Assembly: GCA_900128395.1 (NCBI GenBank)
Contig: LT649260.1
Location: 1 to 54,609, forward strand
Reading direction: 5' to 3'
DNA length: 54,609 bases
Origin: Stramenopiles sp. TOSAG23-2
Taxonomy: Eukaryota
Below, in pieces: positions 1 to 54,609 of the stretch. Each line of letters starts with the position of its first letter. The first letter of the stretch is position 1. Under the pieces are notes generated by a model, which was not told the DNA's origin, made no database searches, and saw nothing but the letters and a program-made list of their open reading frames with translations. The position numbers and the translations under genes are program-made.

Positions 1-20
1 TTTTTTTTTGGTGGCATCTT

Positions 21-55
<35 letters not shown>

Positions 56-573
56 TAATATATTCTACGTGTATTTGTAAATATCTTGATAATATATATA
101 TATATTAACAATAGTATTGATGATAGTTTCTTGTTCTTCTACAATATACTATTTCTGCATGTGTTATATATATATATATATATCGATATTCGTTTTTCTT
201 AATAATCCAATACACATAGTTATACTGTTTTTTCTAATAATAAAATAACGATTAAACCGATAAAAAATTGATGAAGAATAATAATAATTATGATGTGTGA
301 TGTTCATGTAACGTTCTAATAATATGAAATAGCATTATTAATAGAATTAATGGCCAATTAATGAAATTAACAGCATAGCAGCAGCAGGAAATACCAACAA
401 CACTAACACATCAACATCATGTAAATTGAACATTGTCCTATTTCCAGCTTGTTTAGTATACTAATTTCCCATCCAAGTACTGTATACAATTATCACACAA
501 TACTAATACACAATACACAATTTGATAGACAAATGCGATTATCTATACTTATTAGTATATATAATACATCTAT

Positions 574-653
574 GGTAATCTGGTAATCCAGGTAATCTCA
601 GGCAATCACCTATTGCCTGGATTGCCTGGATTGCCTGGATTGCCAGGATTGCC
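574..653. repeat. Inverted pair of ~9-bp tandem repeat arrays upstream of CFAP74
   Basis: Left arm has GGTAATC/GGCAATC units (574-607). Right arm has ATTGCCTGG x3, ATTGCCAGG, ATTGCC (612-653), approximately the reverse complement of the left units. Confidence 0.75.
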
Positions 654-877
654 GTTATTTCAGGCTTTCGGCTTTCAATCAAACAACTGCATTTTATCAT
701 TATTATATATATGGAAAGAAAATAATAATAAATTATAGAAAGTATAGGTAAATATGATTATATTAGAAATGAATAAAATAGAAAATATATCTACATAAAT
801 ATAATTATTAAATAATCATATATCTACATATATATATACATAATATAGCTAGCAATAGTGTGTAATTAATAGTATTC

Positions 878-3800
878 ATGGATGAGTCTTCTACAAATCA
901 ATCACAACTATGGAGAGATAGTATTGATGAAAATACCATAGCGGAAAATGAAGCAACGGACGAAATTATAGATGATATGAAAGATCCTAGTCCTGTTAGA
1001 AAAGGAAGAAGATCATCTCCAACGAAAAAAGAAATAATACAAAAGCATATGACGCCCGGCGGTGTCGTCTCATCTTATAAAACTGTCGCTGCATGTGAAG
1101 ATGAACTGGAACGTGGACGTTTACAAGAAAAAATTGAAAAAGCACAGTTGGACGTACTGGCAAAACGGAAAGTTGCTTTAGAAGCTAGGGAAAAAGCTGA
1201 TCGCGAAATAGCGAAGCGACGGGAACTGGAACAACATATAGTGAAATTAAACAATGATATTGAACGATTAGGCCCACACAAAGAAAACGTGATTTTAGTT
1301 CAAAAAGTTAAAAAAGAACTAGCACAAACTGAATATCAATTACGAGAACAAAAACAATTTGAAGAGCGTGAAATAAAATTAATGTATCACTCGGAGAAAG
1401 AAGCTGATTATGCAGATATGTTACTGGAAAAATATAGTGATGCAGTTGGTGTATTGGAAAGGCACAAGGTGGAAGAACGTGATGAAAGTAAAATAGTAGC
1501 TAGGTATCGCAATAAGAAAGAGCAACAAAGTGCAATGCGATTTGAAAAAAGGCGTAAGAAGAAACAAGCACGGTTTGCAAAACAAATGGCTGCACAAGAT
1601 AAATTAGCACATAATCAAGTACAGGTAACAAAAATTCAACACGCTATTGCGAAGGATAATTATCGTACATTATTGAAAGAGCAAAAGGAAACATACAAAG
1701 AGGTAATGGATGTCCATGCAAAAGAGCATGATGAGCGTACTCGCGCATTGTTAAAATTGAAAAAAAGTACTGAAGTTGCAAATGCACAAATGCAAGGCAA
1801 AACTGCGAAGAAGAAAGCAAGGGAAAAGAAAATTGAGCAGAAACAAAAACAAGAGTTTGATGCTATCTTGGCAGATGGTCGGAATCCATATGAAGAATTT
1901 CGACGTAGGAAGCAACAAGCTAAATTTAAAGCAGATAAGCAAAAATTAATTGAAAAAGAAATTTATAATAAAAATGAAATAGCACGTAAAATGATCAAGG
2001 AAGAAATTCATTTTGTAAAAGAAGATAAAGTTATACGGGAACATGCAAAATTTGCTGATGTGTACCGTGCAAGCCTTGGACGCCATGTAACGGAGGAAAG
2101 AACGAAGAAATATATTCAAAAATTAACGAAAACTGGTTCCGATTTCGTCGATCCAACTGGTCGAATGTTTCGCATTGAAGGTTCTCAACATACAGCAATA
2201 CCGGACAATTCATTAGGCATTGGTCGTTTAGCGAAGGAAAGGCCAGATGTTATTGCAAAAAAAGCAAGCGAACGTGCAATGAGAGGTGTTTCTCATAATG
2301 AATTGCATTCATATGTCAAAGGTGCTGCGTTAGAACCTGATTCGGATGATGAAGGTGATAGCAAACCGACTGATAAATATGAGGAACTGCTAGGAAAAGT
2401 GGAAAAACCTGGTGCAACGTTGCAAATAAATAAAAATAATAGTGGCGCAGCACCAGTCATGACAGATTTCGAGAGTGATATTTTGAAGTCAGAGAAAGCG
2501 TCAACAAGAGCTTCCTCCGTTGCAACTACAGTAACTGATTCAGGGCGAAAAGTATATAAACAGCGCGAGTTGACGAAATTGGAAAAACAATATCAAGAGA
2601 AAGCAAAAATTAGGCATAGGGAAAATATCGTTGGCAAGCAAATTGTTTGGGGTAAAGAATTTAAAGGCGATGCATTTATTTCAAAACCAGCAAAAATAAT
2701 ATTTAAAGATTTTGATGTAGGGAAAAAAATGAAAATACGTTTTTCATTGACAAACGTTTCCTATACATTTAATCATTTCAAATTGCTTGATTTAGATGAT
2801 GAAATCAAAGATTTTTTTGAGATTACATATGACAAGCCAGGACGTATGAGTGCCGGTACCTCGTGTTCCATTTTAATTGAGTTTGATCCGAAGTTGAATA
2901 AAGATATTGTATCCATATTGCCAGTTTTGTCACACACCGGGCCGATTAATATTCCATTAGAATGTTACACAAAAAAAGTAGTCCCTTCCATATCTACTGC
3001 ATTGATTGATATGGGAACTGTTGTTTTAGGCGATGATGTTCAATCCACGTGCAAATTTTTAAATGATGGCGCTTTACCAACAAATTATCATATAGAAGAA
3101 ATTACATCGTTAGATGAGTTTAATTTTGATGCAGAGACCAATGAATTATTAGTTGATCCCGTGAAAGATATGGAAGTGAAACCAGCAATGTTAAATTATG
3201 CCGCAAATGATTCTATGAAGGGTTATAGTAAAAACAAAGTCCCATTTACATTTCGTCCTCGGCAACCGGGGAAGCTACATCGCGTTTTAAAAGTAACTTT
3301 TGATGGGTCTGACGTTGAGATTATTTTGACCATAACAGCATTATCATTGAAAGTTCCAATCTACGTCGATAAACGTTTAATCGATATGAAATGTTGTGTA
3401 TATGATAAATTATATCGTGCACCTGTTCGAGTCCGTAACCGTGGAAATGTGGCGTTAAAAATGCAAACGAAGGTACCAAAGGAATTACAACATGCATTAG
3501 GTATGTTTCCACCGATGGGTTTTGTTCAAGCTGCTGACAAAGCAAGTGGGGAAGCCGGCTTATTTGTCGTGCAAATGAAATTCAGAACTACGTCTGAGAC
3601 GCTAAAATTGTGTGAAAAATATCGAACGGATCCAAGTGATCCAAATATAATTGTCGTCCCCGTTACAATAGACGTTCCAGATCAAACATTAGCTGTTATT
3701 TTTCGCATTAAAAGCAAATTGACGTCATCTGATATCATTTTTGAACCGAAAGAAATTAATTTTGGACCGTGTTTTACCGAACAATCGGTTCACGTACCGT

Positions 3801-6019
3801 TAACAATCACCAATACATGTGCACTGCCACAAAAATTTGGCTTTGTAAATCTACCACGAGAAATTTCCGTTCCAGAAGACGATGGTTTCGGTACATTGTT
3901 ACCGAACGAAACGATTGTTCGAAATATAGTCTTTAGCCCAGTAGCAGCTGTGCCTGTGAAATTGAAATTAAAAATGTGCACATATTTAGATAGGGAATTT
4001 AACATAACATGTAATGGTGTAGGCGTCGAGCCAGTCATATCTTTAAATTATAATTTGATCAAAATGCAAGCTTGTCCAATAGGTGAAAAAGTTGTCAAGT
4101 CAATCATGGTACGAAATATATCGAAAAAAATGCAGATGTTTGAATTTAATGCCCCAAGTACGAAAATTGCTGGGATAACTGTATGTCCTAGTGTGGGAAA
4201 ATTAAAACCGAACGAGGCGTGTAGAGTGGAGGTTACATATAAGCCAGATTTGATCAAAATTGCGGCAGATGGTAGCGATACAAGCAAACCACCACCACCA
4301 CCACAAAAGAGCATTGAAGATCTAGAAGATGAAAATGCCAGTACGACGAGTAGCAGGCCTGGTAGTAAAAATAGCAAGAAAGGCAAAGGGAAAGGAAAAA
4401 AGTCAAGACCAAATTCAAGAGCTAGTAAGAAAAGTGATAAAAGCGAGGAAAAAGCTGAAAGTGAAGAAAAGAAAGAGGATCCATTAGCGTATTTAAATGA
4501 AACTGCGCTAGTGGTAGAGGAACCACCGTTTGTGATGCCACCACCATTTGAAGGATCGGTAGACTGGAGCGAGAAAGTAAATGGTGGTGAAGAGGATTGG
4601 AGTCGTCATGGTGTTTGGAAAATTCCATGTTATACAAAGCAATTAAATGACGATGGAAGTAGTACGAATGATAGCATTATGGACCAACCATTAGTCTGTT
4701 TGGAAGTACACACCGTGTCAACTGAAAAAATGTTTAATGCAGAAGTTCCCCACGACGTAATTAGCCGCTTCCCTGCATCTACCAGTAGCAAATTAGACTT
4801 TGGACAAATGGCTGTTGGCCAAGTCGAAGTTGCGCCAATTGTCGTTGCAAACTTGAACGCAAAAGCAACCATTTTAAGGATGATACAACCCCCAAATACG
4901 CATGGGCCATTTTCAGTTGTAAATGCATTGCGACCACTTGCTGAATTTGGAGATTTGCATGGCAAAGCTACACGAAATCTTTTTATACAATTCAGGCCAG
5001 AAAGGCAATTAAAATATGCAGAAAAAATTATAATAGAAACTGATTTTGGTGCTGCTACTATTCGTTTAATTGGACAAGGTGTCGAGCCTGTCTTGCAAGT
5101 AACGCCAGAGGATGGACAAGTTGATTTAGGCCAAGTCTTGGCAGGTGATTCTGCAAGGAAAACAATAATGTTGAAAAATTGCAGTGTATTCCCGTTGACA
5201 TACAATATCGTTGGAAGAGGTAGCATGCCGACTAATTACAATGGCACAAGCGTTTTTAGCTGCGTTCCAGAAGGTGCTGTGATACAACCGAATGCAGAGC
5301 AAGAAGTTACTGTATCTATACGACCTGATCACGAATTGGCTGAACCGTATTCGTGCGTCATGATGGTACGTGTGCCGACAACGGATGAAAAAAAGGCAGT
5401 CGAAAAAAGATTAACGTTAAAGGGCCGTTGCTGGCAAAGACAATTGTACGTTCGCGCGTTACAAGCGGCGGATGATGTTAAACCAGGATCCAAGGAAGCA
5501 GTTGATGATACCTTTTCGATACCACCTGAATTGGGTGTAGATACTGCAGAAGGTAGGGAAGATTTAAAAACCCCAGCAAGAACGCATAAGATTACTTTGA
5601 AATTCCCGAAAAAATCTGAAAATGCGGAAGTACCAACAAACGATGGTGGTAAAGGTCAAGGTGGATTAGTATTGGAAAAAGAAATCGCAATAGGTGCAAC
5701 TGCAATAAATGAACCAGGTCGGGATGGTAAGGGTGGTACGTTTGAAATCGGTGCACCGCTTGGTGGAGGTGCTGGTGCAGAATATTTTTCATTTGAACCA
5801 AATAAAGGTAGTTTATCTGCTGGTGGAGAAGTTATCGTTAAAGTTAAGTTTACGCCTCCAGCTGAGGAAGAAAAATCTGAGGATGATCCATGTGTTACAA
5901 TAGGTCGTTGGAATGAGTTGACTTATCCATGTATTTTAAAGGGTGGATATGTACCAGAAGGGGTCGAACCAGAAGAGCAAGTAGAGATTGTAGTGAGTGG
6001 TTTTGTTGTTGGCAATTAA
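878..6019 (+). CDS. CFAP74: Cilia- and flagella-associated protein 74-like (coiled coil plus multiple ASH/PapD-like Ig domains)
   Basis: Intronless 1713-aa ORF with an N-terminal coiled coil, the 'GRNPYEEFRRR' block and the 'FISKPAKIIFKDFDVGKK...LTNVSYTFN...PGRMSAG' segment typical of CFAP74. Repeated 'FG....I.N' ASH-domain starts follow. Confidence 0.85.
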   Translation: MDESSTNQSQLWRDSIDENTIAENEATDEIIDDMKDPSPVRKGRRSSPTKKEIIQKHMTPGGVVSSYKTVAACEDELERGRLQEKIEKAQLDVLAKRKVALEAREKADREIAKRRELEQHIVKLNNDIERLGPHKENVILVQKVKKELAQTEYQLREQKQFEEREIKLMYHSEKEADYADMLLEKYSDAVGVLERHKVEERDESKIVARYRNKKEQQSAMRFEKRRKKKQARFAKQMAAQDKLAHNQVQVTKIQHAIAKDNYRTLLKEQKETYKEVMDVHAKEHDERTRALLKLKKSTEVANAQMQGKTAKKKAREKKIEQKQKQEFDAILADGRNPYEEFRRRKQQAKFKADKQKLIEKEIYNKNEIARKMIKEEIHFVKEDKVIREHAKFADVYRASLGRHVTEERTKKYIQKLTKTGSDFVDPTGRMFRIEGSQHTAIPDNSLGIGRLAKERPDVIAKKASERAMRGVSHNELHSYVKGAALEPDSDDEGDSKPTDKYEELLGKVEKPGATLQINKNNSGAAPVMTDFESDILKSEKASTRASSVATTVTDSGRKVYKQRELTKLEKQYQEKAKIRHRENIVGKQIVWGKEFKGDAFISKPAKIIFKDFDVGKKMKIRFSLTNVSYTFNHFKLLDLDDEIKDFFEITYDKPGRMSAGTSCSILIEFDPKLNKDIVSILPVLSHTGPINIPLECYTKKVVPSISTALIDMGTVVLGDDVQSTCKFLNDGALPTNYHIEEITSLDEFNFDAETNELLVDPVKDMEVKPAMLNYAANDSMKGYSKNKVPFTFRPRQPGKLHRVLKVTFDGSDVEIILTITALSLKVPIYVDKRLIDMKCCVYDKLYRAPVRVRNRGNVALKMQTKVPKELQHALGMFPPMGFVQAADKASGEAGLFVVQMKFRTTSETLKLCEKYRTDPSDPNIIVVPVTIDVPDQTLAVIFRIKSKLTSSDIIFEPKEINFGPCFTEQSVHVPLTITNTCALPQKFGFVNLPREISVPEDDGFGTLLPNETIVRNIVFSPVAAVPVKLKLKMCTYLDREFNITCNGVGVEPVISLNYNLIKMQACPIGEKVVKSIMVRNISKKMQMFEFNAPSTKIAGITVCPSVGKLKPNEACRVEVTYKPDLIKIAADGSDTSKPPPPPQKSIEDLEDENASTTSSRPGSKNSKKGKGKGKKSRPNSRASKKSDKSEEKAESEEKKEDPLAYLNETALVVEEPPFVMPPPFEGSVDWSEKVNGGEEDWSRHGVWKIPCYTKQLNDDGSSTNDSIMDQPLVCLEVHTVSTEKMFNAEVPHDVISRFPASTSSKLDFGQMAVGQVEVAPIVVANLNAKATILRMIQPPNTHGPFSVVNALRPLAEFGDLHGKATRNLFIQFRPERQLKYAEKIIIETDFGAATIRLIGQGVEPVLQVTPEDGQVDLGQVLAGDSARKTIMLKNCSVFPLTYNIVGRGSMPTNYNGTSVFSCVPEGAVIQPNAEQEVTVSIRPDHELAEPYSCVMMVRVPTTDEKKAVEKRLTLKGRCWQRQLYVRALQAADDVKPGSKEAVDDTFSIPPELGVDTAEGREDLKTPARTHKITLKFPKKSENAEVPTNDGGKGQGGLVLEKEIAIGATAINEPGRDGKGGTFEIGAPLGGGAGAEYFSFEPNKGSLSAGGEVIVKVKFTPPAEEEKSEDDPCVTIGRWNELTYPCILKGGYVPEGVEPEEQVEIVVSGFVVGN

Positions 6020-6193
6020 ACGGTATTTTAATTACTATGAGATATATAAAAAAATCTTTGAGAATAATCAAAAATAATTGATAATTCATACACTCTCAAT
6101 ATGTAATATCTCCCCTCTACACCTTTTTTTATATTATACAACATTTTTATTTCAATTTATTTTGGTATACTATTAAGTATAAGTTTCTATATG

Positions 6194-6318
6194 TGATTTT
6201 ATTTGTTCATTTTTACATTAAAAAATGCATAAAAAATTTAATAAATGGATATGAAAAAATATAAAATAAAACGGTACACTATTGTATTTTTTAATGTAAA
6301 AATGAACAAATAAAATCA
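6194..6318. repeat. Perfect 33-bp inverted repeat with 59-nt spacer (hairpin/MITE-like)
   Basis: TGATTTTATTTGTTCATTTTTACATTAAAAAAT at 6194-6226; exact reverse complement at 6286-6318. Confidence 0.9.
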
Positions 6319-6566
6319 GAAAACAGGATACATGATGTATTAGTCTAGCTGGGCTAGCCAGCTAGCTCAAAGACGTTACGTTTACACCCCACTGTTAAAT
6401 GTTAAATAGTGCAATAATAATTATCAAAACACAAAGAATTTATAGACGACATGTATAGGCTATGTATTAATACATACAATTGATACAAAACAAGAAAACA
6501 AATACAATCATCACATCCACTTTTTCATTTTCAACCTCTCATTTTGCAAATCGGGATAAACAAAAT

Positions 6567-9500
6567 ATGTACATATCTGGATTTAAATTGGATGCAGCGC
6601 CAACACCTGCCGTGCAAGCAAGGCAATTGAGGCAAGATAGGCAAAATGCTTTTTGGGATTCACGCAACAAGAATAATAAATTGGATGCAGCGCCAACACC
6701 TGCCGTGCAAGCAAGGCAATTGAGGCAAGATAGGCAAAATGCTTTTTGGGATTCACGCAACAAGAATAATACTAATAATGATAAACTAGATAAATTTCCA
6801 TTAATTTTAACTAATAAAATGAAACAACTTGCCAGTAATAATCCAAACAATCGTCGTTTAAAAAAACATAGTATAAATAATTATGTAAACAATAAGAATC
6901 GAGAGTATATATCTATGAATAAGCCGGGATTTAATGATGGGAATATAAATAAAAAAAAGAGTTACGATAAAAAATATAATTTTTTCCCAAAACAATCAAT
7001 CATACCTCCAAATAACAATAATAACAACAGTTTTGATATGAATAATAATGATAACAACGATATCGTCTCGATATTTGAAAATAGCTTTAATAACAGCAAT
7101 AAAATAAATAAACAACAATATTTTATTGATAATAACAACCAAATACACGAAAGAAATGTGAAAAAAATCATGCCAAGAAAGCCACGCCCATCTGATATAA
7201 TGGGAAACATAAGACGTACAAACACTGCACCAGAAACATCAGTGAATAATAATAATAACAATAACAATAAAAACAAACAATATCATGCAAGACAAACAAC
7301 CACCTATAATAAAAAAGTCAAGCAACGACCAATTTCATGCCAAGAAAGCCACGCCCATCTGATATAATGGGAAACATAAGACGTACAAACACTGCACCAG
7401 AAACATCAGTGAATAATAATAATAACAATAACAATAAAAACAAACAATATCATGCAAGACAAACAACCACCTATAATAAAAAAGTCAAGCAACGACCAAT
7501 TACAACATCTATTGTTGCTTCACCGAACAAAATAAAACGAACAAATTCGAGCAAAAGAAAATCTAATGATCAAAAAAAGAAACAACAACAAGAGAAAGAA
7601 GAAGAAGTTGTGATTAAAATTCCACCACCAGTACGAATGTATTATGTCATTGGAAAAGGTAATAATTCTATCTTATTGATGAAAGTTGCTTCACCGAACA
7701 AAATAAAACGAACAAATTCGAGCAAAAGAAAATCTAATGATCAAAAAAAGAAACAACAACAAGAGAAAGAAGAAGAAGTTGTGATTAAAATTCCACCACC
7801 AGTACGAATGTATTATGTCATTGGAAAAGGTAATAATTCTATCTTATTGATGAAAATGTTTCGATTACGAAATGGTTGGTCACCAGTGGAATTAGATGAT
7901 CCAAGAGCTAATTTCATTTGGACCATGTATAAAAAAACAAGTACTTTTCAAATGTTAAAAAAATGTAAAGATAAGAATCAACCGTTATTAATTAATCATT
8001 TTCCTGGCAATAGTTGCTTAGTGACTAAAAAAGGTTTATTCCATTCCTTATCGAAATATCACAAAAACCATGGTACCGATGTTGGACAATCTGTACCAAT
8101 GACTTTTCATTTAATTAAAGATGTCAAAGATGAGCAATATGAACAATTTATAGACCGTGCAAGAAAGTTAGATCAACAATGCAGGGAACAACTTGGAAAG
8201 AATGGTAGTAAACAGAAAATAAATGATGAAGATGGTAAAATAAATAATGAAGAAATATTGATGGAGGGAGAAAATGATGAAGGAGGGACACCAGAAATGC
8301 CACCTTCTTCCTCCCCGGAAAAAACACAAAACAATAATAATAACATGATACAATCGAAGAAAAAGAAAAAAACAACAAAGAAAAAATCATCAAAGAAAAT
8401 AGTAAAACCGAAAAAACGTACAGGTGCATATTGGATAGTAAAACCAGCATCCATGACCAATCGTGGCTATGGTATTAAAGTAGTAGCTTCTGCAGAAGAA
8501 GTAATGAAAATTGTAAATGGCACAAATAAAAAAAATAGTAATAATAATACCAACGACGATGGTGGTAATAGTAATAATAATACATCATAAAACCAGCATC
8601 CATGACCAATCGTGGCTATGGTATTAAAGTAGTAGCTTCTGCAGAAGAAGTAATGAAAATTGTAAATGGCACAAATAAAAAAAATAGTAATAATAATACC
8701 AACGACGATGGTGGTAATAGTAATAATAATACATCAAATGAAGAGCAAGGTGATATGGATGATAATGATGATAATAAGACTAGTGCTAGTAAAAAGACTT
8801 CATCAAAAAAATCTTCAACTAGAAAAGAATGGATTGTACAGAAATATATGGAAAATCCATTATTATACCATCAACGTAAATTTGATATACGATGTTTTAT
8901 ATTAGTAACCGGTGGTGATTTTTCACGAAATAGCGAGAAGCCGAAGCAAAAAAGAATGGATTGTACAGAAATATATGGAAAATCCATTATTATACCATCA
9001 ACGTAAATTTGATATACGATGTTTTATATTAGTAACCGGTGGTGATTTTTCACGAAATAGCGAGAAGCCGAAGCAACATTTAACATGTTATTTATATACT
9101 GAAGGTTACTTACGAACATCATCTGTTAAATTTAGTTTAGATGAGAAAAAATTAAAAAATATATTAATGCATTTAACAAATGATGGAATACAAAATAAGG
9201 ATTCAAAAAATTATGGAAAACATGAGCAAGGGAATAAAATCTCGTATGAAAAATTCCAATCTTATTTGACATCTTTATATCCAAATAAACCAGAATATGC
9301 TGATGCAATGAAGAAAATTATTTTACCACAAATTAAACAACTTATCATAGAAACAATGGAAGCTGTACAAGATAAAATTGCTGGGAAAACATCTTCGTGT
9401 TTTGAATTGTATGGGTATGATTTTATGGTAGATACAGATTTGAAAGTTTGGTTGATTGAAGTAAATTCTAATCCATGCTTGGAAGATTGGTCGTGTCCAT

Positions 9501-10151
9501 TATTAGGTAAAATGATATCTAATATGTTGGCATGTATGATGAAGATTGCAGTTGATAAGCCATTAAAACGAGAGCAGCATACGAAAGATTTTGAATCGAA
9601 AGCAGCAGCAATTATTGAAGATGGTGAAGGGGGTGGTCTAAAATTGAATCTTAACAAAAAACGATCAAAAAAAGGAGGAATTGAAGGTTGGTCTAAACCA
9701 GAAGAATCTCCTGTATTATCAGAAGCTCAAATAGAACGTCGAAAACGTCTTCAACAACGACATGATTTCGAAAAAATTTGGAGTCAAGAGAAAAAAATAT
9801 TTAAAAATAATAATAATAAAATAATGAAGAAAAAAGTCGAAGGTAATGTTCTTGCTATTAATGACGATGGGGAAGCCAAAGAGGAACCAGAGAATGTGCA
9901 AGAAGGAAAGGAAGAAAATAGTAGTGGCTCAATTCGAAAAAATTTGGAGTCAAGAGAAAAAAATATTTAAAAATAATAATAATAAAATAATGAAGAAAAA
10001 AGTCGAAGGTAATGTTCTTGCTATTAATGACGATGGGGAAGCCAAAGAGGAACCAGAGAATGTGCAAGAAGGAAAGGAAGAAAATAGTAGTGGCTCAAAC
10101 AGTGAGGTAAAAGGTAGAAAGATCGATACGAAAGAAGAAGAATCTGTTTGA
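6567..10151 (+). CDS. Tubulin-tyrosine ligase-like protein (probably TTLL3/8/10 glycylase-like), frame broken by six tandem duplications
   Basis: TTL motifs spread over consecutive ORFs: 'GKGNNSILL', 'INHFPGNSCLVTKKGL', 'WIVKPASMTNRGYGI', 'IVQKYMENPLL..RKFDIR', 'HLTND', 'FELYGYDFMVD...WLIEVNSNP'. Each frame change coincides with a duplication junction. Confidence 0.85.
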
Positions 10152-10365
10152 GTGTGTGTGGGGGGTTAAATGTGTACGCTGTGTTTATATATATTGTATT
10201 TTAATATGTATGATATATATGATGATAACACTGTGTGTAAAAATATGAATAAAATATGAATTATAGTTTATTTATACGAACAAGAATATGAAAAAGAATA
10301 CGATCGTAATATGGATTTTTTTATAATTTTAACACGCACAACACACGAACGTGTGTTGTTTTTGT

Positions 10366-11901
10366 TTACATAGTTTTATTTTTTACATTTCTTAAATATG
10401 CTTCAATTTGAGGATCCAATTTCAACGTATTTTGTTTTTGCTCTACACCACTACTACTATTGTTATTGCTAATATTATTATTACCTAATGCAGAAGGTAT
10501 TCTTATAGAACCATCATGTGTTTCTGAATATTCCTCTTCGTTGCCAAAACCTTCTTCCTCTTCATTTGCCAATTCTTCTTGCGTAGGTGGAAACAATGCG
10601 TCATACAAATATGCAAGTACTTCATCTTTAGACATTAATTCTTCAATTACACGACGACGATCCATTTGCGTGAATTGATTCAATTTAATAGGTGGTGATA
10701 CGCGACCGTTGTTTGATGCACCATGACTATCTTTACGAGCTAACTGTGTTGGTTTAAATCCTGTAGATGGATTTGCTTTGCGTCTTTCCACATCTTTTTT
10801 AATAGTATCAACGCAACGTAAAAACAATTCCTCTAACGAAGAGCGCTCTTGCTGCCCACCAACATCTGCAGCACGCATTTTAATCATTTCATTCTGCGCA
10901 TTTTTCAATTGCCTTTTTAACATTCGTATTTCTTCTTTTTTCTCTTTGTTTTCTTTTATTAATTTTTCTTGTCCAATACTTTTACGATTTGGATTATACG
11001 ATGCATTGCGATTCATTCCACGATTACTATTATCATTTTTACGGAATCCCATGCTAGGCGTAGTTGTCATCGAGCGTCGATTGCTATCTCTTGTTGGTGG
11101 AAACATTGGTGACATTGCCCTAGGATCATCAATCGGTGTATGCACTGGTGTGGAGCTTAAACGTATTTCTAGTTCAGCACGTAAAAGTTTATTTTGTTTT
11201 TTACTAGCTTTTAATTGTTTCTCAAGCCAGTTCCTATCTTCCTCAATGGTTACTAATTTTTCTCAACGTATTTCTAGTTCAGCACGTAAAAGTTTATTTT
11301 GTTTTTTACTAGCTTTTAATTGTTTCTCAAGCCAGTTCCTATCTTCCTCAATGGTTACTAATTTTTCTCTCATGAATTTCAAATCTTTTTTAATATTCGT
11401 TGCAAACCCATCCAATCGCAATGCTTCTTTTCTGAACCAATTGCGTTCTTTTTGCAAACCAACAATTTTAGCATCTTTCTTCATAGCTAACTCTGCTTCA
11501 TCAACTTTACTTCGTAAGTTTTGTAACTCTTTTTGTACATTATACATATGGGCACGATATGCAGATAAAAAATCTTTTTCTTGCTTCTTCAATACCATTC
11601 CAAGCTTATCGCTCAAATTTTGAACAATATGCGTTACTTTCCCATGCAAATCCTGTACATTGCCATATCCTTGCGGTTGATATATTGTTTTTAATGCATC
11701 TTCCGTTGCTTTTGATGCTTCTTTTTCTAACGCAGTAATAAAAGTATTTTCATCTAACGCAGATGCTAATTGTTCTGGTACTTGTTCATTTTCCTTCGAC
11801 ATAATGATGTAAATACTATGTTTATAAATATCTTTTAAACAAGGCAATATATCTAACGCAGATGCTAATTGTTCTGGTACTTGTTCATTTTCCTTCGACA
11901 T
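10366..11901 (-). CDS. Uncharacterised coiled-coil protein; internal stop created at a duplication junction
   Basis: ORFs 11263-11946 and 10366-11145 are in the same frame. The TGA at 11263-11265 arises at the junction of a 105-bp duplication. The start region (MSKENEQV) is also duplicated with a 99-bp period (ATG at 11901 and 11802). Confidence 0.7.
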
Positions 11902-12572
11902 AATGATGTAAATACTATGTTTATAAATATCTTTTAAACAAGGCAATATATCTCTCTATAAAATATATATAATTACTTGCTATTCTTGCGTAATCCTTTT
12001 TATGTGGTCTCTACAAACGGGGAATATATATACGTAATATATTGCATCAAGTTTATTTTGTCCCATGGAAGTACACACTGTTTAATATAATTATTATACA
12101 TATATATGCACATATGTAAATAATAAAAGTATATATTATTATTTTTTCAACAGACATTACTACAACTTGTAATTATTATACTATGGCGATAGGCTTAGCT
12201 ATACACATCGGTTCCAGTGACAGTTTCGAAGAAGCAAGAAGTAATACGTATAGCTTTTAGTGTACCAATAAATTTTTATATAGGGAGATAATATGAATGT
12301 CATAAAATCGGATATTTCTTATTTTCATCCAAATTAACGTTTTTGGAGTTTTTGAATTATCCAACATATTCCTATATAAATATAGGTATACTAAATATAT
12401 ACTAAATCTATAAATCAATATTCCCCTTCATCCACTCAATGTGCTAATAAAATAATAATGGTGCAATGATGCTATTTTTGGGAATGATGATGAATATGAA
12501 TAAACAACTACCTAGTATTATTATTCCAAAAAGATATATATACGTATATATATAAAATTAATAATATAATAG

Positions 12573-13568
12573 ATGAACAAAGTCAAAGAAGAAAAAAAAG
12601 AAGGAGATATAGATATTATAATAACAACAACACAAATGGCGGAATTAATTGAATTAGCAAAATTAGAAACAAAGGCAGAAAGGGCCAAAAGCAATGGTGG
12701 GTGGAAAGATGCATTGGATGTCTTAAATCATATACGTTTTCATCATATACGTAAACCACGTACAGTTATTAATTATGGTATATATTTACTTAGTGAACAT
12801 CAAAGTAAACTAGGTCCAGCACGATGGGATGTATATGAACAAACATGTGTAGCTGCATTGGATTTCGGGGAAACAAGCATTGCGGATCAATATGTAAAAT
12901 TATTGGAAGTACGCTGGCCCGATAGCGCACGTGTTGCGCGATTAAAAGGTATGGTTCACGAGGCAAAAGGGGAATACGATGAAGCTAATAAAATTTATAA
13001 TAATATGCTTGATAAAAGCGAAGCGAATACACTTGCATTAAAACGACAAGTTAGTATTTTACGTGCAAAGGGTGATTATAGGGCTGCTGTTATGATGTTG
13101 ACGGATTATATGAAAAATTTTTCAGCTGATGTTGGTGGTTGGCAAGAATTAGGAAATTTACAACATTCATTAGGTCAAATGAACGAAGCAGCATATTGTT
13201 ATGAGGAATTAATACTTGGTGACCCTCATAACTATCTTTTACATACAAGATATGCGGAGTTGCTTTATTCTATTGGTGGTATTGATAAAATACGTGCTGC
13301 AAGACGACATTTCGTACAAGCTGTACATTTTAAAAATAAAATGAATGCCAGGGCAACACTTGGTGCTTGTATGAGTGCAAATGCATTAATCACGGCAAAA
13401 GGTAGAAATACGGAAGATGATGGACCTTTAAATAAGGAAGTGCATAGCAGAGCATCTAGTGATTTATTAGATGTATATGAAAATGGAAATGCACCTAATG
13501 ATATAAAAAATGCAATGAAAAATATTTTAAAGCGTCAAAGTGATAAATTAAAATCAAGTGTAAAGTAA
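12573..13568 (+). CDS. EMC2: ER membrane protein complex subunit 2 (TPR protein)
   Basis: 'WDVYEQTCVAALD', 'WPDSARVARLKGM..EA.G.YDEA...Y', 'A.YCYEELIL..P.N...H.RYAELLY' match EMC2/TTC35. The true start may be the ATG at 12636. Confidence 0.9.
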   Translation: MNKVKEEKKEGDIDIIITTTQMAELIELAKLETKAERAKSNGGWKDALDVLNHIRFHHIRKPRTVINYGIYLLSEHQSKLGPARWDVYEQTCVAALDFGETSIADQYVKLLEVRWPDSARVARLKGMVHEAKGEYDEANKIYNNMLDKSEANTLALKRQVSILRAKGDYRAAVMMLTDYMKNFSADVGGWQELGNLQHSLGQMNEAAYCYEELILGDPHNYLLHTRYAELLYSIGGIDKIRAARRHFVQAVHFKNKMNARATLGACMSANALITAKGRNTEDDGPLNKEVHSRASSDLLDVYENGNAPNDIKNAMKNILKRQSDKLKSSVK

Positions 13569-14051
13569 AGAAAAAAGAAGAGAGAGAAGAAACACAAGGA
13601 GAAAAAAATATCGTGTGTAGTATTGTGTGTGTGTATAAAAATAAAATTTAAAATACGCGCGCGATCATTTGTGTGTGGTGTGTTACTCTAATATTTTAGT
13701 TAAAAGTTTACGCATAATTTATTTTTTTTTTTAATTTACACACTCATAATAATTCCTACTCTTCAAATTATTATAATTATATCATATATATTCGTAAAGT
13801 TAAAATGCATTAATTACTAATGATATATGATACTATGATATTATCTATTCGTAATACGGTTCGTCAAAAAAATAATCGGTGTGTGTGGATTAAAACACCG
13901 TCCCCCCACCCCCCCACCCCTCTCTCTGAATATAATCTATACAATGCATCATATGTTCTAGTTTTTTTAACATATCATACATAGAATATTTTTTGTTCTT
14001 TTTTTTTTTTATTTTTAATATTAATGGCACCGTTATATCATATTAATGCTT

Positions 14052-16508
14052 TTATACGACTTTGTATACCCGCAGTAAGTCTTGTATGACAAATACGACA
14101 TAAAGGGCAAACATCGCCATACCTAAACTTTTTGTCATTCTAAATTTACTATAAATAATAACGCCAATAACAGACGCTAACATCAGCAGCAAGATTAATA
14201 AAGACAAAAACAATGTCCCATCGTTTGCTAAAGCAACAGGTTCCCCAAATACTGCTAATGCTAATAACCATGGAAATGGCAACCCTACTGTAACATCAAA
14301 GATGTTACTCCCAATTGAACTAGATACCGCCATATCGCCATGTCCTTGACGTGCTACAATAACACTAGAAATTAAATCAGGCACACTAGTACCAGCAGCT
14401 AATATGGTTAATCCCATAACAGGTTGTGGAATTCCGAGCAAGTCACCAGTAATTGTTGCTGACCATACCATAAAATATGAATATGCCCCAATCCAAGCAA
14501 TCGATCCAAAGAATGAAACCATATAAGTTTTTTCCCAACCACCACCCCAACGTACATCAGGCACCGTGAAATATAACAATCCATTCAATGGTAGCAAAAG
14601 AGCCCAAACAATTCTGTTGCACGTACCTTCTGGCATAGCTAGGCTAACACCTTCTTCTGGATCCTCGTGGTCTTCTAGTTCATCATGCTTTTGCATTTCA
14701 TCATCATGTGCAGATTTTTGTTCCTCGCTTAGTAAATGAGTATGAAGTACATTGTGTTTGTACCATTCATTGAAATCCTCTTTTGTAATTTTACCTTCAT
14801 GGCCACCGAATAATTCTAAACCATGTGCAATTTCATCATCAGTTAAATCTCTTTCTTTTACATGTAACTTTTTCATAACGTCTCGAAATTCTGCTTCAGC
14901 TAAGTAGCCAAGTTTCTTTGTATCTATCTCTGCAAATATTCGATCTCTCTCTGCATCAACACGAAGTTCGCTATCTTTATACCATTTCTCAAATTCTGCA
15001 AATGTAACTTCTTCTGCTCCACCCGTATCGGTATTTGTTACCATTGATTTTAATATACGTGCTACTTCATCGTCACTTGGTTTTGCATTAAGCAACTTTT
15101 CCAACACATTTCCTAACGCACTCGCATCAATATTTCCGTTTTTATTTGTATCAAATTGGTCAAACGTTTCTTTGCAATCCCCTAGAAATCCAGATACAGA
15201 TTGCACACGCATTTTATCGATTGTATCTTTCTCGCCCATTAAAATGTCTAAAATACCAGCACGAAAACGTACCGAGGTACGTGTCCTTGCATCTTTTTTA
15301 CGACGATTACGAAATGATAATCCAGCATTACCGCCATGTACACTTTCTAAATCTTTATTGTCGTGTCTATCTTTGCTTGAGTGCCCTTTGTCATCGTGGT
15401 GGGTTATTTTGTCTGTCATATCATGCATACTCGCCTGTACTTTTGACATTCTATATGCTGCTTTTTTCTTACAACTTGCAAATTTTACTTTTAACTTTTC
15501 ATTTTGGGACATTAAAAGTACATATCCAGCGTACAATAAAAATTGTACTATAGCTTCTATTGCCGTGATGCATTTTGCAGGGGTCTTGCCACTTTTCATT
15601 TCGCAAGACTCCCCAAATATATTAAATTCATAAAACATTGCTAACAGAAGTAATGTAATTGAATAGTAAATACTATCACGAGTTATTGGCCATCCTGTTA
15701 AGACTAAAATTTCTTTAGCAAAAAAAGCGCACATCCCAATAACAAACAATACGTTAAAAACGGCACTACCAACAATTGTACTAAATCCAACATCACTTCG
15801 CGCAATGAAAACTCCGATGATTGAAGTAAATAACTCTGGTGCAGAACCACCTGCTGCCATCAAAGTAGCCCCGGCGACGTCATCTGACACATCTAGTTTC
15901 TCTGCCAAAACTTCCAAGGATGGTACAAAGTATTCATCACAAATTACAGCCAAACCAGTAAACATGTAAAATAGTAATATGATATATAAAATGACGCCAG
16001 GACCAAAGCCATTAACGCCACCCATACTAGGGTATGAGCTCATATCTGAGCATTTCTTTTTCAGTTCCAGGCATGCTGTTGTTAAAGAATCCCCGACGCA
16101 AGCTTCATCTAGCACAATTGGATTTTTGTACCAATTTGATATACATTCGAAATATGGGCCTCCACTCATAACCTCATCGTAACAAACATCCGTCGTTCCA
16201 CCTTTCGTACACTTGTCTGTAGCAATGTAACCTGTTGTAGTACTACTACAACATGCATGCCAATCTTTTACGTCAGCTTCAGTTGTTGGGCTTTTGCAAC
16301 AAAATGTATTGTCGCTTGATGAATTGGCAGCATTTAATGCACGAGTTTGCAAATGGCGAATTGACATATCATTTGTACCTTTTGGGTGTATTGTTGATAA
16401 ACTTGGTGCGAAATATAAAAACAAACAGCCTAATAACGCCATTCGAAAATATACACGTACTTTCATCTTCGTAGATAGTGCTACCTTTGACATTTTCTTA
16501 AATTTCAT
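14052..16508 (-). CDS. K+-dependent Na+/Ca2+ exchanger (NCKX, CaCA family) with EF-hands in the cytosolic loop
   Basis: Alpha-1 repeat 'GATLMAAGGSAPE' and alpha-2 repeat 'GLTILAAGTSVPD...GDMAVSSSIGSNIFD'. EF-hand-like loops 'DTNKNGNIDASA' and 'DTKKLGYLAEAE'. First ATG is at 16508. Confidence 0.92.
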   Translation of the reverse strand: MKFKKMSKVALSTKMKVRVYFRMALLGCLFLYFAPSLSTIHPKGTNDMSIRHLQTRALNAANSSSDNTFCCKSPTTEADVKDWHACCSSTTTGYIATDKCTKGGTTDVCYDEVMSGGPYFECISNWYKNPIVLDEACVGDSLTTACLELKKKCSDMSSYPSMGGVNGFGPGVILYIILLFYMFTGLAVICDEYFVPSLEVLAEKLDVSDDVAGATLMAAGGSAPELFTSIIGVFIARSDVGFSTIVGSAVFNVLFVIGMCAFFAKEILVLTGWPITRDSIYYSITLLLLAMFYEFNIFGESCEMKSGKTPAKCITAIEAIVQFLLYAGYVLLMSQNEKLKVKFASCKKKAAYRMSKVQASMHDMTDKITHHDDKGHSSKDRHDNKDLESVHGGNAGLSFRNRRKKDARTRTSVRFRAGILDILMGEKDTIDKMRVQSVSGFLGDCKETFDQFDTNKNGNIDASALGNVLEKLLNAKPSDDEVARILKSMVTNTDTGGAEEVTFAEFEKWYKDSELRVDAERDRIFAEIDTKKLGYLAEAEFRDVMKKLHVKERDLTDDEIAHGLELFGGHEGKITKEDFNEWYKHNVLHTHLLSEEQKSAHDDEMQKHDELEDHEDPEEGVSLAMPEGTCNRIVWALLLPLNGLLYFTVPDVRWGGGWEKTYMVSFFGSIAWIGAYSYFMVWSATITGDLLGIPQPVMGLTILAAGTSVPDLISSVIVARQGHGDMAVSSSIGSNIFDVTVGLPFPWLLALAVFGEPVALANDGTLFLSLLILLLMLASVIGVIIYSKFRMTKSLGMAMFALYVVFVIQDLLRVYKVV

Positions 16509-17620
16509 CCTGGTCACTGTGTATGTTTAGTGTATATCTACTTATATAGTTCTTGCTTTATATATATGTAATACTAAAAATAATACTGTTAATTATATAC
16601 CAATACTGATAGTAATAATGTATATGTTTGTGGTGATGTGTATTAATAGATATATTAAATATTAATAATAATAATAATGACGTGTGATGTGTGGTGGACT
16701 ATAAAAGCCACAAGAATTCCAGAATTAGAATGGGGTATAACAGAGATATTTTTATGCCTGATTTTTTGCTCGTTGGATATAGAAATGGGGTATTAAAACA
16801 TGTCAATAAAATATAAAATATAAAAGTAAGAATACTATTTTAGAGACCTGTAATGTTATTTCTCAATAGAAAAAAATATTGCCAATCTTTGCGGGCCTCT
16901 GGAATTTTAATACAGTAGCTAATACGGTTTTAAGTGTAGTAGGTGATGCAGTTGTTGTTCTTTTGGATGGAAAAAAGTCTGTTGTACTTTGTAATTTAAG
17001 GTTTTTCTAGGAGATTTTCGCTTTCCGCTTACGAAAGAGTCTGACGACGCAGACTACTTTCCGCTTTTTCACTGCTTTTTTCCATCAATACAAAGGTGGA
17101 AAGGCATCATTATTCCAAATTGTTCCAAGAACTTTTTCTCCTCATATACATACGACCATAAGCATTAGAGTTTTTATTTCCCATTTTAGCTTCTCTGTAA
17201 CAAATAATAAAGGCATGCATGCACATCATTTATGTAGTGAATTAAGAAATCCCGATAGAAACGTTGAGAAATTTCTATTCTAAAATAAAATCGTTGGAAA
17301 CATTGAAGCTAATTGTTGAGACTGTGTTTGCTATTAGTATGAAACATACGGAAAAGCAATCAAATGCGTTAATTAACTATTTTGTGAAGCATGCTGTTTA
17401 CGAAAGAATATGGAACACGTATAAGCATACCGATAAAGAGCTTAAGGACAAAGAAGCATCCCAAACAGTAGGCAACTATGTTCGACATGTTATGAAACCG
17501 ATGGATATTCGCCTGAAGAAAATGGAAGCAAGACTGGAAAGGGTGGAAAAACTCCTTTTGAAATTAGTGGAAAAGTGAAGTCTCCTATATTAATGTATAA
17601 TCGATTACGATAATTGATTG

Positions 17621-17897
17621 GGTTCATTTGATAGATCAGCTGTGAGTCTTAGTAACCTTAAAAATCATTTTAAATTACAGTGTGCGTTAAGAGAACTATA
17701 ATAAATAATATATAAAAATCGACATGTGTTAGTAACCTTTTGGTTCATTCGATAGATCAGCCGTGAATCTTAGTAAACTTAAAATCATTTTAAATTATTC
17801 CATATATAATTATTTCTATATATAATGTGTAGTCCCTTTTAGGTTCGTTGGATAGTACAGCTGGATACTTAGTAACCTTAAAATCATTTTAAATTAT
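17621..17897. repeat. Three diverged copies of a ~56-bp unit
   Basis: GGTTC.TT.GATAG..CAGC.G....CTTAGTAA.CTTAAAATCATTTTAAATTA at about 17621-17677, 17742-17797 and 17842-17896. Confidence 0.85.
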
Positions 17898-18053
17898 TGA
17901 TTAGAAATTAATATATAATCGATTTAAACTTTCTTTTCATTTTTTTTTCTGCTGCTACTGCTGGTAAAATCCCTATACAAACCACTGTTTGTATCTTAAT
18001 GATACCAACAGAAAGAACAATTCATCATTTCCAGAGGCTCGGCTGGTCAAGAC

Positions 18054-19451
18054 CTACTCAAATTTTCCTCTCCAAGCCCATAAACCAGTAGCTGGTTGAG
18101 GAATAAAATAGATAATTTCTTCTTGGCATTCGCCCAAGTCGGAAGACACCCCACTCTCCAAAGTGTTCCACCCTGGTTGCAGCGTTTGCGGGTTATACTT
18201 AGCAAGGTATGCTGAGATATCCCCATACTCGTACCCCACACTTTCAACCTCTTCTTTTGTCAAACTGCCAGGGCAGTAGATAATGCGAAATCGGCCCTCG
18301 GATGTTCCATGTATTAAATGAGCGGCGGCGCTCAAATTCTTCATCAGATCTCGGTTGTTTTTCACGTGTTCCATAACTTCTGGTGTTGTCCGGTATCCAT
18401 ATTTTCTAATTAACTCATCTATTTTGGGATCTTCTCCAAATGTGTTCACGCCGGGTGCAAGCACTATTAGCTCGCCTTTGTCTGCGATTGCCATTCTCGT
18501 TCGATATATGCTTTTATTTCCCAGCCATGTAGAATGAAACTCGTTTGGATCTAAGTAGACCACAACTTTATGAATTGGCTTTTCAAGCATAAAAAAGTTG
18601 CACTGAAGGCTTAGTTTGCTCGCTCGATAGAAGCATTCAGTTCCAGAACCAATATACAATCCACGTGTAACGTACGACTGTGATAATGCATCATTTCCTC
18701 GGACTGTCAAAATGTAAACAATGGGTTTTTCGCTTAGAAATTTATCGCTAGCATAATCGAAAATTTTTCGTAGAGGATTTGCAGCTTGCCCCATCATCTT
18801 TTCCATACCATAACACGCACCTATGAAGTGGCTAAAGTTTATTGCATCGCTGCCACCTATGCCAACGAAAATGTTCTTGCTGTGATTTGCCATTCCAAGT
18901 ACTTCATGGGGAACAACTTGTCCAATAGATAGAATTAAATCATGATCGCCCTCCCAGAGGAGTTTATTCACCTGTGCTGGCCAAGGCTCGTTCACTGCGC
19001 CATCGCTCGCGGCGGCAACTAGTTCCTTTGGCACGTGGCCTACCGTTATAACGTCGTTACGCCAATCATGAACTCGGAAAATTGAATCTGGAATATCATC
19101 GCCAAACATTTTTTTACGTTGCTCTGCTGTCATGGGCTTGTGTGTGCCAAGGGCGGGCATTATATCAGTTATTTTTTCGCCGTAGTATTGATAGGCAAAG
19201 GACGTGACAACTCCGGCATTCGAGTGAAATCGGGTGTAGTCTGGTGGGACGATTAGTACTTTCTTCCTTTCTCCAAGTTTATCAAATGTTTCCCTAAGCG
19301 CATCTTGCAGCTGTGAGTCTGTCAAAATTTTGTCTGGTGCACCATTTTCATAGTGCAGCATTTGAAGATTGCGTCTATTCGATGTATCAAATTCGGTTTC
19401 GACTGAATTGGATTCTCTTGGTAAGTGTAGAGCAAACGGAGGAGTTTTCAT
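18054..19451 (-). CDS. LarA-superfamily (DUF2088) nickel-pincer-dependent racemase/epimerase, sugar-acid epimerase-like
   Basis: 'VPPDYTRFHS', 'PALGTH.PM', 'HDWRND', 'GQVVPHEV.GM' and 'STWLGNKSIYRTRMAIAD.GEL' resemble bacterial LarA homologues. Intronless; ATG at 19451 or 19361. Confidence 0.85.
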   Translation of the reverse strand: MKTPPFALHLPRESNSVETEFDTSNRRNLQMLHYENGAPDKILTDSQLQDALRETFDKLGERKKVLIVPPDYTRFHSNAGVVTSFAYQYYGEKITDIMPALGTHKPMTAEQRKKMFGDDIPDSIFRVHDWRNDVITVGHVPKELVAAASDGAVNEPWPAQVNKLLWEGDHDLILSIGQVVPHEVLGMANHSKNIFVGIGGSDAINFSHFIGACYGMEKMMGQAANPLRKIFDYASDKFLSEKPIVYILTVRGNDALSQSYVTRGLYIGSGTECFYRASKLSLQCNFFMLEKPIHKVVVYLDPNEFHSTWLGNKSIYRTRMAIADKGELIVLAPGVNTFGEDPKIDELIRKYGYRTTPEVMEHVKNNRDLMKNLSAAAHLIHGTSEGRFRIIYCPGSLTKEEVESVGYEYGDISAYLAKYNPQTLQPGWNTLESGVSSDLGECQEEIIYFIPQPATGLWAWRGKFE

Positions 19452-19938
19452 ATTCAAAAGACGCAAAAGAACAACAAACAACAACAATAAACAATAGAGA
19501 GTAATAAAAATAAAATAATAAAACAAACAAATATAATATAATAATTGGAATTAGAATATTAATAAAATATACGACGACGGGCCCTTCCAGGCTTGCCCAG
19601 CTTGCCAGCTCTTGGTGGTAATTGCAACAACAACAACAATTGAAGTAATAATTAAAATTATTATATTATTAGGTACATGGATACAGTAGAAAGTATGAAA
19701 ATACGTATTGATATATTAATATTAATATTAATATTGATATCCCTTAAAAACAAAAAATAGCGATCACGTGCAACATCCCACCCAGACTTTAAATTTTAAA
19801 TATCAGTATCGACTATCATAGTATACTATTTTTAAAAAAATCCTATTATAGCACTAGTACTATAGTGGCCCCGATGAATGTCCCCATGAGGCCCCAATGT
19901 TCCCAATGGCCCCGGTTTAAGGTGAATTGCGAACTTTG

Positions 19939-19955
19939 AAAAACAAAAAAAGAAA
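19939..19955 (-). terminator. Pol III-type oligo-T terminator of the tRNA
   Basis: TTTCTTTTTTTGTTTTT on the minus strand, starting a few nt after the discriminator base. Confidence 0.6.
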
Positions 19956-19959
19956 TTTT

Positions 19960-20100
19960 AGCCAGCTGCCGGAATCGCTAATATTGTGATTTTCCTATGT
20001 TAGCAGTGTTATTTATGTCACTTTTAAAGTTATTCGAAAACTTACAACCGACGACCTTGGGCTTACGAAACCCACGCTCTACCATCTGAGCTAAACCGGC
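19960..20100 (-). tRNA. tRNA-Thr(CGT) interrupted at position 55/56 by a 68-nt insert (exon 1 20100-20046, exon 2 19977-19960)
   Basis: The joined sequence GCCGGTT TA GCTC AGATGGTA GAGC G TGGGT TTCGTAA GCCCA AGGTC GTCGG TT|CGATT CCGGC AGCTGGC T folds into a full cloverleaf with anticodon CGT and discriminator U73. An oligo-T run follows. Confidence 0.93.
19978..20045 (-). other. GT-AG intron with spliceosomal-type signals inside the tRNA T-loop
   Basis: Minus strand reads GTAAGTtttcgaataactttaaaagtgacataaataacacTGCTAACataggaaaatcacaatatTAG. The putative branch A at 20000 is 22 nt from the 3' end. Confidence 0.8.
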
Positions 20101-20515
20101 ATGTCTTCAAATGATGAACACATGTTTTTTTATCTTATGTTTTTCACATAAGGGTTTAATGGCTATTATCGATATTTGGAAATTATTGATATATATACTA
20201 ATATCTTATTTAGCAAGGGAATAGCATTGGGATACCAAAATAGCATTAGCAATAATCGAAAGGATCTATATTTTCCATCAGCATAGAAATAGCTCCTGAA
20301 TCCTTGAAATCCCAGAAATCATCCACTCTTACTCTAATCAAAAAATACACCCGTCATCCGTCATTTTGTGCCATTCCAGCTTTTTGCCACGCCACCATGA
20401 TCGTGATGCACACATATAAAACGAATTCTTGTCCAATCATCATCAATAATAATAATATATATAATAATAAACCAATTATATTTTTGTCCTCCAATCATTT
20501 CAGAAAGTTGTAATA

Positions 20516-20657
20516 ACACGGTAGACAGGATTTTTTAACGTTTCACCAAAATCCCTGGCCCACAAACACGGTACGTACAGGATTTTTATCGTTTCACTAA
20601 AACCGCTGGAAGGTACAAAATATACTTCGTTCCCACAAACACGGTATACAGGATTTT
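20516..20657. repeat. Degenerate direct repeats immediately upstream of the AK-HSDH start
   Basis: ACACGGTA(1-3 nt)ACAGGATTTT occurs three times (~20516, ~20566, ~20639). CGTTTCAC.AAAA...CTGG occurs twice (20539, 20590). Confidence 0.75.
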
Positions 20658-20660
20658 CCC

Positions 20661-23600
20661 ATGTTATCTCCATCTGCAGCAGTGCCAAGTGTCAAAAGAA
20701 ATGCATCATTTAACCATATACCAAAAAAAAGAAAAATTCAACCAGTAGATGAAGACGACGACAATAAAAATATCAATAATACAAACAATAACAAAAATAC
20801 TGCAATTGAAGCAAATCATCAATTAGCCTTATCTGGTATATGCCCACCATTAGCATCAACAACCATACCACCTCTAACACCTTCCTCTAACGAACCAAAT
20901 GGTAATAATAATAATAATAAACCACCACCAAAAAATGTATATTCTGTATTTAAATTTGGTGGTTCCTCCGTTGGTACACCATCACGTTTACGTTCTGTTA
21001 TATCAACAATTGAACGTTTAGCTTCTAACAATAAAACAAATTCTGAAAAGCTAGCCGTTGTAGTATCTGCTCAGGGTAATACTACAGATTGGTTATTAGA
21101 TGCTGCTGACTATGCAACAGCTGGTAACTTAGAAGCAGCATTAGCATGTGTTGATCGTGTTGCGGAATTAGCTATTACTAATGCAGTAGCAGTTAGCGGT
21201 CGTGGTGAAGTTGCATCAGTACGTAAATTTTTAGATCCATTACGTAAAATTATACGCGGTATGTCTTTATTGAAAGAAGGTACATCCGTATCATTAGATT
21301 TTGCATTATCATTTGGTGAACGTCTTTCTGCATTTATTATGACTCAAATTTTAAATGCAAGAAATATAAATGCAATTTATCTCGATGCAAGAAGTTGGGT
21401 TGAAACAGATGATAGTTTTGGACAAGCAAAAGTTAATTTTGCAAAATCTTGTCAACATATAAATCATTTATGGCATGCATGGGGAGACGCTGTAGTTGTA
21501 TGCACTGGTTTTGTAGGGCAAACATGTGATGGACGGACAACTACATTAGGTAGAAATGGATCAGATTACACCGCAACATTATTAGCTGGTGCATTACGTG
21601 CTAATAAAGTAGTGATTAATACAGATGTTGATGGTGTTATGACTGCTGATCCACGTATAGTACAAGATGCTGTACCAGTTGCAGAATTATCGTATAGGGA
21701 AGCATTAGGATTAGCTGATTATGGAACTGGTATGTTCCATCCAAGAACATTTATACCATTAATTGAAACAAATGTACCAATGTATATACGAAATAGTGTT
21801 GGAAGACCAGATGCGATAGGTACAAGAATATCTAGTAATGGTTTAAAAGAGCCAACAAGTGATGACAATGAAGATGACAATAATAATAATAATAGTAGTA
21901 GTAATAATAATAATAACAGTAATGTAAAAAATAAGCGACCAACATGTGTCACATCATTAGAAAAATTAGCAATGATTGAAATTGTTTCAAGACGCGAGCA
22001 AGGTGCATTGAATCTATTTCAATTTGGTGGTAAAATTTCTAAAATTTTAGCTGAAGCAGGTGTAAATGTGTTTATGGAATCACAAGCTGCACATGGCCAA
22101 AGTGTTGTTGTATTGGTGCATATGAATGAATTAGAACGAAGTAAGAAATTAATAGGAAAAGATTTAGATGCATGGTTTAAAAGTAAAGATTTAGATCCAA
22201 TACATATTATTAAAAATGTCACCATGTTAAGCGTTGTACAAGGGAATATACGGGAAATGACAAATGTAGCAGCACGATTTACTGGTACGTTAGGTGCATT
22301 AGGTGTAAATATATTAGCAGTTGCGGAAGGATCACATTCATTTACATGTACAATACCTGGTGCTATGACTCAACGAGCAGTACTTGGTGTGCATTCATCC
22401 TTTAATTTATCATGTCAACGTTGTTCATTAGTTATAGTTGCTGGAACAAAAGGTTTACACGGTTCTGGAACAACATCATCATCATTAATAAAAGTGTTAG
22501 AAGAACAAGCGAATATGTTGGAACGTGATCAAGAAGTACAATTAAAAGTTGTTGGTACTGTTAGTGAATATGGATGCTTGTTTGAAAAAGAAGGATTAGG
22601 TTTAAAAGATGCTTTGGATTCATTATTGAGAACTGATCGCCATAGTAATAACAATAATAATAATAACGGCGATACAATTGAAGGAAAATTATTTCATGCT
22701 ATTGAATTCTTAAAGGATTTACCAAATCCTATATTTGTTGATTGTTCAGGTCGCAATGGTGAACAACAAAATGCAATATATAAACGATGTTTGGATCTCG
22801 GCATTAGCATCGTTTTAAGCAGTTCAATGTCTATTTGTGGATTAAGTGAAAATGTATTGCCAATGACAGCATCTGCGCGTTTATTTGGTGGTCATAGCAC
22901 AATCTCTCGAAATTACTGTGGTTCTATGTCACCTAAGCCTTCTTCATCGCCGGTATTTTCTTCTTCATCATCATCATCAGATGATGATAATAATAATTAT
23001 TATGATAATGCAAATGGTGAAAGCAATCATGTTGTACCATTCGGTACATCTGCAAAAGGCGCTTATTTATTTTTTGATTCTACCGTTGGAGGATCTTTGC
23101 CAATATTATCAACATTACGATCGTTGTTAAAAACAGGCGATCGCGTAGTATCATTGGAATGTGCATTATCTGGATCCATGAATGCAATTACATGCGACAT
23201 ATCGCAAGGCACAAGTTTGTCAAATGCTATTGAAAAAGCATGTATGAATAAATATATGGAGGAAGATCCACGTGTTGATTTGTTAGGTCTTGATTTTGTT
23301 AGAAAACTAGTTGTTATTGCAAGACAAATTGGCGTTGCGATGACTGTAGATGATGTGGAAGTTACGCCGTTGATACCCGAAGATGTCCTTGGAACACCAG
23401 ATTTAAGTAATTTATTAATGACAAATGATGAAGATAAAGAAATGAAAAAAAATATTATAAAATATGAAACAACATTTCAGAAATTGTATGGTCATCAAAA
23501 AGATAAAGTCATACGGTTTGCTGGTTGTATAAATATTGAATATAGTAATGATTCAAATCATAATAAAACTATAACAAGAGCAAAGGCGACAATTGGACCA

Positions 23601-23795
23601 AAAATTATTTCAAACGAAAGTCCATTATACAATTTACGTGGTAAAGAAGTGTTTGCATCATTTAAAACGGAAAGGCATAGTACATTTCCATTGATTTTAT
23701 TTGGTGCTGGGCAAGGTGGTAAAGAAGGTGCATGTGGTGTATTAGGTGATATTATACGTGTTTCACAACAATTACGAGGTGTAGGTAGTTATTGA
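20661..23795 (+). CDS. Bifunctional aspartokinase / homoserine dehydrogenase-like protein with ACT domains
   Basis: AK motifs 'KFGGSSV', 'VVSA.G.TTD', 'SFGERLS', 'TTLGRNGSDYTA', 'TDVDGVMTADPR'. HSDH motifs 'STVGGSLP', 'EEDPRVDLLGLDFVRKL', 'GAGQG'. Confidence 0.92.
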   Translation: MLSPSAAVPSVKRNASFNHIPKKRKIQPVDEDDDNKNINNTNNNKNTAIEANHQLALSGICPPLASTTIPPLTPSSNEPNGNNNNNKPPPKNVYSVFKFGGSSVGTPSRLRSVISTIERLASNNKTNSEKLAVVVSAQGNTTDWLLDAADYATAGNLEAALACVDRVAELAITNAVAVSGRGEVASVRKFLDPLRKIIRGMSLLKEGTSVSLDFALSFGERLSAFIMTQILNARNINAIYLDARSWVETDDSFGQAKVNFAKSCQHINHLWHAWGDAVVVCTGFVGQTCDGRTTTLGRNGSDYTATLLAGALRANKVVINTDVDGVMTADPRIVQDAVPVAELSYREALGLADYGTGMFHPRTFIPLIETNVPMYIRNSVGRPDAIGTRISSNGLKEPTSDDNEDDNNNNNSSSNNNNNSNVKNKRPTCVTSLEKLAMIEIVSRREQGALNLFQFGGKISKILAEAGVNVFMESQAAHGQSVVVLVHMNELERSKKLIGKDLDAWFKSKDLDPIHIIKNVTMLSVVQGNIREMTNVAARFTGTLGALGVNILAVAEGSHSFTCTIPGAMTQRAVLGVHSSFNLSCQRCSLVIVAGTKGLHGSGTTSSSLIKVLEEQANMLERDQEVQLKVVGTVSEYGCLFEKEGLGLKDALDSLLRTDRHSNNNNNNNGDTIEGKLFHAIEFLKDLPNPIFVDCSGRNGEQQNAIYKRCLDLGISIVLSSSMSICGLSENVLPMTASARLFGGHSTISRNYCGSMSPKPSSSPVFSSSSSSSDDDNNNYYDNANGESNHVVPFGTSAKGAYLFFDSTVGGSLPILSTLRSLLKTGDRVVSLECALSGSMNAITCDISQGTSLSNAIEKACMNKYMEEDPRVDLLGLDFVRKLVVIARQIGVAMTVDDVEVTPLIPEDVLGTPDLSNLLMTNDEDKEMKKNIIKYETTFQKLYGHQKDKVIRFAGCINIEYSNDSNHNKTITRAKATIGPKIISNESPLYNLRGKEVFASFKTERHSTFPLILFGAGQGGKEGACGVLGDIIRVSQQLRGVGSY

Positions 23796-24042
23796 TTTTA
23801 AAAATATTTGTATTACATATTAGAGAGAGAGAGGATGGGAGGTGACATAAACGAATGTTACCACATTACATCATACACGCCTGATTTCGAAGAAGAGCAC
23901 AAAAGAGTGTTAGTAGTGGGGAAAGGACTTTTCTGAGAGAAGAAAAATATAACAACCACCACAGCAAATATAATAAAACACATCATATTTTTATACTTTT
24001 GTTCAATTTTTTTCACACACATACATATATTTATAAGCTTCC

Positions 24043-24561
24043 TTGTAAATGAGACGGCAGATCCAGTCGATCTCTCAAAATTTAAAACGTCGGGTTTGGT
24101 GATTTAGTATGGGAATAGCAGGTATTATAATTTAGTGCTGTGTATATATTATTGCGATAGACATATTTGTACTTAGTAGAATATATATATTACATAGGAA
24201 ACAGATAATACAAATTTTGATAGGAGTAGAAATTGTTAATGTTAATAATTTAAGTACGTCTATCGCAATAATATATACACAGCATTAAATTATAACATCA
24301 TTGCGAGAGACATATTTATACTTAGTAGAATATACATGTTACATAGGAAACAGCTCATACAAATTTTGATAGGAGTAGAAATTGTTAGTGTTAGTGCTAC
24401 GTCTATTGCAATAATATATACACAGCATTAAATTATACCACCTGTTATTCCCATACTAAATCACCAACCCGACGTTTAAATGAGCATTAAATTATAACAC
24501 CTGCTATTCCCATACTAAATCACCACGGTTTAAATTTTGAGATCTGCCGTCTCAATTACAA
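24043..24561. mobile_element. Non-autonomous foldback / MITE-like element with long terminal inverted repeats and internal direct repeats
   Basis: Left end TTGTAAATGAGACGGCAGATC pairs with right end GATCTGCCGTCTCAATTACAA (1 mismatch). The inner arm GGTGATTTAGTATGGGAATAGCAGGT... is mirrored twice at 24400-24525. A ~95-bp direct repeat sits at 24152 and 24301. No coding capacity. Confidence 0.75.
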
Positions 24562-24562
24562 T

Positions 24563-25596
24563 TTACAAAAGCTATATGATGGATCAAGATTATTTTTTAA
24601 ACAAATTTATAATCCGTATTTAATATCTTTACTCGGTTTACTCAGTAGGCATAGTCCAGATAATTTAGGAGAAAGAGATGAAAATAACATGGATAATGAT
24701 AATAATAGTGAAGACGAAGATGATGATGATTATGAAAATAGTATGAACAATCCATATGTAAGAGAAAAAGCATATCGCACGAAAACAGCATCTACACTTT
24801 CACGTGTTGAAAAACTTCAAGATTTTGAAAGTTTATTACGAGAATCATTTTTGCGTCGCAAAGGTATTCCACCATTTCTATTTGGAAAACCATTTAAACA
24901 TGTAATGGAAGTTTTTACTGAAAAGTACAATACATTGCCTGTTGCATTAATCACTTCCAGTGGCAAATTGATTATATGCCCAAATCAAAACCACATAGTT
25001 GATAAATCTGATTCTTTATTATGCACGGTACGTGTAAATTCTATTTCCCTAAACCCAACATAGGTATCCTCTCTAACACATCTCTCATTTTCACACGCTA
25101 CGCTCCACAGGTACCAATGGAATATGATCAATTTTTGAATCAATCAATCAATGCAGTTAGACATGCTCGTGGCAAAGATAGTATGAAAGAAAGAAGAGAA
25201 TTATTACGATCTACGCATCGTTTAATATTGCAACAACTACAAGCAGTTGAAAATATTCTAGAACGAATTAATTACGTTTTGAGGCAGGTAGAAAAAGAAA
25301 ATCCAGATCAGTTTCATGATGATCGTGATGGAAAAAAGAATAATGAAACAAATAATAATAATAATAATGAAGAAGAAACATTAAGTGAAAAAGCTGAAAA
25401 TTTATTAAATGCTGTAATTGGAGTAAGGAAAACTTTAAGGGAAAAACAACATGTACTGAAAGGCATTGCATTAGAAAAAAGTGAAAGTGTAGAAGCAGCT
25501 GAAGTTGTATTTCAACAAGTTACTATTAATCAATCTTTAATGAATATATTAGAAGAAAAATGTACTGAATTGCAAAAAAAAGCTGTCGTACATTGA
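24563..25596 (+). pseudogene. 3' fragment of a BK/Slo-type channel-like gene (RCK2-like region plus coiled tail); intron 25028-25110
   Basis: The open frame upstream of ATG 24689 reads 'QIYNPYLISLL', followed by 'GKPFKHVMEVFTEKYNTLPVAL...LIICPNQNHIVDKSDSLLC'. Intron GTACGT...CTCTAAC...CAG joins 'LLCT|VPMEY' in frame. No transmembrane part lies upstream. The splice is well supported; the family call is tentative. Confidence 0.5.
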
Positions 25597-26259
25597 TAGA
25601 ATTGATGATTGATTTAAAATAATCTAGAAATATATAAGTATCTCTTCACAATAAATTCATTTTATACAACACAAGTTATTAATTTCATTTATGATCTAGA
25701 ATTGATCTTGATTTAAAATAATCTAGAAAATATATAAGTATCTCTTCATAAATTATTAATATTTCATATTATTGTTATATAGGAAAGAAAAGGGGGAAAG
25801 AATACAGTATTTTTGTATTTTGAGCATAAACACCACATTTCCCACCTTAACCTTCACACCAGCAAAAGAACACCACCTGCCTACTGCCTCTACTGGTAAA
25901 AATGGATCAGGCTAAAGTGTTTTTGTGATAGGTATATATGCTTGGTAGTATACTAAATTGAAAAAACATCCCGAAAAAACTTCAAAAATTTTTTTTTTTT
26001 TTTCTTTTTTATTTTTTATTTTTTTTAAATTAAAAAATTAAAAGAGCAATGTATGCCCACCGTTGTGCATCGTTCGTCGTTCGTTCTTTCGTGTATTTAT
26101 ATAGGTTTGTTTTATTTATTTGGTAAATAGTCTATCAATAATATTCATTTTAGTGTGTGTGTGTGTGTGTGTGTGTGGATATATACTATATACGATAGAA
26201 AAAATATTTTATTTTTTTTTTTTTAATTTTTTGGGTGTGCTATAATTGTTAATATAAAT

Positions 26260-29200
26260 ATGTCAACGGAACAAGAGGATAATAATAAACCAAAACATGT
26301 GACACGTGAAGGAAAAGATGGCTCTGGGTATGTAGGAGGCTGGTTAGGTGGCAAGGCACAAGGTAAGGGGAAATATACATGGCCAGACGGTGCTTATTAT
26401 GACGGTGACTGGGATAAAGGTTTAAGTCATGGATTTGGTGAATTAGTCGAAGCTAATGGGCGTATATATAAAGGATTTTGGGTTCGTGATAAACAACATG
26501 GCCACGGAAATATCACATATCCAGACGGTACGACGTATCAAGGTGATTTTAAAAATGGGAAGAAACATGGTAGTGGTACTATGAACATTTCAACCGGGGA
26601 TGTGTATGTTGGTGAATTTGAAAATGATAAAATGCATGGAAATGGTAAAATGGTACGGAACAAAACTGGCATTGAATTTGAAGGTGTCTTTGTAAATGGT
26701 ATCATCAAAGAAGGTACATTTAAGTCACCTAATGGCGGTTCATATGTTGGTCAATTTTTAAGGAAAGGCCAACAACATGGGAAAGGAATTTACTTTGATC
26801 CTAATGGAGAGAAAGAATATGACGGATATTTTATATTAGGGAAAACATGTTCAAAAGAAGAATTTGATAAATATGAAATAGAACATCCAATGTCATCCGA
26901 AGAACAGCAACAAAATGTTAATAACACCGATAATAATAATAATAAAAACAACAACAACAACAATAATAATAATAATGCAAATGTCACAGATTATAAAGGG
27001 AATTATCCAATTTATTATTTAATACATGAAAATCGACCAGCGGAGGAAATTTTACAATACATCGACAACAATTCACCAACGGAGAAAGTTTTAGGTAGTA
27101 TTGATATCAAGACTGGTCGTACATTATTACATACATGTTGTTACAGGGGAGATGATATTAGGACAATACGTAAATTAATAAAATATGCACCAAAAAATGT
27201 ATTGGTGAGAGATAATCGTGGTGGTTATCCACTGCATAGTTTTTGTTTTGGACTTCGTGAGGACAATCGTTTGGATATTTTATATGAGTTACTGAAAGCG
27301 TATCCTGGTGCCATTAAAGAAAAAACACGCAATGGAAATACCCCATTGAGCCTTGCATGTTGGAGGGGTTTAAAGGCTATAATACCGGCCTTGTTAGCAT
27401 TTGATAAAAACCAGATAAACGTGCCAAACAATAGGGGAGAAAGACCACGAGATTTTGTAGTCAATAATCCAGAAATATTAAATATGTTGGAAAATGTTGA
27501 GCAAGTAATCAATACAGTTAAATCTACAATGTTAGAAAGCGAAAGCGGTAAATTGATGGTTGATTTAATCGAACGTGTAAATAAGAATACAACGGCTAAA
27601 AATGAAGAATTAGAAAAAGCAAAGAGGAAATTACGAGATGTGTTAAAAATGAAAAATAGCCAACCTTGGATGAGGTCTAAATTAATGATCGTTGGTGAAG
27701 GTAGAAGTGGAAAAACTAGTACGTTACGTAATTTAATGGGTCAAGAATTTCGCCATGATGAGAAAAGCACGATTGGTGCAAAAACAGATGAATGCATTGT
27801 AAACCATTTTAGTGTAAACATAAATCGATTAAATAGTGAAGAGGCTTGGAGGTCTATAAAGAATGATCCAAATTCAGAAGGTGATTTTGATCATGCAGCT
27901 GCGATGGCATTGAACAAAGAGCTGGAACGTGGAGCAGATCATAATAGTAATAATAACAATACACCTATCAACCAAATGGAAACAAAGAAAGACAATGTTG
28001 ATATGGATGAGGCAAACATTGATGAAGAAACTAATTCTATGAATGGTAAGATTAAAAAAAAAACACCACCACCAAGTCTAAATATTGAAACATCAAATGT
28101 AAATAATAATAATAATATGGAAAATGGCACAACAATTACAAACACAAAAAAGCCATTAATAACATCATCTCAATTGCCGCCCGAAATAATTAAACATTAT
28201 GGTGAAATGAACATAGAAAACTTGTTAAAAGTAAGTGATAGTTTAAAGCTTGGTGTTTGGGACTATGGGGGGCAAGAAATATTCTATGCAATACATCATC
28301 TATTTTTAACTAGATTTGGCGTATATTTAGTATTATTTGACATGCAAAAATTATTAGTTGTTGATTCGGAAACTTCGAATGAATATGCAAAAGCAATGAA
28401 ACTTCTTCATTTTTGGTTGAATTCCATTGCATTATATGGCCGATCCACCTTTCATAACAATAATAACAATGATAGTAAAATGGAAGATAAAGGATCCCCA
28501 ATTTTATTAATTGGCTCGCACAAGGATATCATTAAAGACAAAGATAAACATCGTGAAATATCTGAAAAGTTAAAGTTAGAATTTTCGAATCATTTTAAAG
28601 ATCAGAGAATTATACAAAACGATGAAGACACTTTATGTTTCTTCCCTGTTGATAATACGGATAATAATGATGAGATAATAAAACGTGTGCGCAACAAAGC
28701 GGCGCAAGCCATAGCAGAAGAATCATATATACAAGATGAATATCCGATGCCATGGATGAAAGTTTGTGATGAATTAAAGAAGAAAAGTCGACAAATAGCA
28801 CATTTGAGTTTTGATGAAGTTTGTGATCTGAGTCGGGAAGCTGGAATAATTGATAAAGATGAAGTAAAAGCCATGTTGGAGCATTTTCATGAACTAGGTG
28901 TAGTCATTTACTATGGAAATCGGGAGGAATTAAATAAATTAGTTATCTTAGATCCACAGTGGATTGTTGATCGTATATCTGACGTTATACGAGAGTACAG
29001 TGCTGAAGCCGCGTTGCATTCCAGGGCACGTGATCAAATAGCAATGTCCATGTCAGCAGAATGGACTGAATTGACTACTAGAGGAATTTTAAGTAAACGT
29101 TTATTGCGACATTTGTGGAGAGGTGATAGGCCAAATCTACAATTTCTGTTAACATTGATGCAAACATTTGCCTTGATTGTACCGCTAAAAATTCCTGCAG

Positions 29201-31449
29201 AAGGTTCCATTCTGTTGGAATATATGGTGCCAAATTTGTTGCCAAGTAATGAAAGGTTGAAAGCAACAATTCTTAGTAAAATAAATAGTGAGAATTCCAA
29301 TAAAAACAAGGTTATAGAAATTTCTTTTAAAGATTTTGTACCAAATGGCATCTTTGGTCGATTTTTAGTTGTGGCTTTGGAGTATAATTTTTCCTTGCAA
29401 CTGCAACAAATGGATATAGCTCCTCCAAACGCTGCACGATTAACAACATTAGCAGAAATAAATATCAATTCTCCTAAAAATATTGCACGAAGCTTTTCAT
29501 CTAAAGATCTGGAAGAGAACGGCTCGGAATTGTATAGATCATGGGCTGCATTTTCTATTGAAAAAATTGGCTTTGTAATTACGAAAGAAAAATATGGCTT
29601 TACTGTGTATGTATTAGGCGATAACAATGATACGAGGAACGATAATTTAACCCGTTTATGCAAATTACTTAGTGGTTTATTAGATATCTTAAATACTGAA
29701 TTTTACAATTCAAGGTTAGAAATATATATGAAAACGCCAAACGATGTTGATCCTGTGCCTTTGAATAGTAACAATTTTACTTGGCCTAGACCATCACCAA
29801 ATTTATTGGCTACACCAAAATCAAAAACGGCCCCGGCATATTTACGGCGGAAAGCTGTTGAACAAGGTTACTATACCCTGCCGGATTTAACTAATAGAAG
29901 ACAGGGTAATAACGAACGAGATTCAAACTTTGATTTAGTTCAAGTTGAAAACTTTGTTGTCGGGCGTAATGGGTATGGGAAAATACATTGGTTAACACCA
30001 TTGGATTTAACTGGCGTTGGTGCAATTGATGATATTATTTACATTCAAAATGGTGACGTTTCCCTATATGAATTCCATGAGAAAGAACCAGCGGTTGGGG
30101 AAGAGTTAAATAATCCTGCTAGAATTACATTTGAAAATGTGTACCCGAATGTAGTGACGTTTAAAACAGAAAATAAAGAAGCTAGTGAGGATGAACAGAA
30201 AAAAATTATGGCGCGCTTTAAACGTCGTATTCAGCGTATTGCAAATAAACGCAACTATAAAAACAATAAATATGACGAAAATACGGGCATTTGGCAGTTT
30301 GAGGTAGAGCATTTTTCTCGTCATGGTTATCACGGCGATGATGATGATTTAGTGAAATGGCTACAGGAAACACTATGGTCAAAACCGAAAATCCAAGAGA
30401 AGAAGAAGGAACAAGCTGAAGATTACGCTGGGGGTCTCATTTTTCATGAATTTTATTATGAAGAAGTAATAGGTGACGATCCTCCATCCGAATTGGTATT
30501 AGTATCGGCTGGAATTCATCCCGTGCATGTGAAGAAATTAATACGTGTATTGTATAAGCTCAACCCTAATCGGGAAGATTATAAACAGCTAGTTGAGCAT
30601 TATAATAAAGGGGGAGGTGTGGTAGCTACGTATAACCACCCACAAGACACATCTACTACAAATTCGGGAAATCAAAAACAATCTAGTTCAAATAATAATA
30701 ATAATAACAAGCCGGAAAAACAGAAGCCGGCAGCTGTCGTCTCACAAGTGAAACCGGTAGAAACAACACTTGCTTATGATGTGTTTTTAAGTCATGACTG
30801 GGGGACATTCAAATGCCCAGACAAAGGTACTGCTGTAAAAAATCATGAAAGAGTCAAGCTTATTAATGAAGCTTTAAAGGAAAGTGGCTTGGTAACTTGG
30901 TTTGATGAAGAAGAAATGAGTGGATGTTTAGATGATGCAATGGAGAAGGGAATATCGCAATCTACTTGCTTCTTAGCCTTTATTACAGAAAATTATATGA
31001 AGAAAGTAGGCGGATTAGCACCTGCTGGCGATGCCGACAATTGTCGGAGGGAGTTTGTCTACGCGGCTTTGAAAAAACAACGGCCAAATAAAATGATGAT
31101 ACCTATAGTCATGGATGCTACACAAAGAACTCCAGCTGAGTGGATTTCACTTGTTGCTTTTCATTTAGGCAGTGATCTGTATATGGATATGTCTTCTCCT
31201 AAACTATGGGATGCTACAAAACCTGAATCTAAAGACGAGTTTAAAAAATGTGTTTCAAAACTAATAACTGATTTTATTGAGAGGAAAATTAAGAAAGACG
31301 GAAAGACTTTGATTAAATCGAAAAATGTAGTGGTTGGCTCTGCTAGAAATGCTGTAAATGCTATTAGAGGTACCACAAGTAACAACACAACTAGTGCACC
31401 ACTGTCGAAGCCATCATTGAAACAAAGAAAAAATTCTGGGCCTAAATGA
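26260..31449 (+). CDS. Roco-family protein: MORN repeats - ankyrin repeats - Roc GTPase - COR - Nup98-type autopeptidase (S59) - SAM-like - TIR
   Basis: MORN 'Y.G.W.....HG.G' repeats (aa ~20-195); ankyrins 'GRTLLH', 'GYPLH', 'GNTPLSLA'; P-loop GEGRSGKTS (aa 479-487), 'STIG', 'WDYGGQ', 'GSHKD'; COR 'LEHFHELGVVIYY...VILDPQWI'; 'GYYTLP...VENFVVGRNGYGKI...VGEELN.PA.ITF...TGIWQFEVEHFS' (aa 1203-1353); TIR 'YDVFLSHDWG...TWFDEEEM...NCRREF'. Confidence 0.9.
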   Translation: MSTEQEDNNKPKHVTREGKDGSGYVGGWLGGKAQGKGKYTWPDGAYYDGDWDKGLSHGFGELVEANGRIYKGFWVRDKQHGHGNITYPDGTTYQGDFKNGKKHGSGTMNISTGDVYVGEFENDKMHGNGKMVRNKTGIEFEGVFVNGIIKEGTFKSPNGGSYVGQFLRKGQQHGKGIYFDPNGEKEYDGYFILGKTCSKEEFDKYEIEHPMSSEEQQQNVNNTDNNNNKNNNNNNNNNNANVTDYKGNYPIYYLIHENRPAEEILQYIDNNSPTEKVLGSIDIKTGRTLLHTCCYRGDDIRTIRKLIKYAPKNVLVRDNRGGYPLHSFCFGLREDNRLDILYELLKAYPGAIKEKTRNGNTPLSLACWRGLKAIIPALLAFDKNQINVPNNRGERPRDFVVNNPEILNMLENVEQVINTVKSTMLESESGKLMVDLIERVNKNTTAKNEELEKAKRKLRDVLKMKNSQPWMRSKLMIVGEGRSGKTSTLRNLMGQEFRHDEKSTIGAKTDECIVNHFSVNINRLNSEEAWRSIKNDPNSEGDFDHAAAMALNKELERGADHNSNNNNTPINQMETKKDNVDMDEANIDEETNSMNGKIKKKTPPPSLNIETSNVNNNNNMENGTTITNTKKPLITSSQLPPEIIKHYGEMNIENLLKVSDSLKLGVWDYGGQEIFYAIHHLFLTRFGVYLVLFDMQKLLVVDSETSNEYAKAMKLLHFWLNSIALYGRSTFHNNNNNDSKMEDKGSPILLIGSHKDIIKDKDKHREISEKLKLEFSNHFKDQRIIQNDEDTLCFFPVDNTDNNDEIIKRVRNKAAQAIAEESYIQDEYPMPWMKVCDELKKKSRQIAHLSFDEVCDLSREAGIIDKDEVKAMLEHFHELGVVIYYGNREELNKLVILDPQWIVDRISDVIREYSAEAALHSRARDQIAMSMSAEWTELTTRGILSKRLLRHLWRGDRPNLQFLLTLMQTFALIVPLKIPAEGSILLEYMVPNLLPSNERLKATILSKINSENSNKNKVIEISFKDFVPNGIFGRFLVVALEYNFSLQLQQMDIAPPNAARLTTLAEININSPKNIARSFSSKDLEENGSELYRSWAAFSIEKIGFVITKEKYGFTVYVLGDNNDTRNDNLTRLCKLLSGLLDILNTEFYNSRLEIYMKTPNDVDPVPLNSNNFTWPRPSPNLLATPKSKTAPAYLRRKAVEQGYYTLPDLTNRRQGNNERDSNFDLVQVENFVVGRNGYGKIHWLTPLDLTGVGAIDDIIYIQNGDVSLYEFHEKEPAVGEELNNPARITFENVYPNVVTFKTENKEASEDEQKKIMARFKRRIQRIANKRNYKNNKYDENTGIWQFEVEHFSRHGYHGDDDDLVKWLQETLWSKPKIQEKKKEQAEDYAGGLIFHEFYYEEVIGDDPPSELVLVSAGIHPVHVKKLIRVLYKLNPNREDYKQLVEHYNKGGGVVATYNHPQDTSTTNSGNQKQSSSNNNNNNKPEKQKPAAVVSQVKPVETTLAYDVFLSHDWGTFKCPDKGTAVKNHERVKLINEALKESGLVTWFDEEEMSGCLDDAMEKGISQSTCFLAFITENYMKKVGGLAPAGDADNCRREFVYAALKKQRPNKMMIPIVMDATQRTPAEWISLVAFHLGSDLYMDMSSPKLWDATKPESKDEFKKCVSKLITDFIERKIKKDGKTLIKSKNVVVGSARNAVNAIRGTTSNNTTSAPLSKPSLKQRKNSGPK

Positions 31450-32213
31450 GGTAGATGGTAAATAATGATAATCTTTTATATATATATTATAATAATGATG
31501 TTTAAAATGATGGTTAAAATCTATAAGATATTTAAAAATATATCGGTGATAAGATTGCATCTACTCCCGGGTTCCGGGATAATGCGGAAACAAAAGAATA
31601 TACTTGTAAACACAAGTAAGATGATATAATGTGTGGTTAATGATGTAGAAGATAGTTTAAAAGAGAATGAGAGAGAATGAATTGATCATCAAAAGAATAT
31701 ATACATATGTAAATACTATGATGATGATGTATGATAGAAGATGTGTTTGAAGAGAATTAATTGATAATATTGATTTAAAATAAAAGTTAGAGTAATGCAT
31801 TAATTTTATACGGAATTTTACGAGTATATTTTATTTTATAATTTAGTCATTATTAATATACGTACAAATAATATGTCATTACGTACATATTAAAAAAAAT
31901 ATTTTTACTCTTCCTCTCAAGACTCAAGACGATTGTCTTTGAATACATTGAGCTGTAACTTCGGTACGTATAATATATTTGTGTACAGTGTACAGTGTAC
32001 ACAATACACACACACACATACGCCTTTTCCCTTCTTTTTTCTTTTTTATTTTTTTCTCTTGTACGAACGCTTCGTAATATCTTTAATTTTCAGATTTTTC
32101 GACACAAAATGTAATTTAAAAGAACACACCATATTTTATTTAACCATACTTCTCCAACCTCCGCGCTTTCTTTTCTTTTTACTAGTTCTTTTTAACATCT
32201 TGACTTTCTTATT

Positions 32214-35200
32214 TCATTCCTTATCAACATCCATTGGCTTTTCTTCACCACCTTCCTCGGTCTTAGATGCTTCACCATCAGTCTTTGCATCTTCACCTTC
32301 GTCACCCTCTGTTTTCTTTCCTTCATCTGTTTTTGTGCCATCTTCAGCGCCACTTTCTTTTGTTGCGCCTTCATCAGTTTTCGTTGCTTCTTCCTCTTTT
32401 ACCGGTTCTGGTTTCTTTTTGTTAACAATAGGTTTACATTTCTTATCCACTTCGGACCAACGCTTAGAAATATCTCCAACTAATAAGACTGGGTCGGCTG
32501 ACAATGGTAATATCTGCTGTTTTTCTTGCTGGTCGGATAACCATTGCTGTGCGCTATTGCAGCAATTACGGACCTCGTCGCGGTCTTCATCTGTTAAATG
32601 TGCATATTTCTCATCGGACCCATTAACAAGACCTAAAAAGGATTCTGTCAATATACGCAATTGATTACATGCATTTGGCCGTCCGTTCGACTCCACTTCT
32701 CTTTGCGTGATTGGCTTTGTTAAATCTTTTAAATCTGATAATTTGTTCACAAAAACTTTTTTTTTCGCATCATCTGCCTCTTCCGTATAAAGCCAATCTT
32801 CCTCCTTTGCTAACCTGTCGTTTATATTTTGTTTTTCTTCATCCGTTGCAAACTGTGAAAGTTGTCTATCCAATTTATCACGGAAGTCGTATACAAACGT
32901 TTCCAAATCATTTCTCGCATCATGCGTCTCGCGTATGATGCGATCTACTTGTGCCATATTTGCTTCTCGTGATTGTTGAGCAACTATAACTTCCCTTGCT
33001 GGCATACCAGTGTAAACGGCTTCTACTTTCAATTGAACGCGCTTGAATTTCTTTTTCTTTTTCTTTGGTTCCTCATTTTTATTTTCCTCCTCGGTTTTTT
33101 TCGCTTCATCTTCCTTTGGTTTCTCACCTTCTTCACCTTCCTTTTTAGCTGCTTCCTCATTACCTTCTTTACTTTCATCTTTCATAGTAACATCTTCCTC
33201 CTCTGGCTGCTCTACTTTTTCTTCCATATACAAAGCAGATTGTGCACGTAATACACCACTGTGATCTTGAGTTAAAAATACTCGGATACGTGGAATTTCA
33301 CCACCAGTTCCTTTGTCTGGCATACCAGAAATAGTAAATTTGGCAATATGTTGATTGCCACCTGGAAATTGCTCATTGCTGACAACAGCATCGTCATAGG
33401 TTGCTTCCAACGTGAATGGCTATACAAAATATATTTATTTTATTTGTTGTTGTTAGTAACGTTAAAGTTGTACATGTGCAATAATAGAGAAGACACAAGT
33501 TTTGTGTTTATATATATATATATAAATTGTAGTGTCACGATCATAGTAACATTAGGTAATGTAATCAAAAAAGATTGCCTAAAATGTAACTAAATGTTAT
33601 GTGACACCAATTTCATCTTGCACTAATTCCTTAGGATTTTGACATCATACCAAAGCCCTTACACATGGAGTGCTGAAGGTTATATCACATGTAAACACGT
33701 AAAAACACATGAAATTTATAATATGTATATGTATCTGTTTATGTCTGTCTGTCGGTGTGTTTGTGTGTCTGTCTGTCTGTCTGTCGGTATGTCTGTCTGT
33801 CTGTCTATGTTTTGTATATCAATATGTTTTATACTTACTTTATTTCTACGAAAGTTGATTTTTCTTGTACCACTGATACCATTTTTAGAAAATAATGTTA
33901 AGGAATTGACACCTTTACTTTCTACACCTGCACCGCCATCTTCTTCCTCCACCTCCATTTTATTTTCATCTGCAGCTTCAACTACATCTGTTTGGTCCCA
34001 AGAAATTGTTATTGGGTATTGCGTGCCATGTTGGATCTCAAAGGCTTTTACGTTGAATTTTGGTGAGATCATAGCACATTGCAATGCACAACCATGTCCT
34101 GCAGATTCATCCATATCCATAGTTGTCATTAATCCATAATTTGGTTCAACAGGTTCAAGGCCGAAAAATCCACCAATCTTCCTTTTAAATTGAGCCATGC
34201 GCATTGTACCTCCCGTCGCTTCGATGCTTTTTAAATCACTATTTTGAATGCCAACTTCATTCAATGCTTGTTGTATTGGAACTATCATACGATCAGCTAA
34301 AGGTGCGCAAATTTCTTCCAATTCCTCTCGTGTCAATGTTACATTCACTAAATCCCTATCGTTCATTAAGCATTCCACATTTATTTTCACCGATGGAATA
34401 CCACCAGCTAAATTTTTCTTTGCTTTTCCTGCAGCAATTAATAATTTAATATACGCTTTTGGATTCGCTTCCCTGCTCGCATCTAAGCCCGTCTTTGCTT
34501 TAAACTCTGCAACTAATTTATTTGCAATTGCAATGTCGATAATACGTCCACCTAAGAAACGATCATGTGTTGTTGAAAGTACACGCATAGTACCTGTTTT
34601 AAAATGTACAATAGATACAGTGTATTGTGTTGCACCACAATTTATGAACATGGTATAGAAATTTTCTTGGCCATCAAATGCTTTTCGTTGATTTTTCCAA
34701 ATGCCATAATTCAATGCCACTGCAGTGGTATCACTCATCACCCCTAAACATGCAACATTTGCAATTTCACAAGCAGCTAATACTTCATGTCGTTGGGCAT
34801 CGGTAAACCAAGCTGGAACACTTATCACGACATCGGAAGTCTTCACGCCTGGAGTATCAGCAATGGCATCACGTTGGAGTTGTCCAATCAACATAGCAAG
34901 TAGTTGCGTAGCCGTAAATTCTTCATCTTCGCCATCAACTTGTAATGTTGCAACCAATTCCCCAGGAGTTTTTTTGCTTTCACTGAACATTTTAGCATAT
35001 GGTAAAAGCGATAACTCTTTCTCCGTATCTGGTAAACCTAATTTCCGTCCAATTAAACGATTGATGTACCATACTGTATTTTTGTAATTTGATTTGACCA
35101 TAGTATCCGCATTTGCAGCTAATGCACGTTCTTTGCCACTGATGGACACAAGGGTACTGCTACGTCGTTGCGATGCACCATTTAAGACGGTTTTAATACC

Positions 35201-35263
35201 ACCTTTTTGTGCTTGTGCAATAACACTATACGCACCACCTAAATCAATTCCAATAACAGACAT
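32214..35263 (-). CDS. Hsp110/SSE-type Hsp70-family chaperone, two exons (35263-33839, 33419-32214)
   Basis: 'MSVIGIDLG', 'VISVPAWFTDAQR', 'DRFLGGR.ID', 'ARNDLETFVYDFRDKL', 'EEDWLY', C-terminal 'MDVD'. A 419-nt phase-0 intron GTAAGT...TACTAAC...TAG (33838-33420) joins 'FRRNK|PFTLEATY'. Confidence 0.92.
33743..33806. repeat. Imperfect (GTCT)n microsatellite in the Hsp110 intron
   Basis: gtctgtctgtcggtgtgtttgtgtgtctgtctgtctgtctgtcggtatgtctgtctgtctgtct. Confidence 0.85.
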
Positions 35264-35708
35264 TATTATATATATTTATTAATTTTTATTACTATATTTA
35301 TTATATGTATATATATATATATCTTATACAATCAATGTCTTTTTTCTTGGTGTATATAATATATTTTGATCTTCTTTTATATATTTTTCAGTTTTTCTAA
35401 ATGACACTAAACAAATTGCAATAATTATTATCATCAATGTGTTGTGATCACCTTTGCATTTGTTTCTGTATCAACATATATCTCTGGATGGGATTTCTTT
35501 TTCTCTTTGTTTCTTCTTCTAGAAGAAAAATTCTATCGGAAAAATATTGATAGGCATGTAATTTAATAGTCTAAGAAATTAATATGGATTGATAATGTAA
35601 TTTTGAATCGATATTTTATACTTAAGTAATTGATGTCAGTCCAAAAAATAAAAAAATTGTGGTAATTTTTTTATTTATTATTAGAATTATTGAAAACTGA
35701 AAACAACA

Positions 35709-35932
35709 TAGAGTTATTGGCATTAAAGATGGTGAATTTAAATTTCTTTTATTTTTTTCGACTTTCTCTCTAGTATCTAAATAGCATTACATGTATAGTT
35801 TAAGGTATTGTAGTAAATCCCCCTGAAATTGTGTGTGTAATGCTATGTTTATATACTAAAGGGTCTGGGAAAAAAAAGTTAAAAAAAAATAAAACACATT
35901 ATAATTTGCCATCTTTAACGTCAACAACTCTA
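35709..35932. repeat. Degenerate long inverted repeat (old foldback element)
   Basis: TAGAGTTATTGGCATTAAAGATGGTGAATT pairs with AATTTGCCATCTTTAACGTCAACAACTCTA. The inner TAGTATCTAAATAGCATTACA pairs with TGTAATGCTATGTTTATATACTA. Confidence 0.75.
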
Positions 35933-36110
35933 AAATGATTTATTTCTTATTTTATCGGGAATTTTAATAGGGGATGATGAGATTACTATACGTAAATTTC
36001 ATACTGACCTTCTGGAAGAACATTTTGTAATTTTTAGGTGTGCTTTTTTGAAAAATGAAAAATGTTGGCTTTTTTTGTGGTCGGAGGGAGTTTAATGCTG
36101 TGTCCATGCC

Positions 36111-36272
36111 TTATTGATCCTGGTCACTATTTAAAACAGTACACTATTGATTTTATAAAATAGCATATGTATAGCATTGTAACAAAAGATTATTGATCCT
36201 GGTCACTATTTAAAACAGTACACTATTGATTTAATAAAATAGCATCTGTATAGCATTGTAACAAAAGATTAT
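36111..36272. repeat. 79-bp tandem duplication with two substitutions
   Basis: TTATTGATCCTGGTCACTATTTAAAACAG...AACAAAAGA starts at 36111 and again at 36190. Confidence 0.9.
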
Positions 36273-36962
36273 ATATTTAGCATTATCACGTCCGCAGTCC
36301 CCAATCCCCACATCAGAATATCAGGAATCAGGAATAGCGAGACATGTATCACGATTTACATTGTTGTTGCCTTTGGTATATATTTCGGTAATTTCCATTC
36401 TTCCCTTTAAATTTAAATTCATTAAAGTTACAATAATAGTGAATGCACGAATGGTGTTATTTGGTGGACTTACACTGTGAAAAATAAATGATTAAGAAAA
36501 TGTCTTCGGTCTTCGGTATTCTAATTTCCATTCAATTGTAGATATAGCGATCTGCAAAATAATTGTGCCATCCCTTTTCCATATAGTAGTGAATAAAATA
36601 GTTTTATTTTTGAGTATGAGAGTACATAAAATTCTAAACGATCTCCTGGATCATCTGCAAAATAATTCCATAGTGAATAGTTTTATTATTTTTGGTGGTG
36701 GACTTAGATAGGTAATGATAGATTCATACCACTTTTGCACTTTTTGGGACCGGGACTTTTCTGGTACAAAGTCCTTAAAAATACTAAAATAGATTGTCTG
36801 AAAAACATTGGTGGTATATATATATACCAATTGGATGGATCAGTATGTGTGCATGATATATTGATCACTATATTCATCACAACTAACTACTTCAAAACAT
36901 TACACCGCTTATCCTCCTCCTCCTCTTCCTCCTAATCCTAATCATCACTACTACTACAAATA

Positions 36963-38642
36963 ATGAGTAACAATAACGAGGGTCAAATGCGTTTAGATGC
37001 ATTAAATATATTAGGATTAACAGAAAATCAAGATAATGAGAAAGAAATTAGACAAGCCTATTTATTAAAAAGTCGAATCTATCATCCAGATAAACGAAAT
37101 CGTATGATAAATAATAATAATAATAATAATCATGAAATGTTTTACATTATAAAAGAAGCATATGAATATTTATTGTCCAAAAATATCATGGAAGAATATT
37201 TTTGTGTATCTAGTGATAATAATGGATCTAGTGTGTCATTTAATAAACAAAACCCTTCATTATTTTCCAATAATAATAATAATAATAATAATACAAATGA
37301 AAATGTAAATAATAATGAAAACAATAATAATACAACGAACGATGATGTAGCTGATGATAATAATAATTCTACTGTTACGTTTCTCTTATGTCCTTTATGC
37401 AATCAACCATTTAAAAAAGGCAGACCATTACGTGCCCATTTGCAATCACCAAAACATGATCTATCTGATGCATCAACGCCATCATTAGCAAATGTCATAA
37501 AAGATGCATTGCAAGGTATTTCGATTGAAGGAAAAGTTGTCTCATCCACTGAACCATATTCAACAACGGCAACGAAAGGATTGAATCAAAAAACATCTAC
37601 ACATGTTGCTGTTAGTATTAAAGGTGTTAGACGTTTAAAATTTCATCCAGAAAAATTAGTAGTATTAAATAGCAATGGTAAAAAAACAAATCAAAATAAT
37701 AACAATCAAAGAGGAAATGGTGTTAGCAAACGTAGGAAAGGTGAAATAACACTTCATCAAGGTAAAATACGAGCAAAAAAAAAAGCAGCTGCAGCTGCTG
37801 CTACGATGGCTTTACGTAAAAAGAAAATATTACATCCTGGTTTGACAGCATGTAGAGATGGTGATTTTCAAGCAGTAAAAGAACTATTAAATAATGGAAG
37901 TTATAATGTTCTTGATGATATAGATAACAATGGATCAAATGGTATACATTGGTGTGCTGGTTCTGGATATTTGGATATATTGAAATATTTATTAAATTGG
38001 TGTAAAATAAAATATGATAAGGATGATATCGTACATTATCGCGATAAACGTAGTGGGCGTAATGCTTTTCATTGGGCAAGTCGTAATGGTCGTATACATA
38101 TATGTCAATATTTATTAGATGAGTATAACATGGATATAAATAGTATTACAAATGATGGTACATCTGCATTTCATTTGACTGCTTGGTCTGGTGAATTTGA
38201 TATGTGTAAATGGCTAGTTGCAAATAAATGTGATCCACATATTATCAATATATTTGGTTGCAATGCAATACATTTTGCCTGTTTAGCTGGAAATTTGAAT
38301 ATGTGTAAATGGTTATATCAAGATTTAAAATTAGATGTGCGATTGGTTCAATTACAAGGCCATCATACATTACACAAGGCAGCATGGGCGGGTCATAAAG
38401 ATATTTGCGAATGGTTACAAGATGATATTGGTATAGATCCTATGAGTAACGTAATGGATAATAAAGGCCATACAGCTGTAAGTAGATATTTATATAGAGA
38501 AACAGAGAGAGATTCTTTATGATATTTTTTAACCTTTTTCATCTCTTCTAACAATATAAAATACACACACACACAGTCAAGACTTGCTGAGATTGCTGGT
38601 CATGTTGAATTAGCAGAATGGTTAGTAAGACATCGCGTGTAA
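36963..38642 (+). CDS. J-domain + C2H2 zinc finger + ankyrin-repeat protein, two exons (36963-38477, 38577-38642)
   Basis: J-domain 'ILGL...EIRQAY.....YHPDK...IKEAYEYL'; 'CPLCNQPFKKGRPLRAHLQSPKH'; about six ankyrin repeats. A 99-nt intron GTAAGT...TCTAAC...CAG restores the last repeat 'GHTA|SRLAEIAGHVELAEWL'. Confidence 0.88.
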
Positions 38643-39083
38643 TTTTCAGTATTGAGATTGTATTTTAAAATATACGGGAGTATGTCGGGAAAACAAGTAT
38701 TTTTAACATGAAACTAAAAAGTATGATGATACAGGGGTGTTTAGATAAAAAGTCATGTAAAAAATTGTAAAAAAAATCTAACGAAATATAACACTTTTCG
38801 CACACTGAACAACAAACAACAAACTACTCACTTTTTGACTCTGGCAAAAAAAACGTTTTTCATCTCTCGCCTTTTTTCTTGTCTCCACACACCAGTCCAA
38901 TACAAGGGCGCACACCTCTAAAAAATTTTTCATAAAAAAAAACATATTTTTAGTACACGAACCAATATCTCTTAAAATATTCTTCATTTTTATAAAACAT
39001 CATTTATTAAAAACACAAAGACATTCCAATTCTATTTATCATATTATCATATTTTGTTTAATTTTTTATTTTTCTCATCTTTC

Positions 39084-39869
39084 TCACTCCTCATCGCCTT
39101 CTTGTCTCCACCATCCAACAATACCTAAACCAGGTTCATTCATACGTCCATGAATTTTCATGCAACTTTCATTTTGTGTATACATATGGTGATGTGGATA
39201 TATTGATGTATTATTATTATTATTATTATTATTGTTATTATTATTATTAGTTGTTGTTGTTGTTGTTGGTTGGATATCAAAACTAACGCTACGTGATCGA
39301 GGTCGAGAAATGGAACGTGATATAGTTGGGCTGACACCTTCATATTTAAGTATGGCTTCCTGTTGGCTTGTCACCGTTGCCAATGTCCGTTTTGCGCTTT
39401 GCTTTTTATTTATAAATTCTGTTTTATATACTTTAAAATTTACAATATCGTCAGTAAACAATATAAAATCAGTCCCTTTGTATTTCCACACCCATTCTTT
39501 TCCGTCAAAAACACAAGGTGCTGGTAATTGAGAAGCTTGAATATATACGTGGTCAAAAAAAGGATATAATGTTACAACGACACCTTCCTCGTCTTGCTTA
39601 TAAATAGTGCCTTGCAATACTTCGCCAACGAATGGGCCAAATACTAATAGTCTGAATTTAACCATAGTATATGCCGAACCTTCACCTTGGTATATCTGCG
39701 ATTCCTCAATTTGGATGATATCATATAACGATACTACTAAACCAACATCTTGTAATATATTATTCGAATATTTTTCATTAATTAAAAATTTAATTACATC
39801 TTCTAAATTATCACCAAAATATTCCGGCTGGACGACGATGATATCTTTCCTCTCTACTAATATAAACAT
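39084..39869 (-). CDS. POLR3H: RNA polymerase III subunit RPC8/RPC25
   Basis: 'MFILVERKDII.V.P..F', 'INEKYSN.I..DVGL.VSLYDI', 'GEGSAY..VKFRLLVF.PFVGEVL.G', C-terminal 'EPGLGIVGWW'. ATG at 39869. Confidence 0.9.
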   Translation of the reverse strand: MFILVERKDIIVVQPEYFGDNLEDVIKFLINEKYSNNILQDVGLVVSLYDIIQIEESQIYQGEGSAYTMVKFRLLVFGPFVGEVLQGTIYKQDEEGVVVTLYPFFDHVYIQASQLPAPCVFDGKEWVWKYKGTDFILFTDDIVNFKVYKTEFINKKQSAKRTLATVTSQQEAILKYEGVSPTISRSISRPRSRSVSFDIQPTTTTTTNNNNNNNNNNNNNTSIYPHHHMYTQNESCMKIHGRMNEPGLGIVGWWRQEGDEE

Positions 39870-41318
39870 GGTCGTTGCTGTTATTATTATTATTTTACAT
39901 GAATATACAGAAAATGAACAGAGAAAAAAAATGTATAAGCCAACAGCCAACAAATATATATATATATGTGAACAATCAATCTATGTTAATGTAAAAAAGA
40001 TATTTATGGTGATTTGTACTTAAAGATAATTTATAGTATACTAAAAATGCATAAATCCTATTTATCCCTAAAATAAAAAAAATATTTATAGACTGGAACT
40101 TAAACTGGAGAACTGGAGTACTTTTTCTTTGAAAAGTCTAGTAATAGGACCTAGATTACTGTAGTACCAGATGATGGATATGAGTATACAATATATAACT
40201 TAATTATTCCCGATCAACGTATCTTGTTATTTACTTTACTTTGTATTGCACTATTGTTTCTTTCTAAATTTTGTTTTGTTTGTTGAATAAAATAGTTTAA
40301 ATATGACAAATGACAAATGACGACTACAGATATATATATTATGTCATATAAACTAACAACTAACAACCAAGAACCCAGAAGATATTAACGTCTACGTCTC
40401 ACGAATATTAAGGGATGAGATATGAGTGAGCTGTTTTGATATATTATATTCTAATTTCCGATTTCCGCATTCAAAGTTACCCGACACAATCGTGTATACT
40501 CGTATACTCGCTCTGGAATACCAGAATACAAAATCTGATAGGGATATAAATTGATATGATGCTATGTGTATATTATCTTCGAATACAGTGCTATACACAT
40601 CCTATTTTTAAAAAACAATAGTGTATCGTTTTAATTAGTGACAGGATCGAGGAGCGGAGCGAGTATACTTTCAAGTATTACATATTTTAGTCATTTGATA
40701 GGTGTGAAACCGAAATCGATGAGTATAAGGAGTAAGGAATAAGGAGTAAGAGTAAAAGAGTATATTGGAGTATTCTAATTTCCGCTTTCAAGTATAAATT
40801 ATGTGTCATTTGATAGGTAGACAGTGAAAAAAACACCAACATTTTTAATTAAATCGAAAAAAATGAAGAACTAAGAAATACATCAATATATTATCTGTAT
40901 GGAAAATATCCAACACCAAATATCAAAAAAAAAAAAACATTTGAGATGACATCATTGCCATAAAATACTAAAAACATGCTATGCTCCTGAGGAAACTTAG
41001 TGTTATTTTACTGATAGTTTCCTGGGAGTAGTCGCAACATTACATCTATATTATTGTTTCTATATCTAACATTACCATTATTCCCATTTTGGTATATCTA
41101 GTTTTGTATATATCCGAGCAATGTTCAATATGATTATTTTTTTATGATCCCCCAAATAACATAGACTATTATACTTAGTAGTATATATATATATATATTG
41201 TTGAAGGATGAAATTGCAAAGTGTATATATCGATAGTGTATCAGGGAAGAAAACAATAACATTTACATCATATATTCATTTTGTGTCTGTTTGTGAGAGA
41301 GGTAATTGTAAGAACAAT

Positions 41319-42521
41319 ATGGCATCGTTAACGGTAAATGTATCGACTATAGTAGAAGAAGAAATACAACAAGCAAAGGCATTGGACGCTGTTCAATTAC
41401 GTTTAGCTATTAAACAATTACGAAAAGCTAGGATTAAAATAGATAAATTAAATTCTGGATATGTAAAGGACCAGTTGAAAAAGACGCTAGAACGTACCAT
41501 GGCTGTATTGGCGTTGGTAAGTGTCCCAAGGGGAGGATGTATCGGTGAGAATCAAGGCGTAGGTACTACTATCGCTGCTATGGGTTCTGAAATTGTATCT
41601 CGTGAAGATTTAATAGTTTTATTTACGCATGTTATTTTCTTACAAAATAATTTTATGTGCCAATGTTCGAATGGTGCTTTGCCAACAGATTGGTCAGACA
41701 AAGCTGGTGGTTATTCTATTACATATACACATCCAAAAATCGATAATTTTAGAATAGGTTTAAAAGGTCTTGTAGTAGATGGTAAAATTTTACTGCATGT
41801 AGGTATAGATGGAGATAGTAAAGTATATGATTTCGAGACTAACTCAAATTTATATCTTGAAAGCCATGTCAAAATACCAAACGATACATTAAAATTAAAT
41901 GCCAAAACGATTGATGGCACGCTTCAATATGCACGCGCTATAAATTCATGTTTTAAAGAAAAAGATGGTATGAAAATTTTAAGAGGTAACGTAGAAACAG
42001 AATTAGTGAAGAAAATATTAAATACTGCTGGAAGTAATGGCAATAGTAATAATAATAACAATATGAAGGTTGAGGATGATAAAAAACGCCAAAAAAGAAG
42101 CAATGATAATAATAATAACCCATCATTACGTATACCACCAACGAATCCATTTGGTGGTGTTGGTATGCCTTCAATACAACCACCATTAGTAAATGTAGGG
42201 CATGATGATTTAGGTCCAAATTTAGGTGGTATGATGGGTGGAGTTGGACGTGGTGGTGGTGGTGGTGGAAGTTTAGTTGGGCCAAATCATCCAATGTTCA
42301 ATGGACGCAATAATATGCAAGATCCACGATTTGGTGGTGGTAGAGGCCAAGTACCTCCAGGTGTACCCCCTGGTGCACGTTTTGATCCATTTGGTCCAGG
42401 TGTGCCACGTCCAAGACGCTTTCCACAGAATGGTAGAGGTAGAGGTGGTTTTACTGGTGGTATGCCAGATAATGATCATCTAAGAATGCCTGGTGGTGAG
42501 GAAGATTTTATGTATATGTAA
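41319..42521 (+). CDS. PSMF1: Proteasome inhibitor PI31-like protein
   Basis: FP-domain-like 'H..FLQNNF...LPTDW....YSITYTH'; Pro/Gly-rich tail with 'VG.DDL.P', 'VGPNHPMF', 'VPPGARFDPFGP', 'PDNDH'; HbYX-type C-terminus 'MYM'. Confidence 0.88.
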   Translation: MASLTVNVSTIVEEEIQQAKALDAVQLRLAIKQLRKARIKIDKLNSGYVKDQLKKTLERTMAVLALVSVPRGGCIGENQGVGTTIAAMGSEIVSREDLIVLFTHVIFLQNNFMCQCSNGALPTDWSDKAGGYSITYTHPKIDNFRIGLKGLVVDGKILLHVGIDGDSKVYDFETNSNLYLESHVKIPNDTLKLNAKTIDGTLQYARAINSCFKEKDGMKILRGNVETELVKKILNTAGSNGNSNNNNNMKVEDDKKRQKRSNDNNNNPSLRIPPTNPFGGVGMPSIQPPLVNVGHDDLGPNLGGMMGGVGRGGGGGGSLVGPNHPMFNGRNNMQDPRFGGGRGQVPPGVPPGARFDPFGPGVPRPRRFPQNGRGRGGFTGGMPDNDHLRMPGGEEDFMYM

Positions 42522-43051
42522 AATATATATGTGAAAATTGTTTTTTTATTAAAAATTAGTTATAGTTCGTTCGTATTTCTCAGTGTAGTCGTATTTATAA
42601 ATTAATACGTGTTCGTTTTGTTCGTAAAAAAGTACGAAGTCGTATGATATGTGTGATGTGTGATGTGTGTAATATATGCATACCAGTAGTTGCAGTATGT
42701 ACGAGAAAGAAAAGAGTTTGAGTAAATATGAAATATGAAATACGTTGTCGTATAATATGACACACACCACATTTTATTTAGAATTTAAAATTTAAATTTT
42801 AAATATTTTAAATTTTTACATTTTTTCATGTGGTACATCATATCATACCTCTCCTTAAATTATTAATTATTATTCTTCTTCTTTTTTTTGAATAAAACTC
42901 TCTTTGCCACCCTTTTCCCCTTACTTGGCTTACAATTTTTCTTTCTCGCGTGTATCATATTTATTTTATATTAAAAAAATATAAACATATGTACATAATA
43001 TTACTACACGTCATCTGAGATTTTTTAACTAGTCGCTTGTCCATTTTGTAT

Positions 43052-45676
43052 TTAATTCCATTTTCTGAATACTGGTTGACATGCTTCGCCAACTAACAGT
43101 CCATCTGTATTTCCTTGATCCAATGCTTTTTTGTATACAACTAATGATTCTTTATATGCACGAATAATGTAATCAATATCTTTTTCAGTATGTGTATAAC
43201 AAGGTACAAAAATACCTTGGTAAAGAACACCACGAGCAATCATCTCTTGCAAAAATAATGTTCTTAATGCAGCATTAAAGACACCTTCACTATCTTTAAA
43301 GATGGAAATGCTTACCCAGGTGTTATTCATGACTTGGATATTTTTTTCCATACCAGCATCTATAACAGCTTGCCTTATGCCAGCATCTAAACGCGCTACC
43401 ATACGATGTTGATGCCCAATAACATCATTGTCACGGTATGTTTGTATTACAGCTAATGCAGCGGCTAAGCCGTGTGCTTCAGCACCATGTGTAGTTGAGC
43501 ATAAAAATAAACGTGGATATTCTTTTCCATCTTTATCAAAATGTTTTTTTATGCCACCAATATCCATAATTGCTGCTTTCCCTGTCATTGCACAGAAGGA
43601 ATAACCATTTCCAATGGATTTACCCCAACAGCAAATATCAGCATCATAACCATATACAGTTGTGGCACCAGGGAAACCGGAACGATAACCACTAACCATT
43701 TCATCCACAATGAATACAATACCATTTTCTTTACAAATTTGTCCAATTTCTAGATGTGCCTTAGCAACTTCTTCTTTTGAATATTTACATGCATCTGCAA
43801 TGGAATCTGGCTCAGTAATTAATCCAGCGATTTGATCTGGGTATTTAGCAATCAAATCTCTCAATGACTGTGGATTCATACTATCATACGTTACTGTCAT
43901 AGCTGCAATTTCTTTTGGGATACCAAAATCACATGGCGTAGTGCAAATAAACCAATCATCGTAAGAGTAAAATGGATGATTATGTGGCCTTGCAACCAAT
44001 TTTCTGCCAGTATAACCGCGTGCTAATTTCATAGCAGCAGTTGTTACCGTCGAACCATTTTTTGCCATTTTAATACGATCATGACCTGGAATTTGTGCTA
44101 GAAATTCTTTTGCTAATTTCCTTTCCAAATCTGCTGGACGTTGAAAATTTGCACCTAAATATAGTTGTTTAACGACTTCTTCAATTACAGGTTTATATGC
44201 ATGGCCTAGACTGATACTAGTCAACCCCATGGAGCAATCGACATATTCATTACCATCAATATCCCATACGTGAGAACCATCTCCACGTGCAATTGCTGCT
44301 GGGGATCGTTCTGGGAATTGATCATCGCCTTTTGAATACGTATGGGCGCCACCTGGGATCAATTGGTGAATTTCACTGCGGTATACATTCGATTTGGTGA
44401 AGTTTGTGATCAATTTGATTGGACGTACTTCCCCTTCTGCCATTGTACCTGGTGTGACCGGCATTTCAATACCAGTTTTTGTATATGCATTGGAAATTTT
44501 TGCAACTGCAGCAATAACATCATTGACATCATCGTTCGTCATCAATGGGAAACATGGCAATGTGATCATTTGTCTGTATGTTGCCATTGCATTTGGACAA
44601 GTCGTTTCTAACGGATATTTACCGTCAAAATTTTTTTGGTAAAAAGCATGTGCATGGACTGGCATGTAATGAACATTTACACCAATATTTTCCTTACGTA
44701 AAGCAACGTAAAATGCATCACGATCACATGATAATTTTTCCAAATCAATCCTGATAACATATATATGATGTGCATTTAAAACATCAGGTATGTTAACGAT
44801 TGGGTTGATTGTATCGAATTTGCTGAATGCATCATTGTACATTGATGCAATTTCATTACGGCGTTTTATGAATTTGTCAATTTTGTTCACTTGACTGGAA
44901 CCCAATCCACATTGCATATCAGTAATACGATAATTATATCCTAAACTAACCATATCATAACGATGGGATGCTTGTGCTTCCCGTGCACGATAATCACGGT
45001 TGATACCATGTGAACGGAATATACACATTTGTTTGTAGTAATCTTCATTGTTAGTCACAATCATACCACCTTCTCCAGTAGTAATATTTTTCACTGGATG
45101 GAAGCTTAATGTTGTCAAATCAGCGATGCTACCAACTTTACGTCCTTTGTAAGTTGCACCAAGTGCATGCGAAGCGTCTTCAATTAAAATCAAATTATGA
45201 CGTCTACATATTTCAAGTAGAGGATCTAAATCAACTGGTTGACCACACATATCAACTGCTATGATTGCTTTCGTGCGTGGCGTGATCAACCCTTCGACAC
45301 TATCCACATCGATATTAAGCGTATCTGGGTTGACATCAGCAAAGACTACAGTTGCGCCTTCATAAAGAACAGAGTTGGATGATGCAACAAAAGTAACATC
45401 TGCGACAATAACTTCGTCACCTTTTGTAATACCAGCAGCATTCACAGCAACATGCAAAGCAGCAGTACCATTGCAAACAGCTACGCCATACTTTGCACCA
45501 GTATAATCGCATACATCTTGTTCAAATTTTCCAACACGTGGACCAGTTGTTAAGTATGGATCGGTAATACATTTCACCACTTCTTTGATATCATTTTCAT
45601 CAATTGTTTGTTTACCATATGGTAAATTGGACTCACGTACTGGTTTGCCACCATTCACAGCTAAAAAGGATGCCAT
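43052..45676 (-). CDS. Fusion of a PseC/SpsC-like DegT/DnrJ sugar aminotransferase and a GSA-aminomutase-like class-III aminotransferase
   Basis: N-half: 'LPYGKQTIDENDI', 'NGTAALH', 'IEDASHALG', 'SFHPVKNITTGEGG' (K196), 'LGYNYRITD', 'VNVHYMPVH'. C-half from ~aa 425: 'IPGGAHTYSKGDDQFP', 'KNGSTVTTAA', 'DEMVSGYR', 'WGKSIGNG' (K686), 'STTHGAE'. Confidence 0.9.
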   Translation of the reverse strand: MASFLAVNGGKPVRESNLPYGKQTIDENDIKEVVKCITDPYLTTGPRVGKFEQDVCDYTGAKYGVAVCNGTAALHVAVNAAGITKGDEVIVADVTFVASSNSVLYEGATVVFADVNPDTLNIDVDSVEGLITPRTKAIIAVDMCGQPVDLDPLLEICRRHNLILIEDASHALGATYKGRKVGSIADLTTLSFHPVKNITTGEGGMIVTNNEDYYKQMCIFRSHGINRDYRAREAQASHRYDMVSLGYNYRITDMQCGLGSSQVNKIDKFIKRRNEIASMYNDAFSKFDTINPIVNIPDVLNAHHIYVIRIDLEKLSCDRDAFYVALRKENIGVNVHYMPVHAHAFYQKNFDGKYPLETTCPNAMATYRQMITLPCFPLMTNDDVNDVIAAVAKISNAYTKTGIEMPVTPGTMAEGEVRPIKLITNFTKSNVYRSEIHQLIPGGAHTYSKGDDQFPERSPAAIARGDGSHVWDIDGNEYVDCSMGLTSISLGHAYKPVIEEVVKQLYLGANFQRPADLERKLAKEFLAQIPGHDRIKMAKNGSTVTTAAMKLARGYTGRKLVARPHNHPFYSYDDWFICTTPCDFGIPKEIAAMTVTYDSMNPQSLRDLIAKYPDQIAGLITEPDSIADACKYSKEEVAKAHLEIGQICKENGIVFIVDEMVSGYRSGFPGATTVYGYDADICCWGKSIGNGYSFCAMTGKAAIMDIGGIKKHFDKDGKEYPRLFLCSTTHGAEAHGLAAALAVIQTYRDNDVIGHQHRMVARLDAGIRQAVIDAGMEKNIQVMNNTWVSISIFKDSEGVFNAALRTLFLQEMIARGVLYQGIFVPCYTHTEKDIDYIIRAYKESLVVYKKALDQGNTDGLLVGEACQPVFRKWN

Positions 45677-47035
45677 AATTTATAATAAAATAAAAATTTA
45701 TATAAAATAATATAATTTTAAAAATATAATATATAATCTACCGTGGTTGTTTTTTTTTAACTTGATTGATTCGACTATTGCTACAAATAAACAGAAGTAG
45801 AATGCTTTATATTTTGTTTTTCTCGTAATCAACAGGAATAGGACACATATGTTTCTCTACCACAACTCGTCGATCAATATGTGCATATTGCATATATATA
45901 TATGTAAAATGACATTGATTGTATTTTTGTGTTTTCAATAGTGTGTCGTTAATCAACATACTTCGGATTATTCATCTATCTCTCTTCTCATGTGCATTAA
46001 TAAATATTATTTAATATATAAATGTAAAATGACATTGATTGTATTTTTGTGTTTTCAATAGTGTGTCGTTATGTATTTGTATAGATTGACATGACAATTA
46101 TCACGATTAAACAGGTATGGATGGAATTATTTCTATATATACATTATGTGCATAAATGAACCTATTCGGGATAATTATACAGCAAAATCTACCAAGACTG
46201 TGAAATTGAAATATTTAAATAAAATTTGTTACATTATAATTAGTGTTAAATTTTACAATTCAGATTGAGTCATTTTTATGACATGTTCCCTACAACTAAA
46301 ATCGTATCTCAATAGGTTTTGTTATTTTTCAACCAGAATTTTGGAAATTTCGAAGGGAATATATGGAAATATTTCGGAAACAACTGGAAAATTGCTAAAA
46401 ATATTATATGAAAAGAGTGATGGTTATTGGTTGCTAAAATCAATTATGAAATAGTTGCAACGATAGCCATGTATCGAAAACTGCTCTTTTTTAGCAAACG
46501 TTTCAAGTCGATAGGCACGTGCGCCGGCATGTGCAGTTGATCGATGAAGTAAGTTTTACAATAGTACAGTATAGTATAGTATTACAAGAGTGTATGGCAA
46601 TATAGATGTATATAGTGTGTAGTGTTAATAATAGTTAATATAGATGTTGACATGTTGATATCAGAAACAACAAATTTTTTAGTACCAAATGTATTAGTCA
46701 AATACGCAGTAAAAATACCTATTTAAATGTAAAATTACAAAAAAGAAGGTTAAGGTTTTTTCAATTTTTTTATTATTTTTGGTTAAGGTGTTTGTTAAGG
46801 TAAAGGTGTTTTATTTTATTTTCTTTTCTTTATTTTATTGAATTTTTTTATTGAATTTTTTCATGAAAAGTATAGATGTTTATGAGCAACGTAAACGTGC
46901 TTCCATGTGATTTCATGAATTTTTTTATAAATTTCTTTTCTTTGAATTATCATATATATTATTTGTTCATTTATCATTATTACTATTAAATCATAAATGG
47001 AGAGATCGTCATAACAATAATTGAATAGAATCATC

Positions 47036-48676
47036 ATGGAAAAAAAAATATTCACATTTAGTATACCAATTGTCATTTTAATTTTAAGCATTATAATATA
47101 TCAGAGTTATTATAATATTTCACTATCATCCAATAATAATATCATGGAAAAAAAAATATTCACATTTAGTATACCAATTGTCATTTTAATTTTAAGCATT
47201 ATAATATATCAGAGTTATTATAATATTTCACTATCATCCAATAATAATAGTAATAATAATAATGAACCATTTTCTGATAATAAACAAAAACAATTATCAA
47301 ACCAAGATATTAATGATATTCAACAATTTTTTCATAAAGCATCAGAAAACCATTATCAAGGAAAAATTGAACAAGCATTTTTGTATTATGATAAGATAGA
47401 TAAAATATTTCTAAATCCATCAACACCTCGAAAAAATGAAAAACAAAAAAAAAATCTATCTAATTTATCCATTTCACGTATAAAATATGAAATTAATATG
47501 GGACGTGGTAGCATTAAACAAGAGCAAGGTCAATTCAAAGACGCGATAAAATATTTCATAATTGCCAGTAAACACAATGTAAAAGAAGATTTAGCATTAT
47601 TTAGTATGATTACGCATTTAGCAAATAAAGCTAAACAATTTAATTTGGCAAAGACTTATCATAAAAAATGGATTGAACAAGATCCAAATAATATAGAAGC
47701 ATGGTATTTCTTTGCAGTTCATTTAGAAAAGTATTATAATAACAAACGAAATAACGATGCGTTGGAGAAATATTTGAAAGCTATAGATTTATTGAAAGGA
47801 AAAAAAATATCGATATTTGAAACTATAAAAAGTCTCCCGGCATCATCATCATCATCATCATCATCGTCCAATCAATTTTTAATATGGAATGCTGTATATC
47901 ATAGTATTGGTAGACTTTTACGTAAAATGAAGCGTGGGAATGAAGCGGAAGATTATTATGAGCAAGGATATGAATATAAATTATGGCCACATCCATTAAG
48001 GAGATTTATATCAAATAATAGACGGCCAAAATATAATAGTTTACCACATATACCAGCATCAAATACAAAATTTTATCCAAAAAAAGTTGTTACCATGTTG
48101 GAAATGAATTATCGTAAAATAAAAGAAGAATTATATCAATTTGTCGCTTCAAGTGTTAATGAAAATAATAGGAATATTAACAATAGCAATAATAAAGAAT
48201 TATTATCATTTAAATTAGAAAATGAAATGTTACATAATAATGGTAAATGGAATCAACTACGGATATATGAAAATAATATGTATAATGATGATAAAAAACA
48301 TATCTGCCATATTTTTAAGACTACGTGTTCCATATTCGATAAAATAATACGTTTCAATAAAGATAAATGTCGTCGTCGTAGTGGTAATGATGATGCATGT
48401 TTAGATTTAATGATTTATTTTTCTAAATTATCACCTGGTACAGTTATAACACCACATTGTGGACCAAGTTTTCGGCGTTTACGAATTCATTTAGGAATAT
48501 CAATCCCAGAACCAAAAAAATGCAGCATAAACGTTGCAAATAGATTAATCTATCAATGGAAAGAAGGGGAAGTATTTGTATTTGATGATTCGTTTGAACA
48601 TTTTGTAAAACATGATGGTAAAAAAGATCGAATTATTTTAGTCGTTGATATCGTACATCCAAATGAATATTTATAA
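47036..48676 (+). CDS. Type II membrane TPR + aspartyl/asparaginyl beta-hydroxylase domain protein
   Basis: N-terminal signal anchor (duplicated in frame, 108-bp period), TPR-like helices, and 'FSKLSPGTVITPHCGP...LRIHLG...WKEGEVFVFDDSFEH.V.H....RIILVVDI.HP'. Confidence 0.88.
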   Translation: MEKKIFTFSIPIVILILSIIIYQSYYNISLSSNNNIMEKKIFTFSIPIVILILSIIIYQSYYNISLSSNNNSNNNNEPFSDNKQKQLSNQDINDIQQFFHKASENHYQGKIEQAFLYYDKIDKIFLNPSTPRKNEKQKKNLSNLSISRIKYEINMGRGSIKQEQGQFKDAIKYFIIASKHNVKEDLALFSMITHLANKAKQFNLAKTYHKKWIEQDPNNIEAWYFFAVHLEKYYNNKRNNDALEKYLKAIDLLKGKKISIFETIKSLPASSSSSSSSSNQFLIWNAVYHSIGRLLRKMKRGNEAEDYYEQGYEYKLWPHPLRRFISNNRRPKYNSLPHIPASNTKFYPKKVVTMLEMNYRKIKEELYQFVASSVNENNRNINNSNNKELLSFKLENEMLHNNGKWNQLRIYENNMYNDDKKHICHIFKTTCSIFDKIIRFNKDKCRRRSGNDDACLDLMIYFSKLSPGTVITPHCGPSFRRLRIHLGISIPEPKKCSINVANRLIYQWKEGEVFVFDDSFEHFVKHDGKKDRIILVVDIVHPNEYL

Positions 48677-49124
48677 AAATTTTTATATGATCTCCTCAAA
48701 AAATGTATTCTTTTGAAGGAGTATTAGGAAATTATCAGAGTGTACGAAGTTTGTAATGAGTAAAATTAAAAAATTCTGGTGCAAAATATTAAAAAACCTA
48801 CATGTGCGTAAAATTATATACGCCGTATATTTAAATACGAACCGGTTCGAATTTAATAATTACGAGAGAGAGTATTTAATCATTATATATATATCATAGA
48901 GATTCCCTGAGGAGATGAGAGATGGAGAATTTTTTTTAATTATCTTCAACACTCTTCAAGTTTTTGTATTTTTTCATCACTGGCCAGATTTATACTGAAA
49001 AACAATTAACCGCTATCACATGGCAGTTACAACAATAATGTCGATATATTTGCCTCTAATATAATTCATTTTCAACAACAATATAATTGATATGGACAAA
49101 ATGTCGTTTTATACTCAATGTAAT

Positions 49125-49827
49125 TCATTTGTCATAAATTTCATTTGAATATTCCTTATAATTAAATTTATCATTAAAGATTGGATTGTGAATATAACCA
49201 TCTTTATCCGGTTTAAGCTCATTTTTTTCCTTTGTAGTAAGTTCTACATCATTTTTTCTCTTTATTTGCTTCCATTTTGCAAATTTACTTTTCATTTCCG
49301 TATACATTTCTTTTATAGATGTATATTGTATCTTTAAAGTCTATATTTTATTGTGTGTGTATTTATACAAAATAGTAAAATATTTTTTAATTAAATGTTA
49401 GTTCTTTTACATATTTTCATATATCTCTAGCAAAATTATAATATAGGGGAAAAAATAAATATAAAAAAACTTACTTGATATACGAAAATACTAATTGCAA
49501 CAACAAACAAAAGTAATCCAAGCCATTCAGAAATTACAATAAAAGAATAACTTCCTTTACTTTTTGCAAGAAGTTTTTCTGGTATGGACATGGTTGAATT
49601 TAACATATATCTATATTTGAACCTGTAATTTCCAATGTATTCGATACAGCAACATGATTATTTCCAGAAATCGTACAATTTATCGACCGTGTAAATATCC
49701 CAGTATTTGTTGATGAAACACAATCCCATTCGATACCGTGAACATTATCAAATAATTTTAACATATATATTATGATAACACTGATATATACGTTTATTGA
49801 TTGTCGTACCCATTTTCTCGTCATCAT
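49125..49827 (-). pseudogene. Internally deleted, frameshifted remnant of a secreted/membrane protein gene; intron 49474-49341
   Basis: A signal peptide plus 'EWDCVSSTNTG..TRSINCTISG' is joined out of frame near 49605 to a TM segment 'EWLGLLLFVVAISIFVYQ'. Intron GTAAGT...ACTAAC...TAG splices this in frame to 'TLKIQYTSIKEMYTEMK...'. Confidence 0.55.
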
Positions 49828-50442
49828 TATTGTAAATTAAAGAGTCAATTATATATAATTATCCAATGGAACCAATGATTCGAAAAAAAGAAAAAAAAAG
49901 CGTATGAGTTGTCGGGTGGTATATTCGACAATGGATAAAAATATAGTAGTTATCTTATAAATATGTATTTAATCTATATTAAATTGTCTTTTTTTTGTCA
50001 TTACACCAGAGGGAAGACGGGAAGAAACTTGTCTATCACATGTGTGTAAATGTGTCCTCCATTCATGCAATTTTGCAATTTTTTGATAATTTTTATTCTT
50101 CTGCAAACCGGGCCGATTCCCTATATCTACATCAGGGAAGGAGTATTGTATATATTAATAAGTACATACAAATCACTCGGTAACATTTTGATACATGTTA
50201 GTATATTAACGTAAAATCCAGGTGGAGGGTTGATAGGCAGATTTTACGAACCCAGCACCCCTATATCTTCATTTGGGGATTGGGTTATTACATATACTAA
50301 TATATACACTTAATAAATCGATTGCACAATTAGTACATATTAGTATACTAATTTACGATCCATTGGGATGGTAGATAGGTTGGGAAAAAAACGAAAACAC
50401 CTTAACTCTTCTTTTAACTCTTTTTTTTCTTTTTGTGAAAAT

Positions 50443-53168
50443 CTACGCATTAAAACGTGCACGATTCATAGTAGACATATTAGTCCACATGGCGCTGCTT
50501 CCAAGTCTTATTGTACTTGCATAATTTTTCGTATCACTACTACGATTGTTTGCATTACTACGAGACATACTTGGTTTTCCTCCTTTTCTTATTTTTTCCT
50601 TCTCGTTTTGTTCTTCTAATTCTTTTCTTGCCTCTTCTATTGCTTTTTCTGAAACAGATTTCATACCTTGCTCTAACGCTTCTAGTAAATGATTATACGA
50701 TTCCCATCCAATACTAGCATCATTTACTACAATGGCTGCTTTCAAAGCTTTCATAAAAGCATGTTTACAACGCTGTGCTTTATTATAATATTTATCATCA
50801 CCAATAACAGCACAACCACATTTTGCTAAAATCAATAATTCATTATCGATTCTAACAATCGATCTATTCCATTCTTGTTGCAATTCCAATAAATCCTCTT
50901 TATTTTTACGGAATATAGCATTTTTCTTACGTTTGATATCATCCATATCGTTTTTAACATATTGTAACAAGCGCCTTGATGATCGAATAAATATTTTGAA
51001 CGCATTTCTATCCATAAATTCATTCGAAGAGGATGATTTGCATCCATTCCTAAACATAGTAGTAATTCGTACTTGTGGCAATGTTGGATCAATTTCTAAC
51101 AATAATGATTTAAATTCATTGATCATCAATCCTTTCTTTTTCTCTTTCACTGCTTTTTCGGTATATATTTTATCCAATGTCTCTTCCATACGATTTCCTG
51201 CTTTTAAATATTCCGCTACTAGAACATCCATGAAAACATCTAATGTAGTTGGAAGCAAAGCATCGATGTGCTCCATTGTAGCTTTAATTTCAACCGGTTG
51301 TAATCGCAATGCAAATGGCCCTATCTCTGACATTGTGTCTGAATTTAACGTACTTTTCACAATTACACGTTTTGCAATGCTAATTCCAATCCATTGGCTA
51401 ATTTCATAATCCCCGCGTTCTATTGAATGCCAAATACTTCCATGCGTATTGTTGCCCTGTAAATTTAAAAAATTATCCCAACATAACAAGTAGAAATTTA
51501 ACACGTTGTCATCTAAAAATGGACCTGGGCCAAGCATACAAAAGCGTTCAATGGCTCTAACTCGAGGAGATACATTGCGGTGAGTGGACACCGATGCCAT
51601 CAATGATACGACACGTTTATCTGCAATTTCAAATGTCCCATATTGATTTAAATAATAATCATATATGTAATCAGTCATATTTTGCCGACTTAAACACATA
51701 CGATCATCCGCATCGTCTGCTTTGATTTTAGATATAATCAATTCCAAAATTTGTTTTAATAATTTATCAGGTTTAAGTAAGCTTACAGCATGTTGATCCC
51801 GTGTTTTTTTCTTTCCTTTTTTAAGGAACACACGTTTTGGCGGCTTTGATGCCTGTGCTAGCGCGCCGAAAAACGTACCTTCCGCTTCTAATAATTGTTC
51901 TACTTGATGACTTGCTTTTGATAAATGAGAATGATCCGAGCGAGATTTTCTTCGTTTCTTATATTTTTTATGTTTTGGTTCGACCATTGTAATATTCGAA
52001 TCAATTTTAAATGGATTGCTTGCCAATGCAACAAAATCAATATCCTCATCAACTTTTTCCTTCTCTATTCTTTTTTCAACAAGTTCAGTTTGTACACTTA
52101 CATGCCTTAGATTGTCTTTATTACCAGCCAATAAATGTTCATAGCTTTCAATTGTCGTATTTGCCATCTTTAAATCTCGATCTAATTCCTTTATATGTTT
52201 CCTCATATCATTGTTGTCGGCACGATAAAAACTTATTTTCTGTCTTGATGTTACTAATTCTTCCTCTTGATCTTTTAATTGGATTGTTTGTTCTGCAAGT
52301 TGCTTTTTTAAACCATTCGATAATGTTGTTAAACGTTCCACGTGATCCATGTTTTTTTTTAGTCCATGTTCTGTCGTAGATAAATATTTACGACCACATT
52401 GTTCCGCTTGATTCATAATCGCAATTGATCTTCCAAGCAATGTATATAATAATTCAATTAAATCTGCGGCATTTCTACATTTAGATGCCGGGTGTGTACC
52501 TTTCTTAATATTTTTTAAACTAACCAATTCCTCATCAATTGCTTCAATTTCATTATACAACTCTGTTTCTGCATTTGTCAATTGTCGTGTGGTATATTTA
52601 CTCATAATTCGACTAATAGTTTTGCGACATTGTTCTAAAAGATCCATTTTAAATTTTTCACTAACTGTTACTACGGTAGTGATTAAATGTTCCGTTGCAC
52701 TTATGAAATCATTTGATTCTAAAAATGCAGCATCCGCATCGCCTTGCAAATCAACATTTGTTTCCTTTAATCCAGTTGCAAGTGATTTCCAATATATTAT
52801 TTGATTGATTTGACTCTCATTTAGACGATTTTGTTCTTTCTTGCCATTTATCATCTTTTTAAATAAAATATTACATGTATTTTGATATGTTTCTTTTACA
52901 AGATTCATATATGATAAAAATACTTTAGCCATAATCTCTCCACGTTCTTTACACAAAGAAGCACATTGTGCAGTAACTTTTTGATAAAATGATAATATTA
53001 TTTGTAATGATTCATTATAATAACGTATTGACGTTTCAAATTCTTTGCGAAATGATGATAATGTAACTGATGAATTCATAGTATTTTGAATATTCTTACC
53101 ACCATTTTTCCCTTCATTTTTATTATATTTCGGTTTATAATCCTCACTATCACGCTTCTCTTGATTTC

Positions 53169-53216
<48 letters not shown>

Positions 53217-53373
53217 TCATTATAATAACGTATTGACGTTTCAAATTCTTTGCGAAATGATGATAATGTAACTGATGAATTCATAGTATTTTGAATATTC
53301 TTACCACCATTTTTCCCTTCATTTTTATTATATTTCGGTTTATAATCCTCACTATCACGCTTCTCTTGATTTC

Positions 53374-53433
<60 letters not shown>

Positions 53434-54206
53434 GCATGTTGTTTCCATTCTTTTTTTCTATAGTATTGTCTTCAAGTTGTTGCAAATTATTAATAGCATT
53501 AAACATTTTTAAATGTGTAATATTTTCTGTACAATCATACGAATATAATGCTGATAAGACTGGGAAATTATTAGGCAAATCATCGTCGGCATATTTAGGT
53601 GTCATTCTAGTTGCTGGATACCGATTATGTGATCGTTGTAACTGAGGTTTCTGTTGCTTTTTCTTTGGAATTTGTTCGTTCATTTGAATATAATGCTGAT
53701 AAGACTGGGAAATTATTAGGCAAATCATCGTCGGCAAAATTAGGTGTCATTCTAGTTGCTGGATACCGATTATGTGATCGTTGTAACTGAGGTTTCTGTT
53801 GCTTTTTCTTTGGAATTTGTTCGTTCATTTCTTCTAATAATTTTATTGCTTGACTTCTTGCTCCTAATATAGATGTAGGTAAATCTGGCATATCAACTAA
53901 AGAATGTAAACGCAACGCTTCAAACCGTGCAAGGGCAGACACGTCATTTACAGTATTATTTGATAATTTTGTTTTAAATTTTACGTTGTTTTTCCGTTCA
54001 CGTCGTTTTAAAAGTGGAGAAGATGGTAATTTTCTTCTACTATTGTTCTTGAACATATTATCGTAATTATTATTTTTATTATTATATTTATTGTATAATT
54101 TAGGTGAACTTTCATTTAATATTTCTTTGGCACGTTCCTCCGTCATAGGTGCTGGCTTTTTTGTTGTTCTTGCATGTGCCGAACTTGGTCTTTTTTTTCG
54201 TGTCAT
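50443..54206 (-). CDS. Large coiled-coil protein with an axonemal-dynein-light-chain/TSNAXIP1-like segment and degenerate EF-hand region; frame broken by two duplications
   Basis: Three consecutive ORFs (54206-53625, 53737-53213, 53244-50443) join once the 145- and 205-bp duplications are collapsed. Motifs 'QCASLCKERGEIMAKV' and 'DYIYDYYLNQYG...A.......ASV......PRV...RFC'. Family call is tentative. Confidence 0.65.
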
Positions 54207-54575
54207 CCTTTAAAATATATATAAATGTCAAAAAACAACTGGAAAAAATGAATTTGTAACTATCTATTTCTGCTGTTTCCTACCTCTTTATCTATTTATA
54301 TGTGTATCAAACACAAACAAAAAAAAAAACAACAACAAAAAAAAGAACACAACAATGAAATTGATTTTTTGTTGTTCTTGCATGTGCCGAACTTGGTCTT
54401 TTTTTTCGTGTCATCCTTTTAAATATATATATCTATTCACGTGTGTCAAAAAACAACTGGAAAAAATGAATTTATATTTATTTATTTCTACGTCTTTATC
54501 TATTTATATGTGTATCAAACACAAACAAAAAAAAAACACAACAACAAAAAAAAAAACACAACAATGAAATTGAAT
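54160..54575. repeat. Diverged ~208-bp tandem duplication covering the start and 5' flank of the last gene
   Basis: TTTGTTGTTCTTGCATGTGCCGAACTTGGTC...CACAACAATGAAATTGA occurs at ~54160-54364 and ~54368-54573 with indels. Confidence 0.85.
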
Positions 54576-54609
54576 GTATATCTCTATCTGTTGTTTCCTT
54601 GAAGAACAT

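Follow-up and report, generated by a model that had tools for sequence, protein, structure and literature searches.

Here, we describe a tRNA-Thr(CGT) gene, otherwise intact, that is interrupted within its T-loop by a 68-nt insert which is, by its sequence, a spliceosomal-type intron; this anatomy is real and no product of chance. The split gene lies at 20100..19960 on the minus strand of the window, by which we mean the whole stretch of 54,609 nt of DNA that was analysed, and it consists of 55 nt of tRNA, the insert of 68 nt and a further 18 nt of tRNA.

In the literature searched, we came across no account of a tRNA gene with a spliceosomal intron, in agreement with the first-pass annotation of this DNA, according to which none was known. 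The consulted parts of reviews on tRNA gene diversity list only canonical, multiple, BHB-type, split and permuted forms (PMC4033280, PMC3978253, PMC13578239), and textbooks, like an excerpt on nematodes without tRNA introns, treat spliceosomal and tRNA introns as unrelated classes with separate substrates (PMC12530127). A spliceosomal intron in a tRNA would cross the line between these two intron classes. If the reading is true, this would be the first tRNA with spliceosome-dependent maturation, and spliceosomal introns would be able to colonise and persist in tRNA genes. Introns of the mRNA type are already known from non-coding RNA genes, and what appears to be new here is their occurrence in a tRNA together with an imitation of the T-arm at the start of the insert. 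The case would widen the known ones (fungal U6, U2, U1 and U5 snRNAs; rRNA) to the most abundant product of RNA polymerase III (Pol III), and, if it holds, scanners that assume introns at position 37/38 or of the BHB type may miss tRNA genes in other protist genomes.

Anatomy of the split tRNA-Thr(CGT) gene

The gene and its candidate signals are composed of the following parts, with positions given for the window.

20046..20100, minus strand: tRNA-Thr(CGT) exon 1 (tRNA positions 1-55), 55 nt, recognised by ARAGORN and by folding and aligned by the Rfam tRNA model; it holds the acceptor 5' strand, D arm, anticodon arm, variable loop, T-stem 5' strand, T54 and T55
20093-20082, minus strand: A-box, in the D arm of exon 1
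20067-20065, minus strand: anticodon CGT, in exon 1
19978..20045, minus strand: spliceosomal-type insert between T-loop positions 55 and 56, 68 nt
20040..20045, minus strand: 5' splice site GTAAGT, the same as the 5' sites of the Hsp110 and ankyrin-DnaJ introns
20027..20043, minus strand: T-arm mimic, intron nt 3-19, with a 5-bp stem AAGTT/AACTT and a 7-nt loop TTCGAAT; candidate surrogate B-box
19999..20005, minus strand: branch-site box TGCTAAC, whose putative branch A (20000) is 22 nt away from the end of the intron
19978..19980, minus strand: 3' splice site TAG, which fits YAG
19960..19977, minus strand: tRNA exon 2 (positions 56-73), 18 nt, with the remainder of the T-loop, the T-stem 3' strand, the acceptor 3' strand and the discriminator U73 (T at 19960)
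19939..19951, minus strand: oligo-T tract (T7, G, T5) that starts 9 nt beyond the tRNA 3' end and resembles a Pol III terminator

On the intact window, ARAGORN reported no tRNA anywhere, with its intron mode on or off. After the 68 nt had been deleted in silico, the same program called a 73-nt tRNA-Thr(cgt), and the cloverleaf is the unconstrained MFE structure of the joined 73-nt molecule (-28.1 kcal/mol, all stems paired). A cloverleaf with the invariant nucleotides is thus present by both ARAGORN and MFE, but only once the insert is removed. The first-pass annotation had proposed that removal of 20045-19978 restores a 73-nt cloverleaf with discriminator U73 and a downstream oligo-T, and both parts of this proposal proved right: the cloverleaf came back in ARAGORN and in a plain MFE fold, and the T at 19960 is followed by T7 (19951-19945) and T5 (19943-19939). 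The canonical 7-nt T-loop is restored by the exact boundaries only, and equal shifts of both ends by -3 to +3 fail; ARAGORN itself is tolerant of altered T-loops and still called a tRNA for 63 of 625 boundary shifts (up to 12 nt).

The Rfam tRNA model matches at 20100-20019 on the minus strand with 32.5 bits against a threshold of 29, and does so with a wrong structure of 82 nt, in which the start of the insert is used as T-arm and 4 of the 7 acceptor pairs are unpaired; the match is mis-modelled in this way because the T-arm mimic serves as its T-arm. A permissive Rfam search gave no further tRNA-like piece within the window. The earlier expectation that standard tRNA scanners may miss such genes is therefore borne out by one program that is blind to the intact gene and one model that assigns it the wrong structure. 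As the gene is invisible to ARAGORN and mis-modelled by Rfam, the isoacceptor could be scored as missing in such genomes, and covariance-model pipelines may annotate a low-scoring 82-nt tRNA or a pseudogene at 20019-20100 (minus strand) instead of a split gene. A scan of GT..AG deletions would be a simple way to find further cases.

The exons have a GC content of 0.59, the insert of 0.26 and the flanks of 0.32, and the exons are without decay. A fold of the precursor in which the four cloverleaf stems are all retained has -34.6 kcal/mol, and its MFE structure has -34.8 kcal/mol. Across 15 ORFs of the window, 106 of the 580 threonine codons are ACG; with these codons in use, a decoder for ACG is in demand.

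Splice signals of the insert

For comparison, the insert is listed here along with three introns of protein-coding genes in the window, each given with its 5' site, branch region and 3' site.

20045..19978, minus strand: tRNA insert, 68 nt; GTAAGT, TGCTAACA, TAG; branch A to end 22 nt; support from sequence only
33838..33420, minus strand: Hsp110 intron, 419 nt; GTAAGT, TACTAACA (box TACTAAC), TAG; branch A to end 33 nt
38478..38576, plus strand: intron of the ankyrin-DnaJ gene, 99 nt; GTAAGT, TCTAACA, CAG; branch A to end 25 nt
24758..25110, plus strand: intron of a third gene, 353 nt; GTAAGA, TCTAACA, CAG; branch A to end 34 nt

In the RNA run X14, a contig passes over the Hsp110 intron (joint 33419->33839), the reading frame stays open for 479 aa on one side of this joint and for 401 aa on the other, and Hsp110 homologues of 870-871 aa are found at 90-91% identity. 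For the other two genes, the predicted joints lie between open frames of 500 and 21 aa (ankyrin-DnaJ gene) and of 89 and 161 aa (third gene). These introns came from a search with an intron-like regular expression, which had nine matches in the window, and besides the tRNA insert three of them join long open frames; the remaining five candidates were dropped, since no long frame is joined. At the tRNA insert itself a junction of coding exons was excluded, the frame being open for only 11 and 43 aa. As a separate observation, the Hsp110 intron contains a (TGTC)16 microsatellite at 33742-33806.

CTAACA is common to the four introns of this list, and their branch A lies at a distance of 22-34 nt from the intron end. 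The signals that the first-pass annotation had read in the insert (GTAAGT, TGCTAAC with its A 22 nt from the end, TAG) are in place, and so are those it had given for the mRNA introns (GTAAGT/TACTAAC/TAG in Hsp110, GTAAGT/TCTAAC/CAG in the ankyrin gene), across both of which the frames join. Its assignment of the insert to the spliceosomal (U2) type is in turn supported by each feature that could be tested, i.e., a host-like GTAAGT, a branch box near the host's usual distance and a YAG end, all of which match the host introns.

Chance is a poor account of this agreement. The pattern GTAAGT-N20-50-CTAAC-N5-30-AG occurs once in the window, counting both strands, and exactly at the insert, with 0.30 occurrences expected anywhere, and the joint chance of having the three splice signals in place is about 2.5e-7 as calculated from base composition. 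Additionally, when GT..AG deletions of 30-150 nt were tried over the whole window, a tRNA was created across the joint by 1 in 29,445, and this one was the deletion of the insert. Splice signals and deletion scan together are beyond chance and so point to an intron that is spliceosomal in type, rather than to a random insertion.

Within the 54.6-kb window the insert occurs once only, and neither a target-site duplication nor terminal inverted repeats are found at its borders, where the flanks read GGTT and CGAT and the insert ends GTAA and TTAG. The earlier remark that no target-site duplication is visible is thus upheld, both by reading the flanks and by the repeat check. Introners are recently gained introns with their own splice signals and, in the partial accounts consulted, are known in marine picoeukaryotes; lacking a second copy, a target-site duplication and terminal inverted repeats, the insert does not look like a DNA-transposon introner in this comparison within the 54.6-kb window.

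Proposed transcription and maturation of the split gene

The insert splits the internal Pol III promoter element of the tRNA gene, the B-box, and leaves a G in place of C56. That the B-box is split had been pointed out in the first-pass annotation, and this part of its claim stands; the other part, that transcription would have to be by Pol III independently of a B-box or by Pol II, needs revising, because the intron starts with a look-alike of the T-arm and B-box that could serve instead. The B-box consensus is GGTTCGANNCC, and TTCGAAT is the consensus T-loop. The core of the look-alike, TTCGAAT, follows the split B-box at a distance of 9 nt and is flanked by TT/AA where the consensus has GG/CC, such that the mimic agrees with the B-box in its 7-nt core only. 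Within the window, on both strands, the mimic is the sole hairpin that combines a perfect 5-bp stem with a TTCRANY loop, and among 20,000 dinucleotide shuffles of the intron such a hairpin arose in 5. The hairpin has a dG of -1.0 kcal/mol, and it includes a T4 run that could act as a partial Pol III stop. The presence of the mimic suggests a maintained promoter or structure element and, with it, selection on expression. Further, the intact A-box, the T7/T5 tract, the GC-rich exons and a precursor capable of the cloverleaf fit a predicted stand-alone Pol III gene that still needs its promoter.

The closest known parallel is the U6 snRNA of fission yeast, where, according to the consulted parts of the sources, a Pol III transcript carries an mRNA-type intron which the spliceosome cuts out (PMC5855946; bioRxiv 10.1101/2023.01.27.525755). 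The same partial sources describe spliceosomal introns in U6, U2, U1 and U5 snRNA and rRNA genes (PMC5855946), and, by the title of Frendewey et al. (1990), the S. pombe U6 intron holds a match to a tRNA B box. The tRNA-Thr insert resembles these fungal U6, U2, U1 and U5 introns, as far as the excerpts describe them, in being a short intron with canonical 5', branch and 3' sites in a small non-coding RNA gene, and it resembles the S. pombe U6 intron also in its T-arm/B-box look-alike. By analogy with the fission-yeast U6 intron, the T-arm mimic could thus substitute for the split B-box, and it would then be a second, independent Pol III promoter element inside a spliceosomal intron. Unlike in S. 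pombe U6, the match extends over the 7-nt core only, splicing is predicted, and the host RNA is a tRNA and not a component of the spliceosome, so that closeness to the catalytic centre cannot explain the insertion. The spliceosomal introns in fungal nuclear rRNA genes (Bhattacharya et al. 2000, as cited in the consulted part of PMC5855946) are alike in interrupting a structural-RNA gene that is not transcribed by Pol II, and differ in that rRNA comes from Pol I and the taxon is another one.

The route that we propose is transcription by Pol III from the intron-borne element followed by spliceosomal removal of the insert, to which we assign a probability just short of even. Pol III would transcribe the gene from the intact A-box and the surrogate B-box/T-arm at the 5' end of the intron and would terminate at the T7 tract 9 nt past exon 2. 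The 68 nt would then be released by the spliceosome in lariat form, with the branch at A20000, and the exons joined, which would restore the T-loop, and RNase P, RNase Z, CCA addition and modification would yield a tRNA that reads ACG codons. We know of no precedent for the splicing of uncapped, fast-folding Pol III pre-tRNAs. The intron itself was probably reverse-spliced into a tRNA transcript that then underwent reverse transcription and recombination, a course of events that would explain why a target-site duplication is absent. This is the origin proposed for U6 snRNA introns, and excerpts of two sources likewise state that introns of U6-type snRNAs are thought to come from reverse splicing (PMC5855946; bioRxiv 10.1101/2023.01.27.525755). 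The case would accordingly lend support to the idea that introns can be gained when they are reverse-spliced into abundant RNAs.

With transcription by Pol III and by Pol II taken together, the signals tip the balance slightly towards the insert being spliced. The fuller reading, that this is a working and possibly the sole tRNA-Thr(CGU) gene, in which a B-box relocated into the intron drives a Pol III precursor and the T-loop is completed by the spliceosome instead of the tRNA endonuclease, is put forward tentatively, as something rather less than an even chance.

A dead copy is a less probable account, which we regard as unlikely and still worth weighing. An intron would have landed recently in one of several tRNA-Thr(CGT) genes, by reverse splicing, by intron transposition or as an introner-like element, and would have inactivated it, with an intronless paralogue supplying the tRNA and exons that have not yet decayed. 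An observation in its favour comes from the DNA metagenome X3, where one contig connects 19977 with 20046 and lacks the 68 nt; its depth of 14 is close to the 13-19 of this organism's contigs in X3. The joint has a short side of 20 nt at a likeness threshold of 90%, other letters may lie between its two sides, and such joints often come from other organisms, which weakens the case. From the joint it follows that an intronless or differently interrupted copy exists somewhere. What the contig represents may be a paralogue or an allele that lacks the intron, a relative's orthologue or the tRNA of an unrelated organism; were it a paralogue from this very genome, the organism could do without the split gene. 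A dead copy would also agree with the split B-box and its G for C56, and with spliceosomal tRNA processing being without precedent in the literature searched. It agrees poorly with perfect GC-rich exons in a genome of 33% GC and with perfect splice signals, and it leaves the T-arm mimic, very unlikely by chance, without explanation. Also to be counted against it is baker's yeast, which has a single-copy gene for the CGU isoacceptor.

Returning to a spliced precursor, an improbable variant of it is that the tRNA lies within a Pol II transcript, either the long 5' leader of the neighbouring LarA-like gene or an independent non-coding RNA, from which the intron would be removed co-transcriptionally like an mRNA intron before RNase P and RNase Z cut out the tRNA. 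The normal substrates of the spliceosome are, as in any textbook, Pol II transcripts, the split B-box would be immaterial on this route, and the tRNA does lie upstream of the LarA-like gene in the same orientation (ATG at 19451, 509 nt downstream of the tRNA). What counts against it are the A-box, the B-box-like mimic and the T7/T5 tract after exon 2, which are what marks a stand-alone Pol III gene. The tRNA and the LarA-like mRNA are not linked by any contig, those of the mRNA ending at 19342-19379, and the cover is too thin to count either way: in contigs from poly(A) metatranscriptomes, the bin 19492-20155 has a depth of 0 in X12, 0.66 in X14 and 0 in X18, with the tRNA itself uncovered, and the value for X14 is attributed to a low-complexity match at about 19616-19639. 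As a Pol III precursor is not expected in poly(A) contigs, the zero cover of the tRNA is uninformative for the Pol III route as well as against it.

Excision by the tRNA splicing endonuclease and a ligase, with the GT..AG signals being incidental, is very improbable. Eukaryotic T-loop introns in tRNA genes do exist, and BHB-like motifs are described for them in the consulted parts of two sources (PMC13578239, PMC4033280). The D- and T-loop tRNA introns of Cyanidioschyzon merolae, Chondrus crispus and nucleomorphs, as far as the excerpts go, are like the present case in that the T-loop of a nuclear tRNA gene is broken up and standard scanners miss the gene, and unlike it in being BHB or BHB-like and cut by the tRNA splicing endonuclease, whereas the tRNA-Thr insert has GTAAGT/CTAAC/TAG and no BHB (PMC13578239, PMC4033280, PMC9602550). 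The first-pass annotation had named excision via a BHB motif as an outcome that would speak against a spliceosomal intron, and the motif was sought at the insert borders and was not found there: when placed in canonical geometry, the borders form 1 of 4 pairs in the central helix, 2 of 5 in the outer and 1 of 5 in the inner one; with the geometry relaxed in 25 ways, 3 of 4 central-helix pairs are reached at best, and the motif is absent from the MFE and centroid folds. The insert also sits at 55/56 and not at 37/38 of the anticodon loop, the position of endonuclease introns, and three incidental splice signals would have to be put down to the joint chance given above.

An assembly or amplification chimera, absent from the organism, would account for the one X3 contig without the insert, and is just as improbable as endonuclease excision, given that a chimera would not hit the exact ends that restore the tRNA nor have all three host splice signals (5' site, branch box, 3' site) in register, and that the insert is unique in the window.

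Host organism and neighbouring genes

The window has a GC content of 33%, long ORFs and few introns, and it encodes eukaryotic proteins of flagellar and housekeeping function, including CFAP74, tubulin-tyrosine ligase, Rpc25, PI31, EMC2 and Hsp110. The nearest named homologues of its Hsp110 are from stramenopiles (oomycetes at 40-41%, Chrysoparadoxa at 40%), and no taxonomic lead came from the ESM Atlas. The surrounding 6.5 kb, a result on the neighbourhood and not on the tRNA, were found in 18 runs besides the two possible source runs; they come from 12 other studies, all of which are seawater or marine except one aquatic metagenome and one coded organism. The host is an AT-rich, intron-poor marine flagellate, the closest named relatives of which are stramenopiles.

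Searches with parts of the locus returned few relatives. At the protein level, relatives appear at 72-97% identity in one search and at 59-91% in another. A 25-nt stretch of exon 1 had 0 exact matches in the metagenome, viral and genome contig collections. For the aspartokinase-homoserine dehydrogenase protein, one distant locus (L005, 29% identity) was present among 583 pattern matches in metagenome contigs, and no relative of the LarA-like protein was present among 6 pattern matches in viral contigs. Four viral contigs (L001-L004) that match the 26-nt 5' end of the tRNA were set aside as irrelevant, being phage tRNA arrays with an uninterrupted tRNA-Thr(TGT).

The tRNA sits between the LarA-like gene and the aspartokinase-homoserine dehydrogenase gene. 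The former (18054-19451, minus strand) encodes 465 aa with a lactate racemase N-terminal domain and belongs to a family better known from prokaryotes. In the AT-rich spacer about 30-90 nt downstream of the tRNA (19868-19930, minus strand) there is a GC-rich patch with repeated GGGGCC, ATTGGG and CATGGGG. On the other side, shortly upstream of the start codon of the aspartokinase-homoserine dehydrogenase gene, direct repeats are found at 20515-20657 (two copies of CCCACAAACACGGTA and two of a 20-nt unit, the latter at 95% identity), which may be promoter elements.

Elsewhere in the window, an ORF of 1729 aa (26260-31449, plus strand) brings together MORN repeats, ankyrin repeats, a Roc-COR GTPase, a Nup98-type autopeptidase and a C-terminal TIR domain, an unusual combination, and an ORF of 874 aa (43052-45676, minus strand) encodes a DegT/DnrJ/EryC1-type aminotransferase fused to a class-III aminotransferase domain. 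Finally, the spacer upstream of the ankyrin-DnaJ gene holds a tandem repeat with a unit of 79 nt (36111-36272, 2.1 copies, 97% identity).
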